DNA from: Alphaproteobacteria bacterium
GTDB lineage: Bacteria; Pseudomonadota; Alphaproteobacteria; SHVV01
Length of the DNA stretch: 64,000 bases
Direction: 5' to 3'
Assembly: GCA_965261735.1 (NCBI GenBank)
Contig: OZ253470.1
Span: 384,001-448,000 of the forward strand
The position numbers and the translations under genes are program-made. The notes under the pieces were generated by a model. The model searched no databases, had not been told where the DNA came from, and was given only the letters and a program-made list of their open reading frames with translations. Positions 1-64,000 of the stretch are shown here, in pieces (positions within the stretch are counted from its first letter, which is position 1; each line of letters starts with the position of its first letter).

Positions 1-1321
1 CTGCCGTTACTTCGTCTATTCCCAGCGGCCCGAGGACCACGTTCTACAAGTATTGGTAAACAAGATGGAACGCATCCGGCAAGAACTCGGTAGCGTCGCG
101 AAGGTCCTCGAGGGGCGCATTGCACGGACCATCGGTGCACAAGGCATGCAACGCGACGGGCTCGACAAACTTGCGGCCTTCATCGAGGATCTGTCGCCCG
201 GAGAGCAACAGCGAGCCGTCGACGACGAACTCGAGGATGCGCGTCTTCGCCAGGACAGGCTGCGCGAAGAAGTCGACGGCCTCCGCACCCGACTGGAACG
301 TTCGCGCACCCATATCGGTCTCACCGCTCCACAGTTTCGCCAGACCCTGTCAATGAGCCTGAGGCTCGCCGGCGCTCCCGGAATCGCGGAGGCGGATCGG
401 GACGGGGAGCAAGAACCCGACACCCCGCGCCGTTTCATCTTTCCAGCCGACGATCACGCGCTCGCGAGCGACTCCGGCTGGACCGCGGCGCTAGATGCCT
501 TGCGTGCGCGCAGGCAGAGAAGGGAGAACTTCGGCGAGTGGCGACGGCGGGCCGCCATTCGGCCAGTTACTTTCGAGGACACTGGCCGGCTCGGCGAGAA
601 CGCCGTGCAACTCCATCTCGAGCACCGCGTGACCCGGCGCCTGCTGGCCCGGTTCACCGCACAAGGCCTGATCCACCACGATCTGTCCAAGGCCTGTCTG
701 ACCTTGGCTCCCGATGCGATCCCGCGGGTCGTGCTGCTCGGTCGACTCGCTGTTTACGGACCGCGCGCTTCGCGCCTCCACGAGGAGATGGTGCCGGTGA
801 CGGCACGTTGGATCGATCCCGAACGGCGGCAGGACGCGCTCGCGCCCTACGGCCGGGCCGGCGAGCAAACGACAATGGCTTCCCTACAGACGGCGCTCGA
901 CGAAGCCGGGCAAGACAGAGTTCCGGACCAAGTCCGGAAACGTCTCGCCGTGTCGGCGCAAGCCGATATCGCGGATCTCCTCCCGCATCTGGAACGTCGC
1001 GCAGCCGACTTCGCCGAGCAGGCGAAGAGACGCCTTGCCGAACGGTCGGATGCCGAAAAGCGCAGTATGATCGAATTGCTACAGCGCCAGCGGAAGAGGA
1101 TTGCCGAGACCGCCGGCAAGGACGACCGACAACAGATGTTCGACTTCGATGAAGCGGAACGGCGTCAGCGCGAAGCCGACCGTCGCGCCTGGGCCCGGCG
1201 CCTTGAAGCCATCGAGACCGAACTCAAGACCGAGCCGCGCCGGATCGCCGACACGTACAGGGTAAGCGCCATCCGCGTCGATCCGATCGGCCTCATCTAT
1301 CTCTGGCCGCGGACGGGATAG
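1..1321 (+). CDS. drmD: SNF2-type helicase, C-terminal part (DISARM DrmD-like); 5' end outside window
   Basis: Open frame from the window edge; C-terminus 'VQLHLEH..RLLARF..IGLIYLWP' resembles DrmD; 3 bp upstream of an N6-adenine MTase. Confidence 0.7.
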   Translation, partial: CRYFVYSQRPEDHVLQVLVNKMERIRQELGSVAKVLEGRIARTIGAQGMQRDGLDKLAAFIEDLSPGEQQRAVDDELEDARLRQDRLREEVDGLRTRLERSRTHIGLTAPQFRQTLSMSLRLAGAPGIAEADRDGEQEPDTPRRFIFPADDHALASDSGWTAALDALRARRQRRENFGEWRRRAAIRPVTFEDTGRLGENAVQLHLEHRVTRRLLARFTAQGLIHHDLSKACLTLAPDAIPRVVLLGRLAVYGPRASRLHEEMVPVTARWIDPERRQDALAPYGRAGEQTTMASLQTALDEAGQDRVPDQVRKRLAVSAQADIADLLPHLERRAADFAEQAKRRLAERSDAEKRSMIELLQRQRKRIAETAGKDDRQQMFDFDEAERRQREADRRAWARRLEAIETELKTEPRRIADTYRVSAIRVDPIGLIYLWPRTG

Positions 1322-1324
1322 ATC

Positions 1325-4300
1325 ATGGCGGATCGCGCACGTCGCAACCTGATCTTCGCCCACCAGGAATGGCTTGGCTTCGTCCAGCCCGTGGGCCTCC
1401 TATTGTCGCCAATCATCATGGTCGACGCCCAGGTCGTGCCCGACCGCAACATCTCGTGGCGCCAGCGCGAGTTTCGCGACCTGCTCGAAGAGGACGGAAG
1501 CGGTGCCACGGCCCGCTGGATTGCGCCCAACCTCCGCCGAGTGTTTCTCGGCTATCTGGGCTGGGAAGAAGGCGACCTTTTGGACGCGCTCGACCATCGG
1601 GACGCGCTGGAAATTGCCCTTCCCGAGTTGCAGGTCGTGCTCTCGCCCACCTGGGCCGTGCCGGCTGAAGAAGACCCGGACGCTGCATGGACGATGCTCG
1701 TTCGCGTCGAGGACGGCGGCGTCGACCTCGATAAACCCACCGGCGACGGCGCAGGGTGGAACGCCACTCGGCACGCCCGATTCGAACGGCTGTTGCGAGA
1801 GACCGACGTGCCGATCGGGTTGCTTTGCACCGATGAGGGTGTTCGTCTGATCCACGCGCCCAGGGGCGAGTCGTCGGGGTATGTAACCTTCGAGTTCTCG
1901 CAGATGGCGCTGCCGGCAGGCCGGCCCATCCTGGCCGCATTCGACATGCTGTTGTCGGCGGACGCACTCTTCGGTGGTTACCCCGAGGCTCGGCTGCCGG
2001 CGCTTCTGGCCAAGAGCCGCGATGCGCAGGCCGAAGTCTCCACGAGACTTTCTCGTCAGGTACTCGCGGCGCTGCATGAATTGCTTCGGGGCTTTGTCTC
2101 GGCAGACGCGCGCGGCGGCGGAACCGTGACCGACATCGCGCGGCGCGATCCCGATCACCTTTACGGCGGACTGATCACGACGCTGATGCGGCTCGTCTTC
2201 GTGCTTTACGCCGAAGACCGGGGCCTGATGCCTGGTCATCCCGTGTACCAGCAGCACTATTCCCTAGGCGGCCTTTTCGCCCGCTTGCGCGCCGATGCGG
2301 CGACTTGGCCCGATACCATGGACCAGCGTTTCGGCGCCTGGGCGCAGCTGCTTTCGTTATTCCGGCTAATCCACGGCGGCGGCGGACACGCCGGCCTCTC
2401 GTTTGTCGCACGCAAGGGTACGCTGTTCGATCCACACCGTTTCCCGTTCCTCGAAGGACGCGGGCCAGAGCAGAAGCCGGCAATTCCGATGGTCCCGGAC
2501 GCTAGCGTCTGGAAGGTGTTGCAGTCGTTGATGGTGCTAGACGGCGAGCGGCTGTCTTACCGCACACTCGATGTCGAGCAGATCGGTTCTGTGTACGAGG
2601 CCATCATGGGCTTTCGCGTCGAGCTGACCCCCGGGCGGTCGATCGCCGTGGCGTCGCCGAAACGGACCGGCGCCGCGGTTGTCGTCGACCTCGACCGTTT
2701 GCTCGAACTGGAAGGTGGCAAGCGTGCGAAGGCTTCCACGATTGTAGATGTTGTGGCGGCGCTTGACCGAGCGGTCGACCGCGACGCGACTCCGGACGTT
2801 GTTCCCGCTGGAACTCCTGTCCTTCAGCCGACGGACGAGCGGCGGCGGTCCGGCAGCCACTATACGCCGCGCTCTTTGACTGAACCGATCGTTTCCGAAG
2901 CTCTGCGTCCGATACTCGAACGTCTGGGACGGAATGCGCGGCCCGAAGACATTCTCGACCTCAAGGTTCTCGACCCAGCAACCGGTTCGGGTGCCTTCCT
3001 GGTCGAGGCCTGCCGTCAACTGTCGGCGCGACTGGTCGAGGCCTGGAGCGTTCATGGCGGACCGCCTGACCTGCCCGCCGACGAAGACGAGTTGCTTCAC
3101 GCCCGGCGACTTGTCGCCCAGCGATGCATCTATGGCGTCGACAAGAATTCGATGGCTATCGATCTGGCGCGGCTTTCGCTGTGGCTGGTTACCCTCGCGC
3201 GGGATCATGAATTCACCTTCATAGATCACGCCCTGCGCCACGGTGATTCGCTGGTTGGTCTCACGCGCAACCAGATCGAAGGATTCCATTGGGATGCCGA
3301 GGCACCGAGTTTTCAGCTCGGAATGGAGACAATGGAGGTGCAAAAGCACGTGGCCCGGGTCTCCGAGATGCGCCAACTGATCCGCGAACTTGGTGACGAG
3401 GCCCCTGAGCACGAACTGCGGGAGCTTCTGGACGAGTCCGAGCGTGAACTCAGGAACGTTCGCCGGGTCGCTGACCTGGTGTTGACGGCGTTCTTCGATG
3501 GAGGAAAGCCGAAGGAACGTGAGAGCAAGCGGGTCATGTACGGGAGTCTGCTTCTCGGAAGGGACCAAGCCGTGACCGCTTCGCCTGCGGCAGCAAAGTT
3601 GCCGGTCGCTCCCCTCCATTGGGAGTTAGAGTTTCCGGAGGTGTTCGAGCGCGAGAATCCGGGCTTCGATGCGGCAGTCGGTAATCCGCCATTCCTTGGC
3701 GGGAAACGAATCAGCACCGTACTTGGAAACCGGTTTCGAGACTGGCTGATAGCTCTGCATCCCGAAGCGAACAGCAATGCAGACTTGGTCGCGCATTTCT
3801 TTCGTAGAGTCTTTGAGTTGCTGCGCAAAGGAGGTGGTCTTGGTCTAGTCTCCACGAACACCATAAGCCAAGGCGACACAAGAGCCACGGGGTTGCGTTG
3901 GATCTGCAAGAACGGTGGTGTGATCCACCGCGCCCGACGACGGCTCAAGTGGCCCGGCGAGGCGGCCGTAGTAGTAAGTGTAGTTCATATTGCAAAGGGG
4001 GCTTATGCGGGTTCCAGGACGCTCGACGATCACCGGGCATCTGTGATCACCGCTTTTCTGTTTCATAGTGGTGGTAACGATGACCCGGTTCGTCTGAAAG
4101 CGAATTCTGAAAAAAGCTACGTGGGCATGTACTTGCGGGGCATGGGCTTCACTTTCGACGATACTGACACCAAGAACGTCGCCACATCGCTTGCAACAAT
4201 GAATCGTCTGATCGAAGCGAACACTCGCAATAGGGACGTGATCTTTCCCTACATCGGCGGAGAGGAGGTCAACACCAGCCCGGCCCATGCCCACCACCGC

Positions 4301-5446
4301 TACGTCATCAACTTCCGCGACTGGCCGCTGCGCCGCGCAGATATGGGTGCAACGTGGCTGGACGCAGACGAAGGCACGAGGCGCGACTGGCAGCGCGACG
4401 GGATCGTACCGCTTGACTATCCGGAGCAAGTGGCTGCGGACTATCCGGAGCTATTGTCAATTGTGGAAGAGCATGTTCGACCCACTCGACTAAGACTCGG
4501 AGAATCAGCGATTGACAGAGTCCACAAGCGTCGTTGGTGGTTGTATGCAAATGATCGCCCTCAGCTCCAACAGGCAGTCAGTAGCCTCGATCGCGTGCTT
4601 GTAATTTCCGAGATTGGCCAACATGGGGCGTTCGCATTTTTGCCAAGTCGCATGATCTTTTCCCATACGCTAAAGGTCTTCTCTCTCGATACTTACGCCG
4701 CCTTATGCGCCCTCCAGTCCCGCCCCCACGAAATCTGGGCCCGTTTCTTCGGATCGTCGCTGGAAGATCGGCTTCGCTACACACCCTCCGACTGTTTCGA
4801 GACTTTCCCATTCCCCGAGAACTGGGAATCGTGCCCCGCACTCGAAGCGGCGGGTGAGGCGTACTATGATTTGCGTGCGGCGTTGATGGCCGAGAACAAC
4901 GAGGGACTTACAAAAACCTACAACCGTTTTCACGATCCGGACGAGCGCGATTCCCGGATCGACCGGCTCCGTCAGCTTCACGCCGCAATGGACCGCGTCG
5001 TTCTGGAAGCCTATGGCTGGACCGACATTCCTACCGATTGCGAGTTCTTGTTGGATTACGAGATCGACGAAGAGACCTGGGGCAAGAAGAAGAAACCCTG
5101 GCGCTACCGCTGGCCCGATGAAGTCCGCGACGAAGTGCTCGCGCGCCTGTTGGCCCTCAACACCCAGCGCGCGGCCGAGGAGCGTATGGCCGGAAGTGGT
5201 GTGCGTCTTCCGGCGTTAGCCACCAGCACCTACAAGCCTACCTCAACGAGTTCACCTTCCGCTTCAACAGGCGGTTCTACCCGTTCAACGCCTTCCGCTC
5301 ATTGCTCGGCATCGCGGGCGACACCTCTGCTCCAACCTATGCCGAGCTTTACTCGGGAGAAGAGCCAAGCTTTGAGACCTGCAGATTCGCGATCTGGCGA
5401 GGCAAGCCGAACCCGACAGCAGCGCGGACGGCGGCGCAATCGGTGA
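1325..5446 (+). CDS. drmMI: Large N6-adenine DNA methyltransferase (Eco57I/type IIG-like, DISARM DrmMI-like); C-terminal tail replaced by foreign sequence
   Basis: Motifs 'GSHYTP', 'LDPATGSGAFL', 'GNPPF'; TRD region 'RLRYTPSDCFETFPFP'; sequence after ~5213 is IS1595-derived. Confidence 0.75.
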   Translation: MADRARRNLIFAHQEWLGFVQPVGLLLSPIIMVDAQVVPDRNISWRQREFRDLLEEDGSGATARWIAPNLRRVFLGYLGWEEGDLLDALDHRDALEIALPELQVVLSPTWAVPAEEDPDAAWTMLVRVEDGGVDLDKPTGDGAGWNATRHARFERLLRETDVPIGLLCTDEGVRLIHAPRGESSGYVTFEFSQMALPAGRPILAAFDMLLSADALFGGYPEARLPALLAKSRDAQAEVSTRLSRQVLAALHELLRGFVSADARGGGTVTDIARRDPDHLYGGLITTLMRLVFVLYAEDRGLMPGHPVYQQHYSLGGLFARLRADAATWPDTMDQRFGAWAQLLSLFRLIHGGGGHAGLSFVARKGTLFDPHRFPFLEGRGPEQKPAIPMVPDASVWKVLQSLMVLDGERLSYRTLDVEQIGSVYEAIMGFRVELTPGRSIAVASPKRTGAAVVVDLDRLLELEGGKRAKASTIVDVVAALDRAVDRDATPDVVPAGTPVLQPTDERRRSGSHYTPRSLTEPIVSEALRPILERLGRNARPEDILDLKVLDPATGSGAFLVEACRQLSARLVEAWSVHGGPPDLPADEDELLHARRLVAQRCIYGVDKNSMAIDLARLSLWLVTLARDHEFTFIDHALRHGDSLVGLTRNQIEGFHWDAEAPSFQLGMETMEVQKHVARVSEMRQLIRELGDEAPEHELRELLDESERELRNVRRVADLVLTAFFDGGKPKERESKRVMYGSLLLGRDQAVTASPAAAKLPVAPLHWELEFPEVFERENPGFDAAVGNPPFLGGKRISTVLGNRFRDWLIALHPEANSNADLVAHFFRRVFELLRKGGGLGLVSTNTISQGDTRATGLRWICKNGGVIHRARRRLKWPGEAAVVVSVVHIAKGAYAGSRTLDDHRASVITAFLFHSGGNDDPVRLKANSEKSYVGMYLRGMGFTFDDTDTKNVATSLATMNRLIEANTRNRDVIFPYIGGEEVNTSPAHAHHRYVINFRDWPLRRADMGATWLDADEGTRRDWQRDGIVPLDYPEQVAADYPELLSIVEEHVRPTRLRLGESAIDRVHKRRWWLYANDRPQLQQAVSSLDRVLVISEIGQHGAFAFLPSRMIFSHTLKVFSLDTYAALCALQSRPHEIWARFFGSSLEDRLRYTPSDCFETFPFPENWESCPALEAAGEAYYDLRAALMAENNEGLTKTYNRFHDPDERDSRIDRLRQLHAAMDRVVLEAYGWTDIPTDCEFLLDYEIDEETWGKKKKPWRYRWPDEVRDEVLARLLALNTQRAAEERMAGSGVRLPALATSTYKPTSTSSPSASTGGSTRSTPSAHCSASRATPLLQPMPSFTREKSQALRPADSRSGEASRTRQQRGRRRNR
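5213..5359 (+). mobile_element. IS1595 transposase 3' fragment
   Basis: Matches the reverse complement of ~45678-45824 in the IS1595 at 45628-46657. Confidence 0.85.
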
Positions 5447-5481
5447 GGTTCGACCATCCGGCGATCGGCGGACGGAGATAC

Positions 5482-6875
5482 GGTTGTGTCTCGAAAGTGG
5501 TGGAAATTGGTTTTGGCGCCTCTCCGAGCGGGTTGAGTTTTGCGGCGGTCAGGCTGCGCGGTCAAGGGTTTCGTCGGCGATTAGCTGATCGAGGGTTTCC
5601 CATCCATCGACTTTGCGCATCTGGATTTGGCCGGAAGCGAGGAGTGCCCAGAGGAGCATCGGCACTGTTTCGGGACACGGCAGCACGGTCTGTGTTTTGA
5701 TCCGGCGCTTGAACTCCTCGTTGAGACGCTCAATGGCGTTGGTCGTTCGGGCTGATTTCCATTGGCTCTTGGACAGGCGCGTGAAGGTAAAGAGCTTGTC
5801 GCCCGCTTCTGCGAGGCTGTCCGCGACGGCCCTGCATTTCAGCCGCCACTTGCGGACAAACGCCTTGCGGCGGGTTTCCACCTCGGAGGCAGTGTCGGCA
5901 TAGATCATATCGCGGTAATCTTCGCTCAGCTCGTCATGCATGTGTTTGGGAGCATGACCCAGAAGGTTGCGGTGCTTGTGCACGGTGCAGCGTTGAACGG
6001 GAAGGTCATCGCCCCAAAGCGCCGACAGAGCCGCCTCCAGTCCCGGCGCGCCATCGACGATGACAAACCCGGGCCGTTTCAGTCCACGCGCATCAAGGTC
6101 GTCGAGGAACTGGCGCCACGCCGCCTGGCTTTCTCCGCCCATATTCCCGATCGAAAGCAAGACCTTCTGGCCATCCCGGCGCACCCCTATAGCCGCGAGA
6201 ACCGAGATGTTGGTGGCCTTGCGGTCCAGTCGGGTCTTGATCACAGTGCCGTCAAGGATCAGCCGAACGATATCCTCATCCGCGAGGCCACGGCTGCACC
6301 AGGCGTCCCAATCGACCTTCACCTTGCGCCACGCCCGGCTCACAACGTCCTTGCTCACAGCACCCCGGAAGAGCCCGAACAGCGCGCGTTTCACCCGCCG
6401 CGTGTTGGTTCCGGACAGATACACCGAAGCGATCAGCGCCTCGGCCTTTCTGGTCAGCCGCTGGTAGCGCGGCAGCGCCCGCGAACGCCATTCCGACGCC
6501 CGACCGTCTTCCTCAACGATCCGCGCACGCGGCACGCTCACCCTCTCGGTCCCGAATGTCCCCGTCAGTTGCCGCTCCCGGTGCCCGTTCCGATACCCTT
6601 GCCGAAGCGCGTCCTCTCGACCGTATCGGCAGCGCCCGAGAAACTGCGCAAGTTCCTCCTCAAAAACGGCCTCGATCGTGGATCTGATGTTCTCCCGCAG
6701 CCGGTCCTCGAGCGGATCATAGCCGGCGTCATTGGCCAGTAGCGAAAGCGCGGAAGTCTCGGTAGTGTTCTTCATGGCGTGATCTCCTTGGCGGTGCTAG
6801 CCGCCGATTGGGTGGTTGTCTTGTCACCCGGAGATTACGCCATCCTCAAATTTCCACCACTTTCGAGACACAGCC
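5482..6875 (-). mobile_element. IS256-family element, complete (transposase 5549-6775)
   Basis: TIRs ggttgtgtctcgaaagtggtggaaatt / aatttccaccactttcgagacacagcc; 8-bp TSD GGAGATAC; Mutator DDE motifs. Confidence 0.95.
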
Positions 6876-6974
6876 GGAGATACCGTGAATACGCTCACCC
6901 GTTCTGATGGTTGGTCGCCGTTTGCTCGCTTGCATGGAACAGGGACGTTTATGCTGGCCAAAAACATAGTGACC

Positions 6975-7446
6975 TCAATCCCCCGCGAACGCGATCAATC
7001 GCCCATAGACGAGTGCTCCCAGCCAGCAAACCGTTGAGAGGATGGCATGACCGGCCAAGCGGGCGCGCGGGGCGTCCTTAAGCAGGAACCCGTGGGCCCG
7101 GCACAGAGCGAGCGTAGACAGGACCCCGACAGCGATGAGGATTAGCTTGAGCTGCAGGAATCCGACGCCACTGTATTCTCGCGCCCGGACCGAGAACAGC
7201 AGCGGTCCCGTGAACAGGGCAAGGGTCAGCCCGCTCGCCGCAACGGGCGCGAGCACCCGCACTACCGCTTCGCGAGAGATACCGCGCCACACGCCAAGAA
7301 GCCGCAGATTGAGTGGGACGACGGACCCGATCAGCAAGGCGATTGCGAAGATATGCGCGGTGTTGACGGCGGCATAGACCCAGCGGGAACCCCGCAGAGC
7401 CTGCGCCAGGGCTGTCCCCTCGAGCGCCACGAACAGGGCCTCCAAG
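6975..7446 (-). CDS. Membrane protein, DUF6644-like
   Basis: 'ALRGSRWVYAAVNTAHIFAIALLIGS', several TM segments; paired with the upstream gene; start codon uncertain. Confidence 0.55.
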
Positions 7447-7449
7447 GTC

Positions 7450-7815
7450 TCAGTCGCGCCGGGGGTAAAGGATGTACTCGCGTTTGCCCAGGAATAGCCG
7501 TTCCACCTTAATCCGTTTTTCCGACACATCGTCGGCCGGCTCGCCGATCAACCGGATTTCGACCCCTTCGGCCAGATCGCCGTCCTGGAGGCCAGCGCGT
7601 TCGTTGCGCCAGGGCTGACCGACCTCGGCCGTCCACTCGTCGCCCTCCACGTCGATCTTCAGAATGCCGTGGGGATTGCCCAGGCGGACGGTCTTAATGA
7701 TGCCGGTCATATCGATATTGCCGCCGGTCGTCCACGACCAGCCATGATGGGCCAGAGTCCCGACCGACGGAGCCGTGAGTCCCAAGGCCAGGATCGTGAT
7801 GAACAAGAGCCTCAT
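7450..7815 (-). CDS. Exported protein, DUF6152-like
   Basis: Signal peptide followed by 'AHHGW...NPH'; RBS ggag before the ATG. Confidence 0.65.
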   Translation of the reverse strand: MRLLFITILALGLTAPSVGTLAHHGWSWTTGGNIDMTGIIKTVRLGNPHGILKIDVEGDEWTAEVGQPWRNERAGLQDGDLAEGVEIRLIGEPADDVSEKRIKVERLFLGKREYILYPRRD

Positions 7816-8217
7816 CGTAGTGCTCCTCCGATGCCTCAAGCGTTATCGGGAAGGTGGCGTCACACGACCGGACGTTCAAGCTGACATTTCCCAGACAACC
7901 ATCAAGTCCTTGGCGATCATACCCTTGAAGAATAGATGACCGTACGGTTAAGCGAGGCATTGTTCCTGGCCTTTCCAGCCACCAAAACTCCTGAATGGTG
8001 AAAATCGCCGTAGGCGCGGACCGGCTGGCCGGTTTCGATCATAGCCATGGCGGCCATACACCGGGCACGGCGGGCTTTCTTGAGCCGAACCTCGTTGCGC
8101 GCTAGGTCGAAGAAGTGGTCGGTGCCATGCGAACGGTCATAGATTGAGCACCATCTTCTCCAGTCCGGGTTCTGATCGAAAACCAGTCGTCTTTCGGGCG
8201 GGAGGAGGAGCAATTCA

Positions 8218-8981
8218 ATCAGCATGCCCGAGACATGAACCGCTTAAATGACGCGATGTGATCGTCGCTCGGTAAATAATCGTCCGCGACAAGCAAACGG
8301 ATTTCATCAGCAATATCGCGGCGATTGATTGTGAATATACTTCCGCCGCCGTTATCGATCATATAATCGAGTGCACCGCACCAAGCATTAATGTATCCAT
8401 GGCCCCCCCGGTATTAACGAAACCGAATTTTCTTTCCCCTTCATTTCATGCTTGGCTAGTGAAATCCGGATGGCTTCAAGGCGAGGAAAAAGCAAATTCG
8501 TGCGCATAAGGTCTCTGTTTATTGCGCTCACTTTGTTTGAATCAGCAAGGATAACTCTAATCTGATCGGCGCGGATCTGCCGCCCGAAATGCTGGTAGTC
8601 ATCTTCCTTCTCTAGAGCCGCGAGTTTCTGCTCAAGACCACCGGATTCGGCCCATTTAATCATGTCTTTTGCACGCTGGCGCCAAGTTCGCATGAGTTCA
8701 TAGGCTGCAAAAATCCACATCTGCGATTGCGCTGACAGAAAAGCGGCTTCCTGGATTAGCGTTCGTTCTTCAGCTATGTGCTTTTGATGGAGTTGTGATT
8801 CGAGATCCATTAGGAATTGATCGACAAGGGAAAGATTAAAGGTTTGCATGCTCAAGAATGGGTCATCTCCCAGTAGCTTGAGTTTGCAGAGCGCCTGACG
8901 GAGTGCAGATGAGTCGACCTCGAATACATCCTGATAGGGCGGCTGGTCGCTGAATTCTTCTCTGTGCTTTTCGTCCGTCAT
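8218..8981 (-). pseudogene. Lower-GC hypothetical protein (possibly HEPN-like), probably frameshifted near 8405
   Basis: 197-aa ORF ends just after a G7 run; coding-like sequence continues in another frame (CGALDYMIDNGGGSIFTINRRDIADEIR). Confidence 0.5.
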
Positions 8982-9364
8982 GTCAGTCTGTCACCAAGGA
9001 TTAGTGAGGGTGGGATACAGTCCGAGCCACAAAAACAGACGTTTTTCGAGCGGTCATTCACGGTGAGCCTCCGTAGCCGCCATTGGGGGATCGCGGTCGT
9101 GGCGCGGGACCACGATGGCGCTTAATGACCGCGTCGTTTCCCAGGCTTTGCCCACCGCTGTCCCGATCCTGGACCTGGGTACCGTAGACTACCGGGTGCG
9201 ATGCGCAAACGTGATCTCCAGCCTACGTCGATCGCAAAAAACGTCCGTATCTGCGCCAACGGCCTGCCATGTGGCCAATCCGAGCGACAGCGATGAGAAC
9301 CCTCGTCGGAGATCGACGCTTTCGTCGCGCGACAATTCTGGCCGGTCGAGGCGCAAATGGTCAC

Positions 9365-9475
9365 GCAGGACGGCGAGCGAGGCGACCATGGCCAGTGACA
9401 TCAAGACCGTCTGGTTGACTCCGGCCATGATGGTTCGTGCGGCGAGCGGCAGCTCGACCTTCCAGGGCAGGGGAC
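9365..9475 (-). pseudogene. ProW-type betaine ABC permease internal fragment
   Basis: 'KVELPLAARTIMAGVNQTVLMSLAMV' motif with no flanking gene. Confidence 0.6.
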
Positions 9476-9671
9476 GAGATCCTCCGCCTCCTCCGAGGGA
9501 ACGGCTTCTCCATTGATAACAGGACCAGCAAAGCATAAATTAAGAGAATCGGCGCGAGTGCCAGTACGCTGAACGGGGGACGAGACCGCATGCGAAGTCT
9601 CACAGACGGCGTACGACAACAGGCGCGAAGCCGTCCGGACATCGCCTGCCAAACTCCCAGGGTTTCATGAC

Positions 9672-9844
9672 GTGTTTGTGAAGGGTACACGTACGCGTGC
9701 GATCGTGGGGTCGTTTGTCTTCTTCTGGGTCGCTCCCGCTGTCGTTGCCGGCGTCGTCCCGTTCGCACTGGTCGGTTGGACGATGCAGCCACCGCTGCTC
9801 GGGCTACCGGGCGAGCGGGTAGTGGGTGTCGCGGCAGTCGCGGC
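9672..9844 (+). pseudogene. Membrane (ICMT/PEMT-like) methyltransferase N-terminus truncated by IS6
   Basis: 'RAIVGSFVFFWVAPAVVAGVVP' runs into an IS6 TIR. Confidence 0.5.
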
Positions 9845-10647
9845 GGCATTGACACGTTAACTGCCGCGTTCGGCACAATTGGATCGTGATCTGGATCAGG
9901 CAGCACACCAGCCTTGATTCCAGACAGCGAACGTCTCGGCTCGAAACGCCTTGAAAATGCGGCGGGGTAAAAGATGGCGCTGGACGTAGAAAGCGTTGTA
10001 GACGGCGGCGTGGATTGAAAGGAACCGTTGGGCGGATCCCGGTGAATTGAACCGCTGTTGTTTTCGTTCGCGTCGACGTACCGGCTGGTGTGAATTCTCG
10101 GCTCGATTGTTCGCCCGCAATCCCTGATCGTGAATAGCGGTAAGTCGCTCTTTGCGGATCGCAACAGCGTAGGATTTGAGCTTGTCCGTGGTAATGCGCT
10201 TCGGCGCAAAGCCCTGCTTCTTCAGCAGCTTCCGCAGCAACCTCTGCGCCGATCGGGCGCAGCGTCGTGGCTGGACCAGGAAGTCGAGAACTTCACCTTC
10301 GTCGTCGACCGCCCGCCACAGCCAATGTCTTCGGCCGCGGATCCTGATGATCATTTCGTCAAGGTGCCAACGAGCACTGGCACGTGGACGGCTGCGGCGA
10401 AGATTGCCTGAGATCAGGCGCCCGAATTTCAGAAACCAGCGTCGCACCGTCTCGTTCGAGACATCGATACCGCGCTCGGCCAGCAGGTCCTCGACATCGC
10501 GAAATGACAGCGTGAACCGAGCATAGAGCCAGACCGCATGCTGGATGATCTCTGGCGAAAAACGATGTCGCTTGAAAGAAATTGGCGTCATACGCCGACG
10601 GTAGCGGCCCCTGCCCGATCCGGCCACCGACTTAACGTGTCAATGCC
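9845..10647 (-). mobile_element. IS6-family element A, copy 1
   Basis: TIR ggcattgacacgttaa at both ends; DDE transposase 'WHLDE...TTDKL...NRAE'. Confidence 0.95.
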
Positions 10648-10939
10648 GTCTGAATAGCTTTCGCGAAGTGCTCAGCGGGTTGCGGCACTCAGGGTAATCG
10701 AGTGGGCGAACACTGTGGCCCGCCCAGGAACGCCGACAGCGCGTGGGCATGGAATACCCAAGCTTCCGGGACAGCATCTTCCCGAAAGTGGCTTTGCCCT
10801 TGAGCGTCCCTGACCCGTGAAGTTCAAATTTGGACACTACTGACGGTTTGGACTCCTTGACATCCCAGTCTCCAGAGATACGCCTTGCTAGATTTGGAAA
10901 CGTCTGTGACCCTGCGTGGACCTTCGCGAGAAGGGTAAG

Positions 10940-11570
10940 TGTCAACGGCGGAGCAAAATTAGTCCACCCGGGCGGAGCAAAACTAGTCCACTTAACGTTA
11001 TGCGGTACGCGGTGTTGGGGGGTTGTCCCGGTAGTCCATAGGAGGGACCCGCGCTGCTTCGAGTAGCGCTTGCGTTACGCGGAGCGAAGCAGCGTGGGAG
11101 GTTCCTGTGGACCCACCGGGTCAACCATTGCACTGGCGGTTAAGCAGGTATTTTGGGGATTTTCGCCGTTTTTGGCTTTGGTTGAGACGATAGCTCTCGC
11201 CGTTCATTTCCAGGATATGGACATGGTGGGTGAGGCGGTCCAGCAAAGCCCCGGTCAGGCGTTCCGAGCCGAATATCTCCGTCCACTCATCGAACGGCAA
11301 GTTGGAGGTCACCAGGATCGAGCCCCGCTCGTAGCGCTGGCTGAAGACTTCGAACAGCAGCTCGGCGCCGGTCTTCGAGAGCGGCACGAAGCCGAGTTCG
11401 TCGATGATCAGAAGGTGATACTTTGCCAGTTGCTTCTGCAGGCGCAACAGGCGTTTTTCATCCCTGGCCTCCATCCGTTCATGAACCAGGGCAGCGGCCG
11501 TGAGGAAGCCGACGGAGAGCCCCTTTTGGCAGGCCGCCAGACCGAGACCGAGGGCGATATGGGTCTTGCC
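10940..11570 (-). mobile_element. istB: IS21 remnant (istB 3' half plus right end), truncated by IS6
   Basis: Near-identical to 25772-26405; TGTCAACGGCGG end with tandem gcggagcaaaa..agtccac repeats. Confidence 0.9.
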
Positions 11571-12376
11571 GGCATTGTCACGTTAACAGCGTGGCTTCGG
11601 CACGGCCGGTGCTTTAGCGTCTCTGGATGTGCAAGATATCCTACCGTCGTCACCGCTTTCCACCGGTCATCATCCAGCATGCCGTCTGGCTCTATTGCCG
11701 TTTCACGCTGAGCTATCGGGACGTTGATGACCTGCTTGCCGAGCGTGGTCTCGACATCTCGTATGAGACAGTTCGAAGATGGGTCTTGAAATTCGGTCGG
11801 GCCTATGCGCGGCGGATTCAACGTCGGCGGCCACGACCGACCGAACGCTGGCACCTGGACGAGATGGTCGTCGTAATTCGAGGGAGGCAGTTCTATCTCT
11901 GGCGTGCCGTGGACAGTGAGGGCGAAGTCCTGGATTTCCTGGTTCAATCCCGCAGGAACGCTCGGGCGGCAATTCGGCTGATGCGGAAACTCTTGAAGAA
12001 GCAGGGCTTCGCGCCGGCGACGATTGTAACCGATAAACTCCGCTCCTACGGCACCGCGATCCGTTTGCTTGCCCTCTCGGCTCAGCATGAGCAAGGCCTG
12101 CGAAAGAACAATCGGGCAGAAAATTCACATCAGCCGGTGCGACGACGAGAGCGAAAGATGCAGCGGTTCAAATCGCCCGCGTCCGCGCAGCGGTTCCTCG
12201 CCGTCCATGCGACCGTCTACAACCTCTTCAACGTCCAACGCCATCTGGTCTCCCGCCGAACACTCCGCCAATTCCGCGGCGACGCGATGAGACAGTGGCG
12301 GCAAGTGACGACCGTTGCATAATCTCCGGCGTCGGCGCCCACAAGCTGGCCAAATGGCGGTTAACGTGACAACGTC
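11571..12376 (+). mobile_element. IS6-family element B (transposase 11627-12322)
   Basis: TIRs ggcattgtcacgttaac / gttaacgtgacaac; IS6 DDE motifs. Confidence 0.92.
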
Positions 12377-12521
12377 GGTCCTGCTGTTCCCGGCGTGGCT
12401 GCCGCATTCGGTGGACGCCAACCGCGGCGATCGAGACCGGATCAGCGTGAGCTTCAACGTCATGCTGTCCGGCTACGCGGCGGAGCTGAGCAAGCCGCTA
12501 TGGCAGGGCGAGCACCACTGA
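12377..12521 (+). pseudogene. 2OG-Fe(II) oxygenase C-terminal fragment
   Basis: 'LLFPAWLPHSV...RISVSFN'; 5' part replaced by IS6. Confidence 0.7.
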
Positions 12522-12522
12522 C

Positions 12523-14052
12523 GTGTGGATCATGAGGGCCTTGGACTACCACGAGTCCACCAAGCATTCGTGGGAGCGCATTCGCGCCAATCCCCACTCC
12601 CTCGACTTTGCGAACATGCCGCACCCCTTCAAGATCTATATCGACTTGGCGCGCCAGCCGCTCTCGACCGATTTGCCGGACTCGGCGGTTCCGGCGCTGG
12701 CCGCGCTGGCAGAACCGGGAGTAGACGCCGGCGGCGACCGGGTCGCGGGCCGGAATGAGCTGGCGCACCTGCTGTCGGCTGTCGGCATCACCAAGCGGCG
12801 GCGCTATCCGGGCGGCGAGATGCTGTTCCGCGGTGCGCCTTGCACCGGCGCGCTCTACCACATCGAGGTCTACGTGATCTGCACCGACCTGAAAGACCTG
12901 CCGGCCGGCGTCTATCAGTTCCAGCCGAAGGATTCCTCAGTGTGCCTGCTACGGCCGGGCGATTGCCGGCAGGTCCTCATCGACGCGAGCGGCGCGCACG
13001 CCGCCGTGGCCGACGCGCCGGTGGTGCTGGTCCTGACGAGCACGTGGTGGCGCAACGCCTGGAAGTATCAGGCGCGTGCCTATCGCCACGCTTGGTGGGA
13101 TTCGGGCTGCATGGCGGCCAACCTCCTGGCGCAGGCGGCGGCCCTGGAGCTCCCGGCCGCCTTGGTGGCCGGTTATGCCGACGACCCCGTCAACCGGCTG
13201 CTCGACGTCGATCCTGAGAAGGAGGCGTCCCTGATGCTGATGCCGATCGGGCGCGGCGGTCCGGCTCACGCGGCGCATCCGCCCCGGCTTGCCCCGCTCG
13301 GACTGTCGACGGAGCCGCTCTCGCATCACGAGGTGGCGTACCCGAACATTCCAGCGGTCCACGCCGCTTCCTGCCTGAACACTGGAGCCGAGGCGGCCGC
13401 GTGGCGCGGGGCCATGGACGAAGGCACCGAAGCCTCTCCAGACCGGCTCGTCCCCCTGCAACCAGCGGCGGACGATGCGGTTCCGGCCGAACCGCTGGAG
13501 GCCGTGATCCGGCGTCGCGGATCGAGCCGCCGGTTTACCGGCAAAAGCATCTCCTTCACCGCGCTCTCGACGATCCTGGACCGGACCGACCGCGCCATTG
13601 CCGCGGACTTTCTGGCCCCCTCCGGAGCGTCCCTCTGCGACCTCTATCTGATCGTCAACGCCGTCGACGGGCTCCCCGCAGGAACCTACGCATACAGGCC
13701 CGCGCACGGCGGGCTGGAGCCGCTCCGCGAGGGAACGTTTCGGGAGGAAGCGACGGCCTTGGCGCTGGGGCAGGACCTGGCGGGCGAGGCCAGCGTCAAC
13801 CTCTACTTCCTCGCCAACCTGCAACGCGTGACGGCGCGCTTCGGCGATCGCGGCTATCGCGCGGCCGAGCTCGAAGGGGGGATACGGGGCGGCAGGGTCT
13901 ATCTCGCCGCCTATGCGCTGGGACTGGAGGCCACGGGGCTGACCTTCCTCGATGACGACGTGACCGCATTCTTCTCGCCCCACGCGGCCGACAAATCGGT
14001 CATGTTCCTCGCGGCCGTGGGCCGGCCGGGCCGGCCTTACGCCGTTTCCTGA
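12523..14052 (+). CDS. SagB/ThcOx-family tandem nitroreductase-domain oxidoreductase
   Basis: 'RGAPCTGALYHIEVY', 'WKYQARAYRH', second domain 'IRRRGSSRRF'. Confidence 0.85.
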   Translation: MWIMRALDYHESTKHSWERIRANPHSLDFANMPHPFKIYIDLARQPLSTDLPDSAVPALAALAEPGVDAGGDRVAGRNELAHLLSAVGITKRRRYPGGEMLFRGAPCTGALYHIEVYVICTDLKDLPAGVYQFQPKDSSVCLLRPGDCRQVLIDASGAHAAVADAPVVLVLTSTWWRNAWKYQARAYRHAWWDSGCMAANLLAQAAALELPAALVAGYADDPVNRLLDVDPEKEASLMLMPIGRGGPAHAAHPPRLAPLGLSTEPLSHHEVAYPNIPAVHAASCLNTGAEAAAWRGAMDEGTEASPDRLVPLQPAADDAVPAEPLEAVIRRRGSSRRFTGKSISFTALSTILDRTDRAIAADFLAPSGASLCDLYLIVNAVDGLPAGTYAYRPAHGGLEPLREGTFREEATALALGQDLAGEASVNLYFLANLQRVTARFGDRGYRAAELEGGIRGGRVYLAAYALGLEATGLTFLDDDVTAFFSPHAADKSVMFLAAVGRPGRPYAVS

Positions 14053-14075
14053 GCGGGGTATCTGGTGTCGAGCCG

Positions 14076-14996
14076 ATGGCGTCCAAATTAGTGACGGTTT
14101 TCGGGGGATCGGGATTCCTCGGCCACCGGATCGTGGAACACCTGGCCGCAGCGGGGCACGACGTGCGTGTGGGCGTGCGCCATCCCGACCGCGCCGCCTT
14201 CCTGCGGCGGCTCGACGCGGACGGCCGGATCGAGCTGGTGCACGCAGATGTATGGGACGAGGCGACGGTCACACGGGCGGTGAACGGCGCGACTTCGGTC
14301 ATCAACACCGTCGGCCACTATGTCGAGAAAGGAGGCACGACATTCGATAGGATCCACGGCGAAGGAGCCCTGCACGTCGCCAGGCAGACGAAGCAGGCGG
14401 GGGTCCTGCGACTGATCCATATCTCAGGCCTGGGCGCCGATCCCGGGTCGGACTCGCCTTACGTCCGTGCCCGGGGGACCGGAGAAAGCCTCGTCAAGGA
14501 GGCCTTCGATGGCGTCACGATCCTGCGCCCCGGCGTGATATTCGGTCCGGATGATTCCTTCCTGAACAGACTTGCCATGTTGGCACGGCAAAGCCCGGTG
14601 CTGCCGCTGTTCGGAATTGGAGGCACGAGACTGCAACCCGTGTTCGTGGAAAACGTCGCGGAAGCCTGCGTGAGGGTTCTAGCCAATCCCTCCACTCGAT
14701 GCCGCGTCTACGAACTCGGTGGGCCGCGGGTATACGCCTACAAGGAACTCGTACAGTTGGTGCTCGAAGGGATCGGCAGGCGTACGGTCATGATCCCGGT
14801 CCCCTTCCTCGTGTGGGACATCCTCGCGGCCGTGACGGCATTTCACCCCGATCCGCCGCTGACCCGCGATCAGGTGAAATTGATGTCACGGCACAATGTC
14901 GTCGGGCGGCAGGCGTTGACCCTGGAAGACCTGGGCATTCGCCCTACTCCGGTGGAAGAGGTTTTGTCCGCCTGCATTGGCGTGACCCCCTCCTGA
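14076..14996 (+). CDS. NDUFA9-like atypical SDR (NAD(P)-binding)
   Basis: 'TVFGGSGFLG' Rossmann motif; 'LRPGVIFGPDD'. Confidence 0.88.
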   Translation: MASKLVTVFGGSGFLGHRIVEHLAAAGHDVRVGVRHPDRAAFLRRLDADGRIELVHADVWDEATVTRAVNGATSVINTVGHYVEKGGTTFDRIHGEGALHVARQTKQAGVLRLIHISGLGADPGSDSPYVRARGTGESLVKEAFDGVTILRPGVIFGPDDSFLNRLAMLARQSPVLPLFGIGGTRLQPVFVENVAEACVRVLANPSTRCRVYELGGPRVYAYKELVQLVLEGIGRRTVMIPVPFLVWDILAAVTAFHPDPPLTRDQVKLMSRHNVVGRQALTLEDLGIRPTPVEEVLSACIGVTPS

Positions 14997-15122
14997 TAGC
15001 TGCGGGGCGGCGCGCAGGTTCGACGCCGATCGGCACGCCAAGCAATTGATCTGATTGGAATCCAAGGAATCGAGTTTGCGCGCCGGACAATGGCCTCGGG
15101 TGTGCGGCCGCATCCCGTCCCC

Positions 15123-15324
15123 CTACCAGCGCATCTCGCCGCGCAGCATCAGGCCGTGCTCGGGCACCTCGTCGTTGACGGAATCGCGACGGGTCGCTTC
15201 GAGATTCAGATCGAGGACGTTCCCCAGGCGGTAGCCGTAGCCCGCGCGCAGGAAGCGGGCGTCTGCGCCGAACTCGCTTTCGAGGTTCCACTCCGTGAAC
15301 CCCAGCCGCAGGAGATGGCCGAGC
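15123..15324 (-). pseudogene. Autotransporter/outer-membrane beta-barrel C-terminal fragment
   Basis: Amphipathic strands ending 'HGLMLRGEMRW'; cut by IS6. Confidence 0.6.
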
Positions 15325-16126
15325 GGCATTGACACGTTAAGTCGGTGGCCGGATCGGGCAGGGCCGCTACCGTCGGCGTATGACGCCAATTTCTTTCAAG
15401 CGACATCGTTTTTCGCCAGAGATCATCCAGCATGCGGTCTGGCTCTATGCTCGGTTCACGCTGTCATTTCGCGATGTCGAGGACCTGCTGGCCGAGCGCG
15501 GTATCGATGTCTCGAACGAGACGGTGCGACGCTGGTTTCTGAAATTCGGGCGCCTGATCTCAGGCAATCTTCGCCGCAGCCGTCCACGTGCCAGTGCTCG
15601 TTGGCACCTTGACGAAATGATCATCAGGATCCGCGGCCGAAGACATTGGCTGTGGCGGGCGGTCGACGACGAAGGTGAAGTTCTCGACTTCCTGGTCCAG
15701 CCACGACGCTGCGCCCGATCGGCGCAGAGGTTGCTGCGGAAGCTGCTGAAGAAGCAGGGCTTTGCGCCGAAGCGCATTACCACGGACAAGCTCAAATCCT
15801 ACGCTGTTGCGATCCGCAAAGAGCGACTTACCGCTATTCACGATCAGGGATTGCGGGCGAACAATCGAGCCGAGAATTCACACCAGCCGGTACGTCGACG
15901 CGAACGAAAACAACAGCGGTTCAATTCACCGGGATCCGCCCAACGGTTCCTTTCAATCCACGCCGCCGTCTACAACGCTTTCTACGTCCAGCGCCATCTT
16001 TTACCCCGCCGCATTTTCAAGGCGTTTCGAGCCGAGACGTTCGCTGTCTGGAATCAAGGCTGGTGTGCTGCCTGATCCAGATCACGATCCAATTGTGCCG
16101 AACGCGGCAGTTAACGTGTCAATGCC
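15325..16126 (+). mobile_element. IS6-family element A, copy 2
   Basis: Same TIRs and protein as copy 1. Confidence 0.95.
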
Positions 16127-16196
16127 CTCCTTAGGCAGGCCCGCGCGGAAGCACCTTGATCGCCCAGCCGGAAGCGCCTTGTTCGAGTGCGGGGCG

Positions 16197-17525
16197 CTAG
16201 GCCGCGCGCTTATCGAAACGCCGGGTCCGCCTGCGGCGCTTGCGGGGGCTCGGTGCCGGTCGAGGCGCCGCGCCCTTGCCGTTATTGCCCGACGCGGCCA
16301 CAGTCTCGTCCGGCGCCTCGCCGACAACCCGCAATGACTCTTTGATCAACCGCTCGATCGCGCGCAGTTGCGGCCGCTCGCTGGCATCGCAGAACGAGAT
16401 CGCGATGCCCGCGGCGCCCGCGCGCGCGGTGCGGCCGATCCGGTGAACGTAGCATTCGGGCTCGTTCGGCAGCTCGTAATTGATGACGTGGGTGACGTCG
16501 TCGACGTCAAGCCCGCGCGCGGCGACATCGGTGGCCACCAGCACCCGCACTTCTCCGGTGCGGAAGTTTTCGAGCGCCCGTTGGCGCGCATTTTGGGACT
16601 TATTGCCATGCAGCGCATCGGCACTGACCCCGCCAAGGGCGAGCCGTTTGACCACCTGGTTGGCGCCGCGTTTGGTGCGCGTAAATACCAGCACCTTTTT
16701 GAGATCGGGTGCGGCAAGAAGCTTGGCCAGAAGATCGCGTTTCGAGGCCGTGGCGAGGTGATGGACGTGTTGCTCGACGCGCTCCACCGCCACCCTCTTG
16801 GCCGCGATTTCGACCCGTTCGGGCTCGAACAGGACCTCGCCGGCGAGCTTCGCAACCTCGGCCGGCATGGTCGCCGAAAAGAGCTGTGTCTGCCGCTCAT
16901 CAGGCAGCATCGCCACGATCTTACGCACGTCGCGGATGAAGCCCATGTCGAACATGCGGTCGGCCTCGTCGATGATGAGGTATTCGCACTGGCTCAAATC
17001 GGCGCGGCGCTGCTGCGCGAGATCGAGAAGCCGGCCCGGCGTGGCAACCAGAATGTCGACGCCGCGGCGCAGCGCCTCGATCTGGGGCCGCTCGGGGACG
17101 CCGCCCATGACGACCGCCTGGCGGAATTGCAGGTGCCGCCCATAGGTCTTGATGCTGCTGGAGATCTGTAGCGCGAGTTCGCGCGTGGGCGCGAGAATTA
17201 GCGCTCGCGTCGTCCACGGCGAAGCCTTGACGCCGTCTTCGACGAGGTTCTGCAGAAGCGGCAGCGTGAACGCCGCTGTCTTGCCGGTGCCCGTCTGGGC
17301 GATACCGAGCAGATCCATGCCGTCCAGCAGGTACGGAATGGCGCGACGTTGAATGGGGGTGGGGGTGTCGTACTGCGCGTCTTCAAGCGCGCGTAAAAGC
17401 CGCTCGGAGAGCCCGAGTTCGGCGAAAGCTGAAACTGTCAAAGATACAAATTCTTTGTTACGGAGACCCGGCGCGCGCGGAGGCGAGCGATCAGGGCTAA
17501 CCGTGTCCTTCTTTTCCACGCGCAC
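16197..17525 (-). CDS. rhlE: DEAD-box RNA helicase (RhlE-like)
   Basis: Q motif, AQTGTGKT, PTRELA, DEAD, SAT, HRIGRTAR; true start may be slightly downstream. Confidence 0.9.
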   Translation of the reverse strand: MRVEKKDTVSPDRSPPRAPGLRNKEFVSLTVSAFAELGLSERLLRALEDAQYDTPTPIQRRAIPYLLDGMDLLGIAQTGTGKTAAFTLPLLQNLVEDGVKASPWTTRALILAPTRELALQISSSIKTYGRHLQFRQAVVMGGVPERPQIEALRRGVDILVATPGRLLDLAQQRRADLSQCEYLIIDEADRMFDMGFIRDVRKIVAMLPDERQTQLFSATMPAEVAKLAGEVLFEPERVEIAAKRVAVERVEQHVHHLATASKRDLLAKLLAAPDLKKVLVFTRTKRGANQVVKRLALGGVSADALHGNKSQNARQRALENFRTGEVRVLVATDVAARGLDVDDVTHVINYELPNEPECYVHRIGRTARAGAAGIAISFCDASERPQLRAIERLIKESLRVVGEAPDETVAASGNNGKGAAPRPAPSPRKRRRRTRRFDKRAA

Positions 17526-17667
17526 TTAGATCAGACGGGAATTGGATGAAATATCCTCGCGGTAATAAGCCCGTTTCGACGGGCAGATCGCGCGACCGCG
17601 AGGAACGCTGCCTTTCAAATGAGCCCTCCCGCCTCGAAAGTCAAGGTGTGGGCCGAAAATCGGATCG

Positions 17668-17933
17668 TCAAACGTCGAGCACCAGATCGGTCGTAAGGGT
17701 CGCGCAACAAATCAGCACTTGACCTCGGTCTGGCGCGTCTAGGGGCTCGTCGCGGTATTCGACGGCGCCTTCGGTGAGCTCGCACATGCACGTGTGGCAA
17801 ATGCCCGAGCGGCAGCTATTCGGAATATCGATGAGAAGGCCTTGGGCCCGCTCCTGAGACCAAGATACGCCACGGAGGCCGCCGGACAGCGCCCGGGCGG
17901 TCGCCATCGCTGTGAGAGGGGAATGGTGTAATG
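17668..17933 (-). pseudogene. 2Fe-2S ferredoxin domain fragment
   Basis: 'CRSGICHTC...VLICC'. Confidence 0.7.
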
Positions 17934-18736
17934 GGCATTGACACGTTAACTGCCGCGTTCGGCACAATTGGATCGTGATCTGGATCAGGCAGCACACCAG
18001 CCTTGATTCCAGACAGCGAACGTCTCGGCTCGAAACGCCTTGAAAATGCGGCGGGGTAAAAGGTGGCGCTGGACGTAGAAAGCGTTGTAGACGGCGGCGT
18101 GGATTGAAAGGAACCGTTGGGCGGATCCCGGTGAATTGAACCGCTGTTGTTTTCGTTCGCGTCGACGTACCGGCTGGTGTGAATTCTCGGCTCGATTGTT
18201 CGCCCGCAATCCCTGATCGTGAATAGCGGTAAGTCGCTCTTTGCGGATCGCAACAGCGTAGGATTTGAGCTTGTCCGTGGTAATGCGCTTCGGCGCAAAG
18301 CCCTGCTTCTTCAGCAGCTTCCGCAGCAACCTCTGCGCCGATCGGGCGCAGCGTCGTGGCTGGACCAGGAAGTCGAGAACTTCACCTTCGTCGTCGACCG
18401 CCCGCCACAGCCAATGTCTTCGGCCGCGGATCCTGATGATCATTTCGTCAAGGTGCCAACGAGCACTGGCACGTGGACGGCTGCGGCGAAGATTGCCTGA
18501 GATCAGGCGCCCGAATTTCAGAAACCAGCGTCGCACCGTCTCGTTCGAGACATCGATACCGCGCTCGGCCAGCAGGTCCTCGACATCGCGAAATGACAGC
18601 GTGAACCGAGCATAGAGCCAGACCGCATGCTGGATGATCTCTGGCGAAAAACGATGTCGCTTGAAAGAAATTGGCGTCATACGCCGACGGTAGCGGCCCC
18701 TGCCCGATCCGGCCACCGACTTAACGTGTCAATGCC
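17934..18736 (-). mobile_element. IS6-family element A, copy 3
   Basis: Same TIRs and protein as copies 1 and 2. Confidence 0.95.
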
Positions 18737-19206
18737 TCCCAAACACATGCATGACGAGCTGAGCGAAGATTACCGCGATATGATCTATGCCGACACTGCC
18801 TCCGAGGTGGAAACCCGCCGCAAGGCGTTTGTCCGCAAGTGGCGGCTGAAATGCAGGGCCGTCGCGGACAGCCTCGCAGAAGCGGGCGACAAGCTCTTTA
18901 CCTTCACGCGCCTGTCCAAGAGCCAATGGAAATCAGCCCGAACGACCAACGCCATTGAGCGTCTCAACGAGGAGTTCAAGCGCCGGATCAAAACACAGAC
19001 CGTGCTGCCGTGTCCCGAAACAGTGCCGATGCTCCTCTGGGCGCTCCTCGCTTCCGGCCAAATCCAGATGCGCAAAGTCGATGGATGGGAAACCCTCGAT
19101 CAGCTAATCGCCGACGAAACCCTTGACCGCGCGGCCTGACCGCCGCAAAACTCAACCCGCTCGGAGAGGCGCCAAAACCAATTTCCACCACTTTCGAGAC
19201 ACAACC
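18737..19206 (+). mobile_element. IS256 3' fragment truncated by IS6
   Basis: Matches the 3' end and TIR of the 5482-6875 element. Confidence 0.92.
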
Positions 19207-19317
19207 CGAGCCCGACAGCGTCTGGCAATCGGTGCAGTGGCAGATCATCACCTTTTCCGGGTCGACCTCCGCCTCGTAGGTGATGGCGCCGCAGTGGCAA
19301 CTTCCGTCGACCCTCAT
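19207..19317 (-). pseudogene. GFA/CENP-V family protein N-terminus interrupted by IS256
   Basis: 'MRVDGSCHCGAITY...ICHCTDCQ'. Confidence 0.8.
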
Positions 19318-19516
19318 AATGAGGCTCCGTTCGCAGGGCACACACGCTGTGGTCGGATCGTCCCCAATCCGGGCCGGATTGGGGACGAGCGTTTTCGCAA
19401 CCGGGCTTGGAGGCGCCTGATGGTAGCATGCGACGGCCTTGCCTCGCTTGTGCCCTGACCCAGTTCAGGGGACAAGTGCGTTTATCGGCCCTTGTCGCTA
19501 ATCGAAGGCGGAAATT

Positions 19517-20224
19517 ATGACACGGTCAGAAACGGACTACGCGACGGCGCTAAAGAAGATCAACGCCATCAACGCGGCCAAACACCGCCGCGATCATCCT
19601 CTGTGGATCTCGCTCCTGAAGGGCGAGCTAAGCCGGCCGCAGGTCGCGGAGTTCTTGCGCCAGTTCAGCGCCGTCGCGCTTTACAACCATTTCTTTCACG
19701 GACCGCTTTACGTGAACTGTCCCAGCCCGAAGTGGCGCGCCCGGATGGCCGAAGTCGTGTGGGAGGAGGGCACGGGCAATCTCTACTCGAACGGCGTGCC
19801 GCACTGGCAGCTTTTCCTTCGGCTGGGCGAGGCGTTCGGCATCAGCGCCGACGAGATGTACGCGGCCGAGTACGGCCCCGGCGCGCTGGCGGTTCGTTCG
19901 TTCCTGACCGCGACCTGCGCCCGCAGCTTCCTCGAAGGGGTCGCTGCTACGTCACTGGCCGGCGAAGCCCAAGTGCCGGGCATCGCTGCGAAGGTTTCGC
20001 AGGTTTTCATCGAACACTATGGACTGACACCTGAACAAGCCATGTTCTACACCGTTCATGAAGAAGCGGACCGCGATCACGCCGACGCCGGGCTCGAGTT
20101 TCTGCGCGAGTTCGCAAAAACCGACATGGACCTCGACCTCGTGGTGCGTACGGTGCGCGACGCCGTGGAAGTGAATTGGTGGATGTTCGACGACATTCAC
20201 CGGCGCCTCGATGGCATCCGATAG
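19517..20224 (+). CDS. Heme-oxygenase-like diiron protein (TenA/PqqC/CADD family)
   Basis: 'HPL', 'WEE..PH', 'AGE', 'HEEADRDH' ligand pattern. Confidence 0.8.
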   Translation: MTRSETDYATALKKINAINAAKHRRDHPLWISLLKGELSRPQVAEFLRQFSAVALYNHFFHGPLYVNCPSPKWRARMAEVVWEEGTGNLYSNGVPHWQLFLRLGEAFGISADEMYAAEYGPGALAVRSFLTATCARSFLEGVAATSLAGEAQVPGIAAKVSQVFIEHYGLTPEQAMFYTVHEEADRDHADAGLEFLREFAKTDMDLDLVVRTVRDAVEVNWWMFDDIHRRLDGIR

Positions 20225-20271
20225 ACTGGTCACGATTCTCTGGACGGGCGGATTGGCTTTGAGAGGGTGAA

Positions 20272-21411
20272 ATGAACAGGCAGCTCATTATTTCCGGCGA
20301 TTCGCACGTGCTCGAGCCCGACGATCTTTTCGCCAGGACGCTCGCCGCCAAATACGGCGATGCGGTGCCGCGCTACGTCGATGAGCACCTGGGCGTCAAG
20401 GGCCGGCACTACTTCACCGGCATCGAGTACGTCCGCGTCGACGAGATCGTCGAAGGCGGCGAGGGAAGCGAGGAAGCGGAGGCGTTGCAACAAAAGCTGA
20501 TCGCGGCGTCGATGGACCCGGCCGCGCGCCTGGGCTGCCTCGACGAGGACGGAGTCTACGCCGAGATCCTCAACTCGACCTGGATGCTCTACACCATGCG
20601 CGCGCGCAATGACGACATGGTGCGCGACTGCTGCGGCGTCTACAACGACTGGATGCGCGACATGGTCAGCCACGACCCCAAGCGGCTGTTCGGCACCGCC
20701 ATGATCCACATGGAGGACGTGGATTGGGCGGTCAAGGAGCTCGAGCGGTGCAAGAAAATGGGTCTATGCGGGGTGCTCATCAACTGCGACACGCGCCCCG
20801 AATGGCCGCGCTACCAGGACCCCGTCTACGACCCCTTCTGGGCCCGCGCGCAGGAACTCAACGTTCCGGTGACGCTACATATCATCACCGGCAACGTCCG
20901 CGATCCCTTCACCCTGTTCGGCGAGGAGCGCAAGGACCTCGCCCGTATCACGATGTGGATCCTGTTCGAGGCGCCGCCCGTTCTCGCCAACGAGTTCATC
21001 TTCGGCGGCGTCATGGACCGCTTCCCCGAACTCAAGATCGTCCTGTCGGAGTACGAGGTCTCGTGGCTGCCCTACTTCATGTTCCGCGCCAGGCAGATCC
21101 AGGAGGTCTTCAACCCCGCCATGGGGCGCCCGGCGATCAAGCTTCCCGTGAGCGACTACATGCGCCGCGTTTACCACGGCTTTGTCGATGACACCTACGT
21201 CGAAAAGGCGGTCGACGTCGTCGATCCCAAGACCCTGTTCTGGGGCTCGGACTTCCCGCACGCGCGCTGTACTTATCCCAACAGCCTCAAGGTGGTTGAC
21301 GACACGCTGGCCAAGCTCGGCGAGCAGAACATGGCCGACATGAGCTACTACAACACCGCCCGGCTCTACGACATCCCACTGCCGGAAAGCCGCGCTATCG
21401 CCGCCGAGTAA
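20272..21411 (+). CDS. Amidohydrolase_2 family metal-dependent hydrolase
   Basis: 'SGDSHVLEP', 'WGSDFPH', 'NTARLY'. Confidence 0.88.
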   Translation: MNRQLIISGDSHVLEPDDLFARTLAAKYGDAVPRYVDEHLGVKGRHYFTGIEYVRVDEIVEGGEGSEEAEALQQKLIAASMDPAARLGCLDEDGVYAEILNSTWMLYTMRARNDDMVRDCCGVYNDWMRDMVSHDPKRLFGTAMIHMEDVDWAVKELERCKKMGLCGVLINCDTRPEWPRYQDPVYDPFWARAQELNVPVTLHIITGNVRDPFTLFGEERKDLARITMWILFEAPPVLANEFIFGGVMDRFPELKIVLSEYEVSWLPYFMFRARQIQEVFNPAMGRPAIKLPVSDYMRRVYHGFVDDTYVEKAVDVVDPKTLFWGSDFPHARCTYPNSLKVVDDTLAKLGEQNMADMSYYNTARLYDIPLPESRAIAAE

Positions 21412-21458
21412 GCGGCACGGGCACTCCGAGGGTGGAGACCTACGGCGCCGGGCTGGGC

Positions 21459-22499
21459 CTACGAGAGACCCACGTGAATGCGGATCTCTCCGAGCGCGCC
21501 GACCTCGAACCGGTCGCTTGGGCCGATCAGCGTCGTCGAGCTGTACTCCTCGACGATCGCGGGACCTTTCGAAGCAAAACCGACGGGTAGGCGTGATCGT
21601 TGGAAAACGGCCGTAGGCAAGACGGCATCCGCCTCCTTGAAGAACACCGGCCGTGGCGCCGCCATCGCGTCGGCCACCGGAGTTCCCTCGGTATTTGCGA
21701 TCATCTCCAGGTTGGGTCGCGGGGTCGCGGCTCGGGCCGTTATCTGCAGGCTGACGAACTCGACCGGCACCTCGGAGTCGGCATGCCCGTAGCGCGCGCG
21801 GTAGACATCCTCGTACACCTGCCCGATGTCGGCCGCCGTTTGTCCGGCAAGAACAGGCGTCTTCACCGAGTGCGCTTGTCCGCGATATCGCATTTCGGCG
21901 TCGCGCTCGAAAACGATGGGGCTATCGCCGATCTCGCGGGCGAGCCGTTCGGCGATCGTGGATTCGAGGTCCGTATACAGCGCCTCCATGTCGGAGATTG
22001 CCTGCTCGCCGAGCGGCCGCAGGAAGGTCTCGGCATCGTCGAGGCGTATGTCCGCCAGGAGCATGCCGATCGCCGAGAAGTTGCCGGGTTGGGGCGGCAC
22101 GACGACGAGAGGAATATGCAGTTCGCGCGCGAGCGCCGAGGCGTGGAGCGGTCCACCGCCACCGTACGCGAACAACGCGAACTCCCGCGGGTCGATGCCT
22201 CGCTCGACCGTTATCTTCTTGATCGACGCGGCCATGGTAACGATGGCGATCGCGACGATTCCCTCGCCGACCGTCAGCAAGCCCTGCTCATCAGAGCACC
22301 CGAGGGGTTGGGCCACGCGCTCGAGAATCGCGCGCCGTGCACCGTCCGCGTCGAGGCTTAGGTCGCCGCCGAGAAACGCCTGCGGGTCGAGCCGTCCGAG
22401 GACGACGTTGGCATCGGTCACGGTCGGCTCGGTTCCGCCCAGATCATAGGCAACGGGCCCTGGTTCGGAGCCGGCAGATCGCGGCCCGACATGGAGCCG
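21459..22499 (-). pseudogene. Hydantoinase A / 5-oxoprolinase C-terminal half, 5' truncated by IS6
   Basis: 'PTVTDANVVLGRL', 'YGGGGPLHA', 'GPAIVEE..ST'. Confidence 0.85.
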
Positions 22500-23391
22500 G
22501 GCTCTGTTGCAAAGTCCGGCTATTTGGTGACGTGTCTGCGTGATCTGCCGAGAGGGGTTGAGGCATGAGCGACTTCAAGGGACGTCACTTCCGGGGGGAG
22601 ATCGTGCTCTGGGCCGTACGCTGGTACTGCCGGTATCCGATCAGCTACCGCGACCTCGAAGCGATGATGACCGAGCGCGGCGTCGCGGTCGACCACTCCA
22701 CGATCTATCGTTGGGTGCAGCGTTTCGCGCCGGAGATGGAGAAACGTCTGCGCTGGCAGTGGCGCCGGCCGCAGTCGCGGAGTTGGCGCGTCGACGAGAC
22801 CTACATCAAGGTCCGCGGCAAGTGGGCGTATCTGTACCGGGCGGTGGACAAGCTCGGGAACACGATCGATTTCTACCTCTCGGCGACCCGCAACACCAAG
22901 GCAGCGAAGCGATTTCTCGGCAAGGCGCTGAGAGGATTGAAAGAGTGGGAGCAGCCCGAGGTGCTCAACACCGACAAGGCGCCGGCCTATGCCGCTGCCA
23001 TCGCGGAGCTGAAGGCCGAGGGCAAGTGCCCGAAGGACACGAGGCACAGGCAGGTGAAATACCTCAACAACGTCATCGAGGCCGACCACGGCAAGCTCAA
23101 GCTGCTGATCCGGCCCGTGCGCGGGTTCAAGACGCTGAAGACGGCCTACGCCACGATCAAGGGCTTCGAGGTGATGCGCGCGCTGCGCAAGGGCCAGGCC
23201 GGGATGTTCGCCCTCCAGGGCGGCATTGTCGGCGAGGCCCGGATCGTCGAGCGCGCCTTCGATCTCGGACGGTGCGCTCTGACCGAGGCGGTGGCGTTGC
23301 TACAGGACCGTCTGGCCAACGCAGAAACATGACGAAAGCACGGTTGTCGTCCTGATCTGACTCACCCCTACGTCAGGTTTGCAACAGAGCC
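22500..23391 (+). mobile_element. IS6-family element (IS6100-like; transposase 22565-23332)
   Basis: TIRs ggctctgttgcaaa / tttgcaacagagcc; 'FKGRHF', 'WRVDETYIKV'. Confidence 0.95.
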
Positions 23392-23840
23392 ATTCGATCC
23401 GCTCTGAGCGCCACCTGATGGAGCAGCTGGAGTTCAACCTTCTGTTCCGCTGGTTCGTGGGTCTCGGGGTTGACGAGCGGGTGTGGGACGCGATGGTGTT
23501 CACCAAGAACCGGGAGCGTCTTCTGGCTGGCGAGGTGGCGTCGCGCTTTCTGGCACGGCTGATTGGGCTTCCGGCGGTGAGGCGGCTTCTGTCGCGGGAG
23601 CACTTCTCGGTGGACGGGACGCTGATCGAGGCGTGGGCGTCGATCAAGAGCTTCCGGCCGATTGATGAGGAGCCGCCAGACGCGGACAGCCGGCTCTACC
23701 GCAAGGGCCGGGGCAAGGAAGCCAAGCTCAGCTATATGGGCCATGCGCTGATGGAGAACCGGGATGGCTTGGTCGTGGACGGTCTGGCGAGCCGGGCGAC
23801 GGGCGCGGCCGAATGCCTGGCGGGCGAGGTGACCGTGTAT
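23392..23840 (+). mobile_element. IS5-family transposase remnant with internal deletions
   Basis: 'SIRSERHLMEQL..NLLFRWFVGL', 'HFSVDGTLIEAWAS', 'SYMGHALMENR'. Confidence 0.8.
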
Positions 23841-24227
23841 CGCGCGCCCACTCGTCGGGCGATTGAGCTCTGCCGACCGGGCGGATTCGCGCTCCAGTCG
23901 GCATGGGCGACGAACTCAGGTAAGCGCATGCTTCGGTTTCCAACGAATGCCGCCGGTATAGCGATCCCGGAGGGTCTCGCAGCCTCCGTTGATGTGATCC
24001 ACCCAGCGGCCGATGGCCGGAGCGCTGCCTCGGGGCGGAACCTCAAATCCGGGTACTGGGGCGGGAGCCGATGGAGCCTGCCGCGTGGCCGTCTCTTGCA
24101 CAAACGGCGCCCAGCGGATTGGTCCACAATCCCGGGTAGCCGCGACAGTTTGTCTCGATTACATCGGTGACGCGGTAATGGCGGTGGTATCCTCTCTGCT
24201 GCCGGCACATGGCCCACACTTGTTCTG

Positions 24228-25250
24228 ATGATTGACGCTCCCCTCTCGGTTCTTGACCTATCTCCGATTGTCGAGGGCAACGACGCCCGCCAAGCGTTGC
24301 TCAATACCATGGACTTGGCGCGCCACGCCGAAGTATGGGGCTACACGCGCTACTGGCTGGCCGAGCATCACAACATGCCCGGCATCGCCAGTGCGGCGAC
24401 AGCGGTGGTGATAGGCCAAGTCGCGCAGGCAACAGCAACAATCCGTGTCGGCGCCGGCGGTGTCATGCTGCCCAACCATGCCCCGCTCGTCATCGCCGAA
24501 CAGTTCGGCACCCTTGCGGCCCTTTTTCCGGGCCGGATCGATCTGGGTCTGGGTCGCGCACCCGGCACCGATCAACACACCTCCCGTGCGCTACGCCGCA
24601 CCCTGGCCGGTAACCCTGATGCCTTCCCGCAAGACGTTATGGAACTACAGCAATACTTCAAGGAACCGGCACCGGACCAATTCGTGCGCGCCGTGCCGGG
24701 TGCCGGCCTGAATGTGCCGATTTGGATCTTGGGCTCCAGCCTCTACGGCGCTCAGCTGGCTGCTGCCCTTGGGCTCCCTTATGCCTTTGCCTCCCATTTT
24801 GCGCCCGCGGCCTTGATGCAAGCCATTGCCATCTACCGCGAACGCTTCGAACCGTCGGCGCAACTCAATGAGCCCTATGTCATGTTGGGTATGAACGTCT
24901 TCGCCGCCGATACCGAAGAGGAAGCCCATTTTCTTAGAACCGCGGTCCTGCAGTCCTTTGTCAATTTGCGCCGCGGCATACCGGGCAAACTGCCGCTGCC
25001 AGTGGCCGATTACACGGATTGGGTGACGCCGGACGAACGTGCGATGCTGGAAGCGGCTCTGTCCTGCTCCGCCGTCGGCACGCCCGACACGGTCGAACGC
25101 GAGATCGCCTCCTTCGTTGAGCGAACCGGTGCCGACGAAATCATGATCACCTCGAACATCCACGACCACGGCAAGCGGCTGCGGTCCTTCAAACTGGTGG
25201 CTGAGATGATGGCCGCCGCCTCGCAGCTTCAGGGAAGCACCACGCCCTAG
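24228..25250 (+). CDS. LLM-class flavin-dependent (luciferase-like) oxidoreductase
   Basis: 'YWLAEHHN', 'GGVMLPNH', '[12 protein letters not shown]'. Confidence 0.92.
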
Positions 25251-25346
25251 TGGATCGAATCTTACGTTTGGTATCTGCGTTTGACGGTGAGGATGATTTT
25301 GCCCGGATTTGCGGTCCAACGAAATAGTTTGGCCTCGCTGGCCTTA

Positions 25347-25771
25347 TCAGCCCGTTGATTAAGTGGCTTTTTCCGGCTCTCACTCCCAGATGAGGAATGC
25401 GGCGGCGAAAGCCGTCTGGCCGCTTTGCGAGCCCCCCCCGTGCCACCAGCATGGCCCCGGTGGGCGTGAGCAGAACGAAAATACCGCCATATCCGCCCGC
25501 CACGGCCTCCCGCGGGGTGCCGGCGCCGATGAGCTGGCGCATCAGTAACGATAGATTGTGGCCGGCGACGTGGAGCAGGTATCGCTTGTGCACATTCTCT
25601 CGCCCGCGCAGCCAGGTTCGTCGCATGCCGCCACGATCGAGGTTGTGGGCAAAGCAGCGCTCGACGATCTCGGCGCGCAGCTTGAAGGCCTCGCGGGCGA
25701 CCCCGGACTTGAGCCGCGCACGGTTGTTGGTGACCGCGCGCCGCGCCGCCTCATCACCGTGCCAGCGCGAA
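25347..25771 (-). mobile_element. IS1182-family 3' fragment truncated by IS21
   Basis: Near-identical to 29926-30250 plus 31653-31750; end cagcccgttgattaagtgg. Confidence 0.8.
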
Positions 25772-25972
25772 TGTCAACGGCGGAGCAAAATTAGTCCACC
25801 CGGGCGGAGCAAAACTAGTCCACTTAAATGTTATGCGGTACGCGGTGTTGGGGGGTTGTCCCGGTAGTCCATAGGAGGGACCCGCGCTGCTTCGTGTAGC
25901 GCTTGCGTTACGCGGAGCGAAGCAGCGTGGGAGGTTCCTGTGGGCCCACCGGGTCAACCATTGCACCGGCGG

Positions 25973-26743
25973 TTAAGCAGGTATTTTTGGGGATTTCCGC
26001 CGTTTTTGGCTTTGGTTGAGACGATAGCTCTCGCCGTTCATTTCCAGGATATGGACATGGTGGGTGAGGCGGTCCAGCAAAGCCCCGGTCAGGCGTTCCG
26101 AGCCGAATATCTCCGTCCACTCATCGAACGGCAAGTTGGAGGTCACCAGGATCGAGCCCCGCTCGTAGCGCTGGCTGAAGACTTCGAACAGCAGCTCGGC
26201 ACCGGTCTTCGAGAGCGGCACGAAGCCGAGTTCGTCGATGATCAGAAGGTGATACTTTGCCAGTTGCTTCTGCAGGCGCAACAGGCGTTTTTCATCCCTG
26301 GCCTCCATCAGTTCATGAACCAGGGCAGCGGCCGTGAGGAAGCCGACGGAGAGCCCCTTTTGGCAGGCCGCCAGACCGAGACCGAGGGTGATATGGGTCT
26401 TGCCGGTTCCGCTGTTGCCGAGCGCGATGATATTCTCACGACGCTCGACGTATTCGCATCGCGCCAACTCCAGAACCAGCATCTTGTTGAGCGATGCGAT
26501 GGCCTTGAAGTCGAAGCTGTCGAGGCTTTTGACGGCGGGGAACCTGGCCTGTCTGATCCGCCGCTCGACCATGCGGCGCTCACGGTCGATCAGTTCCAAC
26601 TCGGTCAGACGGACAAGATACCGCACATGGTCGGCGCCCTCGGTGGCGCATTGGCGGGCCAGCTTGTCGTATTCGCGCAGGAACGTCGGCAGTTTCAGGG
26701 TCTTGAGGTGATGGGCCAGCAACACTTGCGGCGTATCGGTCAT
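25973..26743 (-). CDS. istB: IS21 helper ATPase IstB
   Basis: Walker A GNSGTGKT; Walker B LLIIDELG. Confidence 0.93.
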   Translation of the reverse strand: MTDTPQVLLAHHLKTLKLPTFLREYDKLARQCATEGADHVRYLVRLTELELIDRERRMVERRIRQARFPAVKSLDSFDFKAIASLNKMLVLELARCEYVERRENIIALGNSGTGKTHITLGLGLAACQKGLSVGFLTAAALVHELMEARDEKRLLRLQKQLAKYHLLIIDELGFVPLSKTGAELLFEVFSQRYERGSILVTSNLPFDEWTEIFGSERLTGALLDRLTHHVHILEMNGESYRLNQSQKRRKSPKIPA

Positions 26744-28254
26744 GACGCGCCTCCACCCAACAAGCTCATATAACTGGCGGCGGCCGTGGTCGCCACGTTG
26801 GCCCGAGGCAGGTAGGGATAGATATCCAGGTCGAGTTTGGGCGGGCGTCGCTCGATACGGCACAGCACAAGGTGTTTGACGGCGTCGTAGCCGATCGCAC
26901 CCAGGCGCAGGGCGTCCTTCACCGCGCCGTGAAGCACCTCGAGATCGAAGGTCTCCAGAAGCCGAAGGACCTGGACCTATTCCCGCTTGCCGGCCTTGCC
27001 CATGCGCGCCTCCAGGAGACGGCGCAGGGTTGGGAAGGCATCAGGCAGTTCCCATCCGGCTAGCGGCGCGGCCTGATCCAGGGCGCCGATCTTGTGCTCC
27101 AGCAAAGGCAGGTAGTGGATCGGATCGAAGACCATATCTTCCCGGTCGTAGGAACGGGGGTGTCGGGCAATGATCCCGGCGCCGCAACCGATAACCACCT
27201 CGTGGACATAGCCACGGATCCAGACTTCCTGATGGCCGTAGGCGACGGGCACGGAATAGTCATTCGTCCGGTAGCGCACCAGGGACAGCGAGTTGACCCG
27301 CGTGCCCTGCTTGTCGCACGCGTCGAACGGTGCCGGCAGTGGCCTCTTCAACGCTTCGCGGTCACGCACAAACCGTTCGCCGATGCTCTCGCGGTGGCCG
27401 CGCAGGACGTTGCCTTGCCGGTTGCGGCATTGCTCTTCCAGGTGGCCATTGAAGGCGTCCCAGCTCGCGAACCGGGGAAGCGGCGTCATGAAGTTCCGCC
27501 GGGCATAGCCGACCACCCCCTCCACATTGCCTTTGTCGTTACCCTTGCCGGGACGGCCGTAGCGGTCCTCGAAGAGGTAATGGGACTGCAGCCCGCTGAA
27601 CGCCCGCGTTCGTTGCCGCGTGCCATCTGACAAGATGCGCGACACCAGACACTTGTCGTTGTCGTAAAGAATCGATTGGGGAACGCCGCCGAAAAAAACA
27701 AAGGCTCTGTTGTGCCCGTCCAGCCAGGCCTCCGTCGTCGCCGCCGGGTAGGCCGCAACGAAGCAGGCATCGCTGTGGGGAAGTGTCATGACGAAAAAAT
27801 GCGCCCGATACTTGACGCCGGCGATGATCGCATCCGCCTCGCCAAAGTCCGCTTGAGCATGGCCCGGAGGATGTGACAACGGCACAAACATCTCACGCCG
27901 ACGAAGGCGCCGTTCCCGAACGTAATCCTTCACGATGGTCTCTTTGCCCGTGAAGCCATGTTCGTCGCGAAGGCGCTCGAATATACGCTTCGCCGTGTGG
28001 TGCTGCTTACGGTGAACCGTTCGGTCCTCCTCCAGAATACGGTCGATGATATCCGTGAAGGGGGCCAGTTTCGGGCGTTTCGGTGGCTGGCGTCGCCGAT
28101 ATCCCGGCGGTTCCGAATGCCGCAGCATCTTCCTCACCGTCTCGCGCGCAATGCCAAACCGACTTGCCGCCTCTCGCTGGCTCAGACCATCAACATGGCA
28201 GGCCAGCCGAACGCGCAGATATAGGTCCACGGTGTACATCCTCCCGCCTTCCAT
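26740..28254 (-). pseudogene. istA: IS21 transposase IstA with premature stop at ~26977
   Basis: ORF stops at 'GKRE*' but continues in frame (VQVLRLLETF...GGGAS) to overlap the istB start. Confidence 0.85.
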
Positions 28255-28446
28255 CTCAAAAAAGATCGAAGGCTACAGGTGGCAGAGTTTTACTCCGCCC
28301 GCGGCTGGGAAATCCCGCCGCTTCCGTGGACTAATTTGTCACCGCCGTTCTCATCCGGTGGTGATGAAAAATTCCAAGGTTTCTGCGATAGATGGAATAA
28401 ATGAGAGGGACAGGGACAGGCGTCATCCCAGCTAGTCCACCGCCGA

Positions 28447-28935
28447 TCAGCTTCCCTTGAAGGTCAGGCTGGCGGGCAAGATCAAGACGCCAAACGTCTC
28501 ACACCAGATTACGACGCTGGCATAGTCGCGGGGATTAACGCCCTCGGGGATCGGATAGTTCTGGCTGCCGCGAAATGCGCGAAGTCGTCCAAGGTCCTTG
28601 AATTCGGCATCCTTGACGTCGCTCGAATTCTTGACGTCCTTCTTCTTGACCAGATAGACGTGGTATTTCGGACCAGGGCCGACCTCGAGCCCATTTTCAA
28701 TTCGCACGAGATCGCGAAATACGGTCACCGGCCCTTTGCCATAATGAACCGGATCCGACGGATTTGCGTGGATGAAAGTGCCATCCGCCACGGCCTGGCG
28801 ATTGGACGCATCCAACGTTTCGTTAGCGACGACGTCAGCTAGAAATATATAAGGATAAACGAATATGCCACCGGCGAAACCGATGCCGGCGCCGATGACA
28901 CCGCCAATGATCAGGATGACCAATATTCTCAGCAT
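28447..28935 (-). CDS. DM13 domain protein
   Basis: N-terminal TM; 'GPKYHVYL', 'GSQNYPIP', 'VVIWCETFGV'. Confidence 0.8.
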   Translation of the reverse strand: MLRILVILIIGGVIGAGIGFAGGIFVYPYIFLADVVANETLDASNRQAVADGTFIHANPSDPVHYGKGPVTVFRDLVRIENGLEVGPGPKYHVYLVKKKDVKNSSDVKDAEFKDLGRLRAFRGSQNYPIPEGVNPRDYASVVIWCETFGVLILPASLTFKGS

Positions 28936-28946
28936 GTGACCGAACC

Positions 28947-29570
28947 TCACCCGACGCGATACTCTGTGTCTATCGAAATTGCACCGTCGGCCGTTGCCCG
29001 GCCTTCCTCGACAAGTTTGACGAGATGCGAAAACACCGACCGTCCGGCGGCCGGAATTAACCTGGGATCGAGGCCGACATAAATTTCCGGCACCACCTTT
29101 TCGATCCGGCTGACGCCGCGCGCCAAACATTCGAGAATTTGCCCCTCGCGCTCTTCACGGTGGGCGATCAGGGCCTGCAGGTACGTCTTGGGGTCGGTGA
29201 TCGCCGGCCCGTGGGTCGGCCAGTAGATTTCGTCGTCGCGATCCAACAGGCGCCGCAGATTCGCCATGTAATCGGCCATGTCGCCATCCGGCGGCGACAC
29301 CACCGTTGTCGACCAGCCCATCACGTGATCCCCGGGGAACAGCGCTTTCTCCTCGCGAAGCTGATAGCAGATGTGATTGGTCGTGTGTCCGGGCGTGTAA
29401 ACGCATTCGACCGACCAGCCATCGCCCTCGATGACATCGCCGTCGCGGACCTCAACGTCGGGGACGAAATCCCTGTCGCCGCCCTCCTCCACCGCAATTC
29501 CTTGCTCGTATTTGCCGGCACCGTGGGGGCGGTAGGCGTAGGTCGGTGCACCGGTCGCCTGTTTGAGACC
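28947..29570 (-). pseudogene. MBL-fold metallo-hydrolase, 5' truncated
   Basis: 'TPGHT', 'GDHVMGWST', 'PTHG'; HxHxDH region missing. Confidence 0.8.
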
Positions 29571-29589
29571 CTTGAAAAATAGGGCTCAG

Positions 29590-31752
29590 ACGGATTGGGT
29601 TTCGAAGAGCGACCCCGAGGCCAAGATCGCCAAGATGAAGGACGGCACGACGCATCTGGCCTACAAGCCCGAGCACGCGGTGGATCTGGACACCGGCGCG
29701 GTGGTGGCGGCCGAGCTGCACCCGGCCGATGAGGGCGACACCACGACGCTTTCCAAGACCCTGGCGAAGGCCGAGGCAAACCTCGAGGCGGTGGATGCGG
29801 CACCGACGTCGGAGGACCCGGCCGAATGCGTCGCCGACAAAGGTTATCACTCACGGGCGGTCTTGAGAGCTCTGAACGACAGTCCCTGGAAGACCCGGAT
29901 CGCGGCGCCCAAGCAGACCGGCTTTTCGCGCTGGCACGGTGATGAGGCGGCGCGGCGCGCGGTCACCAACAACCGTGCACGGCTCAAGTCCGGGGTCGCC
30001 CGCGAGGCCTTCAAGCTGCGCGCCGAGATCGTCGAGCGCTGCTTTGCCCACAACCTCGATCGTGGCGGCATGCGACGAACCTGGCTGCGCGGGCGAGAGA
30101 ATGTGCACAAGCGATACCTGCTCCACGTCGCCGGCCACAATCTATCGTTACTGATGCGCCAGCTCATCGGCGCCGGCACCCCGCAGGAGGCCGTGGCGGG
30201 CGGATATGGCGGCATTTTCGTTCTGCTCACGCCCACCGGAGCCATGCTGGGGTTGTGTCTCGAAAGTGGTGGAAATTGGTTTTGGCGCCTCTCCGAGCGG
30301 GTTGAGTTTTGCGGCGGTCAGGCTGCGCGGTCAAGGGTTTCGTCGGCGATTAGCTGATCGAGGGTTTCCCATCCATCGACTTTGCGCATCTGGATTTGGC
30401 CGGAAGCGAGGAGTGCCCAGAGGAGCATCGGCACTGTTTCGGGACACGGCAGCACGGTCTGTGTTTTGATCCGGCGCTTGAACTCCTCGTTGAGACGCTC
30501 AATGGTGTTGGTCGTTCGGGCTGATTTCCATTGGCTCTTGGACAGGCGCGTGAAGGTAAAGAGCTTGTCGCCCGCTTCTGCGAGGCTGTCCGCGACGGCC
30601 CTGCATTTCAGCCGCCACTTGCGGACAAACGCCTTGCGGCGGGTTTCCACCTCGGAGGCAGTGTCGGCATAGATCATATCGCGGTAATCTTCGCTCAGCT
30701 CGTCATGCATGTGTTTGGGAGCATGACCCAGAAGGTTGCGGTGCTTGTGCACGGTGCAGCGTTGAACGGGAAGGTCATCGCCCCAAAGCGCCGACAGAGC
30801 CGCCTCCAGTCCCGGCGCGCCATCGACGATGACAAACCCGGGCCGTTTCAGTCCACGCGCATCAAGGTCGTCGAGGAACTGGCGCCACGCCGCCTGGCTT
30901 TCTCCGCCCATATTCCCGATCGAAAGCAAGACCTTCTGGCCATCCCGGCGCACCCCTATAGCCGCGAGAACCGAGATGTTGGTGGCCTTGCGGTCCAGTC
31001 GGGTCTTGATCACAGTGCCGTCAAGGATCAGCCGAACGATATCCTCATCCGCGAGGCCACGGCTGCACCAGGCGTCCCAATCGACCTTCACCTTGCGCCA
31101 CGCCCGGCTCACAACGTCCTTGCTCACAGCACCCCGGAAGAGCCCGAACAGCGCGCGTTTCACCCGCCGCGTGTTGGTTCCGGACAGATACACCGAAGCG
31201 ATCAGCGCCTCGGCCTTTCTGGTCAGCCGCTGGTAGCGCGGCAGCGCCCGCGAACGCCATTCCGACGCCCGACCGTCTTCCTCAACGATCCGCGCACGCG
31301 GCACGCTCACCCTCTCGATCCCGAATGTCCCCGTCAGTTGCCGCTCCCGGTGCCCGTTCCGATACCCTTGCCGAAGCGCGTCCTCTCGACCGTATCGGCA
31401 GCGCCCGAGAAACTGCGCAAGTTCCTCCTCAAAAACGGCCTCGATCGTGGATCTGATGTTCTCCCGCAGCCGGTCCTCGAGCGGATCATAGCCGGCGTCA
31501 TTGGCCAGTAGCGAAAGCGCGGAAGTCTCGGTAGTGTTCTTCATGGCGTGATCTCCTTGGCGGTGCTAGCCGCCGATTGGGTGGTTGTCTTGTCACCCGG
31601 AGATTACGCCATCCTCAAATTTCCACCACTTTCGAGACACAGCCCATGCTGGTGGCACGGGGGGTCTCGCAAAGCGGCCAGACGGCTTTCGCCGCCGCAT
31701 TCCTCATCTGGGAGTGAGAGCCGGAAAAAGCCACTTAATCAACGGGCTGTTA
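29590..31752 (+). mobile_element. IS1182-family transposase 3' part, interrupted by IS256
   Basis: 'SKSDPEAKIAKMKDG', 'VADKGYHS'; resumes after the IS256 TSD. Confidence 0.8.
30251..31644 (-). mobile_element. IS256-family element, second complete copy (transposase 30318-31544)
   Basis: Same TIRs; TSD CATGCTGG; two amino-acid differences from copy 1. Confidence 0.95.
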
Positions 31753-31819
31753 GCACATTCTCGAAAGCCACCATGCGCATCGGGGTGTCGGGGTCGTCAT
31801 CGGTCATCGGCGTTCTCCG

Positions 31820-32740
31820 TCATCCCTTGAAACAATGCTCGTTGTGCCAAGTCAGGGCGGCGGTATCCGGGCGCTGGCCGATATCCGAAGGCGCATCGAT
31901 TTTGCGACCGTGAAGCGCGTAGTAGTGCTTGCCGTTGTCAAACTCCTCCCGGATCCGTCGGCTTACATCGAAGCGCAGATCGGGAGTCACCGTCACATAG
32001 CCGGCGTCGAACAGGCTGTGAATGTCCCGCCGCAGCAAAAGACCGTTCTGCGCCTCGTGTGCACCGCCATCGCCGTAGGGGCGTATATGCGCCGCCTCCA
32101 AAGCCGGCAGTGTCCGCTCTTGAGTGACCGCGCATCGCCGCCAATAGATATCCGTGACCAGCACGCGGAACGCGCCTTGCCCGAGGCGAGGACGAATGAG
32201 ATGCGGCTCGCCAAATCGCGCCTGCTCCCCTGCCATGCCCGCCATCTGTGGCCGGCTGAGTCGATCGTTCACGGCTTCCCACAAAGCCAGTCCTTCGGCA
32301 CTGTCTGTGTTGTAGGTCTTGAAAGCTACAATTCTCTGCGAGAAACTCGCCGGCGGGGGAATCCAGTCGCGTTCCGCGAAGAAGAAGGGCTGGGTCAAAA
32401 TGCGGCACCCAATCTCGAAGTCGCTGCTATCGCCTGGATCCGCGTGGCGGAGACGGGCGATGCCAGCACGCATTTCCCGCCCTGAGTGGGCACCGTTCGC
32501 TTCCTTGAATGCCTCCCAGGCGAGCGAGCACGGCAGCGCGTTCGCGTAGGCAAAGATACCGCCACCGACAATCAAGTTGCGCGGCGCGCGCAGCTTGAAC
32601 AGAAACATTTCGCCCGGCTCGAGTGCACGGAATTTCGTGGCCGACGGCGCCCAGAAGTTCACCTCGTCGAGGTTCGGCTGCTGACGCAGCATCTCGAACC
32701 AGTCTCCGTCCGTGACCGCAATGACGAGGTTGATGCCCAT
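31820..32740 (-). CDS. HNH endonuclease (putative restriction enzyme)
   Basis: 'CAVT...LEAAHI..Y...NGLLLRRDIHSLFD'; N-terminal 'TDGDWF..EVNFW' domain. Confidence 0.85.
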   Translation of the reverse strand: MGINLVIAVTDGDWFEMLRQQPNLDEVNFWAPSATKFRALEPGEMFLFKLRAPRNLIVGGGIFAYANALPCSLAWEAFKEANGAHSGREMRAGIARLRHADPGDSSDFEIGCRILTQPFFFAERDWIPPPASFSQRIVAFKTYNTDSAEGLALWEAVNDRLSRPQMAGMAGEQARFGEPHLIRPRLGQGAFRVLVTDIYWRRCAVTQERTLPALEAAHIRPYGDGGAHEAQNGLLLRRDIHSLFDAGYVTVTPDLRFDVSRRIREEFDNGKHYYALHGRKIDAPSDIGQRPDTAALTWHNEHCFKG

Positions 32741-32858
32741 TCTATTCCGCCGCCTTCATCTCTCGGGCTTGTGCCGGTGCGGGAACCCTCGTCGACGAAC
32801 GAACCCGAGCGGTCTGTCCGTCGTCAGATGATTTGCGACAGGGTTGTGCCGACATTGT

Positions 32859-34212
32859 CATGTATGGACGCCCCCGGTGTTGCAAGGGGAAAACTGATTT
32901 GAATCGGCGGTAGAGCTTGCAGTCATGTATCCGGCCTTTTCGCTGCGGTACGCTGACCGCTGGCCCTGATGGAATCCGAAAGATCGACGCCCAGTCAGAC
33001 TAACGAGCTTGATGCTCGGACAATGCCTCGGGTTTGGCCGATCTCGGGTGGAACCCTGTTTCGCCATCAAATCGTCGTCACCCTCGCAATTTGATCCCGG
33101 TTTGCCAGCTGGCTATGCCGGCGTCGGTCGGTAGATACGCTCGTACCTGAGCAGTGCCCAGGCGACACGGGCTGCCTTATTGGCCATGGCGACCAGCACC
33201 ACGTTTGTCGGCCGCCGCGCCAGGAGCCGGTCGGTCCAGCCAGGCCCCGTGCCCGGCTTGGCGCGGCGCCAGCGCAGCACGGTTCGCGCACCATGCACGA
33301 GCAAGCGCCTGATATAGCCATCCCCGCGCTTCGATATCCGTCCCAGTCTATCCTTGCCGCCACTCGAGTGCTGCCGGGGCACCAGACCGAGCCAGGCCGA
33401 AAGCTGTCGGCCCGAGCGGAACTGTGCGCCATCGCCGATCGTCGCGACCAGCGCCGTCGCGGTGATGACACCGACGCCGGGGATCGTCGCAAGACGGCGG
33501 CTCGCCTCGTTGGAGCGGTGCCATGCCAAAAGCGTCACTTCCAGCTGCTTGATCCGGGCCTGAGCAGAACGGAGCTGCTCAACCAGAGAGCCAAGCGCCT
33601 CGCGTGCCAGAGGCGGCAGTCGCACATCGCCGGGATCTTCGATAATGGCAACCAGTTCCTCCACCTTCGACGCCCCCTGAGCGACGATCAGTCCGAACTC
33701 CGCACAGTGGCCGCGCAGCGCATTGATCACCATCGTGCGTTGACGGACCAACAGCTCTCGGGCCCGGTGCAGCATCAGAACCGACTGCTGCTCGGCGCTT
33801 TTCGCCGGTGCAAAGCGCATCGTCGGACGCGTCACTGCCTCACAGATCGTTTCCGCATCCGCTGCGTCGTTCTTATTCGTTTTGACGAAGGGACGAACGT
33901 ATTGAGGCGGAATCAGCTGAACTTTGTGCCCGTGTGCTTGCAGTTCCCGAGCCCAATAGTGCGCAGAGGCACAGGCTTCCATACCGACAAGACAGGATGG
34001 CAATCCGGCGAAGAACGCCAGCACCTTCCCGCGGCGCAGCTTCCGCCGTAGTACCGGTCGTCCCTCACCATCAGCACCGTGAACCTGGAACACCGTCTTT
34101 GCCAGATCGAACCCAATTGTCGTAATATCCATCGTGGACGCTCCCTCTGTCTGGGTTGTTCAACACACTCCAGTATGGCTCATCGTGAAGCCGTAGGGGG
34201 CGTCCATACCAT
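32859..34212 (-). mobile_element. IS1111-subgroup (IS110 family) element 1; recombinase 33113-34132
   Basis: DEDD motifs (GFDLAK, MEAC, KNDAADA); 'SSGGK' catalytic Ser; subterminal IRs gtatggacgccccc; TG core at both junctions. Confidence 0.93.
32880..33112 (-). ncRNA. Putative bridge/seek RNA of IS1111 element 1 (boundaries approximate)
   Basis: Segments at 33019-33027 and 32994-33003 match the flanks; 32967-32972 and 32923-32930 match the circle junction. Confidence 0.75.
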
Positions 34213-34283
34213 CAGACCAACTGGGTCGGACCTGCAAGACCTACAACCAAGCGGCCTCAGGCTCCCGCCAACTCATGAACCAC

Positions 34284-34311
34284 ATTGGCCCGGCGCCGGC
34301 GCCGGGCCAAT
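34284..34311. repeat. Perfect 28-bp palindrome
   Basis: attggcccggcgcc|ggcgccgggccaat. Confidence 0.9.
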
Positions 34312-34341
34312 CATGTTTCGGCTGCCGCCGTGGACCAGTAG

Positions 34342-34894
34342 AATTCCCTGTTCTCCCGAACAAAATCCCTGTTCGCTCGAATGAATTCCCTGTTACATAG
34401 TTTAGGGAATTGGACCGAAAACACTAGCGTTTCTGCCATGTTTCAAACACAGGAAAGCTTCTGAATCCCTGCAAAAGAGAAAATTTTCCTGTAATTTCCC
34501 TGTTAAACAGGGAATTGGCCTCAGAGACGAGTTCGCGGGAGACTGCCTGCACAGCCAGCCACCCCGGCGAAGCAGTCTCTTCATCGCATAGCTCGGCCAA
34601 GCCGCGGGAAACAGGGCCCGTTTCGCGGTCAAACGGAATTCTGAGCTCCTGAACCCGGGAGCATTTCCGGCCATTGCCGGGGTTCCCGGCGTGCGGTCTC
34701 CGCGAGCGCGATGCAAGGGTGAGTTTGGTGGCAACAGGGAATTTTTGCGATTACGGCCTCAAAACAGGGAGATTGTAGCGAACTGCCGACCAAAATGAAG
34801 AAATTATCTTTTTTTATCAATGACTTCTGAACTTTCCTGTTTTTCTGCAGAAGGGCAGTCGATATCAGGGAAGCAAATGAAGGGAACAGGAAAT
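34342..34894. repeat. Array of WWTCCCTGTT / AACAGGGAWW boxes downstream of the serine recombinase
   Basis: CCCTG at 34346, 34367, 34388, 34467, 34498; inverted boxes near 34403, 34449, 34506, 34610, 34733, 34763, 34864, 34885. Confidence 0.85.
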
Positions 34895-34945
34895 AATCCG
34901 GCCCGTCTTGCCGTAGTCGAGTGAGCGGGATGTGGGTGCCAATCC

Positions 34946-36535
34946 CTATTCCGGCGATGTTGCAATTCCGATTTGGACGGCTTGTTGCGACCAGGCGAGC
35001 GGTATTGGGCCCTTGAGGAGCTGTGTCAGTGTTACCCCTGCGGATTGGCGACCTTCAACAATCGCTCTTTGGATCTCCGGTGCCAGAAAGGCCAGGCGAA
35101 CGAGCTGGCGGCGATAGGGCGTATCCGGTGCTGTGACGAGCACGGGCAATCCGCCATCATCGTGGTGCAGCATGGCGTGTGCGGAGCGGAGCGCCTTGAC
35201 CAGAACAGGGTCCGGCATGTGTCCCGCACTTGGGCCCTTGAGAACCCAGGTCTCGCCACGACGCCGGACAAGGGGCAGATGCAGTCTGGCGAGACGCGCA
35301 TCCACAGGATCCGGCTCGAGGCGTTCGTGCGGCTCGAGGCGCTGGCGCATCGCGACGATCCGGTCGATCGGCAGCAAGCAGTGCAGCGACTGATCGTGGA
35401 GCTCGGCGCGGACAACAAGCGTGATGGGATCGTCCGGACATCCCGCGATCACGCGACGCAGCACGGTCGCGAGGGCGACTTCGAGCGGTGGGGCGGATAT
35501 GCGCCGGATGGCTGTGTCGGATGGATCGCGCCTTGCCCCTTGCTGCAGCGGTGCCGAGACATAGTAGCGATAGAGCCTGCCACCCCGCCCATAAGAGAAG
35601 GTCGGCGACATCGGCCGACCATCCGCGTCGAAGAGGCGCCCGGCCAGAGGGGCATTCGCCTTTTGCTCGCGATTCGATGCCCGGCGGCGGGTGTTCGCGT
35701 CGAGCCGCGCCTGGACGGCCGCGAAGAGATCGCCATCGATGATGGCCTGGTGCCGGCCGGGATGCGCCCTCCCCTTGTGGACGATCATGCCGCGATAGAC
35801 TCTGTTGCGCAGCAGTTGAAAGAGCGCGCCACGACTGAACGGCCGGCCGCCGGATAGTCGACCCGCCCGCGTCACGCGCCGCTTCGAACGGATGCCCCGG
35901 TCCTCAAGCCATCGCTGCAGCGCGTGCACGGAGCCGAGATCGATATAGGCCCCGAAGATGGTGCGCACGATCTCGGCCTCCTCCTGGTTGACCGCCAGGG
36001 CGCGCGTGCCATCCCCAGGCGGGTCGTAGCCAAGCGGCACAGTGCCGCCCATCCACATGCCCTTGGCCTTGGAGGCCGCGATCTTGTCGCGTATGCGCTC
36101 GCCCGTCACCTCGCGCTCGAACTGCGCGAAGGACAAGAGCACGTTCAGTGTCAGGCGGCCCATGCTGGTCGTGGTGTTGAAGGCCTGGGTGACGCTGACG
36201 AAGCTGGCCCGGCGGCGATCGAAGATCTCGATCATGCGTGCGAAGTCGGGCAAGGACCGGGTCAGGCGGTCAATCTTGTAGACGACGATGACGTCGACCT
36301 TGCCGGCTTCGATGTCGCAGAGAAGCCGCTTGAGCGCCGGGCGCTCCATGGACGCGCCGGAGAAGCCGCCATCGTCGTAGCGGGCCCGGACTGCTCTCCA
36401 ACCTTCGCCGGCCTGGCTCTTCACATACGCCGCGCAGGCTTCGCGCTGCGCATCGAGGGAGTTGAACGCCTGCTCAAGGCCTTCCTCGCTGCTCTTCCTC
36501 GTATAGAGGGCGCAGTGGAGACGGGGCCGGCTCAT
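34946..36535 (-). CDS. Large serine recombinase (resolvase + recombinase domains)
   Basis: 'CALYTRKS...NSLDAQREAC', 'VYKIDRLTRS', 'SFAQFERE', 'WMGG..PLGY'; ATG overlaps the upstream stop. Confidence 0.93.
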   Translation of the reverse strand: MSRPRLHCALYTRKSSEEGLEQAFNSLDAQREACAAYVKSQAGEGWRAVRARYDDGGFSGASMERPALKRLLCDIEAGKVDVIVVYKIDRLTRSLPDFARMIEIFDRRRASFVSVTQAFNTTTSMGRLTLNVLLSFAQFEREVTGERIRDKIAASKAKGMWMGGTVPLGYDPPGDGTRALAVNQEEAEIVRTIFGAYIDLGSVHALQRWLEDRGIRSKRRVTRAGRLSGGRPFSRGALFQLLRNRVYRGMIVHKGRAHPGRHQAIIDGDLFAAVQARLDANTRRRASNREQKANAPLAGRLFDADGRPMSPTFSYGRGGRLYRYYVSAPLQQGARRDPSDTAIRRISAPPLEVALATVLRRVIAGCPDDPITLVVRAELHDQSLHCLLPIDRIVAMRQRLEPHERLEPDPVDARLARLHLPLVRRRGETWVLKGPSAGHMPDPVLVKALRSAHAMLHHDDGGLPVLVTAPDTPYRRQLVRLAFLAPEIQRAIVEGRQSAGVTLTQLLKGPIPLAWSQQAVQIGIATSPE

Positions 36536-36945
36536 TTGGCGGATCGGAGGCCGAAGAAGCGCGGGCCATTCCAACGCGTGCCCGCGATCGCGGTCGCGGC
36601 CGCGGAGAGGCTCTTGAAGAGTTGACCCCCGTGGCGAAACCCCTCTTCTTCGACCGTGACCTGGACGATCCGCCCCCGCCATTCACGCCGCAGCGTGGTC
36701 CCGATCCCGAGCTCAAGACCTTCTGCCTGGACCCGCTGGCGGCGCTTGAGCTGGCGCCGTGTGTCACGATCGAGACCGCCGAGAGCCTCTGCCTGCAACC
36801 GCCAGGCCAGACAATAACGCAACAGCGCGGCCGAGCGCAGCTTCGGCGGGACACCGTAGCGGTTGCGCCAAACCTCTCGAAGCCCTTCGAGACCAAGGGG
36901 CGTGAGCGCCTCGATCTCGTCCGCAAGCGGCGCCTCGCCGGTCAT
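36532..36945 (-). CDS. DUF2924-like protein
   Basis: 'LAWRLQAEALGGL', 'GTTLRREWRG', 'SLSAAATAIAGTRWNGPRFFGL'. Confidence 0.85.
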   Translation of the reverse strand: MTGEAPLADEIEALTPLGLEGLREVWRNRYGVPPKLRSAALLRYCLAWRLQAEALGGLDRDTRRQLKRRQRVQAEGLELGIGTTLRREWRGRIVQVTVEEEGFRHGGQLFKSLSAAATAIAGTRWNGPRFFGLRSAK

Positions 36946-37238
36946 GTCACCGGTTGCTCGATGCGGTAGCGCCGCAGGCCCCCTTCTTTCTCGGACCGGA
37001 TGACGTGGCCCTTGCGTCGCAGCGCACCGGCGAGCCCGCCTCGAACCGAATGGGGCTGCCAGCCCGTTGCCTTACAGAGTTCGGCGATGGTCGCGCCGCC
37101 CGGGGCACTGAGATGGGCGACGAGAAGAGCGAGCTTCGTGGTCCCCGGCGGCTTCAGAGCTGTCGCCTTTGAGTTCTTGCGGTTGGTCGCCTTCGCAGCG
37201 CGCGATCCCGACTTTTTCCTTAACGGCTTGTTGGTCAT
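36942..37238 (-). CDS. DUF3489-like winged-helix protein
   Basis: 'TKLALLVAHL..PGGATIAEL..ATGWQPHSVRG'; RBS ggaggag; basic N-terminus. Confidence 0.85.
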   Translation of the reverse strand: MTNKPLRKKSGSRAAKATNRKNSKATALKPPGTTKLALLVAHLSAPGGATIAELCKATGWQPHSVRGGLAGALRRKGHVIRSEKEGGLRRYRIEQPVT

Positions 37239-37427
37239 GGTGTTCTCCTCCGGTATTGCGGCGCAGATCGGCGCCGCTACCGGGGCAAGCCCGGGGTGGC
37301 CGGGCGTGGTCGCACTGACGCTCCTTTGCGCCGGCAAGTCCAGTGCTCTTGCACGACTCGGCGACTGCAACAGCCCGGCCTTACAGCGTCGAGCTCCGCA
37401 TTCAGGACACGTTCCGACAGCCCTTTC

Positions 37428-37992
37428 TTCGAGGCGTCGTCGCGGCCAACCATGCGCTTTGTAGCTGTGAAGACGGAGGAACAGCAGGCTCGGGGCAGGG
37501 AGTATGAGAAGCTGGCTCGGCAATGTGCGGCGGAGAATGCCGATCATGTCCGGTACCTGGCGCGCTTGATCGAGTTGGAGCTGATAGACCGCGAAGCCCG
37601 CATGGTCGAGCGACGCATCAAGGCGGCGAGGTTCCCTTCGATCAAGAGCCTGGAGAGTTTCGGCTTCGATGCGATCCCCACACTCAACAAGAAACTGGTT
37701 GTGGATCTGGCCCGCTCGGATTTTGTCGATCCACACGAGAACGTCATCGCGCTTGGCCCCAGCGGTGTCGGCAAATCCCATGTCGCCATCGCCCTGGGCG
37801 TGGCGGCATGCCAGCGAGGCATAAGAACCCGCTTCGCCACCGCCGCCGTGATTGTGCATGAACTCATCGAGGCCCACGACGAGAAGCGGCTCTTGCGCCT
37901 GCAAAGGCAACTTGCCAGCCACGAGTTGCTGATCATCGACGAACTCGGCTTCGTTCCTCTCTCGAAGACTGGCGCCGAGCTATTGTTCGAAC
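37428..37992 (+). pseudogene. Chimeric remnant: IS110 fragment fused in frame to istB, then cut by IS1595
   Basis: 'RPTMRFVAVKTEEQQARG' (as in the ORF at 55550) joined to 'REYEKLARQCA...GPSGVGKS...IIDELG'. Confidence 0.85.
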
Positions 37993-38212
37993 CTTGCCTA
38001 TCCGGTTTACACCCACACCCACTAGGGCTAGAATGGGCGCAAACCGGATATAGGGGAGCGCGCCATGGATGTTCTCGACCGCGCCGATCTCCCATTCCCG
38101 CATTCGCTACCCGAGTTCCAGCGACTTTTCCCCGATGATGCGGCCTGCGCCGCCTACCTGGAGAAAGCCCGCTGGGGAGACGGCTTTGCCTGCCCGCACT
38201 GCGGCACGGCGG
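37993..38212 (+). mobile_element. IS1595 left-end fragment
   Basis: TIR cttgcctatccgg and 'MDVLDRADLPFP...CPHCG' shared with the 45628-46657 element. Confidence 0.9.
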
Positions 38213-38457
38213 GATCGCCGCCGACAGGATCGGTGCGCCCGGATCGCCGGCAACAATGCCATTCCGCGCCACCAACGCCGCCAATTGGTCCTCAATCATC
38301 CTGATCGGCGCGAAGATGGCCGTCCAGTCGAAGGCGAATTGCACGTCGAGCGGTTTCGAGTCACGCTCGACGGGTTGGGAGGGTTCCATATGGGGAATCC
38401 CGGTTAAAGATCGCGCAAATCAAGGACGAATAAGATCGGGTTAGCTGGAAGGTCAGA

Positions 38458-40114
38458 ATGACAGAGGATGAAAAGAACGCGGAAAAGCTGCGGGTGCTTG
38501 AGCGGTACTCAGAACTGCAATCCACTATCGAATGCCTTCGCAGTCGGATTCTTCGGTGGCACGGCTATCTTTCGCAGGTCTATACCAATATCGAAGGTGT
38601 GAGGTGGCCTCGGTTTGTCGGACAGCTTGGCGGCTTGATTAAGGTGTATTCCAGTTGTCGTTCATGCCGCCAGAATCCCTTTGCATCGATCTCCTTGCCG
38701 TTGTTGTTGCGCCTGTGGGGATGTGGGCAAGGCGCGTAGCGGCTTGTCCATCATATCCACAGGCGGGGCGCCGCGGTAGGCCTCGGCCGGCGTTTCCCCC
38801 CCGAGCGCCGAGTGCGGCCTCTCGGTGTTGTAGAAGTCGATCCACTCGCCGATGACGCGCCGGGCCTCGAAGCCGTCGGCGAGCTCGCGCAGATAGACGG
38901 CCTCGTATTTGAGCGAGCGCCACAGCCGCTCAATGAAGATGTTGTCCAGGCACCGGCCCCTGCCGTCCATCGAGATCCGGATGCCGGTCTCCCGCAAGCG
39001 CCCGGTGAAGGCGAAGCCGGTGAACTGGCTGCCCTGGTCGGTATTGAAGATCTCCGGCGTGCCATGGCGGGCCAGCGCCTCGTCGAGCGCGTCTGTGCAG
39101 AAGCCCGCATCCAGGGTGTTCGACAGACGCCAAGCCAGCACATGCCGGTTGGCCCAGTCCATGATCGCCACCAGGTAAAGAAAGCCGCGCCGCACCGGGA
39201 TGTAGGTGATGTCGGCGCACCAGACATGGTTCGCCCGCTCGATCGTCAAGCCTCTGAGCAGATAGGGGTAGACCCGGTGCTCGGGATGCGGATCGCTGGT
39301 GCGCGGCGCCCGATAGATCGCCTGAAGCCCCATCAGGCGCATCAGACGACCGGCCCGGCGACGACCGACGCGCACGCCCTCGCGGCGTAGATGACGGACC
39401 ATCTGACGGGCGCCGTAGAACGGATACTTCAGGAACAACTCATCAATGCGCCGCATCAGCGCCAGGGTCTCCGGGCTCTCGCCCTTGGGCGTGTAATAGA
39501 GCGAGGAGCGTCCGATCGACAGCAAACGGCATTGACGGCTCAAGCTCAGCGCCGGGTGAGCGCGTATCACCATCGTTCGCCTCTCGGCCCGGCTCATCGA
39601 CCGGACCCTCGAGACAAAAAATCCCGCTCCACCGTCAACTCGCCGATCTTCGCGTGAAGATCACGGATCTCGCTCTCATGGTCCCGACGGCGGCGCTCGC
39701 CCCCGTTCGAAAACACTTCGCCAAGACCATCGATCGCCTGCCGCTTCCATGTGCTCACTTGGTTCGGATGAACCTGGTGCTGCGAGGCGATCTCCTGAAG
39801 CGTCCGGTCGCCACGAAGCGCCTCAAGCGCGATCTTCGCCTTCAGCTCCCCGGAAAACCTGCGTCTCTTACTCATCGCGTATCCCTCCTCAGTCGGCGGA
39901 ATACACCTTAAAAACCTGTCCGATTTTCCGGGGCCACCTCAGTGCCAAGGGCCTAGCCGACTGCATGCCGTTGCTGGATAACGTCGTTGAGGGAGCTGGT
40001 GATGTGCGGATCGTTGTCGACATTGATGGCTTGTCAAAGGCGATCCACGAGCGCCGCCAATTGGAAGAGTCGCTCAGGCGCATGAATCTCGGGGCGCTGA
40101 TACAGAGGCCCTAG
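38458..40114 (+). pseudogene. Small hypothetical gene split by IS3
   Basis: MTEDEK...NIEG resumes in frame as AKGLADC...LIQRP after removing the IS and one GTG copy. Confidence 0.65.
38600..39941 (-). mobile_element. IS3-family element copy 1 (orfA 39594-39875, orfB 38662-39597)
   Basis: TG..CA TIRs tgaggtggcc; 3-bp TSD GTG; rve DDE motifs. Confidence 0.95.
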
Positions 40115-40383
40115 TCCTGGCCTGCGGCGGCGGGCGTCAAGGGACTTTGGTCACTTTCGTATATAAATCCCATAAAAAGGCGATGTAGTTTAAGAGTCGA
40201 GATTAGGGCATTTTCTAAGCTTTTGATATTTCGCCTCTTTTCCCGTATACCGTTGATTTCTTTGGATTATTTGTTTTCATTCCATACGCCATGCGGTCGC
40301 TCGCGGCCACCGATATACAAAAAAACGCGGACTCGGCGAGATACGGGCGTGCATACCACCGGGGTGGGCGGAGCCTCCCCGGC

Positions 40384-40830
40384 TCAGCGACGACCGGCGA
40401 GACGGGCGATTGCATCGCGGAACGCCGCCGTGCGCGCCACCCCGTTATGGCTGGCGTTGGCGACTTCCATGAATGTTGCGGTGACACCACGCGCCTCGAG
40501 TGCCGCCATGTAGTCGCGCGCGAGCACAGGCATGGTGTTGGTGTCTTTGCTGCCCGTCAACGCGATAACCTCGACATTGGTGGAAACCGCATCCACAAAG
40601 GCGTGCGGAGAGCGGCTGCGGGCCCATGGGCGGCGGCCCCGCATCCGTCGCCACTTGCCTATGTTGCACGGACAGGCAGCGAGGACCGCCGCACCGACAA
40701 GTCCGGCGTACCGGCCGAGGATGACGGCGCCTATGGCGGCGCCCCCGGAATGACCGACAAATACGACGCGTTCGGCGCCATGGTGGGATTTCAGTTCGGC
40801 AATGGCACGTAAATTTCCCTTGTCGGCGCC
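40384..40830 (-). pseudogene. Alpha/beta hydrolase C-terminal fragment
   Basis: GHSGG nucleophile elbow; 'GSKD', 'SHN'; N-terminus missing. Confidence 0.65.
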
Positions 40831-40992
40831 GGCGGCGATTAACTTGGTTTGGCGGTAGAATACATCCAGCACATCGGTTCAAGTTGAACGACGTGAAAAG
40901 GGAAACGGCAAACTGGCGTGTAACAGTGGCAATCAGTTGCACCAGCCGGGCCACGCGGCAGTATAAGAGGCTTGAAATGAGAGGTTCAGGAA

Positions 40993-41328
40993 ATGGCTAT
41001 CGATGAGACCGGGCTCACCAAAGGTCTGGTGAGAAAATTGAACGCGCTTCGGAAATCTGTCGGCGACGACCTCGCCGAAGAGGTCTTCGCAAGGTGGCTG
41101 GAGCGGGAGGCTGCCTCACAAGCCAGGAGCAAGCCAGATCCCGTGGCGATGAAGATCGTCGAGGCTCTCGCGGGCTTTGAGAATGACCCGAAGTTCAATC
41201 TCGGAAATTATGGCTACACACTGCGCCGCGCCAAAGGCAAGGGTGCGTCGGGCTTCATCGCATACAAGAATGAAAAGGCGGATAGAGCGCCGACCCCGTC
41301 TTCTGAAGTTGAGGAGCTCAGTCGATGA
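40993..41328 (+). CDS. Small hypothetical protein
   Basis: Good RBS; decayed paralog at 52567-52728. Confidence 0.7.
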   Translation: MAIDETGLTKGLVRKLNALRKSVGDDLAEEVFARWLEREAASQARSKPDPVAMKIVEALAGFENDPKFNLGNYGYTLRRAKGKGASGFIAYKNEKADRAPTPSSEVEELSR

Positions 41329-41645
41329 CCGCCTTTGATGACCGCAAAACAGCCGCCGAAGCCAAGTTCACGCATGATCAGGAGTTCCAGTTCAAGACCA
41401 TCGCGCGGCGCAACAAGCTGCTCGGCCTGTGGGCAGCGGAGCAAATGGGCATTTCTGGCGCGGATGCCGAAGCCTACGCCAAGCAGGTCGTGATCGCCGA
41501 TTTTGAAGAGCCGGGCGATGCCGATGTGTTGCGGAAGGTGCTCGGCGACCTGACTGACAAAGGGATCGCGACGGACGAGCACAAGGTGCGTCACGAGATG
41601 ACCCGCCTGCTCGAGGAAGCCAAAACGCAGGTTTCGATCGAATAG
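41325..41645 (+). CDS. F1Fo ATPase inhibitor zeta subunit (DUF1476)
   Basis: 'MTAFDDR...EAKF.HDQE..FK..ARRNKLLGLWAA'. Confidence 0.88.
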   Translation: MTAFDDRKTAAEAKFTHDQEFQFKTIARRNKLLGLWAAEQMGISGADAEAYAKQVVIADFEEPGDADVLRKVLGDLTDKGIATDEHKVRHEMTRLLEEAKTQVSIE

Positions 41646-41699
41646 AACGCGATCATTATCAACAGGCTGGCACCGCGGGATCCCGGTCCGTCAGCAACG

Positions 41700-41857
41700 C
41701 AAAGCTATGCAACCCCCGCAGCATATATTGGCCCGCATGGCCCTCGTGCCCCTACTCGCCGTCCAGTCCAGCCGCGTACCACCGACGAACCGCCGTGTAC
41801 GGACCCGTACGCACGGTGGTGTGGGAGGGGTGGAGCCCTGAGGCTCCCCCTATGCCG
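41700..41857 (+). mobile_element. Group II intron 3' remnant (domains V/VI, IIC-like)
   Basis: gaaccgccgtgtacggacccgtacgcacggtggtgtgggaggggtggagccctgaggctccccctatgcc from 41787. Confidence 0.85.
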
Positions 41858-42058
41858 TCCCCTCAGCACCTGCCCGACGGATGCGTGTTCCAAATTCGTT
41901 GCCCGGTAGCGGCCGGCTTCTGTAAAACTCTGGCAACCGAATTGAAGAAGTCGCGTCAAAGCGTCTTGTCGCAATCTCTGCGCTGCTGTCCTCGTGGCGG
42001 GCGTCGATCGACGCTCTGCGCGGCTCTTGCTGAATTGCTCAGTACGGGAGAAGGCAAT

Positions 42059-43756
42059 ATGAGACTGACATCGTTGGCGATCATGATGGTCGCCGCCCTG
42101 CTCGTATCCGGCACTGCGGCGGCCGAGCGAGGAAGTGACGGTCATGTCAGCATCATCTACTGGCAGGCCCCGTCGATCCTCAATCCGTATTTGTCGGGCG
42201 GTACGAAAGATCACGAGGCCGCATCGATGGTCCTGGAACCGCTTGCCCGATTCGACGAGTCGGGAAACCTTACTCCCTGGTTGGCTGCGTCTGTGCCAAC
42301 GGTGGGAAATGGCGGTGTGTCTGCTGACTTGAAGACCATTACATGGACGCTGCGTGACGGCCTCCTGTGGTCGGACGGAAGCCCGGTGACGGTCGCCGAT
42401 GTTGTGTTTACCGCCGAGTACTGCCGCGATACCGCCGGCGGCTGTTCGCAACTGGCGAAGTTTGACGAGGTGACCGAGGTCAAAGCGGTCGACGATCTGA
42501 CCGTGGAGGTCACCTTCGGGGTCCCCAAGCCTTATCCCTACGGCCCCTTCGTCGGTGCCACATCGCCGATCCTGCAGAAGGCGCAATTCGCGGATTGCAC
42601 CGGCGCCCGGGCTCCGGAATGTGCCGAAGCCAATTTCATCCCAATCGGCACCGGCCCGTTTCGAGTGACGGAGTTCCGGTCGAACGACGTGATCTCCCTG
42701 GAAGCCAACCCCCACTATCGCGATCCGGCAAAGCCGGCCTTCGCGACCGTTGCGTTCAAAGGCGGGGGCGATGCCGCGGCGGCGGCGCGCGCCGTTCTCG
42801 AAACCGGCGAATTCGACTATGCCTGGAACCTGCAACTCGCTCCAGATGTACTGCAGAGTATGCAGGCTGCGGGAAAGGGGGTGGTGGTTTCAAGTTTCGG
42901 CACTCTGGTCGAGCGGCTCTTGGTTAACCTGACCGATCCGGCTCCAGAGCTCGGCAACGCACGCTCCACCCGCGCCCATCCGCACCCGTTTCTGTCCGAA
43001 CGCGCCGTTCGCAAGGCCCTGTCGATGGCTATCGACCGTGAGCTTCTCGTTGAGGTCGGCTACGGCCAAGCCGCACGCCCGACCTGCAATGTCGTTCCGG
43101 CGCCAGAGGTCTACGCGTCGGCCGCGAACGAGGATTGTCTGGTGCAGGACATCGAAGACGCAAAGCGTTTGCTCGACGAAGCCGGCTGGCGGCCGGGGCC
43201 GGACGGGATACGGCAGAAGGACGGCGTACGGCTTTCGATCCTGTACCAGACCTCGACCAACGCGGTTCGACAGGATTTCCAGGCTCTGATCAAGCAATGG
43301 TGGTCCGAGATCGGAGTTGAGGTGGAACTCCGCGATATCGACGCCTCAGTGTTTTTCGGCGGTGACCCGGGCAGACCGGATACATACGAGAAATTCTTCG
43401 CCGATATCGAAATGTATGCGAACAACTTCGAGGGCACAGACCCGGAACCGTATCTCGGCGGCTGGCGCTGCGGCAACGAACCCCGGCCGGCCTCGCAGTG
43501 GCGGGGTGCGAACGTGCCACGCTACTGCAGCGAGGAATACGATCGGCTGCTTGGGGAAATGGCGAAGACTGGCGATCTCGATGAAAGGGCTCGCCTCGCC
43601 AAGGCAATGAACGACCTGCTGGTTCAGGACCATGTGTTGATCCCGCTGGTTCACCGCGGTCGCGTGTCAGCCCATGCGCACTCGCTGGGCGGTGTCCTGC
43701 TGAATACCTGGGACAGCGAGATCTGGAACATCGCCGATTGGTATCGGCTTCGATGA
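42059..43756 (+). CDS. Peptide ABC transporter substrate-binding protein (family 5)
   Basis: Signal peptide; 'WSDGSPVTVADV', 'PIGTGPF'; permeases absent. Confidence 0.9.
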   Translation: MRLTSLAIMMVAALLVSGTAAAERGSDGHVSIIYWQAPSILNPYLSGGTKDHEAASMVLEPLARFDESGNLTPWLAASVPTVGNGGVSADLKTITWTLRDGLLWSDGSPVTVADVVFTAEYCRDTAGGCSQLAKFDEVTEVKAVDDLTVEVTFGVPKPYPYGPFVGATSPILQKAQFADCTGARAPECAEANFIPIGTGPFRVTEFRSNDVISLEANPHYRDPAKPAFATVAFKGGGDAAAAARAVLETGEFDYAWNLQLAPDVLQSMQAAGKGVVVSSFGTLVERLLVNLTDPAPELGNARSTRAHPHPFLSERAVRKALSMAIDRELLVEVGYGQAARPTCNVVPAPEVYASAANEDCLVQDIEDAKRLLDEAGWRPGPDGIRQKDGVRLSILYQTSTNAVRQDFQALIKQWWSEIGVEVELRDIDASVFFGGDPGRPDTYEKFFADIEMYANNFEGTDPEPYLGGWRCGNEPRPASQWRGANVPRYCSEEYDRLLGEMAKTGDLDERARLAKAMNDLLVQDHVLIPLVHRGRVSAHAHSLGGVLLNTWDSEIWNIADWYRLR

Positions 43757-43799
43757 CACCGCGACGGAGAGAGGTCTCGAGGTTTGCGCGCTTGAACGG

Positions 43800-44066
43800 C
43801 GGCGGTATGTTTGTCTGCTGTCCGGCGCATGAGCGTTTCCGATCCTGGGTCAATATCATGCCCGGAAACATTAAGAGCGCGATCGCTGGCACCTGCCGTA
43901 AGCTCGATCCCGGTAACGCCGAGCGCTGCCTCGCCAGCTTCGCTTGACGTGACAACTATCGCTACCAACACCAGACCGTGTTCCCCGCTTCGTCCATAGC
44001 GGCGTCTGACCGCAATCCATGCTCTATCGTCTCCTTGTTGCCGGATGACTGTCATGGATAAGCAGA
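43800..44066 (+). mobile_element. Degenerate IS1595 3' remnant related to 53124-54150
   Basis: 'WVNIMPGNIKSAIAGTCRKL'; end catggataagcag. Confidence 0.8.
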
Positions 44067-44129
44067 TGGACGACTTACCGTTCGCTGAGATCAAACTCGA
44101 TTTGAGATCGATTCCTGTCGATTGACATC

Positions 44130-44210
44130 ATCCGCGAGCGTAGCGGGCTCAGGGATGTGCGGTTGCATGATCTTCGCCACTCTTAGGCGTCGTGAGCTTT
44201 GGCGGCTCAA
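44130..44210 (+). pseudogene. Tyrosine integrase fragment
   Basis: 'AGLRDVRLHDLRHS*'. Confidence 0.6.
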
Positions 44211-44345
44211 GTTTCCGAACCAATTACCGATCCTGAGCGTGGCCCCGGCGGCCCATCAGGCTGGCCACGTCATCAACTCCGGCCTTGCACGGCAGGCCAA
44301 GCCTGCATTACTTGCCGACCAGCAATGCCCTCTGTAACGGTAGAT

Positions 44346-46725
44346 TGAGGTGGCCCCGGAAAATCGGACAGGTTTTTAAGGTGTATTCCGCCGACTGAGG
44401 AGGGATACGCGATGAGTAAGAGACGCAGGTTTTCCGGGGAGCTGAAGGCGAAGATCGCGCTTGAGGCGCTTCGTGGCGACCGGACGCTTCAGGAGATCGC
44501 CTCGCAGCACCAGGTTCATCCGAACCAAGTGAGCACATGGAAGCGGCAGGCGATCGATGGTCTTGGCGAAGTGTTTTCGAACGGGGGCGAGCGCCGCCGT
44601 CGGGACCATGAGAGCGAGATCCGTGATCTTCACGCGAAGATCGGCGAGTTGACGGTGGAGCGGGATTTTTTGTCTCGAGGGTCCGGTCGATGAGCCGGGC
44701 CGAGAGGCGAACGATGGTGATACGCGCTCACCCGGCGCTGAGCTTGAGCCGTCAATGCCGTTTGCTGTCGATCGGACGCTCCTCGCTCTATTACACGCCC
44801 AAGGGCGAGAGCCCGGAGACCCTGGCGCTGATGCGGCGCATTGATGAGTTGTTCCTGAAGTATCCGTTCTACGGCGCCCGTCAGATGGTCCGTCATCTAC
44901 GCCGCGAGGGCGTGCGCGTCGGTCGTCGCCGGGCCGGTCGTCTGATGCGCCTGATGGGGCTTCAGGCGATCTATCGGGCGCCGCGCACCAGCGATCCGCA
45001 TCCCGAGCACCGGGTCTACCCCTATCTGCTCAGAGGCTTGACGATCGAGCGGGCGAACCATGTCTGGTGCGCCGACATCACCTACATCCCGGTGCGGCGC
45101 GGCTTTCTTTACCTGGTGGCGATCATGGACTGGGCCAACCGGCATGTGCTGGCTTGGCGTCTGTCGAACACCCTGGATGCGGGCTTCTGCACAGACGCGC
45201 TCGACGAGGCGCTGGCCCGCCATGGCACGCCGGAGATCTTCAATACCGACCAGGGCAGCCAGTTCACCGGCTTCGCCTTCACCGGGCGCTTGCGGGAGAC
45301 CGGCATCCGGATCTCGATGGACGGCAGGGGCCGGTGCCTGGACAACATCTTCATTGAGCGGCTGTGGCGCTCGCTCAAATACGAGGCCGTCTATCTGCGC
45401 GAGCTCGCCGACGGCTTCGAGGCCCGGCGCGTCATCGGCGAGTGGATCGACTTCTACAACACCGAGAGGCCGCACTCGGCGCTCGGGGGGGAAACGCCGG
45501 CCGAGGCCTACCGCGGCGCCCCGCCTGTGGATATGATGGACAAGCCGCTACGCGCCTTGCCCACATCCCCACAGGCGCAACAACAACGGCAAGGAGATCG
45601 ATGCAAAGGGATTCTGGCGGCATGAACCTTGCCTATCCGGTTAACGCCCATGACCGCTACATGTAGGGTGCCGCCACTCTCCCGAGTAAAGCTCGGCATA
45701 GGTTGGAGCAGAGGTGTCGCCCGCGATGCCGAGCAATGAGCGGAAGGCGTTGAACGGGTAGAACCGCCTGTTGAAGCGGAAGGTGAACTCGTTGAGGTAG
45801 GCTTGTAGGTGCTGGTGGCTAACGCCGTGGTGGATACCGATCAGCCACGTCTTCAGGTTGGCGAAAACCAGATGGATGATCGGCAGGTATTGCTCGGCAA
45901 CCTCTGGATCACCACACTCGGCAACAGCGAAGTGCTCATAGCCGCGCTTACCGAGGCCAGCATAGCCGCTCCAATCGTCAGTAACGATCAGCGATCGCGG
46001 CGCGACGGTGCTCTCGACGAACCCACAGAGCGACTCGGCGCTACGGTCGAGCACGACGTCGATGGCACAGGAGACGGGAACCTTGTGGTGAACACCACGG
46101 CCTTCCCCACGCGTTCGCCCGCCAACCCAGGTTTCGTCCACCTCAACATGGTTCTTGGGCTGTCCACCGATCCTGTCTTGGTTGGGCCGCACCATGCCCG
46201 AGCGGAGCTTGTGGAGAATTTGAAAGGCCGTCTCGTAGCGCGAAAGACCAAGTTGCCGCTGAAACTGCACGGCGGACATGCCGGGCGTCTGACTGGCGAC
46301 CAGATAAGCGGCCCAGAACCAGACGTTCAGCGGAGTGTGGCTACGCTCCATCACTGTTCCCACCGTCAGCCCGGTGTTCTGGCGGCACTTGCGGCAGCGC
46401 AGGACGCCAGGGCGGTTTTCAAAGTGGAACGGCTCTCCCGCCGTGCCGCAGTGCGGGCAGGCAAAGCCGTCTCCCCAGCGGGCTTTCTCCAGGTAGGCGG
46501 CGCAGGCCGCATCATCGGGGAAAAGTCGCTGGAACTCGGGTAGCGAATGCGGGAATGGGAGATCGGCGCGGTCGAGAACATCCATGGCGCGCTCCCCTAT
46601 ATCCGGGTTGCGCCCATTCTAGCCCTAGTGGGTGTGGGTGTAACCCGGATAGGCAAGGCATGAACGACAACTGGAATACACCTTAATCAAGCCGCCAAGC
46701 TGTCCGACAAACCGAGGCCACCTCA
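44346..46725 (+). mobile_element. IS3-family element copy 2 (orfA 44412-44693, orfB 44690-45625) with nested IS1595
   Basis: Same proteins as copy 1; right end resumes after 46657. Confidence 0.95.
45628..46657 (-). mobile_element. IS1595-family element (transposase 45641-46585, probably internally deleted)
   Basis: TIR cttgcctatccgg; 8-bp TSD GCATGAAC; zinc finger, 'VEVDE', 'YLNEFTFRFNRR'. Confidence 0.92.
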
Positions 46726-46910
46726 GTTGCCGAACGCCCTGACCAAGCGGCTGGTCAACCACGCTCCACCCAACGATGTCACGGAAGGCTACGCCGCCGA
46801 CTGGACCATCGGGCAATTACGCGATCCCGCGCAGAGAATCGCCGACCGTATCGAGGCGTTAACGATGAACGACCACGTACCCGCGGCGGAGACGTCATAG
46901 CACTCCCGCC

Positions 46911-47526
46911 GGTGCTGTCACGGTAACTGGCTGGTGTCAGCTGCGGGTGGCGAGTAGCTTCCTGTTATGAACAAGATCAGCTACCGCCGACATCGGTTTC
47001 CTGCAGAGATAATCCAGCGCGCCGTCTGGCTGTGTTTTCGGTTTCCGCTCAGTTACCGCGATGTGGAGGATCTGCTCGCTGAACGTGGTGTCGATGTTTC
47101 TTACGAGACGATACGGCGCTGGGCTTTAAAGTTTGGGCAGGCCTATGCCCGAAAACTGAGACAATCACGCCCTCGACCAGACGACCGGTGGCACCTTGAT
47201 GAGGTGTTTTCCTCCATCAACGGAAAACGGATGTATCTATGGCGGGCGGTGGACAGCGAGGGTGAGGTGCTGGATATCTTGGTTCAGTCCCGGAGGAACA
47301 AGAAAGCAGCACTCAAGCTGATGCGCAAACTGCGGCGCAAAGGTTTCTCTCCACCCACGCCGCCATCTACAACACCTTCAATGTCCAACGTCATCTGATC
47401 ACTCGCAAGACAATGCGCCAATTCCGCGGTGACGCGATGAACACGTGGCGGACCGTGACCGCTGCTGCCTGAGCCGCTCAGTTCAGACGTTCAACTGCGA
47501 CCTGCCTTCGTTAAGTTGACAGCACC
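46911..47526 (+). mobile_element. IS6-family element C with a 190-bp internal deletion
   Basis: 616 bp versus the 806-bp copy at 62177-62982; both TIRs retained. Confidence 0.92.
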
Positions 47527-47540
47527 GAGGGAGACGCGCT

Positions 47541-48329
47541 CTACCCGGTCCGACCGTAGAATCCAAGCCGCTCAGCATCGCTGAATGCGACGTCTGCTGC
47601 CTCGTAGTACGAAAACACCGCGATGATGCGCGCATGGCCTCCTTCGACCGTCGTCACGCGATGCGCCGTATTCTTGCCCCTGAAGACATTGAGCGTGCCG
47701 GACGACAGCGACAGAGTCCGCACGTGTCGGTCTTCGCCTGCCAGGAGGCGCGCTACACCGTCGTAGTTCGGGTCCGTGTCGCTCCGAAGGCCGCTGCGGT
47801 ACTGGAATTTGCCGCCCGACACCGGCGCCTGCAAGAGCATGGTCGTGGTGAATTCCGCCCGGTCGAAATGCCAGTTGAGGCGCTCTCCGGCGCGATAACA
47901 CATGACGTTGATCCGGCCCAGGGGATCCGCCATCGGGTATAGCCGAGGCTTGTCCATAGCCGCGGCCAGGAAGTCGATGAGCGGCTGCCATTCGTAAATC
48001 CGCGCGATCAGACTTCCGGGAACCTGGTCGCCGCAAATCGTGCGGTTGATCGTCGTGAACCGGCTGAACGCCGGGTGGCCCGCCTCCAGACCCCCGATCT
48101 CGTCATCGAAGTAGATGTTGTGTTCGCGCGCGTGGACAAAGGCGACGGAGTCGAAGAGCGGCTCCAACTCTGTGACGCAGGTACAAAGGGCCTCCGGCCG
48201 TATGAGCCCGGAGAGGCTGAACATGCCGGCATGGCGCAGCCCGTTCCGACAGCGGTCAACCAGGGCCTGTCTCCGCGCCTCGTCGAGAGTGCCCAGCGGC
48301 CAGCGATCGAGATCCAGAACCTGCCTCAT
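47541..48329 (-). CDS. 2OG-Fe(II) oxygenase (BesD/HalD-like fold, HxD type)
   Basis: 'LNWHFD', 'FRGKNTAHRVT', 'RIIAVFSY'. Confidence 0.75.
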   Translation of the reverse strand: MRQVLDLDRWPLGTLDEARRQALVDRCRNGLRHAGMFSLSGLIRPEALCTCVTELEPLFDSVAFVHAREHNIYFDDEIGGLEAGHPAFSRFTTINRTICGDQVPGSLIARIYEWQPLIDFLAAAMDKPRLYPMADPLGRINVMCYRAGERLNWHFDRAEFTTTMLLQAPVSGGKFQYRSGLRSDTDPNYDGVARLLAGEDRHVRTLSLSSGTLNVFRGKNTAHRVTTVEGGHARIIAVFSYYEAADVAFSDAERLGFYGRTG

Positions 48330-48353
48330 GCATCCTCGGGCGCCGATTGGGAG

Positions 48354-49802
48354 GATCGTGTCCCGCGGAGTGGTGTAAGAGCGTTGCGCTCTACGCGGCT
48401 CCCGGCGGGTAGGGCCGGGACGTTCAGGCTGCCACGGTGGGCAGCGTGATGGGGACACCATCGCTCAGCGGAGCGATGGATTCCAGCGTCATGTATCTCC
48501 TTGAGACGGCCCACTCGTCGTTCTGCTCGAGAAGGATGGCGCCGACGAGCCGTGTGATGGCGGCTTCGTTGGGAAAGATACCGACGACGTTGGTGCGACG
48601 CTTGACCTCGGCATGGAGCCGTTCGATCGGGTTTGTGGAGTGCAATTTCTGGCGGTGCTCCCTGGGGAAGCTCATGTAGGCGAGGACGTCGTGCTCGGCT
48701 TCGTCCATGAGAACTGCCAGCTTGGGCACCTTGGGCCTGAGCTGGTCGGCGACCTGGCGCCACTGGACCTTCGCGCTGTCGGCGTCCTCCTGGGCGAAGG
48801 CGGTGGCGACGAAGGCGGAGACGACGCGCCGGCCCTGGCGGCCGGCATGGGCCAGCAGGTTGCGGGCGAAGTGCACGCGGCAGCGCTGCCATGTGGCGCC
48901 GAGGATCCGGGTCGCGGCGGCCTTCAGGCCCTTGTGGTCGTCGGAGATCACCAGCTTCACGCCGCGCAGCCCGCGCCGGGCCAGCGAGCGCAGGAACTCG
49001 GGCCTGAAGGTCTCGGCCTCCGACGCGCCGATCGCCACGCCCAGGACCTCGCGGCGGCCTTGGTCGTTGACGGCCACAGCCACGGTCACCGCGACCGAGA
49101 CGATGCGTCCGGTCTGGCGCACCTTCACGTAGGTGGCGTCGAGCCACAGATAGGGCCAGTCGCCCTCCAGCGGTCGATCGAGGAAGCCGGTGACCTTATC
49201 GTCGATCTCGCCGCACAGCCTGGAGACCTGGCTCTTGGAGGCGCCCGACATCCCCATCGCCTGAACCAGATCGTCGACCGAGCGGGTCGACACCCCCTGG
49301 ATGTAGGCCTCCTGGATCACCGCAGCCAGCGCCTTCTCGGCCATCCGCCGCGGCTCCAGGAAGCCCGGGAAGTAGCTTCCCTTCCTCAGCTTCGGGATCT
49401 TCAGCTCGACCGTGCCGGCCCGCGTCTCCCAGGACCGGTCGCGGTAGCCGTTGCGATGGGTGATACGATCCGCCGAGCGCTCGCCGTGCCCGGCGCCGGT
49501 CAGGCCCTCAACCTCCAGTGCCATCAGCCGCTCGGCCGTGAAGCCGATCATCTCGCAAAGCAGATCGGCATCGGAGCTCTTCTCCAAAAGCGCGCGCAGG
49601 GTCATCATGTCCTGGGTCATCGTGGTTCTCCTTCGGGTCAGGTTGGTTTGCACTAGCCCAACCCTAAACCGGAACCGCGATGGCCTCCGCTGTGGATAGC
49701 CGGCTTGCCTACGCCAGACTCTCGGCGGTCGCTACGGCAAGCCGCCTACCCACAGCTAACAGAGGCTCCAACAACTCCTACACCACGTCCTGGGACACGA
49801 CC
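48354..49802 (-). mobile_element. IS256-family element, second type (transposase 48424 to ~49620)
   Basis: TIRs gatcgtgtccc / gggacacgacc; TSD ATTGGGAG; '[11 protein letters not shown]', 'STNPIER'. Confidence 0.95.
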
Positions 49803-50964
49803 ATTGGGAGTGGCATATTGTCGGGCGCCGGCTGACTGCCAGGATGAGGGTGCAGGCGAAACGGCTGCAGCGCAACGATGTCCTGAGCATAAGGTACAAG
49901 GTGGAATCCTCCGGGAAGCAGCAGCGCGATCTTCTGATCAACGGCGCAGGTGCTGACGGAATGAAGCCGGTGTACTGCATATATTGTACTTAAGCGCAGC
50001 GGCGGGTGTGGAAGCAAGGAGTGGCGACAGCTCTGTTTGGAACGCTTCAGGCCGGCTGCCTGCTGGCCGATGCCCGGGATGTGCCGTTGACCACGAAGAG
50101 GCTGCACGAGATCGAGGAGCAGTGCTTTCCCTGGCACTTTCTCTTCAGTCGATCCGTGTTCGTGCCGCAGAAGACGATACTTGTCGCCGAGGAAGAGGCG
50201 GAGTTGGTCAGCCTGGTGGAAGAACTTGATGAGACAGAGCCGAGTCTGAGGCCGACGGCGGGCCAGGGCGATGGCGCGATGGCGGGTGGAATGCGCCCAC
50301 GATCGACGACCTCAGCCGGGATACGGGACGAGAATTCGACCGGGCCGGGGTCCGCGAGACCACGGATGAAGACCGGGCGAGAGTTGAGCCTCTGACGGCG
50401 GCAGGACGTCTGATGGCGCAGGACGACCGGGGGCGGCTGGTCGACCGGGGGATTCACCGCAAGGCAAATGCTCGGCCTACAAAAATCACTTGTATCTGGT
50501 GGTAATCCGACTTCATCAACTCGTCGGTATCATTCGGATAACTTTTCTTACTTGTAAACCTCTACCCCTTAAATCGCTTTTGATTTCTACTTCCATCTCG
50601 TCACCTTCCAGAATGCTGGTTCTCACATCGCCATCCAACACAGAAAAATGAAAAACGCATCAGTACTATCCGACGTCGCTTCTGGCGATCCGAGCTGATG
50701 CCAGCGCGCCGTTGTCAGACTAACCGGGTCGGCCTATAGAACCTACGATCAAGGGCTCTCAGGCTGCGAGTTGACGCCAGATCACCGACATCCTGAAAGA
50801 TGGGAACGCCGCCGACCGCGTCGCCGAGGAAAGCTGCGCTGCGTTTGTGAGGAGACGGTAGTTCGGGACCGCGCCAGCGATCCTGCCATCACAGTTCATG
50901 TCGACCACGACGGAGGCGTCTTCGACCGCGAACGCGGCATCCACCGGAACTTAGTTCGGTAAAA

Positions 50965-50987
50965 GTGGCTGCGTGCCCCCGCAACCA
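50965..50987 (+). other. Possible att scar resembling the tRNA-fMet 3' end
   Basis: gtggctgcgtgcccccgcaacca; imperfect dyad; last 13 nt match the fMet acceptor end. Confidence 0.4.
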
Positions 50988-51187
50988 AGGTGACCCGTTG
51001 CTTTGAATGCGTTTGACAGACTCTCCTCATTCGAGTCGTCACACCATCGCTGAGCGGTTTTTTGTTAAGGTCCCAAATGACGCCAGCCAGGGACAGTAGT
51101 TTGAACGTAAGCGTTTACGGAACGATGACGACCGCGTCAGGCTTCCGTGTTTGGCTATCCGGGTATGTACATGGAAGCATTGTCAAA

Positions 51188-51655
51188 CTAACTCGGCCAA
51201 ATCTTTTGGGCAATTGACTTGAACTGAGAAACACCCATCGATCCACGCTCGTTTCTCGATTTCGAGCCGGGCGCTATCAGTCGTTCAACGACCGGTCCGC
51301 GATCTGCTTCCCAAATTTCGAGTACTTCGTAGTCGCGGTGCATGAGAACGAGGACGACGCTGTCGAACTCTTTGCTGATATCAATCTTAGACACGCGCCC
51401 CCATTTTGCACCGTCGCGCTTCCACCGTCCCTTGATCTGAATTTTGCTTTTTTGTTTGCCTCTCCGCCGAAGGGCGTCATAGCCGGGGCTGCGGGCATCG
51501 GCAAGTTCGAGGCCGAGTTTCTCAGACGCCTCGAATTCTGCGATCTCTCCCGTCACACCCAAAGGCTTTCGGGTCTTCTCGTAGTACTCAACAGCCAGAG
51601 CCTTTACGTCTCGCAGAATATCTTTTTCGGTTCTCTTAATGATTGGTCCCTCCAT
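51188..51655 (-). CDS. DUF6998-like PD-(D/E)xK-type protein
   Basis: 'GEIAE...GYDA...IQIK'; lower GC. Confidence 0.65.
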   Translation of the reverse strand: MEGPIIKRTEKDILRDVKALAVEYYEKTRKPLGVTGEIAEFEASEKLGLELADARSPGYDALRRRGKQKSKIQIKGRWKRDGAKWGRVSKIDISKEFDSVVLVLMHRDYEVLEIWEADRGPVVERLIAPGSKSRNERGSMGVSQFKSIAQKIWPS

Positions 51656-51774
51656 GACCGGCCAAAAGAATGATGCTGCAAGTTGCGTGGTGCAATAGGT
51701 AGCTCACCTATAGGCCATGGGTCTTTGGGAATGTGCCTCCTCGTTCATCAACACATCGACCCGATCGGCGATGT

Positions 51775-52436
51775 GTTGTTCTGGGGCGCAGGCCGACCAG
51801 GATGCCCGCATGGGTGAGCGCGCTGCCCGAGGCGCAGACCACGGCGTCGAAGGGCATGCCGGGGGTCTGGTCCACGATCTCTTCGGCGGCGAGCACGTAG
51901 CCGAGTCCACCGAGCGGCGGATGCCCGGGGGCGGAATGGATCACGTAGGGCCGGCGGCCCTCGCCCGCGAGCGCCGCCGCACGGCGCTCCATCGCCGCGT
52001 CCGCCGCCGCTTCGTCCTCGCCCTCGGGGAAGGCGTGGAGGGTTGCGCCCAGCACGCGGTCGAGCAGCAGGTTGCCGGAGGTGCGGTAGAGCGCGCCCAT
52101 GCCGTCCACCCGATCTTCAAGTTGGATGTGGGCCTCCATCCCGAGCCGCCGCGCAGCCGCGGCGGCGATGCGCACCAGGTTCGACTGAACCGCGCCGGTG
52201 ACCAGCACCGTATCGGCGCCGCGTGCCTCAGCCTCGCCGAAGTGGAACTCGAGCTGGCGCACCTTGTTGCCGCCGAACGCGAAGCCGGTGCAGTCGTCGC
52301 GCTTGATCCAGAGATCGATGCCGAGCACAGCGCCGAGGTTCAGAGCGGGATCGAGCGGCGTCGGCGCATAGCCGAGCCGCGCCCGCGGGAAGCGGGCGAT
52401 GCCGGCAAGGGAGGTGGGCATGACGGGAACAGGCAT
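51775..52436 (-). pseudogene. D-cysteine desulfhydrase/ACC deaminase family, 3' truncated
   Basis: 'WIKRDDCTG..FGGNKVRQLE', 'GAVQSN'; sequence diverges after 'GILVGLR'. Confidence 0.85.
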
Positions 52437-52566
52437 GTCCGGTGGCTTCTCCGGGGAAGTGTCTCAGTTTGCGCCCAGACAGGCGCCCTCGCCGGGCGGC
52501 CGATGCAAGCGGATTTTGCCGCCCGCGGCGATAACGCGCCCCCCGGTATTGAAGTCGGCGGCGGTC

Positions 52567-52728
52567 CCACGATCTTCATTGCCATGGGATCGGGTTTTTC
52601 CTTGGCTTGTAAATCAGCCTGGCGCACCAGCCACTTTGCGAAGACCTCTTCAGCGTGCCCGCCGCCGACAGAAGCGCATTCAATTTTCTCATCGGACCTT
52701 CGGTGAGTACGGTTTCATCGATAGCCAT
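52567..52728 (-). pseudogene. Decayed paralog of the 40993 small gene
   Basis: MAIDETVLTEG..RKLNAL / ..KPDPMAMKIV; frameshifted and truncated. Confidence 0.8.
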
Positions 52729-53011
52729 TTCCTGAACCTCTCACTTCCAACTTCTTTCACCGTAGAGTAGCGGGGCTTTGATAGGACAGATTGCCACTGT
52801 TCCGCGGCGGTTACGGGTAATGGCCTGCACGCCTAATAATCACTTTCGTATCTAATCCTCTAAGAATAAGTCAAATTCCGCTACTACATTACCGTCGGCA
52901 GGAGATTCGATTCTATACCGCCCCTCTTTCACGAAGCGTCTCAACTTTTTTACGAGACATTATGTGACGTTTCCGATCTATTTCCCGCCGCCGGATTGTG
53001 GTGATCCCAAA

Positions 53012-54280
53012 GGCAGTCACGTTATTGAACGGCCGTGCCGCGAATTAGCATAAATCTCAAACTCAAGCGGTGGCGGTTTGCCGCGGGCCCAGTGCGTGGT
53101 TGCGAAACTGGCGCAATGTTTTTCCTGCTTATCCGTGACACTCCGCTTCGGAAGGCATATGTTCTTGGTATGTTCCTGACGAGGGAGGTTACGGATATGG
53201 GGTTCAAGGTTGCATCGCGGGTGCGCGGGTTGAGCGACGAGGCGTTTCGCGAAGCCTTCGGCGCCGAGGAGCAGTGCCGCTTGGCATTGTCCCGGCTGCG
53301 CTGGCCGGACGGCTTCGTCTGCCCCGCCTGCGGCCATCGCAGGCATTGTGTGCTGGCGGGCCGGAGCCTCTACCAATGCTACCGGTGCAAGAAGCAGACA
53401 TCCTCCACGGCGGGCACGATCTTCCACGCCACCAAGCTGCCGCTGACGCTGTGGTTCGCGGCCGTCCACCTGATCGTAACGGCGAAGAACGGGATTTCCT
53501 CGGTCGAGCTGGGGCGCCGTCTCGGGGTCAAGCAGCCGACCGCCTGGACCATGAAGCACAAGATCATGGCGGTGATGGCGCGGCGCGAGGCAGACACGCC
53601 GCTGTCGGGGCGGGTGGAGATGGACGATGCTTACCTCGGCGGCGCGCGCGCCGGCGGCAAGCGGGGCCGTGGCGCGCCGGGCAAGACGCCCTTCGTGGCG
53701 GCGGTCTCCACCAGCCCCGAGGGCCGGCCGCGCAAGGTCAAGCTGGTCCCGGTCAAGGGCTTCCGCAAGCGCGAGATCGCGCGCGGCGCCAAGCGCTGGC
53801 TGGCCCCCGGAAGCGAGGTCCTCACCGACGGCCTGCGCTGCTGGAACGCGCTCGACGGGGTCGTCGGAAGCCATCGCGCGATCCGCACCGGCTCCGGGCG
53901 GCAGGCCGCCCGCATGGCGCCCTTCAAATGGGTCAACACGACGCTCGGCAACATCAAGAGCGCGATCACCGGAACCTACCGCAAGCTCGGCCCCGATCAT
54001 GCCCAACGCTACCCCGCCAGCTTCGCCTGGCGATACAACCGGCGCTACCAGCTCAACACCATGATCCCGCGCTTCGTTCACAGCGCCGCACGAACCCAAC
54101 CCATCCCATACCGGGCGCTCATCGCTGGATGACTTTCATGGATAAGCAGGATGTTTTTTGGGGAATCAGATGGCGTTGGACGTTGAAGCTGTTGTAAACG
54201 ATGACGTAGGTAGAGAGAAACCGCTGCGCTGATCGAGCCGATTTGAAACGCTGCATTCGTCGTTCCCGCTGCCGGATCGG
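53012..54280 (-). mobile_element. IS6 3' remnant interrupted by IS1595
   Basis: 'PIRQRERRMQRFKSARSAQRFLS..NVQRHL'; end aacgtgactgcc. Confidence 0.8.
53124..54150 (+). mobile_element. IS1595-family element, complete (transposase ~53197-54132)
   Basis: TIRs cctgcttatcc / ggataagcagg; TSD ATGTTTTT; 'CPAC..CYRC', 'VEMDDAYLGG'. Confidence 0.93.
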
Positions 54281-54334
54281 CGCTCCGGAAACCGGCGACA
54301 TTTTGGAAATGCAGGACAGCAAGGAGCGCCATTC

Positions 54335-55084
54335 ATGACAGTCAGGATATTGCTGCCGCTGCTGGCGATCGCCGCCGCCGCGGCATTCATCCCGGACAGC
54401 CGCGCCGAGTCTCCGGCCACCCCGGGCCTCGACAGGGAGTCGGTCCGCAAGATCGTCAGGGAATACCTGCTCGAACATCCCGAGGTCATCGAAGAAGCCA
54501 TCCAGGTTCTGCGGGCCAAGCGGGAATCGCGGACGCAGGACCGCGTCCGCGCCGCGCTCCGCGAGCACGACAAGGCGTTGCGGTCCCACCCGATGTCGCC
54601 GGTCTCGGGCAACCCGAAGGGCGATGTCACCCTCGTCGAGTTCTTCGACTACCAGTGCGGCTATTGCAAACAGTCGCTGAAGCCGGTGAGGGACCTGCTG
54701 GAGACCGACAGGCAGCTGCGCGTCGTCTGGAAGGAGTTTCCCATCCTCGGTCCGGTCTCGCGGTTCGCGGCCCGGGCGGCGATGGCCTCCAGGAAGCAGG
54801 GCCGGTACCTCGAATTCCATGTCGCCGTCATGGGCTCGCGCGGGAAGCTGACGGAAGACAGGGTCATGGCCATTGCCGGCAGCGCCAGTCTCGACGTCCA
54901 ACGCCTTCGCCGCGACATGGAGGATCCCGCCATCGAGAACTACCTCGACGAAACGATCCGCCTGGCCCGGGTCCTCGGCATCCGCGGGACTCCTGCGTTC
55001 GTGATCGGCGACACCCTGGTTCCGGGCGTCGTCGGCGGTGCCCGTCTGAAGGAACTCATCGCCAAGGCCCGGTCGGGCAGCTAA
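54335..55084 (+). CDS. DsbA-family thiol oxidoreductase (ScsC/Com1-like)
   Basis: 'EYLLEHPEVI', 'EFFDYQCGYC', 'GTPAF'. Confidence 0.9.
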   Translation: MTVRILLPLLAIAAAAAFIPDSRAESPATPGLDRESVRKIVREYLLEHPEVIEEAIQVLRAKRESRTQDRVRAALREHDKALRSHPMSPVSGNPKGDVTLVEFFDYQCGYCKQSLKPVRDLLETDRQLRVVWKEFPILGPVSRFAARAAMASRKQGRYLEFHVAVMGSRGKLTEDRVMAIAGSASLDVQRLRRDMEDPAIENYLDETIRLARVLGIRGTPAFVIGDTLVPGVVGGARLKELIAKARSGS

Positions 55085-55328
55085 GGCCGCGGTCGGCCGT
55101 AAGCTGGCGCAGCCGGAACGCACGGTCGTCGCGACCGTGGACGACGCGGGGTTGGAGATGCGCGCAAGCGTGCGATCAAGCGGACGACCTTCTCCACGGC
55201 CTAACGGAACGTTTACCCCATCGGTTACCCTTCACCCCTTCACGGCGACAGACATGCGCTGTGATTGTACTCCGCGTGATTCCCAATAGATTCCCAACAT
55301 GCTATACTTGCCATGTTGGTGGAATCAA

Positions 55329-55362
55329 AAACCCCTGAAAACATCAGTGTCTTCAGGGGTTT
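55329..55362 (-). terminator. Intrinsic-terminator-like hairpin downstream of the tRNA fragment
   Basis: aaacccctgaa-N12-ttcaggggttt. Confidence 0.6.
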
Positions 55363-55366
55363 GATT

Positions 55367-55412
55367 TGGTTGCGGGGTTGGATTTGAACCAACGACCTTC
55401 AGGCTATGAGCC
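55367..55412 (-). pseudogene. tRNA-fMet 3' half (att-site remnant)
   Basis: Reverse complement ggctcatagcctgaaggtcgttggttcaaatccaaccccgcaacca: CAT anticodon, T arm, CCA; no D arm. Confidence 0.85.
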
Positions 55413-55467
55413 GGATTGTCATGTCAACGGCGGCGGGAATATGTACCGGCGCGGCGGCGCAAAAATG

Positions 55468-56845
55468 ATGGAGTGGACGCCTCCTCCCGACGGCATCTGC
55501 ATGTGCCAAGGTGGTGTTGTAGTTCGACCCCCTGAAGGAGGAGGCATCCGTGGAACAGGTTACCATCGTCGGGATTGATTTGGCGAAGCGCAGCTTTCAG
55601 CTTCATGGTGCTGGGGCGGACGGCTCTGTCGCGTTCCGCAGGAAGCTGAGCCGGGAGAGATTGCTTGAGTTTCTCGCTTCTCAGCCGCGCTGCGTGGTCG
55701 CGATGGAGGCTTGCGCGGGCGCTCATCAATGGGGCCGCGAGATCGGACAGCTCGGCCACGATGTGAGGTTGCTCCCGCCGATCTACGTCAAGCCGTTCGT
55801 GAAGCGGCATAAGAACGACATGGCGGACGCAGAGGCGATCTGCGAGGCGGCGCAGCGCCCGACGATGCGCTTCGTGGCGGTGAAGACGGAAGAACAGCAG
55901 GCCAGGGGAATGTTGTTCCACACGCGCGACCTTCTGGTGCGCCAGCGCACGCAGACGATCAACGCGTTGCGGGGCCACCTGGCGGAGTTCGGCGTCGTCG
56001 CGCCGCAGGGACCGGCTCATGTCGATCGGCTGGCATCGGCCCTCCAGGATCCAGGTTCAGGGCTGCCGGGATCGGTCCGTGAGCTGGGCGCCCTTCTGTT
56101 CGATCGGATCGAGGACCTCGATGCGAAGATCGCTGGATTGAGGAGGGAGCTCCGCGCCCGCGCGTGTCAGGACGAAGAGGCGGCACGGGTCATGACGATC
56201 CCCGGCATTGGGCCGATCACCGCAACGGCAGTCCAGGCCTTCGCACCGCCGATGGAGAGCTTCCGGCGCGGCCGCGACTTCGCGGCCTGGCTCGGGCTCG
56301 TGCCGCGACAGTACACGACCGGCGGCAAGCCAAGGCTTGGCAGGATATCGAAGATGGGCCAACGCGATCTGAGGCGGCTGTTGATCACGGGCGCCATGGC
56401 TGTGGTCAGCTGGGCGGCTCGTCGTGGCGAAACGAACGCCCCCTGGCTGGCCAGGATGCTCGCCCGCAAGCCGAGAATGCTGGTCGCGGTGGCGCTGGCC
56501 AACCGGATGGCACGCATCGTCTGGGCGGTGACGACGAAGAAGGAGAGCTACCGGGCTCCCGCCGCCGCCTGAGAGGGCGGCGAAAGGCGGAGAGCCGTCG
56601 GGGATGTGGGCAGGTCGGAGGACAGGTAAGGGCAAACGGTCGATCGAGACGGGATCGGGAAAACCAGTCGTGGTACACGGAGCTTTCAAGCCCGCAAAAA
56701 TGATCTTGGACCCGGCCCGCGCATCTCCATACAGGCCCGCGGCGTCAAACCAGCCGCATCATGAGGCCGGACAGATGACTAAACCTGACCGCATGTGCCG
56801 AACCGTCCGAAGAAAGGCTTGCATCAACGGAGGCGTCCACAGATG
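55468..56845 (+). mobile_element. IS1111-subgroup (IS110 family) element 2; recombinase 55550-56572
   Basis: GIDLAK, MEAC, KNDMADA; subterminal IRs gtggacgcctcc / ggaggcgtccac; TG core. Confidence 0.95.
56573..56825 (+). ncRNA. Putative bridge/seek RNA of IS1111 element 2 (boundaries approximate)
   Basis: cgtggtaca (56669-77) and cgcaaaaatg (56693-702) match the flanks; ctccat (56725-30) and acagatga (56771-78) match the circle junction. Confidence 0.82.
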
Positions 56846-56940
56846 TACCACGGGCTCGGTGGTAGCTTGTCCGCGTAGTCCATGGGAGGGACCCGCGCGC
56901 GGGGCGACGCGCCCTCCGCGCGATCGAAGGCAGGCTGCGA

Positions 56941-57565
56941 TTGTCTCGCGCGGTGAACAGCGCACGCGATGTCGTCGCGCAGAAAACCAAAGGCGTCCCA
57001 CTTTTTAACGCGTCGGCGGCGCTCAAGCATGCTCTCGATGACGAAACTTTCGCCAGTCTGCCAGGCAAACTGCCGGACTTGGAAGCCAGATTGAATGCCG
57101 CCCTCGGCTGGCATGTCAAACAGCTCGCCGATGAAAAGCTGAGACTAAAAGCACTGGCGTCACGTTTCTTTCTACCTGCTGAGGACCTCACCGTATCGGC
57201 GACCTGTCCGCTCTGCGCCCAACACCTGACAACGGAGCATCAGCTTGCCCTCGCGGCTGAGCTCGGCGCCCTGAAGGTCGACGCGGACGCTGCGGAACGC
57301 GCTATTGATGACGCGTGCTCGGACATCCACAAAACGCTTCTCGTCCTTTTGCCACAACCAATTCAGGACCAATTCGCAAAGCTTGCATCAATGAACCCCG
57401 CCGCAGATTACGGGATCGCCGTTCGAGACCGGTTCGTGAGGCCAACGCCTTTCTCCGATGTGCTTGTCGGCATTGCCCGGTCGGTCGAGAGCCAAATCGC
57501 ATCGCAGACCAAATCGCTACCCGGCTTCCAGCATCCGCCATTCGAGCCGCGGTCTAAGCCGGAGC
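56941..57565 (+). pseudogene. Internal fragment of a coiled-coil protein with a CPLC zinc-hook-like motif (SMC/Rad50-like?)
   Basis: Helical sequence flanking 'TCPLCAQHL'; both ends missing. Confidence 0.4.
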
Positions 57566-58591
57566 CCGGCCGAACCGCTGGAGGCCGTGATCCGGCGTCG
57601 CGGATCGAGCCGCCGGTTTACCGGCAAAAGCATCTCCTTCACCGCGCTCTCGACGATCCTGGACCGGACCGACCGCGCCATTGCCGCGGACTTTCTGGCC
57701 CCCTCCGGAGCGTCCCTCTGCGACCTCTATCTGATCGTCAACGCCGTCGACGGGCTCCCCGCAGGAACCTACGCATACAGGCCCGCGCACGGCGGGCTGG
57801 AGCCGCTCCGCGAGGGAACGTTTCGGGAGGAAGCGACGGCCTTGGCGCTGGGGCAGGACCTGGCGGGCGAGGCCAGCGTCAACCTCTACTTCCTCGCCAA
57901 CCTGCAACGCGTGACGGCGCGCTTCGGCGATCGCGGCTATCGCGCGGCCGAGCTCGAAGGGGGGATACGGGGCGGCAGGGTCTATCTCGCCGCCTATGCG
58001 CTGGGACTGGAGGCCACGGGGCTGACCTTCCTCGATGACGACGTGACCGCATTCTTCTCGCCCCACGCGGCCGACAAATCGGTCATGTTCCTCGCGGCCG
58101 TGGGCCGGCCGGGCCGGCCTTACGCCGTTTCCTGAGCGGGGTATCTGGTGTCGAGCCGATGGCGTCCAAATTAGTGACGGTTTTCGGGGGATCGGGATTC
58201 CTCGGCCACCGGATCGTGGAACACCTGGCCGCAGCGGGGCACGACGTGCGTGTGGGCGTGCGCCATCCCGACCGCGCCGCCTTCCTGCGGCGGCTCGACG
58301 CGGACGGCCGGATCGAGCTGGTGCACGCAGATGTATGGGACGAGGCGACGGTCACACGGGCGGTGAACGGCGCGACTTCGGTCATCAACACCGTCGGCCA
58401 CTATGTCGAGAAAGGAGGCACGACATTCGATAGGATCCACGGCGAAGGAGCCCTGCACGTCGCCAGGCAGACGAAGCAGGCGGGGGTCCTGCGACTGATC
58501 CATATCTCAGGCCTGGGCGCCGATCCCGGGTCGGACTCGCCTTACGTCCGTGCCCGGGGGACCGGAGAAAGCCTCGTCAAGGAGGCCTTCG
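57566..58591 (+). repeat. 1026-bp direct duplication of 13483-14508 (3' SagB-like plus 5' SDR)
   Basis: Same sequence and translations in both places. Confidence 0.95.
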
Positions 58592-59124
58592 GCCCGCCGC
58601 GCGATCGAGAGAGATTCGTTTGCCCAGTCGAGCGGCGCCGGCGATGCCAGCCAGGCCTGTCGCCGATCGGGCGCAATCCTCGCATGCAGAAGCTTTCCGA
58701 ACGGATGGATGTCACCGACCCAGTGACCGAGGAACTTGAGCGCTGCCAGCTTTTGGCCGTCCGATGTTTCCCGCGCGGATAGCACGGCGACATCGTGCGC
58801 GATGGCCGTGAAGAGGCAGCGGTCGGTCTCATGGCAATCCGGATCGCCGATGACGATCCAGCTCCTGGGGACGTTGATGTAGTGCTCGGGCCGGCGCGCC
58901 CTTTGCGCCGGAACCCGGAAGTCCGGCCAGACGCAGGACTCGCGGAAGGTCCTGATCCGGTCGTCCGTCTCGAGCGCGATTAGGAAGTTGACGCGCTCCT
59001 TCGCGCCGGGAGGGAGCTCCCGGTAGGCGATCTCGCAGACCGCCTCATGGCCATCGGCGCCGAAGCCAGATGCCCCCGTCGGGTGGCAGACCGCCAAAGC
59101 GGCGACCAGGACAAGAAAACGCAT
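58592..59124 (-). pseudogene. S1/P1 nuclease, internally deleted and 3' truncated
   Basis: Signal peptide; 'FGADGH', 'WPD', 'HYIN', 'LKFLGHWVGDIH', 'WANES'. Confidence 0.85.
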
Positions 59125-59281
59125 TCCGTCTCTCCGGATCACGATGGGCTAACGCCCGCCGTCGACCCCATACCGAGCGTCCACGTGACCGCCGCCGTTC
59201 CCCCGGCGATCGCACCCTCGCGGCCGCTGCCCGGGAGAGAGCACTCGGTGCCGGAGCCCCGTCCACACGGAGATCGCAACC

Positions 59282-59521
59282 ATGACCACCAACATCACGG
59301 ACCAACACCGCCACGCCTTCTAGACACTGGCCAGCGGCCGCTATGAGAATTTCGCCCTCGTCTCCTGCTTCTGCGCAGGGGAACCGGCAGCGGCCATCGC
59401 CACCGTCACCGTCCACCCCGCCGGCGAGGACGGCGGCGAGGACGCATACCTCATCACCCCGTTCTTCATCTCGATCATGCCGGGAATACGACTGACCGAC
59501 CACGACGGCCGCGAGCCATAA
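59282..59521 (+). pseudogene. Small plasmid/ICE-type hypothetical gene with an in-frame TAG
   Basis: MTTNITDQHRHAF*TLASGRYENFALVSCF...YLITPFF. Confidence 0.45.
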
Positions 59522-59637
59522 CCGGGATGCCCCTGCGCTCGCCGATCGAGACCTGTTGGACAAAGCGGCGGCCGCGTCCGTTCACCCGGCCTCAGCGCAA
59601 CTCGCCTCCTTGCGGGCGGGAGCACGGATATGGAGGA

Positions 59638-60474
59638 TTATGCGGGCGCGGCCCGCGGTATCAGGCTGGTCCGATGTCGATGCGCTCGCCCCAGGGCTCG
59701 CGGTATCGATCGCCGTGCGGGGGGGGCCCAGACGACCCAGGCCACAGGATATGGGGGCGCGGCCTCGGGGTAGCTGTCGCATTCCATATCGGTCAGGTAG
59801 AGGCAGCAGTTTGGATGCACCCCATGCTCATGGAGCCATGCGAAGCCGGGCCGGAAATCGGTCCCGCCGCGGCCCTTGATCGTGATGCTGTCCGGTAGTT
59901 CCCCGGCGGAATACTCGGCCGCGTCCTGCAGCACCGCGTCGACCTGAAGGACGAAGATGCTGTCCGGTTGCAGTTCGGCGGCGATTTCGCGGACCTCGGC
60001 CCAGAACAGGGCCAGCGTTTCGCCCGGCAGCGAGGCGGAGGTATCGATGATGATGGCGATGGCATCGATGCCCTTCGAGTGCATCGAGGGCAGATAGAGG
60101 CCGCTGTCGATGAAACGCCGGTTGGGAACGCTCCAGCTATAATCGCGGCGCGCGGCATCGGTCATGTAGCGGCGCAACAGCGACCGCCAGTCGAGGATGC
60201 TCCGGTGTGCTTGCCGGATCGTCTCTTCGACCGCGCCTGGCGCGTTGCCTTGCGCCCGTGCGAGGCTCGCGGCTTGGTGCATGGCCTCGTCCCACGCCTG
60301 CTCCTCGGCGGGTGTGTCCAGAGGCGATTCGCCGGACTGGCCGGTGGCATCGTCGCGGCGTTCGTCCGCGTCCATGACCTCGCCGGCCCTGGGGGCCTCG
60401 TCGCTACGCTCCTCGGCCCCCAGGGCCGGAACGGAAACCTCATTCAATGTCATCGAGTCTCTCTCTGCGGTCAT
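59638..60474 (-). pseudogene. VWA-like domain protein (DUF2201-associated) C-terminal fragment
   Basis: 'DWRSLLRRY', 'IIDTSAS', 'GRGGTDFRP', 'YLTD'. Confidence 0.75.
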
Positions 60475-60489
60475 CGGTTTTCACCTCCA

Positions 60490-60662
60490 CCGCCCTACAG
60501 AAATTCCAAAGGTTGCTGGTGTCTCAGTGATGTTGGCAGAGAGGGCGGGTCCACGAGACGATCCGCATGACGCCGGCGATGATGCTTGGCGTGGCCGATC
60601 ATATTTGGAGCGTGGGCGAGTTGATCGAGGTCGCTGCGAGCTCGGATTTCCTAAATAGGACA
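60490..60662 (+). mobile_element. IS1-like transposase C-terminal remnant
   Basis: 'TPAMMLGVADHIWSVGELI'. Confidence 0.55.
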
Positions 60663-60778
60663 GCGCCATCGCTTGGGCGGGTTGACTATGATCGGGGACA
60701 AGGAGGAGGTTGCCGCGCCGGCAAACTCCCGGGTAATGACTGTGCTGCAAAGGCGCAGTGCAGATAGGGAGCAGTCCA

Positions 60779-61780
60779 ATGTCGAAACTGACCATGCCAC
60801 TGGCGGCGGCACTGATGGTTGCCGGTGCCCTTGTCCTTGCGCGGGGCGCAGATGCGGCCTGCGGCAAGGTGACGATCGCGGAGATGACCTGGGCCTCGGC
60901 TGGGGTGGCGGCCCATGTCGAGGACATCATCCTCAAGGAGGGCTACGGTTGCGATACCGAGGTGGTGCCGGGCGACACGGTGCCCACCGTCACCTCTATG
61001 ACGGAGAAGGGCGAGCCAGACATCGCGCCCGAGGTCTGGATCAACTCCGCGCGCGAGGTCGTCGAGGCGGCGGTGGCGGAGGGCCGGCTCACGATCGCCG
61101 GCGAGATCCTCTCCGACGGCGGCGAGGAAGGCTGGTGGGTGCCCACCTATGTGGTGGAGCAGAATCCGGAACTCACCACCCTGCAGGAAGTCATCAAGCG
61201 GCCCGACCTCTTCCCCGACAAGGAAGAGCCGGGCAAGGGGCGCTTCTACGGCTGCCCGCCGGGCTGGGCCTGCGAGATCGTCAACCGCAACCTCTACATG
61301 GCCTATGGCCTGGACGACGCCGGGTTCACGCTGTTCAACCCCGGCTCGGGCGAGGGGCTGGCGGGTGCCATCGCCAGCGCCTATGAACGCGGCAACCCGA
61401 TCTTCGCGTACTACTGGGCGCCGACCGCGCTGCTCGGCAACTACCCGATGGTCAAGCTCGGCGGGATGGAGCACGACCCCGCGACGTGGCCGTGCATCAT
61501 CGACAAGGATTGCGCCGACCCGCAGCCCAACATGTATGCTAAATCGGTGGTGATCACGGTGGTGACCTCGAGCTTCGCCGAGAGCGCACCCGAGGCCTTC
61601 GAGTTCGTTTCCAACGTCTCCTGGTCCAATTCCTTCCTTAACGGCCTGCTCGCATGGAAGGACGAAAATCAGGCGACCACGCGGGAAGCGGCGGAGCACT
61701 TCCTCAAGAACAATGAGGACGTGTGGGGCGCCTGGGTGCCTGCCGAGGTCGCGGCGAAGGTCAAGGCGGCTCTGATGTAG
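60779..61780 (+). CDS. proX: Glycine betaine/proline ABC transporter substrate-binding protein
   Basis: 'CGKVTIAEMTWAS', 'CPPGWAC', 'YYWAPT'; permease and ATPase absent. Confidence 0.88.
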   Translation: MSKLTMPLAAALMVAGALVLARGADAACGKVTIAEMTWASAGVAAHVEDIILKEGYGCDTEVVPGDTVPTVTSMTEKGEPDIAPEVWINSAREVVEAAVAEGRLTIAGEILSDGGEEGWWVPTYVVEQNPELTTLQEVIKRPDLFPDKEEPGKGRFYGCPPGWACEIVNRNLYMAYGLDDAGFTLFNPGSGEGLAGAIASAYERGNPIFAYYWAPTALLGNYPMVKLGGMEHDPATWPCIIDKDCADPQPNMYAKSVVITVVTSSFAESAPEAFEFVSNVSWSNSFLNGLLAWKDENQATTREAAEHFLKNNEDVWGAWVPAEVAAKVKAALM

Positions 61781-61989
61781 CCTGGCGGCTGGTCAGTCGC
61801 CGATCGGAAGAGGCCGCGCGGCCCTCTCCCCCGCCCCGTCCCGGCACGAGTGGGAACGGCATGTCCTCGGGGGTGAACCGTGACCGACTGGGTCCTGAAT
61901 TTTCCTACTCTCGACATTGACCGCCGCCCGGCAGCGCGGAGCGGCCGATCAACAGCCTACTGATTGTGCGCATTCAAGATCAGGCCCTT

Positions 61990-62135
61990 CGCGCGTTTCG
62001 CCAGTCGCGAGGGGATATCCGGCAAGCAGGCCACCCGCAATGCTTTCGGATATCCGCACCGCGGACTGGCGCAGCGAATCCTTCGCCAGATGCGCGTAGC
62101 GCGCCGTCGTCTCGACCTGCGTGTGTCCGGGTAGG
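61990..62135 (-). pseudogene. Tyrosine integrase C-terminal fragment
   Basis: 'GHTQVETTARYAHL..DSLRQSAVRISESIA'. Confidence 0.75.
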
Positions 62136-62176
62136 TGTTATTCGGCGCCGAACCTTGGCCCGTCAGACTCTGGCAA

Positions 62177-62982
62177 GGTGCTGTCAACTTAACGAAGGCA
62201 GGTCGCAGTTGAACGTCTGAACTGAGCGGCTCAAGCAGCAGCGGTCACGGTCCGCCACGTGTTCATCGCGTCACCGCGGAATTGGCGCATTGTCTTGCGA
62301 GTGATCAGATGACGTTGGACATTGAAGGTGTTGTAGATGGCGGCGTGGGTGGAGAGAAACCTTTGCGCCGATCCTGATGACTTGAAGCCCTGCATCCTGC
62401 GTTCTCGTTGTCGAACCGGCAGGTGCGAATTCTCCGCCCGATTGTTGCTCCGTCCGCCGGTAACGTGTTTCCCCGTCATGTTGAGATCACGCAATGCTGC
62501 CCCGTAAGATGGCAGTTTATCGGTCACCACCTTATTCGGCGCATACCCCTGCTTCTTGAGCAGTTTGCGCATCAGCTTGAGTGCTGCTTTCTTGTTCCTC
62601 CGGGACTGAACCAAGATAGCCAGCACCTCACCCTCGCTGTCCACCGCCCGCCATAGATACATCCGTTTTCCGTTGATGGAGGAAAACACCTCATCAAGGT
62701 GCCACCGGTCGTCTGGTCGAGGGCGTGATTGTCTCAGTTTTCGGGCATAGGCCTGCCCAAACTTTAAAGACCAGCGCCGTATCGTCTCGTAAGAAACATC
62801 GACACCACGTTCAGCGAGCAGATCCTCCACATCGCGGTAACTGAGCGGAAACCGGAAACACAGCCAGACGGCGCGCTGGATTATCTCTGCAGGAAACCGA
62901 TGTCGGCGGTAGCTGATCTTGTTCATAACAGGAAGCTACTCGCCACCCGCAGCTGACACCAGCCAGTTACCGTGACAGCACC
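62177..62982 (-). mobile_element. IS6-family element C, complete (transposase 62231-62926)
   Basis: TIRs ggtgctgtca / tgacagcacc; DDE motifs. Confidence 0.95.
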
Positions 62983-63172
62983 TTGGGGCGGAGCTACAGA
63001 GCTCACGGTGGCGCCTAAGCGCACTGACCTAGGCGACTTTCCGAACTACCGGACGCACCGCCACCGCCTCTACGGCGAACAGGAAGGCGTGTGTGTCGGC
63101 TGCGACACGCACTTCCCGTTCCGGGTGATGGACGTTGACCACATGCTGCCCCGCTCCAAGGGCGGGACCGAC
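62983..63172 (+). pseudogene. HNH endonuclease domain fragment
   Basis: 'QEGVCVGC...VDHMLPRSKGGTDH', cut on both sides. Confidence 0.75.
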
Positions 63173-63955
63173 CATCACGGTGAGCATGCGGAACTTCCTC
63201 CCATCGTGTGTTCGATCCATGACGAAGTCATAGGACCAGACGTGATGGGGCCAGCACGGCCGCAGACGGATGCAGGATCCGTCGTTGAGCCACAGCCGGC
63301 CCCGTTTCGGTTGCTTCTGTGGGACCTTCAGCCCCTCCCGCCGCCAGATGCGCTGGACCCGCTTGGCGTTCACGTGCCAACCTTCGGTCCTGAGCAAGGC
63401 AGTGATCCGCCGATAGCCATATCTGCCATACTGGCTGGCCAAGCGGATGATCGCGGCCGTGAGTGCCTCTTCATCATCCCAACCACGGGGTCTCTTGCGC
63501 TGGGTTGAGCGATGTTGGCCTGCAACAGCACAGGCACGTCGCTCGGAGATTCCCAATTCGGCCTGGAGATGATCAACACACTGCCGGCGACGGGCGGGGC
63601 TTAGCAATTTCCCTCAAGCGCCTCTTTCAAGATCAGCTTATCCAACGTCAGATCCGAGATCGCCTTCCGGAGACGGCCATTCTCCTTCTCCAGGTCCTTC
63701 AGACGCTTGGCCTGGTCAGTACGAAGGCCGCCATATTCCTTGCGCCAGCGATAGTAACTCTGCTCCGATACGCCGAGCGTGCGACAAGCTTGACCAATGG
63801 ACTGGCCCTGCGCCAAGGCCACCTCGGCTTCGCGCAACATGCTGATAATCTGTTCTGGGGTGTAGCGTTTACGGCTCATTTTGTCCTCCTTTCGAGGGGG
63901 CAAAATGCGCCAAACTCTCTTAACAAATCTGGACCACTTTTAGGGGGTCACTCCA
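63172..63955 (-). mobile_element. IS3-family (IS407-like) element, 3' truncated; orfA 63601-63879
   Basis: 'KRYTPEQII', 'YGRYGYRRI', 'VWSYDFV'; GGGAAA at the orfA/orfB overlap. Confidence 0.9.
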
Positions 63956-64000
63956 TTGCCGTGGCACGCCGAATGTGGAGCCCATCACGCTATACTCAGC

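Follow-up and report, generated by a model that had tools for sequence, protein, structure and literature searches.

An insertion sequence of the IS110 family, IS1111 group, was found on the minus strand of the analysed window (the whole 64,000-nt stretch of DNA, from an alphaproteobacterium). It occupies positions 32861-34212 (1352 bp), and the 252-nt region 3' of its transposase gene very probably encodes a structured bridge RNA, or seekRNA, that guides the transposase; we put the probability of this reading at about 0.9. Judged by its sequence, the element is an intact, new example of an already known type of IS1111 element that bears a guide RNA, and it was probably active recently. It may already be catalogued, for instance in ISfinder or in the supplements of papers. 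Its anatomy, the conserved fold of the RNA and the covariation of the guides with the flanks and with the right end were observed as follows.

The element and its boundaries

Read on the minus strand, the 5' end of the element consists of TG followed by atggt-ATGGACGCCCCC, and the 3' end of GGGGGCGTCCAT-aca followed by TG. The left junction is ttggtc-TG-atggtATGGACGCCCCC and the right junction GGGGGCGTCCATaca-TG-acaatgtc, from which the restored target of the window copy is ttggtcTGacaatgtc. Insertion is site- and orientation-specific, and no target duplication was found beyond the shared TG core. An unoccupied near-target, TTAGTCTGACAACGGC, is present elsewhere in the window (50701-50716) in the same repeat context, and it contains a single TG; the boundaries of the element are therefore confirmed. 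The first-pass annotation had placed the element at 32851-34222. The element is indeed there, but that interval includes 10 flanking bases on each side. Features are collected in Table 1.

The transposase matches Pfam families PF01548 (E 4e-14) and PF02371 (E 3e-28), and reaches 349 bits, against a cut-off of 140, with the NCBIfam model NF033542, 'IS110 family RNA-guided transposase'. Over residues 2-334, its identity to an annotated transposase of the IS4321 family is 41.8%. The inverted repeats (12 nt) are subterminal, with 5 nt of the element outside the left one and 3 nt outside the right one, and the non-coding DNA measures 252 nt after the stop codon versus 80 nt before the start codon. 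According to the published descriptions, the IS1111 group is defined by subterminal inverted repeats of 7-17 bp (Durrant 2024, PMC11208160; Siddiquee 2024, PMC11187229), and its transposases are 330-350 aa long with a GL-P----S(T)G motif (Siddiquee 2024, PMC11187229), which reads GLVPRQHSSG here. The assignment to this group was made because of the subterminal repeats, the longer 3' non-coding region, the GLVPRQHSSG motif and the similarity to IS4321-type transposases. All features of membership were found: domains and size of the transposase, subterminal repeats, 3' non-coding region, motif and site specificity.

Table 1. Features of the element and of its flanks, from the left to the right junction (positions in the window).
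Feature	Position	Strand	Remarks
Target left half, ttggtc	34215-34220	-	5/6 versus guide-predicted TTAGTC
TG core, left junction	34213-34214	-	In the copies of the genome, TG flanks both ends, at 12/12 left and 10/10 right junctions
Left end: 5-nt extension atggt and 12-nt subterminal inverted repeat ATGGACGCCCCC	34196-34212	-	
Transposase gene, 339 aa, intact ORF	33113-34132	-	DEDD/RuvC-like N-terminal domain and PF02371 C-terminal domain
Outer long-range helix P0, 5' strand GACGAUUUGAUGGCG	33062-33076	-	Includes UGAUGG, alternative partner of CCAUCA (helix H0)
Target-binding arm	32982-33043	-	RNAalifold; helices P1 and P2 enclose an internal loop capped by hairpin P3
Helix P1, 7 bp	33037-33043 with 32982-32988	-	5/7 pairs with compensatory changes
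Helix P2, 3 bp	33030-33032 with 32990-32992	-	2/3 pairs with compensatory changes
Guide T, GGCATTGTC (RNA GGCAUUGUC)	33019-33027	-	Complementary to the top strand of the right half-site (core G + acaatgcc)
Hairpin P3, CGAGC-AUCAA-GCUCG, between the two target guides	33004-33018	-	3/5 pairs with compensatory changes
Guide B, TTAGTCTGAC (RNA UUAGUCUGAC)	32994-33003	-	Same sense as the left half-site + TG + AC
CCAUCA, candidate left-end donor guide	32967-32972	-	Complementary to TG + ATGG; alternative partner UGAUGG at 33064-33069
Helices P5 (GGCC/GGCC, invariant) and P6 (GCGGU/ACCGC), between the donor words	32933-32965	-	RNAalifold, pair counts
Right-end donor guide, ATACATGA (RNA AUACAUGA)	32923-32930	-	Equals the five terminal bases of the right end, followed by TG and A
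Outer helix P0, 3' strand CGCCGAUUCAAAUCAGU	32893-32909	-	
TTGCAA, candidate -35 box of a putative junction promoter	32880-32885	-	17-nt spacer, then caTGat across the joined ends
Right end: subterminal inverted repeat GGGGGCGTCCAT and 3-nt extension aca	32861-32875	-	
TG core and target right half, acaatgtc	32851-32860	-	7/8 versus guide-predicted ACAATGCC

Two words of the 3' region match the insertion site

A reading of the 3' region as an RNA with guides to its own insertion site had been proposed in the first-pass annotation. The words quoted there, GGCATTGTC, a hairpin, TTAGTCTGAC, CCATCA and ATACATGA, are all present in the stated place and order. Guide T agrees with the reverse complement of its own right flank (G+acaatgtc) at 8 of 9 positions, the mismatch being an RNA G opposite a DNA T, which is the G:T wobble that had been noticed. 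Guide B, complementary to the bottom strand, agrees with its own left flank and core (ttggtcTGac) at 9 of 10 positions, with an RNA A opposite a bottom-strand C as the mismatch. CCATCA and ATACATGA match the sequence atacaTGatgg that the joined ends would have. Family, order of the guides and consensus of the flanks all agree with an IS1111-type element whose 3' RNA fits its own site.

Chance matching was assessed on both strands of the 5.03-Mb genome by a scan for the first word at 8/9 or better, followed within 15-40 nt by the second at 9/10 or better. This ordered pair occurred 11 times, and by coordinate 10 of the occurrences lie inside copies of the element, the last one being in an unrelated coding-like stretch. 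By chance, about 10 million positions would yield one such pair, which for a single 252-nt region means roughly 1 in 40,000. Because 10 of the 11 pairs genome-wide fall in copies of the element, a chance origin of the guide match is excluded.

The target predicted by the guides is TTAGTC-TG-ACAATGCC (unbroken, TTAGTCTGACAATGCC), and this is also the consensus of the flanks of the other copies in the same genome. The perfect target that the earlier reading had predicted, ttagtctgacaatgcc, was thus borne out by these flanks, and it is found exactly at a 99%-identical copy in another genome (L031), where the two guides fit at 9/9 and 10/10 positions.

Copies in the genome and their target sites

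Five full-length copies at least 99.5% identical are present in the genome, besides a single 92% variant and several copies that are interrupted or truncated. Among the ten copies that keep the right end, nine have identical guide regions, and the 92% variant reads TTAATCTGAC. The left six bases, compared with TTAGTC at 12 junctions, were identical in three and had one difference in five; two others matched at 3 of 6 positions, and the last two at only one or two of six. Later recombination between copies could account for these four poorly fitting left flanks. On the right side, the eight bases were identical to ACAATGCC at five of 10 junctions and had one difference at four. The remaining right flank is unrelated, and there the element abuts a partial copy of itself.

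A search of the genome for a perfect target had been put forward as a check. The unbroken 16-mer occurs neither exactly nor with one mismatch; four occurrences with two mismatches were found, among them the near-target at 50701-50716.

The target is borne by a module of about 38 nt, aggttcttcaggtccgacccagTTAGTCTGACAATGCC, that recurs at several loci in at least two different upstream contexts. An origin of this module as a terminal repeat or an attachment site would be a guess.

Guides change with targets among relatives

A scan for relatives, with one genome per species, gave 80 loci with transposases 56-99% identical. Ends were set by the subterminal-repeat rule in most loci, and 64 loci, including the two elements of the window, had clean ends and full flanks. 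Their 3' regions were collapsed to 35 non-redundant sequences (<97% identity), which represent eight target classes. The pair of elements in the window had been offered as a case of natural covariation, and this comparison carries it to the whole set.

Matches to the element's own flanks were found at a nearly fixed distance from the right end, about -167 for the top-strand guide and -143 for the bottom-strand guide. In the same set, the donor words were found at about -112 (left-end word) and -70 (right-end word). In windows around the guide positions, the own target scored 14.09/17 on average, versus 8.51/17 for targets of other classes (954 pairs), and it beat every unrelated target in 29 of the 35 homologues. 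Sixteen close relatives have identical or almost identical guides; their left half-sites match at 9/10 or better in all 16 and their right half-sites at 8/9 or better in 14. Relatives with the same guides and unrelated flanks, the outcome that would have spoken against the earlier reading, were absent among these 16.

One alternative is that the protein alone chooses the target, the matching words being either chance or relics of captured target DNA. We regard it as hardly credible. The two words flank a conserved hairpin and run in opposite senses, and they keep their positions relative to the end in the 35 homologues. They also change with the flanks across the eight target classes, while the pair is as rare by chance as estimated above. 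In addition, relatives have been reprogrammed experimentally by altering such words, as described by Siddiquee 2024 (PMC11187229).

A second IS1111-type element is present in the window, on the plus strand at 55468-56843, with a transposase 50% identical to that of the first. The scaffold GGCC...GGCCGGA.A.ATGACT is common to both, in agreement with the earlier statement that scaffold words are shared while guides differ. Guides TCGTGGTAC and CAAAAATGAT of the second element go with flanks caaaaa-TG-taccacgg and predict the target GCAAAAA-TG-TACCACGG; in the first element, GGCATTGTC and TTAGTCTGAC go with ttggtc-TG-acaatgtc. Four copies of the second element were found, all within the same repeat unit of about 110 nt, with different outer flanks. 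One unoccupied unit exists, and it has a single TG.

Mismatches between guides and target

The first-pass annotation also held that mismatches are tolerated. The window copy by itself is insufficient to establish this, since its left mismatch may post-date insertion; the tolerance is instead supported by independent sites in a related genome. It is a serious possibility, to which we give somewhat less than even odds, that the window copy inserted at a perfect or nearer-perfect site and that its two mismatches arose in the flanks later. A paralogous locus (genome 4454893) indeed reads TTAGTC-TG, followed by a truncated copy of the element that is 96.6% identical, and the two loci share 93.5% identity in 569 nt of left flank. 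An old segmental duplication, with the element already in place, and a later A/G change would fit these data; the G of ttGgtc may therefore be younger than the insertion. The T of the right flank, however, has no counterpart there, the paralogous copy being truncated. Moreover, in a related genome, copies with the guide TTAATCTGAC (TTAATC) are found at TTAGTC sites with unrelated outer flanks (L034, L035, L037, L042, L044 and L073). These are six of the 13 copies that have this guide, and single left-half mismatches are therefore common at independent sites.

A conserved RNA fold

For the 35 sequences, RNAalifold gave helices P1 and P2, a guide loop around hairpin P3, and then the GGCC/GGCC helix with its inner hairpin. 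The two guide segments thus lie in a loop between conserved helices, correspond to opposite target strands and overlap at the core.

The named structure, of six helices and 30 pairs, is 97.4% paired over the 35 homologues, versus 87.3% in shuffled alignments. The observed pairing was reached in none of 500 shuffles, a figure that is no probability, the sequences being related. Compensatory changes were found in 14 of the 30 pairs, and registers slid by 1-3 columns were only 28-40% paired. These slid registers and the many types of compensatory pairs are a stronger argument for the fold than the shuffles.

A short CGG/CTG stem closing the donor loop was considered and dropped, as it is broken in several homologues (alignment A1). 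With Rfam, no match reached the gathering score anywhere in the window, and 32500-34700 gave four sub-threshold matches only (best E 0.27). ARAGORN detected no tRNA gene within the window.

Two candidate donor words of unequal standing

Concerning the right end, the AUACAUGA word begins, in 33 of the 35 homologues, with the five bases in which the same element ends, and this holds through six main variants (ATACA, ATAGA, ACATA, ACACA, ATGGA and ACAGA). There is thus good evidence, from comparison of sequences, that this region of the RNA reads the right end.

The guide role of CCATCA is less secure than that of ATACATGA, because full complementarity is scarce, evolutionary events are few and a covarying RNA helix competes for the same bases. 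CCAUCA is fully complementary to core and left end in 17 of the 35 homologues (34 of 35 if G:T wobbles are allowed), and it tracks the left end through essentially one clade-level change. The proposal that CCATCA and atacatga are both guides to the junction therefore stands for the second word, which covaries with the right end, and is weakened for the first, which also pairs within the transcript.

CCATCA could instead be a strand of the RNA helix UGAUGG/CCAUCA and no donor guide. In that case the protein would recognise the left end via the subterminal repeat, and donor DNA would be read by ATACATGA alone. On a wider alignment, RNAalifold does pair UGAUGG with CCAUCA, and this helix is 98.6% paired over the 35 sequences, with compensatory changes in two of its six pairs (versions UGAUGG/CCAUCA, UAAUGC/GCAUUA and UGAUGA/UCAUCA). 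In the variant clades the pairing between RNA strands is perfect, while the complementarity of CCAUCA to the left end of the DNA is only 5/6. IS4321 has, by eye, ttgatga and tcatcaa at the corresponding places. Siddiquee 2024 (PMC11187229) describes a short RNA as sufficient and proposes a different recognition of the ends for IS1111.

Other observations favour the guide. The 5' segment that contains UGAUGG forms a longer and more stable outer helix with the 3' tail of the RNA. This pairing averages -14.5 kcal/mol with the own tail versus -9.5 kcal/mol with unrelated tails, and the own tail is the best partner of the segment in 20 of 35 cases; pairing of the segment with CCAUCA is weaker (-7 to -8 kcal/mol). 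The outer helix would leave CCAUCA single-stranded in a multiloop, where the donor-binding bases of many IS1111 elements are often found according to Durrant 2024 (PMC11208160). The placement of CCAUCA relative to the GGCC hairpin is exactly like that of guide T relative to hairpin P3, and the near-complete complementarity to the left end, once wobbles are allowed, points the same way. Altogether, we consider it rather unlikely that CCATCA serves as a helix strand only. The UGAUGG/CCAUCA pairing was at first read as the closing helix of the RNA, but lost this place when the longer outer helix came to light.

Compensatory changes are present in both of the alternative pairings, and UGAUGG, upstream in the RNA, repeats the left end of the element itself (core + ATGG). 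A speculative reading, to which we give little credence, is that the long RNA is a true two-module bridge RNA in which CCAUCA toggles between pairing with UGAUGG and a free state in the multiloop. If true, the switch could gate donor capture, or separate a short target-only RNA from the long one. No description of it was found in the consulted passages of the papers; their figures and supplements may cover it, and the subfamily may already be treated in Supplementary Table 5 of Durrant 2024 and in the supplementary folds of Siddiquee 2024.

Additional positions of the two words also showed regularities. The base after the core in guide B is A in 34 of 35 homologues, and A is the first base of the left end; the base that follows is usually C or T, whatever the flank. 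One clade has a right-end word with a final G, and the right flank in that clade begins with this base. These extra positions seem to resemble the handshake guides described for IS621.

Proposed mechanism and expression

The mechanism is the published one of bridge RNAs and seekRNAs, as described by Durrant 2024 (PMC11208160) and Siddiquee 2024 (PMC11187229), to which the element adds an example. The 252-nt region downstream of the transposase gene would encode the RNA, in which an internal loop closed by P1 and P2 and capped by P3 would present the two target guides. The top strand would be bound by GGCAUUGUC on the right side of the TG core, the bottom strand by UUAGUCUGAC on the left side and through the core itself, and the two guides together would bring the DEDD transposase to TTAGTC-TG-ACAATGCC. 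Around the GGCC/GGCC hairpin, a second module would read the joined ends of the excised circle, AUACAUGA reading the right end and core, and CCAUCA being complementary to the core and left end. By analogy with the described systems, we infer that the RNA is transcribed and bound by the transposase, that strands are exchanged at TG and that a promoter forms at the junction.

A promoter that is complete only when the ends are joined is a principle described for the family. In the candidate -35 box near the right end, TTG is kept in 35 of 35 aligned homologues. A scan of 32700-34400 for promoters and terminators gave one promoter-like site, on the opposite strand within the gene, and no terminator; in the integrated copy, no sigma-70-like promoter for the non-coding region was detected on the strand of the element.

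Twenty sequencing runs from nine studies are listed with this stretch (mostly with the element itself), and four of them, all stored as contigs, were compared. In these contigs, neither a joint of right end to left end (circle) nor a joint of left flank to right flank (excision) was found. Contigs from RNA libraries cover 32905-33083, and contigs from DNA runs break at the same places, so that this coverage has no bearing on transcription.

Discussion

Likeness to the best described IS1111 elements, ISEc11, ISPa11, ISKpn4 and ISPst6 (PMC11187229), is taken here from the published description. Like ISEc11 (339 aa), the element has a transposase of about 340 aa, subterminal inverted repeats and a long downstream non-coding region. 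As in the seekRNAs described for IS1111 elements, the two target matches overlap at the insertion point, the match to the top strand being 5' of that to the bottom strand. As among those elements, close relatives have been naturally redirected by changes of the guide words. Unlike these four elements, it has TTAGTC-TG-ACAATGCC as its target, and it is known here from its sequence. For ISEc11, movement was described as needing no more than a short RNA with the target part, and the authors call the role of the long form unknown (Siddiquee 2024, PMC11187229); here, by contrast, a donor word covaries with the right end.

IS4321 and IS5075, also of the IS1111 group, target the terminal repeats of Tn21-family transposons. 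They share with the present element the subterminal repeats and the 3' non-coding region, and insertion into a repeated sequence of another element, the nature of the parent element being a guess in our case. The layout of IS4321, read by eye in one copy, is the same: first a complement of the right flank, next a hairpin, then a left-flank word and lastly end words. Target, core and ends differ.

For 93% of IS1111 elements, Durrant 2024 (PMC11208160) predicted a bridge RNA in the right end. With IS621 and ISCro4 of the IS110 group (PMC11208160; structures 8WT6 and 9T56), the element shares, as far as these are described, a core dinucleotide, a DEDD recombinase and the principle of an RNA with paired guides for the target and, in a second module that is putative here, for the donor. 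A sequence search of the Protein Data Bank found, as solved relatives, only the IS621 and ISCro4 proteins of the IS110 group; their C-terminal domain is homologous (E 4e-11, residues 211-329), and only this C-terminal part aligns. According to the published description, the left end of IS621, ahead of the gene, encodes its RNA, whereas here the RNA would be encoded 3' of the gene. The order of the guides is reversed in IS621, its subterminal repeats are of only 2-3 bp, and its donor guides lie in a simple internal loop instead of the multiloop of the IS1111 type.

For the bacterium, the element accounts for part of the insertion-sequence load of the genome, in which it fills almost every good copy of a short target. 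For the family, the covariation of AUACAUGA with the right end bears on the purpose of the long RNA in the seekRNA work, and the set of 35 non-redundant RNAs with eight target classes could guide the design of IS1111-type programmable recombinases.

Unoccupied and occupied target sites

A site without insertion that resembles the target of the IS1111-group element, TTAGTCTGACAACGGC, is found on the minus strand of the window. It differs by two mismatches from the predicted target, read from the element's two guide words, and lies in the same repeat context of about 38 nt as the sites that this element occupies.

The target of the second IS1111-type element (55468–56843, plus strand) sits within a repeat unit of about 110 nt. 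Four occupied units were found, one in the window and three elsewhere in the genome (positions 3421881, 4173239 and 4347338), and their outer flanks differ. A single empty unit, at genome position 2249768, reads ...gcaaaaTTGtaccacggg.... The word ATGTACC occurs a second time in the unit, some 25 nt upstream of where the element inserts.

Sequences neighbouring the two elements

About 55 nt to the left of the second element, a stretch resembles the 3' part of a tRNA. It is probably a fragment, because ARAGORN called no tRNA gene in the window. Directly upstream of the left flank of the first element, three AACAGGGA motifs and a large serine recombinase gene were observed. The 800 nt to the left of this element have a 97.5% identical paralogue (genome 4293587–4294197), which stops 30 nt short of the insertion point.

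Features near the two elements and the unoccupied site (window coordinates)
Feature	Position	Strand	Remarks
Unoccupied near-target	50701–50716	minus	genome 434708
Flanks of second element in repeat unit	55423–55467 and 56844–56910
tRNA-like stretch	about 55368–55413	minus	T arm, acceptor end, CCA, CAT-containing loop
AACAGGGA motifs (three) and large serine recombinase gene	34335–34400 and 34946–36682		578 aa

Other insertions in the genome

Several copies of the first element are broken up by insertions of 1.5–2.2 kb with short duplications. The genome also carries an unrelated element, approximately 1.4 kb long, at 4338098–4339491 and in at least 35 other places; its near-full-length copies number at least 35, with an identity of at least 99.4%.

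Unusual junctions among homologues

Five homologous copies from one Hoeflea MAG (L068–L071 and L093) have TG at the left junction and GG at the right, so that the two core copies differ. At another homologous locus (L050:1403–2764), the left side duplicates, in inverted orientation, the right end together with its flank, giving a perfect 25-nt inverted repeat, GGCATTGTCATGTATGGACGCCCCC. It may correspond to a rearranged or head-to-head copy.

Follow-up and report, generated by a model that had tools for sequence, protein, structure and literature searches.

The attP of lambda-type tyrosine integrases (Xis, IHF) has a short core between flanking arms, and the sites repeated on these arms differ from the core in sequence. 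After integration the arms lie on attL and attR, and the target is the end of a tRNA gene. Among serine recombinases, res has accessory sites that look like crossover half-sites and to which the same recombinase binds. The serine recombinases of Tn3/gamma-delta and Sin act at res sites where, besides the crossover site, accessory sites serve to assemble a regulatory synapse (PMC2428073). Canonical large serine integrases, in turn, are described as needing only two short (~40–50 bp) sites (PMC12286644). According to the 2014 Islander paper, serine integrases were not known to target tRNA genes, and the search was limited to tyrosine integrases (PMC4383910). Phage WO of Wolbachia has a DUF2924 gene immediately upstream of that for a recombinase (PMC10299305). 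This phage inserts into a magnesium chelatase gene or into intergenic DNA, and in the available part of that account the word 'tRNA' does not occur and arm arrays are not described (PMC9203015). Mesorhizobium elements with serine integrases appear in Table S3 of PMC8627217 and could bear on prior sightings of the system treated here. No published description of this integration system was found, nor was any binding or recombination experiment on a member of the element family.

The window analyzed here is a 64,000-nucleotide stretch of alphaproteobacterial DNA. Its segment 34243-37387 is probably an intact integration module of Alphaproteobacterial elements that insert at tRNA 3' ends, present here in an attP-like, unsplit form.

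Results

Gene content of the module

The module contained three genes on the minus strand: a DUF3489 gene (36942..37238; 98 aa; Pfam PF11994, E 3e-21), a DUF2924 gene (36532..36945; 137 aa; Pfam PF11149, E 3e-37), and a large serine recombinase (LSR) gene (34946..36535; 529 aa; Pfam Resolvase, PF00239, 1.3e-37, and Recombinase, PF07508, 7.7e-16). The initial annotation had described three intact genes joined by ATGA overlaps, and both statements held: 'tcat' was read on the plus strand at 36942-36945 and 36532-36535, and none of the three reading frames contained an internal stop. The presumed promoter is the conserved region upstream of the operon (37239..37387, minus strand), delimited by comparison of copies, among which homology had a ragged end at about 37354, 37365, and 37387. 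A promoter and terminator scan gave nothing informative, with one weak promoter-like match only, and Rfam on 34100-35000 returned only a chance-level snoRNA match (E 0.11).

The initial annotation had called the neighbors mostly broken; of the two considered here, the IS110 transposase left of the module had a full 339-aa ORF, and the IstB match on the right covered only profile positions 14-177 of 238. The conserved unit (3.1 kb) held the three genes only, with no replication or partition gene. Altogether, at least six copies of the module and three distant paralogs were found in this genome. As a site-specific recombination system present in several copies, intact or partial, it is also a candidate driver of rearrangement here.

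Recombinase and partner proteins

In the LSR, a catalytic domain was followed by a recombinase domain, then by a zinc-ribbon-like region devoid of cysteines, and last by an extra C-terminal domain (residues about 396-529). Profile matches included TP901-1 (1e-31) and SprA (5e-18), and residues R13, S15, R65, D89, R90, and R93 were invariant or nearly so across 48 sequences. In the predicted model (pLDDT 87.2) the catalytic domain aligned with that of TP901-1 (Z 17.8, rmsd 2.4), the recombinase domain (model residues 146-391) with A118 4kis_B (Z 14.3), and residues 6-396 with Bxb1 9iu2_A (Z 19.2). SprA gave a Z of 18.2, and overall cover was ~2-396. A CxxC after the recombinase domain was present in 0 of 48 family members, and the LSR had no Pfam zinc-ribbon match; the region about 300-395 still aligned structurally to Bxb1 and SprA despite the missing cysteines. 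The longest helix after residue 290 in the model was 15 residues (348-362), and on this model the clade appears to be without a long coiled coil. Residues about 396-529 were covered by no solved integrase. Within this extra domain, L484 and W515 were invariant among the 48 sequences, and L481, P486, G495, P512, and Q518 were nearly so.

DUF3489 consisted of a basic N-terminal tail and a probable winged-helix domain. Its family-2 paralog had weak MarR_2 and HTH_IclR matches, and the sole match of DUF3489 to PDB sequences was an ArsR-family protein (E 0.3). DUF2924 (model pLDDT 86.7) consisted of an N-terminal helical domain and a C-terminal RAMA-like beta/alpha domain. Residues 73-137 aligned with the CcrM C-terminal domain 6pbd_B (Z 6.9, rmsd 2.1, 62 aligned) and with the MPND RAMA domain 7ydt_A (Z 5.7, 63 aligned, 29% identity). 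The modeled DUF2924 is similar in its C-terminal half to DNA-binding domains of the RAMA type, with middling Z (5.7-6.9). RAMA domains are described as DNA-binding (PMC11342252). Foldseek on the DUF2924 model gave no match at E <= 0.001, and the DUF2924 profile gave 0 matches to PDB sequences at E <= 1. All 49 of 49 viral loci had a tblastn match to DUF2924 upstream of the recombinase gene; by this measure, DUF2924 is a constant companion of the recombinases in this clade.

CCCTG box array

Regular expressions called 14 boxes within 34343-34894, and two further degenerate boxes were seen by eye at ~34610 and ~34880. These numbers agree with the roughly 15 boxes (~15) past the recombinase stop in the initial annotation, which was also right about the exact 21-bp spacing of the first three (starts at 34345, 34366, and 34387), the head-to-head pair TTCCCTGTT-A-AACAGGGAA (34496-34514), and the orientation bias, plus predominating on the left and minus on the right. 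Its description of the region as ~550 bp of AT-richer DNA was true of the two box-bearing arms (GC 0.445-0.50) but not of the middle (34500-34799; GC 0.585-0.625).

The distal P-arm contained three direct boxes on the plus strand at 21-bp spacing (34343-52, 34364-73, and 34385-94) and an inverted degenerate box (34401-10) that closes the distal set (34343..34410), all called by regular expressions. Two extra spacer boxes, also from regular expressions, spanned 34448..34473, one reverse (34448-57) and one forward (34464-73); they were found in copies W, A, and D and stand outside the conserved layout. The proximal P-arm (34484..34515) contained two direct boxes 11 bp apart and the head-to-head palindrome, centered on 34505. 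The P' arm (34733..34894) contained mostly inverted boxes (34733-42, 34763-72, 34864-73, and 34885-94) and one forward box (34832-41), at about +178 to +330 from the dyad center of the core. Beyond the P-arm, an outer left segment (34243..34342) was common to copies A and D only and included a perfect 14+14-nt palindrome at 34284-34311.

The motif TYCCTGT had 21 matches in the 64-kb window, 11 of them in 34345-34892. Shuffles had a mean of 9.49 per whole window and reached 21 in 0 of 100 cases. Across the whole 5.03-Mb genome there were 678 matches; chains of at least four occurred at 11 places, every one a copy of this element family.

Core attachment site and junctions

The core attachment site (34524..34579) was composed of GAGACGAGTTCGC (34524-36) and an inverted repeat, GAGACTGC (34539-46) and GCAGTCTC (34572-79), whose dyad center is at about 34559. 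The core carried the tRNA-Gln-like end CAGCCA at 34552-57. Comparison of copies places the crossover within this dyad-symmetric segment (34539-34579), the left part of which has an end resembling that of tRNA-Gln; the crossover position would be about 34557-34560. By its layout, the array in the window is the two arms of an unsplit attP-type site around the dyad core.

In copy C (G000, 229 kb) the sequence homologous to the window began at 34552. Directly to the left was a complete tRNA-Gln(CTG) ending ...CCCCCAGCCA, and the 3' end of this gene fell exactly at the window core site. The same tRNA-Gln junction was found in a sister genus (L023), and one metagenome contig broke at 34552 into tRNA-like sequence. 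The far end of copy C (attR; left arm with a Gln-type core) was not found in G000 or G002 except for unsplit copies. In G002, tandem elements yield exactly such an unsplit junction, and viral contig L149 contained an unsplit site laid out as in the window. In three relatives (L172, L174, and L159) the whole arm-plus-core unit was inverted relative to the gene and thus behaves as a unit independent of transcription. The window copy was unsplit, with no adjoining tRNA gene and no attL/attR partner, and may therefore be inert.

Public runs contained only short contigs of the multi-copy element; none spanned the stretch, and an excision joint was not seen among them. A single X1 contig skipped 161 bp, from 34772 to 34934. 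The left half of attP was considered as a wider mimic of the tRNA T-arm and rejected, the clear match being limited to the last 6-8 nt. A shared target was likewise considered for the two IS110-family elements beside the left arms and rejected, the distances to the first box being different (about 120 bp vs about 25 bp).

tRNA targeting among relatives

Sixty-nine relatives from other Alphaproteobacteria had at least 700 bp of sequence downstream of the recombinase, and in 38 of them a convergent tRNA gene lay 176-802 bp past the recombinase stop. The tRNA types at these 38 junctions were: Ser (20), Gln (10), Met (2), Thr (2), and Val, Arg, Leu, and Ala (1 each). The core matched the target tRNA in 3 of 3 cases (Gln, Ser, and Met): the Gln-type core CAGCCA pairs with tRNA-Gln, the family-2 core CCGCCA with two tRNA-Ser junctions, and the G002 core GGCCCACCA with a tRNA-Met 56 kb away. 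On this evidence from junction sequences, the element family abuts the 3' ends of intact tRNA genes and has an attP with the matching tRNA end. DUF2924 was present in 97 of 401 sampled genomes of the class, a count that takes in the unpublished G046 and G245. With DUF2924 so widespread, tools that exclude serine integrases as Islander did may overlook many islands.

Conservation of arm layout

In many families the P-arm layout was nearly identical down to single bases: a triplet of boxes phased at 21 bp came first, followed by a single inverted box and then by a pair of boxes with the palindrome, which by eye stood 41-45 nt ahead of the tRNA-like CCA end. In the arms of other genomes the distal box set was at about -158, -136, -116, and -100 from the palindrome center. 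Of 27 arms examined, 21 matched a regular expression for the palindrome, and in 19 of these 21 a GACTGC-type motif lay 31.5-35.5 nt beyond it. Among 401 genomes of the class, 26 contained the phased triple box and 1 its reversed control. The right arms of relatives contained CAGGGA at about +178-190 from the tRNA end and, in phase, at about +298, +321, +342, and +362.

When 7-mers downstream of the recombinase were counted de novo, the most frequent one was a variant of the box in about 19 of 73 relatives. Fewer than three exact boxes were found in 30 of 40 tRNA-adjacent right arms, and fewer than four boxes in 44 of 49 viral loci. Relatives without boxes near the recombinase may, we assume, have a boxed arm at the unsampled far end. 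DUF2924 occurred in 12 of 17 arm-bearing genomes and in 85 of 384 others (one-sided Fisher p 4.7e-5; related genomes are not independent), a match being missing from 5 of the 17.

Overall, the CCCTG boxes form, in these alignments, two arms around the core, with positions fixed within a few bp across distant relatives. As in lambda-like arms, the putative arm repeats differ from the core and lie at fixed distances on both arms. The earlier proposal that the array belongs to a recombination system was borne out: it lies on both sides of the crossover, accompanies the three genes from copy to copy, and keeps its spacing in other families. The initial annotation would have given up this proposal had the array been absent next to homologous modules; in the clade nearest the window, the array was present. 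That annotation had overlooked the dyad-symmetric core with its tRNA-like end, the targeting of tRNA genes, the presence of the module in several copies, and the attP-like state of the junction, which is unsplit and no end of an integrated element.

Discussion

The boxes are read here as arm-type accessory sites that would build a recombination complex. A recombinase dimer would bind the core, and an element-encoded protein would bind the phased boxes and wrap the arms into a higher-order complex. This complex may tell attP, attL, and attR from a bare tRNA site. It may also supply the direction control that canonical large serine integrases get from their coiled-coil motif. The unsplit chromosomal state would most likely have arisen by tandem accretion of elements, followed by IS-driven decay; tandem accretion is seen intact in the sister genome.

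Direct, helically phased repeats, AT-richer DNA, and a palindrome are also found in plasmid iterons, parS, and operators. The array could on this account be an iteron origin, centromere, or operator field of an excised circle, merely beside the attachment site, an alternative that the initial annotation had raised in its iteron and centromere forms and that our results disfavor. It is very unlikely, because integration splits the array between the two ends, the 3.1-kb conserved unit has no replication or partition gene, and the arm-plus-core unit is inverted in some relatives. The distance from box to crossover, too, is fixed within a few bp across families, and the right-arm boxes lie between convergent tRNA and recombinase genes, with no promoter there to control and only the one weak promoter-like match.

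If the boxes are accessory sites, as we prefer to read them, the question is which protein reads them. The initial annotation had proposed the two small DUF proteins, which are here candidates only. DUF3489 was undetected beside six box-bearing arms (L024, L040, L049, L052, L062, and L090), which points to DUF2924 or the recombinase as the candidate binder. It is nonetheless conceivable, if doubtful, that DUF3489 binds the boxes as an excisionase-like architectural protein while DUF2924 contacts the recombinase only, since this small protein has a basic tail and a probable winged helix, its translation is coupled to that of DUF2924 and the recombinase, and at those six arms it could be too diverged to detect or encoded elsewhere. 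Somewhat less doubtful, although still unlikely, is that the recombinase itself reads the boxes through its extra C-terminal domain, with two DNA specificities as in lambda Int, and that DUF2924 and DUF3489 are only regulators or directionality factors. This domain is conserved in 48 sequences and lies where no solved integrase reaches, short helices within about 396-529 could in the model form a helix-turn-helix, and the clade is no less constant in its box motif; the linkage of DUF2924, however, is just as universal, and its domain resembles known DNA binders. Taking the candidates together, we would tentatively name DUF2924 as the binder. The extra domain of the recombinase would be a lesser possibility, DUF3489 a slightly weaker one, and a host factor quite improbable.

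With a little less than even confidence, we suggest that a widespread branch of serine integrases may have independently evolved a lambda-like, arm-dependent 'intasome'. In it, a RAMA-type DUF2924 or the extra domain of the LSR would read the 21-bp-phased boxes on both arms, replacing zinc-ribbon/coiled-coil logic and enabling the use of tRNA ends, targets that until now have been ascribed to tyrosine integrases. The value of large serine integrases as tools comes from their being described as needing only two short sites and one protein. If the suggestion is true, a large natural branch dependent on arms and partner proteins would alter how such enzymes are mined and tested.

Comparison with known systems

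The nearest named record was the Acidithiobacillus phage AcaML1 (JX507079; Gp5-Gp4-Gp3-Gp2), with 43.9% identity over residues 2-392. AcaML1 had the same gene order as the window, with small genes upstream of the recombinase, and differed in that the annotation divides its recombinase into a large and a small subunit. The ends of the AcaML1 record share CCACCATTTA, after a tRNA-like ...GGGTTCGGTTCCGTGTTCCGCCACCA, and TCCCTG boxes were found at neither end. To our knowledge, the AcaML1 integration module is described by annotation only, and we know of no functional study. The LSR of phage WO was a distant homologue, about 33% identical across 93-94% of the protein.

The catalytic and recombinase domains of the window LSR matched those of the canonical LSRs: Bxb1, PhiC31, A118, TP901-1, and SPbeta SprA. 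The window core, like their sites, is dyad-symmetric and about 40 bp. In contrast to the canonical LSRs, the window LSR had no zinc-binding cysteines (0/48), carried an extra C-terminal domain, had DUF2924 as a constant partner, and in its predicted model lacked a long coiled coil. The window system differed further in having tRNA 3' ends as targets and about 570 bp of flanking phased boxes.

Compared with res, the reaction is integration and excision rather than resolution, and the box TTCCCTGTT differs from the core half-site GAGACTGC, so that the sharing of one motif between accessory and crossover sites seen in res was not found. Compared with the lambda-type attP, the window system would be similar in its working, by analogy; its catalytic family and chemistry are unrelated, its arms are longer, and its sites are phased at 21 bp.

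Three-gene module and its copies in the source genome

The module comprised three intact genes on the minus strand: a DUF3489 gene (36942-37238; 98 aa), a DUF2924 gene (36532-36945; 137 aa) and a serine recombinase gene with Resolvase and Recombinase domains (34946-36535; 529 aa). All three reading frames were open and were linked by ATGA overlaps, as the initial annotation had described. The module and its downstream region recurred in the source genome. Identity to the window module was 94% for copy B (at 4.40 Mb) and 91% for copy C (at 229 kb); copies A, D, E and F were partial. Three further, more distant paralogs (family 2) encoded recombinases that were ~58% identical, with the three-gene order unchanged.

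Box array downstream of the recombinase

Downstream of the recombinase stop, regular expressions found 14 boxes (WWTCCCTGTT or its complement) within 34343-34894, and two additional degenerate boxes were recognized by eye. The exact 21-bp spacing previously reported for the first three boxes held, as did the head-to-head box pair, located at 34496-34514. The region had also been described as AT-richer over ~550 bp; this was true of its two arms (GC 0.445-0.50), which were separated by a GC-rich centre (0.585-0.625), so that the region was not uniform. The motif TYCCTGT occurred 21 times in the 64-kb window, 11 of them inside the array region, and none of 100 window shuffles attained 21 matches. 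Box clustering was far beyond chance expectation. Chains of at least four matches occurred at just 11 places in the 5.03-Mb genome, every one a copy of the element family.

A ~21-bp tandem unit containing a box (TTCTGCAGAACAGGGGNTCTT) was present once in the window (~34850), approximately eight times in copy A (G000:C1 4293.4-4293.6 kb), twice in copy B and three times in copy E; right-arm box number is therefore variable among copies. Metagenome contigs also terminated in these units, at 34850-34852. Immediately outside the first box lay a perfect 14+14-nt GC-rich palindrome (34284-34311; ATTGGCCCGGCGCC/GGCGCCGGGCCAAT), which was kept with changes in copy A.

Core site and tRNA junctions

Homology between copy C and the window started at 34552, and in copy C a complete tRNA-Gln(CTG) gene with the 3' end ...CCCCCAGCCA lay directly to the left. 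The window sequence at this breakpoint was ...CACAGCCAGCCACCCC. A perfect inverted repeat with 8-bp halves enclosed position 34552, the left half being GAGACTGC (34539-46) and the right half GCAGTCTC (34572-79). The dyad centre fell at ~34559, 1-2 bases beyond the base that corresponds to the tRNA end. Judged by its sequence, the 34539-34579 dyad is what a serine-integrase core site would be expected to look like. A metagenome contig likewise broke at 34552 into tRNA-like sequence; its source run was an RNA library, which is no demonstration of transcription.

The distant paralogs behaved in the same way with another specificity. Two adjoined tRNA-Ser genes (...CCCTCCGCCA|CACTTAAG), and the unsplit form of this site read ...GACTGCGTCCTCCGCCACACTTAAG. 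An isolated left arm (459 kb) ended ...CCACCGCCA, followed by unrelated DNA, and was attR-like. One family-2 element seemingly spanned ~93 kb (G000:C1 1879.9-1973.5 kb), from tRNA-Ser(CGA) and recombinase to a left arm, beyond which lay 90 bp of a further right arm.

In the sister-genus genome G002, one element occupied the same tRNA-Gln and another a tRNA-Met. The left arm of the tRNA-Met element lay 56 kb away, bore the tRNA-Met end, and led directly into a second element, represented by its right arm and a remnant of its recombinase. This tandem layout yields an attP-like, unsplit junction within a chromosome, which is the state of the window copy. The window site was unsplit and was bordered on the left by an IS110 element (~32847-34225) and on the right by an IS21 fragment, and its homology to other copies ended raggedly at 37354-37387. 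With these features, the window copy, whose genes are all open, is best read as a junction that survived the decay of a possibly tandem element.

The window IS110 (32847-34225) had at least eight genome copies and a 1.34-kb insertion sequence (38600-39941) at least 12 (99.8-100% identity), indicating that the genome is very IS-rich. Two different IS110-family elements, ~65% identical to each other, lay just outside left arms: one in the window (33113-34225) and one in copies B and E (G000:C1 ~4401.7 kb and ~4361.9 kb). In both, the transposase gene had its 5' end toward the arm, with distances to the first box of ~120 bp versus ~25 bp. A ~230-bp repeat (37990-38220) with well over 100 near-identical genome copies (97-99% identity) looks like a miniature mobile element.

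Conserved arm architecture

The pattern TCCCTG-N15-TCCCTG-N15-TCCCTG occurred in 26 of 401 genomes versus 1 of 401 for a reversed control; six of the 26 were plain tandem repeats. Nineteen of the remaining triple-box loci and eight arms from the source genome were compared (n = 27). A proximal palindrome was present in 21 of these arms, 19 of which carried a GACTGC-type motif 31.5-35.5 nt beyond the palindrome centre. Measured from this centre, boxes lay at -16, -6 and +6; farther out came one inverted box (~-100) and then direct boxes (~-116, -136, -158 and at times -180). The arms were thereby conserved nearly base for base. The distance from the palindrome to the tRNA-like CCA end, read by eye, was 41-45 nt and included a conserved GAGACGGGTTCGC..CAGACTGC.

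The right arm layout was likewise conserved in the relatives nearest the window, with a GTCTC motif ~18-24 nt beyond the tRNA end and CAGGGA boxes at ~+178-190 and, phased, at ~+298, +321, +342 and +362. At least three exact boxes were found in only 10 of 40 tRNA-adjacent right arms. With no prior motif, counts of 7-mers downstream of the recombinase put a box variant first in ~19 of 73 relatives.

Viral contig L149 carried an unsplit site of identical layout. In three other viral contigs (L159, L172 and L174) the whole arm-plus-core unit was inverted relative to the recombinase gene; here the palindrome and phased boxes separated the core from the recombinase stop. This inversion argues that the unit would function in recombination rather than in operon transcription.

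tRNA adjacency and DUF2924 linkage among relatives

With each species represented by one genome, a scan gave at least 585 recombinase relatives, from which 79 loci were retained; tRNA adjacency was scored on the 69 whose downstream sequence reached at least 700 bp. A convergent tRNA gene lay 176-802 bp beyond the recombinase stop in 38 of the 69 and was absent in 31. The targets were tRNA-Ser (20), Gln (10), Met (2), Thr (2), and Val, Arg, Leu and Ala (one each). Among 80 IMG/VR loci, 49 extended at least 500 bp downstream; each of these had a DUF2924 match, and seven had a downstream convergent tRNA.

Of 401 genomes sampled from the class, 97 carried DUF2924 (a count that includes the unpublished genomes G046 and G245). 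DUF2924 occurred in 12 of 17 arm-bearing genomes versus 85 of 384 others (p = 4.7e-5, a value that exaggerates the association because related genomes are not independent). In two relatives from genome contigs (L049 and L079), a DUF5681 protein was encoded upstream of DUF2924, at the usual place of DUF3489.

Predicted proteins and proposed working of the site

The recombinase retained its catalytic residues, and approximately residues 2-396 aligned with solved large serine integrases (Bxb1, Z 19.2; SprA, Z 18.2; A118, Z 14.3). It differed from these enzymes in three respects. A CxxC after the recombinase domain was found in none of 48 family members; the predicted model (pLDDT 87.2) had no long helix pair at the coiled-coil place of canonical enzymes; and ~130 additional C-terminal residues, modelled as a sheet and short helices, fell outside the alignment to any solved integrase.

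The comparisons above show a core with a tRNA-matched end and arms at fixed distances from it, and the arms come to lie at opposite ends of the element once it has integrated. Dimers of the recombinase would occupy both the core and the tRNA end, and an element-encoded protein would sit on the phased boxes, which the 21-bp spacing would place on one helix face. The ~100-bp gap between proximal and distal box sets would permit a loop. The resulting complex may mark attP, attL and attR and set the direction of recombination, replacing the apparently missing coiled-coil control.

DUF2924 is a plausible if tentative candidate for the box binder. Its N-terminal half was helical, and its C-terminal half resembled the DNA-binding CcrM C-terminal domain (Z 6.9) and the MPND RAMA domain (Z 5.7, 29% identity), both middling scores. 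These matches agree with a remark in PMC11342252 that DUF2924 in part matches the RAMA DNA-binding domain. The recombinase C-terminal domain would be an unlikely binder, and DUF3489 is somewhat more doubtful still; the latter looks like a small winged-helix protein, and none was detected next to six arms that carried boxes (L024, L040, L049, L052, L062 and L090). A host factor on the boxes seems improbable.

Comparison with known systems

A literature search found no published description of a DUF3489-DUF2924-serine recombinase system with box arms, and the Islander paper (PMC4383910) describes serine integrases as not known to target tRNA genes. Among named records, the phage AcaML1 integration module was nearest (43.9% identity); its ends had a tRNA-like CCACCA repeat and no boxes. 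Phage WO recombinases were ~33% identical and have other targets. In function, the window-type site resembles a lambda-type attP. Its likeness to res sites is looser and fails on one point, because the window box is unlike the core motif.

What the first reader, a model, noticed from the sequence alone, without database searches (positions are those of the whole stretch)
55422..56860. IS1111 whose bridge-RNA guides spell out an IS21 terminal repeat: RNA-guided parasite of another IS
Removing the element restores cgcaaaaaTGtaccacg, the second tandem repeat in an IS21 end. The 3' non-coding region contains cgtggtaca (9/9 reverse complement of TGtaccacg) and, 15 nt later, cgcaaaaatg (10/10 with the left flank plus core). 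It then has ctccat and acagatga, matching the predicted circle junction acagaTGatggag. This fits the IS110/IS1111 bridge/seekRNA mechanism (established). Programming against an IS21 transposase-binding repeat is the notable part and parallels IS4321/IS5075 targeting Tn21 TIRs. The recombinase also reads 'YTTGGK' where element 1 has 'HSSGGK', suggesting Thr at the catalytic Ser position.
Basis: partly seen in the sequence, partly recalled or inferred. Interest (0 to 1): 0.8.

Follow-up and report, generated by a model that had tools for sequence, protein, structure and literature searches.

The report
RNA-guided IS1111 element targeting IS21 ends
This is an intact IS1111-type insertion sequence whose own guide RNA matches the spot where it sits, inside a transposase-binding repeat at the end of another insertion sequence (IS21): a known mechanism aimed at a target class I did not find described.

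Summary
A 1,378-bp IS1111-group element (window 55468-56845) sits at a TG core inside the inner direct repeat (R2) of an IS21-family right end. Its 3' non-coding region carries two segments that match the target 9/9 and 10/10. It also carries two segments that match its own ends.

The same genome holds three more copies at the same position of other IS21 right ends. These three inserts are identical to each other (0/1378 differences) while their IS21 flanks differ, so they inserted independently.

A sister subfamily with changed guides sits at the equivalent position of a different IS21 in related genomes. There, 9 ends are occupied and 20 identical ends are empty, of the 29 ends the script classified in one genome.

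Across 55 distinct element/site combinations the guides track the flanks. A six-helix RNA fold with compensatory changes leaves all four guide segments essentially unpaired; only the first base of one lies in a stem.

The mechanism (seekRNA/bridge RNA) is already known, and so is targeting of transposon ends (IS4321/IS5075). IS21 ends are a target class my literature searches did not find reported.

The "Thr instead of catalytic Ser" is real but common in this clade (65 of 113 nearest cluster representatives). In the window the IS21 is only a 123-bp remnant. Whether the insertion disables IS21 remains open.

The parts
55422..55467 (+). Outer part of an IS21-family right-end remnant. It holds the terminus TGTCAACGG, the outer direct repeat R1, and the GC-rich box plus A-rich spacer of the inner repeat R2. 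It ends in the TG core (55466-55467).
   Evidence: The same 46 bp start the right end of the one full IS21 copy of the genome (istB and istA follow there). The repeat structure was read. The R1/R2 and CS1/CS2 scheme is from PMC10122671 (passages).
55468..56845 (+). IS1111-group insertion sequence, 1,378 bp counting one copy of the TG core. By the 7-bp-left/3-bp-right convention it spans 55466-56843.
   Evidence: Blastn boundaries against 14 copies of a sister subfamily and an empty site. Contigs skip exactly 1378 bases.
55473..55484 (+). Left subterminal inverted repeat GTGGACGCCTCC, preceded by the terminal extension ATGGA (55468-55472).
   Evidence: It is conserved across 67 related elements.
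55550..56572 (+). Recombinase/transposase gene, 340 aa, GTG start behind a GGAGGAGG ribosome-binding site. DEDD residues are D10, E53, D90 and D93. T257-G258 sit at the place of IS621 S241-G242.
   Evidence: PF01548 2.9e-14 and PF02371 5.1e-24. NF033542 'IS110 family RNA-guided transposase', 318.5 bits against a cutoff of 140. Alignment to ISCro4 and IS621 chains.
56638..56790 (+). Structured core of the predicted seekRNA/bridge RNA. Helices: P0 56638-42/56786-90, P1 56652-57/56713-18, P2 56664-67/56706-09, P3 56680-84/56689-93, P4 56734-37/56765-68, P5 56739-43/56753-57.
   Evidence: 46-sequence alignment A3: 95.0% of cells paired, 11 of 29 pairs with compensatory change, 0 of 500 shuffles reach the covariation score, and the slid controls pair 21-48%.
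56669..56677 (+). Target guide 1. It is complementary to the top strand of the core plus right flank (TGTACCACG) and lies on the 5' side of the internal loop between P2 and P3.
   Evidence: 9/9. It covaries with the right flank in subfamilies B and C and family-wide. It is unpaired in the consensus fold.
56693..56702 (+). Target guide 2. It is identical to the left flank plus core, hence complementary to the bottom strand, and lies on the 3' side of the same loop. C56693 closes P3 and the next two bases are conserved in the family, so about 56696-56702 is the variable part.
   Evidence: 10/10. Covariation.
56725..56730 (+). Donor guide 1 (CTCCAT), complementary to the left end ATGGAG. It is single-stranded between P1 and P4.
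56771..56778 (+). Donor guide 2 (ACAGATGA), identical to the right end, the core and the first base of the left end, which is the predicted circle junction. It is single-stranded between P4 and P0.
   Evidence: 8/8. It changes to ACACACGA in subfamily C, whose right end is ...ACACACG.
56829..56840 (+). Right subterminal inverted repeat GGAGGCGTCCAC, followed by the 3-bp extension AGA (56841-56843) and the second TG (56844-56845).
56846..56922 (+). Inner part of the IS21 right-end remnant. It starts with the second GC-rich box of R2 (TACCACGG). Similarity to the full IS21 copy stops at 56922.
   Evidence: Blastn 1-77 at 98.7% to the full copy. No IS21 gene follows.

Best explanation
Window 55468-56845 is an intact member of the IS1111 group of the IS110 family. 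It encodes a DEDD/Tnp-domain recombinase and, downstream of that gene, a structured non-coding RNA (seekRNA/bridge RNA).

In this RNA one internal loop carries two short guides. One pairs with the top strand of the core plus right flank. The other pairs with the bottom strand of the left flank plus core. A multi-branch loop carries two more guides that match the element's own joined ends.

By the established IS110/IS1111 mechanism, the element excises as a circle. The recombinase-RNA complex then recombines the circle junction with a DNA site that pairs with the target guides, exchanging strands at the shared TG core.

Here the guides spell the A-rich spacer and the second GC box of the inner direct repeat (R2) of an IS21-family right end. 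That repeat is of the kind bound by the IS21 transposase IstA. The element therefore lands between the two halves of R2, always pointing into the IS21.

Shown here:
- the anatomy of the element;
- the guide-flank matches;
- independent insertions into several IS21 ends;
- co-variation of guides and targets;
- the conserved RNA fold.

Inferred:
- that the RNA is made and bound by the recombinase;
- that a circle forms;
- that Thr257 is the nucleophile;
- that splitting R2 impairs IS21.
For: 1. **Family.** PF01548 and PF02371. NF033542 scores 318.5 bits against a cutoff of 140. There is a 12-bp perfect subterminal repeat, extensions of 7 bp on the left (counting TG) and 3 bp on the right, and a 271-nt non-coding stretch after the gene against 82 nt before it. 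These are the features the seekRNA paper gives for IS1111 (PMC11187229; abstract, a passage of its Introduction and sections 9 and 13).
2. **Guides.** 9/9 and 10/10 for the target, 6/6 and 8/8 for the donor. The combined pattern is unique in the window and found in 0 of 100 shuffles. The top-strand match lies 5' of the bottom-strand match and the two overlap at the core, as reported for IS1111 seekRNAs.
3. **Target is an IS21 end.** The full copy (L001) has the same end followed by istB (NF038214, 283 bits) and istA (NF033546, 263 bits).
4. **Independent hits.**
   - Copies A2-A4 are 0/1378 different from each other. Their IS21 flanks differ at 2-6 of 46 positions on the left and 2 of 55 on the right, and their outer flanks are unrelated.
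   - The genome has no unoccupied perfect 17-nt target.
   - The five IS21-end sites with 1 or 3 mismatches are empty. The single-mismatch site has its mismatch next to the core.
5. **Natural retargeting.**
   - Subfamily B (86% identical) has guides changed at 7 positions.
   - It sits at the equivalent spot of a different IS21 repeat (...CCAAAATTG^ACCCCCC) in G001, G002 and 7 of 7 B-type public loci. It occurs at both left and right IS21 ends, always pointing inward.
   - In G001, 9 IS21 ends are occupied and 20 identical ends are empty, of the 29 ends the script classified.
   - Subfamily C (14 copies) has other guides, a CG core and another target.
6. **Family-wide.** In 55 distinct element/site combinations the longest exact guide-flank match averages 6.3 nt (right) and 6.5 nt (left). 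It averages 3.1 and 3.1 for 2,938 mismatched pairings.
7. **RNA fold.** Six helices, 95% of cells paired, and 66 cells with double changes against 18.5 in shuffles. The guides are unpaired apart from C56693.
8. **RNA-library contigs.** Contigs of two metatranscriptome runs cover 56638-56768 with 2 differences. This shows presence only.
Against: - No RNA ends, no RNA-protein association and no circle junction were seen. The runs laid are contigs, which cannot show them.
- No sigma-70-like promoter was found in the linear element.
- Rfam 15 gave no match.
- The single-sequence fold is no more stable than shuffles, z = -0.30.
- The window copy differs from its three identical siblings at 36 of 1378 positions. 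This includes 17 amino-acid changes (12 synonymous against 19 non-synonymous nucleotide differences). It also includes a private C at 56716 that breaks a P1 pair and that none of the contigs covering it in three of the four runs carries (in X3, contigs worth 195.5 of 199.5 depth carry T instead). This copy may therefore be drifting.
- The nucleophile position holds Thr, not the Ser shown to be catalytic in IS621.
- In G001, three occupied IS21 copies at different loci share a private two-SNP haplotype. This fits transposition of the IS21 with its passenger and argues against complete inactivation of IS21.
Confidence: 0.9

Rival explanations
1. The repeated association with IS21 ends is a by-product. 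One ancient insertion into one IS21 was then spread by IS21 transposition of the composite, and the guide-like matches need not direct anything.
For: In G001 three occupied IS21 copies at different loci (L143, L149, L150) share a two-SNP haplotype (83A, 205C) that none of the 20 empty copies has. This fits movement of the composite.
Against: - In the window's genome the three identical inserts (0/1378) sit in IS21 ends that differ at 2-6 of 46 and 2 of 55 positions, and two of those ends are truncated remnants.
- In G001 occupied copies occur on several IS21 haplotypes. One of these is shared with 3 empty copies.
- The B type occupies left and right ends, and in one case the outermost repeat of another IS21.
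- Co-mobilisation does not explain why the guides match the flanks in 55 combinations.
Confidence: 0.06
2. Target choice is made by the protein reading the IS21 repeat, as a classical site-specific recombinase would. The RNA-like matches are relics of past recombination with the target.
For: No RNA was observed directly here. The non-coding region gives no Rfam match.
Against: - The matching segments are the only strongly variable parts of an otherwise conserved, covarying RNA scaffold.
- They change together with the flanks while the recombinases stay 61-86% identical.
- One match is in reverse-complement orientation, which capture of target DNA would not give.
- Experiments on other IS1111 members show the RNA is required and reprogrammable (PMC11187229, abstract).
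Confidence: 0.03
3. Chance: short matches between a 270-nt GC-rich non-coding region and its flanks.
For: Individual 6-nt donor matches are short.
Against: The pattern is unique in the window and found in 0 of 100 shuffles. The same register holds in the sister subfamilies. Own guide-flank matches are twice as long as mismatched ones.
Confidence: 0.01

Closest known systems
[quoted passage not shown] I know this only from its title in the reference lists of PMC11187229 and PMC11208160. The paper itself is not held.
   Same: An IS1111-group element with subterminal repeats that inserts at one position and in one orientation inside the transposase-binding end of another transposable element.
   Different: The host element is an IS21-family IS (DDE transposase IstA plus the ATPase IstB), not a Tn3-family transposon. 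The site is the inner of two direct repeats. Two sublineages with different guides follow two different IS21 lineages.
ISEc11, ISKpn4, ISPst6, ISPa11 (IS1111 group), with experimentally shown seekRNAs (PMC11187229; abstract, a passage of its Introduction and sections 9 and 13 read).
   Same: The non-coding region lies downstream of the transposase gene. [quoted passage not shown] The terminal extensions are 7 bp and 3 bp.
   Different: Their targets are a short linear site, integron attC sites and REP sequences. No IS21 target is mentioned (0 occurrences of 'IS21' in the text). Here nothing is shown experimentally.
IS621 / ISCro4 bridge recombinases (PDB 8wt6, 9t56; PMC11208160 and PMC11208158, passages read).
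   Same: DEDD RuvC-like domain plus Tnp domain. Two-loop logic: target guides and donor guides, each reading both strands around a 2-nt core. The Gly after the nucleophile is conserved.
   Different: The IS110-group RNA lies upstream of the gene and ours lies downstream. Our donor guides sit in a multi-branch loop, as Durrant et al. note for many IS1111 members. Similarity is clear only in the Tnp domain: the N-terminal domain aligns only weakly, with conditional E-values of 2.5e-4 (ISCro4) and 0.02 (IS621), against phmmer whole-protein E-values of 1e-11 and 5e-9. The nucleophile position is Thr, not Ser241.

Membership tests
IS110 family (DEDD recombinase) | [quoted passage not shown] | tested here: met
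   PF01548 at 53.6 bits (cutoff 29) and PF02371 at 84.9 bits (cutoff 21.3). NF033542 at 318.5 bits (cutoff 140).
IS110 family (DEDD recombinase) | The four acidic residues D-E-D-D | tested here: met
   D10, E53, D90 and D93 align with identical residues of the ISCro4 chain. The IS621 numbering D11/E60/D102/D105 is from PMC11208158.
IS110 family (DEDD recombinase) | Hydroxyl nucleophile followed by a conserved Gly in the Tnp-domain loop (Ser241-Gly242 in IS621) | tested here: met
   T257-G258 align with S-G of IS621 without gaps, between the flanking PR..Y and SK.G...LRR anchors. The residue is Thr, not Ser. Of the 113 nearest cluster representatives that cover the site, 65 have Thr and 48 have Ser. 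In this genome, 20 of the 34 IS110-family tblastn hits that cover the motif carry TTGG, among them all 14 near-identical subfamily-C copies; one more carries GTGG. That Thr acts as the nucleophile was not tested.
IS1111 group | Subterminal inverted repeats of about 11-13 bp, with terminal extensions of 7 bp (left) and 3 bp (right) | tested here: met
   12-bp perfect repeat at 55473-55484 and 56829-56840. Extensions are TGATGGA and AGA. The criterion is from PMC11187229.
IS1111 group | The long non-coding region lies downstream of the transposase gene | tested here: met
   271 nt after the stop (56573-56843) against 82 nt before the start (55468-55549).
seekRNA / bridge RNA system | RNA segments complementary to both strands of the target, overlapping at the core, and segments matching the donor ends | tested here: met
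   9/9, 10/10, 6/6 and 8/8. Covariation with flanks in 55 combinations.
seekRNA / bridge RNA system | Conserved secondary structure that presents the guides in loops | tested here: met
   Six helices, 95% of cells paired, 11 pairs with compensatory changes, 0 of 500 shuffles. The guides are unpaired apart from C56693.
seekRNA / bridge RNA system | The RNA is expressed, binds the recombinase and is required for transposition | not testable with these tools
   Only contigs of RNA libraries cover 56638-56768. That shows presence in the library, not transcription or binding.
IS21 family (the target element) | istA (DDE transposase) followed by istB (AAA+ helper) | tested here: met
   In the full copy L001: NF033546 at 263 bits (cutoff 160) and NF038214 at 283 bits (cutoff 200). 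In the window itself only 123 bp of the end remain.
IS21 family (the target element) | Ends that start with TG and carry two or more direct repeats, each with two GC-rich boxes around an AT-rich spacer | tested here: met
   Read: the terminus TGTCAACGG, then R1 (GGCGGCGGGAATATGTACCGG), then R2 (GGCGGCGCAAAAATGTACCACGG). The scheme is from PMC10122671. Binding by this IstA was not tested.

The most novel reading that the evidence does not exclude
A whole sub-clade of Thr-nucleophile IS1111 recombinases makes its living on other mobile elements. By changing a few guide nucleotides it has followed at least two IS21 lineages to the same functional spot, between the two half-sites of an IstA-binding repeat. 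Relatives have been re-aimed at their own siblings, at the seekRNA gene and at the subterminal repeat. If splitting R2 cripples IS21, these elements act as RNA-guided, self-propagating suppressors of IS21 expansion. That would be a natural 'IS against IS' interference system.
Probability: 0.3. Interest if true: 0.65.

Novelty: new member of a known kind. Interest (0 to 1): 0.48.

Why it matters
The element adds a new target class to RNA-guided IS1111 elements: the repeats at IS21 ends that the IS21 transposase is expected to bind.

It also offers a ready-made natural reprogramming series. Three subfamilies in one genome share one scaffold but have three guide sets and three targets, and identical sites occur both occupied and empty. 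This is useful material for working out the guide rules of IS1111-type bridge RNAs, which are less well studied than those of IS621.

It makes one question testable: does an RNA-guided IS restrain another IS family by splitting its transposase-binding repeat?

The frequent Thr at the catalytic position, in elements with clear signs of recent activity, is worth a biochemical look. The published work I read speaks only of a conserved serine.

Tried and rejected
- **Rfam 15** on the whole window: 0 matches at gathering scores. The RNA could not be assigned to a curated family.
- **ARAGORN:** 0 tRNA genes. The tRNA-like 3' fragment next to the IS21 terminus rests on my reading only.
- **Single-sequence fold** of 56600-56800: z = -0.30, uninformative.
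- **First three-sequence consensus fold:** it used wrong coordinates for one locus and was discarded.
- **Plasmid collection:** only distant partial matches, 61-82% over at most 36% of the query.
- **Sigma-70 promoter scan** of the linear element: none found. The junction promoter expected in the circle was not examined, because that needs a joined sequence.
- **Reads:**
  - No contig showed the circle junction. One low-depth back-joint (56852 to 55450, depth 4) is not that junction.
  - Contig depths were not used to compare the non-coding region with the gene.
  - Contig ends at 56638 and 56768 also occur in the runs whose library kind is not on record (X1, X3), so they are not RNA ends.
- **First guide-versus-flank count** with fixed columns: it suffered from register shifts of 1-3 nt and was replaced by a register-free measure.
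- **Papers:** seven searches found no report of an IS110/IS1111 element targeting IS21 ends, and none of Thr at the catalytic position. ISfinder, subscription journals and supplementary tables were not visible and may hold such notes, in particular the target logos of Siddiquee et al. and Supplementary Table 5 of Durrant et al.
- **Rows dropped:**
  - Of the 80 public loci, 13 lacked one sTIR anchor.
  - Five had element lengths outside 1340-1440 bp.
  - Four had flanks shorter than 12 nt.
  - For alignment A3, five loci whose right end was mis-anchored or otherwise aberrant in the alignment, and duplicate rows, were left out.
  - Of the 150 representatives, 37 did not cover residues 250-268. 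My own protein P0002 was in the count and is removed in the figures given here.
Full report
**What is there.**
At 55422 a sequence begins with TGTCAACGG. It carries two similar direct repeats:
- R1: GGCGGCGGGAATATGTACCGG.
- R2: GGCGGCGCAAAAATG / TACCACGG, interrupted by the element.

Between TG at 55466-55467 and TG at 56844-56845 lies a 1,378-bp element with these parts:
- a 12-bp perfect subterminal inverted repeat (55473-55484 and 56829-56840);
- a 340-aa gene (55550-56572);
- 271 nt of non-coding DNA after the gene.

The protein has the two domains of IS110-family recombinases (PF01548 and PF02371). It passes NCBI's model 'IS110 family RNA-guided transposase' at 318.5 bits against a cutoff of 140. 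The subterminal repeats, the terminal extensions (7 bp on the left counting TG, 3 bp on the right) and the downstream non-coding region are the marks of the IS1111 group, as given by Siddiquee et al. (PMC11187229; abstract, a passage of its Introduction and sections 9 and 13).

**The target is an IS21 end.**
The window has no istA or istB behind the element. Similarity to IS21 ends 77 bp after the insertion point. The same end occurs in one full IS21-family element elsewhere in the genome (locus L001). There it is followed by istB (NF038214, 283 bits) and istA (NF033546, 263 bits) on the opposite strand. The interrupted sequence is therefore the right end, and the interrupted repeat is the inner one (R2).

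According to the IstA structure paper (PMC10122671, passages):
- IS21 ends consist of two direct repeats;
- each repeat has two GC-rich boxes around an AT-rich spacer;
- IstA needs two complete repeats to integrate DNA in vitro.

The element sits at the end of the spacer of R2, just before the second GC box.

**Boundaries and empty sites.**
Blastn of the region against the whole genome gave three groups:
- three more copies at 97%, in which the IS21 flanks also align;
- one copy at 86% (subfamily B);
- fourteen copies at 81% (subfamily C), which align only from 55467 to 56841.

An IS21-like right end without an insert lies at genome position 2,249,7xx. It reads ...GCGCAAAATTGTACCACGGGC, one mismatch next to the core.

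In public runs:
- contigs of two RNA libraries join 55464 to 56843, skipping exactly 1378 bases;
- contigs of two runs whose library kind is not on record (X1, X3) continue from the left flank straight into TACCAC...

A related genome (G004) has at least four empty ends of this kind.

**Independent insertions.**
All four copies of subfamily A sit at the same position of an IS21 right end, and each has a different sequence outside the IS21 terminus. Copies A2, A3 and A4 are identical over all 1,378 bases. Their IS21 flanks differ from each other at 2-6 of 46 positions on the left and 2 of 55 on the right. Two of these hosts are IS21 fragments. A single old insertion spread by IS21 would give equal divergence in insert and flank. 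The data instead fit three recent hits by one element into already diverged ends.

Occupied and unoccupied sites genome-wide:
- There is no unoccupied perfect 17-nt target.
- Two occupied sites are perfect. Two have one mismatch far from the core.
- The one site with a mismatch next to the core is empty.
- The four left-end repeats, each with three mismatches, are also empty.

A second IS21-family element in the window has its istA at 26977-28254 on the minus strand. Its right end starts at 25772, and the spacer of that end lacks the TG and the matching bases. It is unoccupied, as is its truncated copy at 10940.

**The guides.**
- 56669-56677 is the reverse complement of TG plus 7 nt of right flank (9/9).
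- 56693-56702 equals 8 nt of left flank plus TG (10/10).
- The combined pattern occurs once in the window and in none of 100 shuffles.
- 56725-56730 is complementary to the left end.
- 56771-56778 equals the right end, TG and the first base of the left end.

The order of the guides (top-strand match first, then bottom-strand match, overlapping at the insertion point) is the order reported for IS1111 seekRNAs.

**Natural reprogramming.**
The three subfamilies share the scaffold but differ exactly in the guide segments.
- **Subfamily B.** Its guides read GGTGGGTCA and CGCAAAATTG. It sits at ...CCAAAATTG^ACCCCCC, the inner repeat of a different IS21 whose end starts TGTTGTTCGG.
  - This holds in G001, in G002 and in 7 of 7 B-type loci from public genomes.
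  - Each of those loci has istA or istB beside it.
  - It occurs at left and at right IS21 ends, always pointing inward.
- **Subfamily C.** It has a CG core, its donor guide is changed to ACACACGA to match its own right end, and its guides fit its loose target AACCG^TTCG.

In G001, 29 of 30 fetched IS21 left ends could be classified by the script. Nine are occupied and 20 are empty with the identical target. The thirtieth (L135) is the occupied copy already seen as L026.

**Family-wide test.**
Eighty loci were fetched from public genomes with recombinases 61-86% identical.
- 67 had both end anchors.
- 62 of these had a normal length.
- Together with the window copy and one C copy, 60 elements had full flanks. 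They form 55 distinct guide/site combinations.

The longest exact match between an element's own guide regions and its own junctions averages 6.3 nt (right) and 6.5 nt (left). For 2,938 pairings of guides with the junctions of other elements it averages 3.1 and 3.1.

**RNA structure.**
An alignment of 46 distinct non-coding regions supports six helices:
- 95.0% of 1,330 cells form pairs;
- 11 of 29 pairs show compensatory changes;
- 66 cells have changes on both sides, against 18.5 in shuffles (0 of 500 reach it);
- structures slid by 1-3 columns pair only 21-48% of cells.

The two target guides lie on the two sides of an internal loop, between helix P2 and the small hairpin P3. The two donor guides lie in the multi-branch loop closed by P0. 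This is what Durrant et al. describe for many IS1111 members (PMC11208160, passages). The guides are not buried in stems, apart from the first base of the 10-mer, which closes P3.

**Thr at the catalytic position.**
HMMER aligns YTTGG of this protein with YESGS of IS621, without gaps and between strong anchors. The Ser of that motif is S241, which forms the covalent 5'-phosphoserine link (PMC11208158, passages).

- All A, B and C copies carry TTGG. Of the 34 IS110-family hits in this genome that cover the motif, 20 carry TTGG, one carries GTGG and 13 carry Ser at that position.
- Of the 113 representatives among the 150 best library hits that cover the site, 65 have Thr and 48 have Ser.

Fourteen near-identical C copies and three identical A copies show that Thr-bearing elements have moved recently. 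I found no paper combining 'bridge RNA', 'threonine' and 'IS1111'.

**State of the window copy.**
It is intact, but it differs from its three identical siblings at 36 positions. These include 17 amino-acid changes and a private C at 56716 that breaks a P1 pair. None of the contigs covering that position in three of the four runs has this C, and in X3 nearly all depth (195.5 of 199.5) shows T instead. It is probably an older copy and may be decaying.

**What remains inferred.**
- That the RNA is made and bound. RNA-library contigs cover 56638-56768, but this shows presence only.
- That a circle forms.
- That Thr257 is the nucleophile.
- That splitting R2 harms IS21.

On the last point the evidence is mixed. 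IstA needs two complete repeats in vitro. Yet in G001 three occupied IS21 copies at different loci share a private two-SNP haplotype, which would fit an IS21 that still moves with its passenger.

**Comparison and novelty.**
The mechanism is the established seekRNA/bridge RNA mechanism. Targeting the end of another transposon is known for IS4321/IS5075; I know that paper only by its title in reference lists, since it is not held.

What my seven literature searches did not find in print:
- the IS21 target;
- the parallel pursuit of two IS21 lineages by guide change;
- the relatives aimed at sibling IS1111 elements.

ISfinder notes and supplementary tables could not be seen. I file this as a new member of a known kind, of moderate interest.

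Noticed in passing
window 56318-56320 (T257); also genome-wide: Thr replaces the catalytic Ser of IS621 (S241). It is frequent in this clade: 65 Thr against 48 Ser among the 113 nearest 50%-cluster representatives that cover the site. In this genome the recently active subfamilies (14 and 3 near-identical or identical copies) have TTGG. The window's other IS110 element (33113-34132, minus strand) has SSGG.
   Followed up: partly
L051 (element 3419-4795) = G002:C4 about 1629208-1630587; also L037: A relative with a CG core is inserted into the seekRNA gene of a B-type sibling, at GGGCAAACG^GTCAATC. This corresponds to window 56637/56639, the 5' strand of helix P0. Its own guides match this site 7/9 and 8/10, so it is an IS1111 aimed at a sibling's guide-RNA gene.
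   Followed up: partly
L098 and L078 (two contigs of one public MAG): Another relative is inserted into the right subterminal repeat of a sibling IS1111 (...GGGGGCG^TCCATAGACG). One guide matches 9 nt in a row.
   Followed up: no
genome G000, 14 sites outside the window (e.g. 374883-376253): Subfamily C (81% identical, CG core) has 14 near-identical copies at scattered sites that share only AACCG^TTCG-like flanks. This is a much looser target than that of the A type.
   Followed up: partly
G001, loci L143, L149, L150: Three IS21 copies that carry the B-type insert at different loci share two private SNPs (83A, 205C) that none of the 20 empty copies has. The IS21 may still transpose with its passenger.
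   Followed up: partly
window 25772-28254 (minus strand) and 10940-10995: A second, different IS21-family element has its istA at 26977-28254. Its right end starts TGTCAACGGCGGAGCAAAATTAGTCCAC and is unoccupied. A truncated copy of that end lies at 10940, next to an IS6-family transposase gene (11627-12322). The 296-aa ORF 25973-26863 (presumably istB) was not scanned.
   Followed up: partly
window about 55362-55415 (minus strand): Directly outside the IS21 terminus lies what reads like the 3' half of a tRNA gene (T-arm and acceptor stem), possibly a leftover attachment site of an integrative element. ARAGORN calls no tRNA in the window, so this rests on reading alone.
   Followed up: no
window 13483-14508 and 57566-58591: An exact 1,026-bp duplication covers part of a nitroreductase-like gene and an NAD(P)-binding gene. 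The whole window is dense in mobile elements: three IS256-family transposase genes, IS1595, IS6, two IS110-family elements, IS21 remnants and a large serine recombinase.
   Followed up: no
window 56716: The window copy has C where its three siblings have T. In three of the four runs every contig covering the position has T, and in X3 nearly all depth does (195.5 of 199.5). The C turns an A-U pair of helix P1 into A·C.
   Followed up: yes
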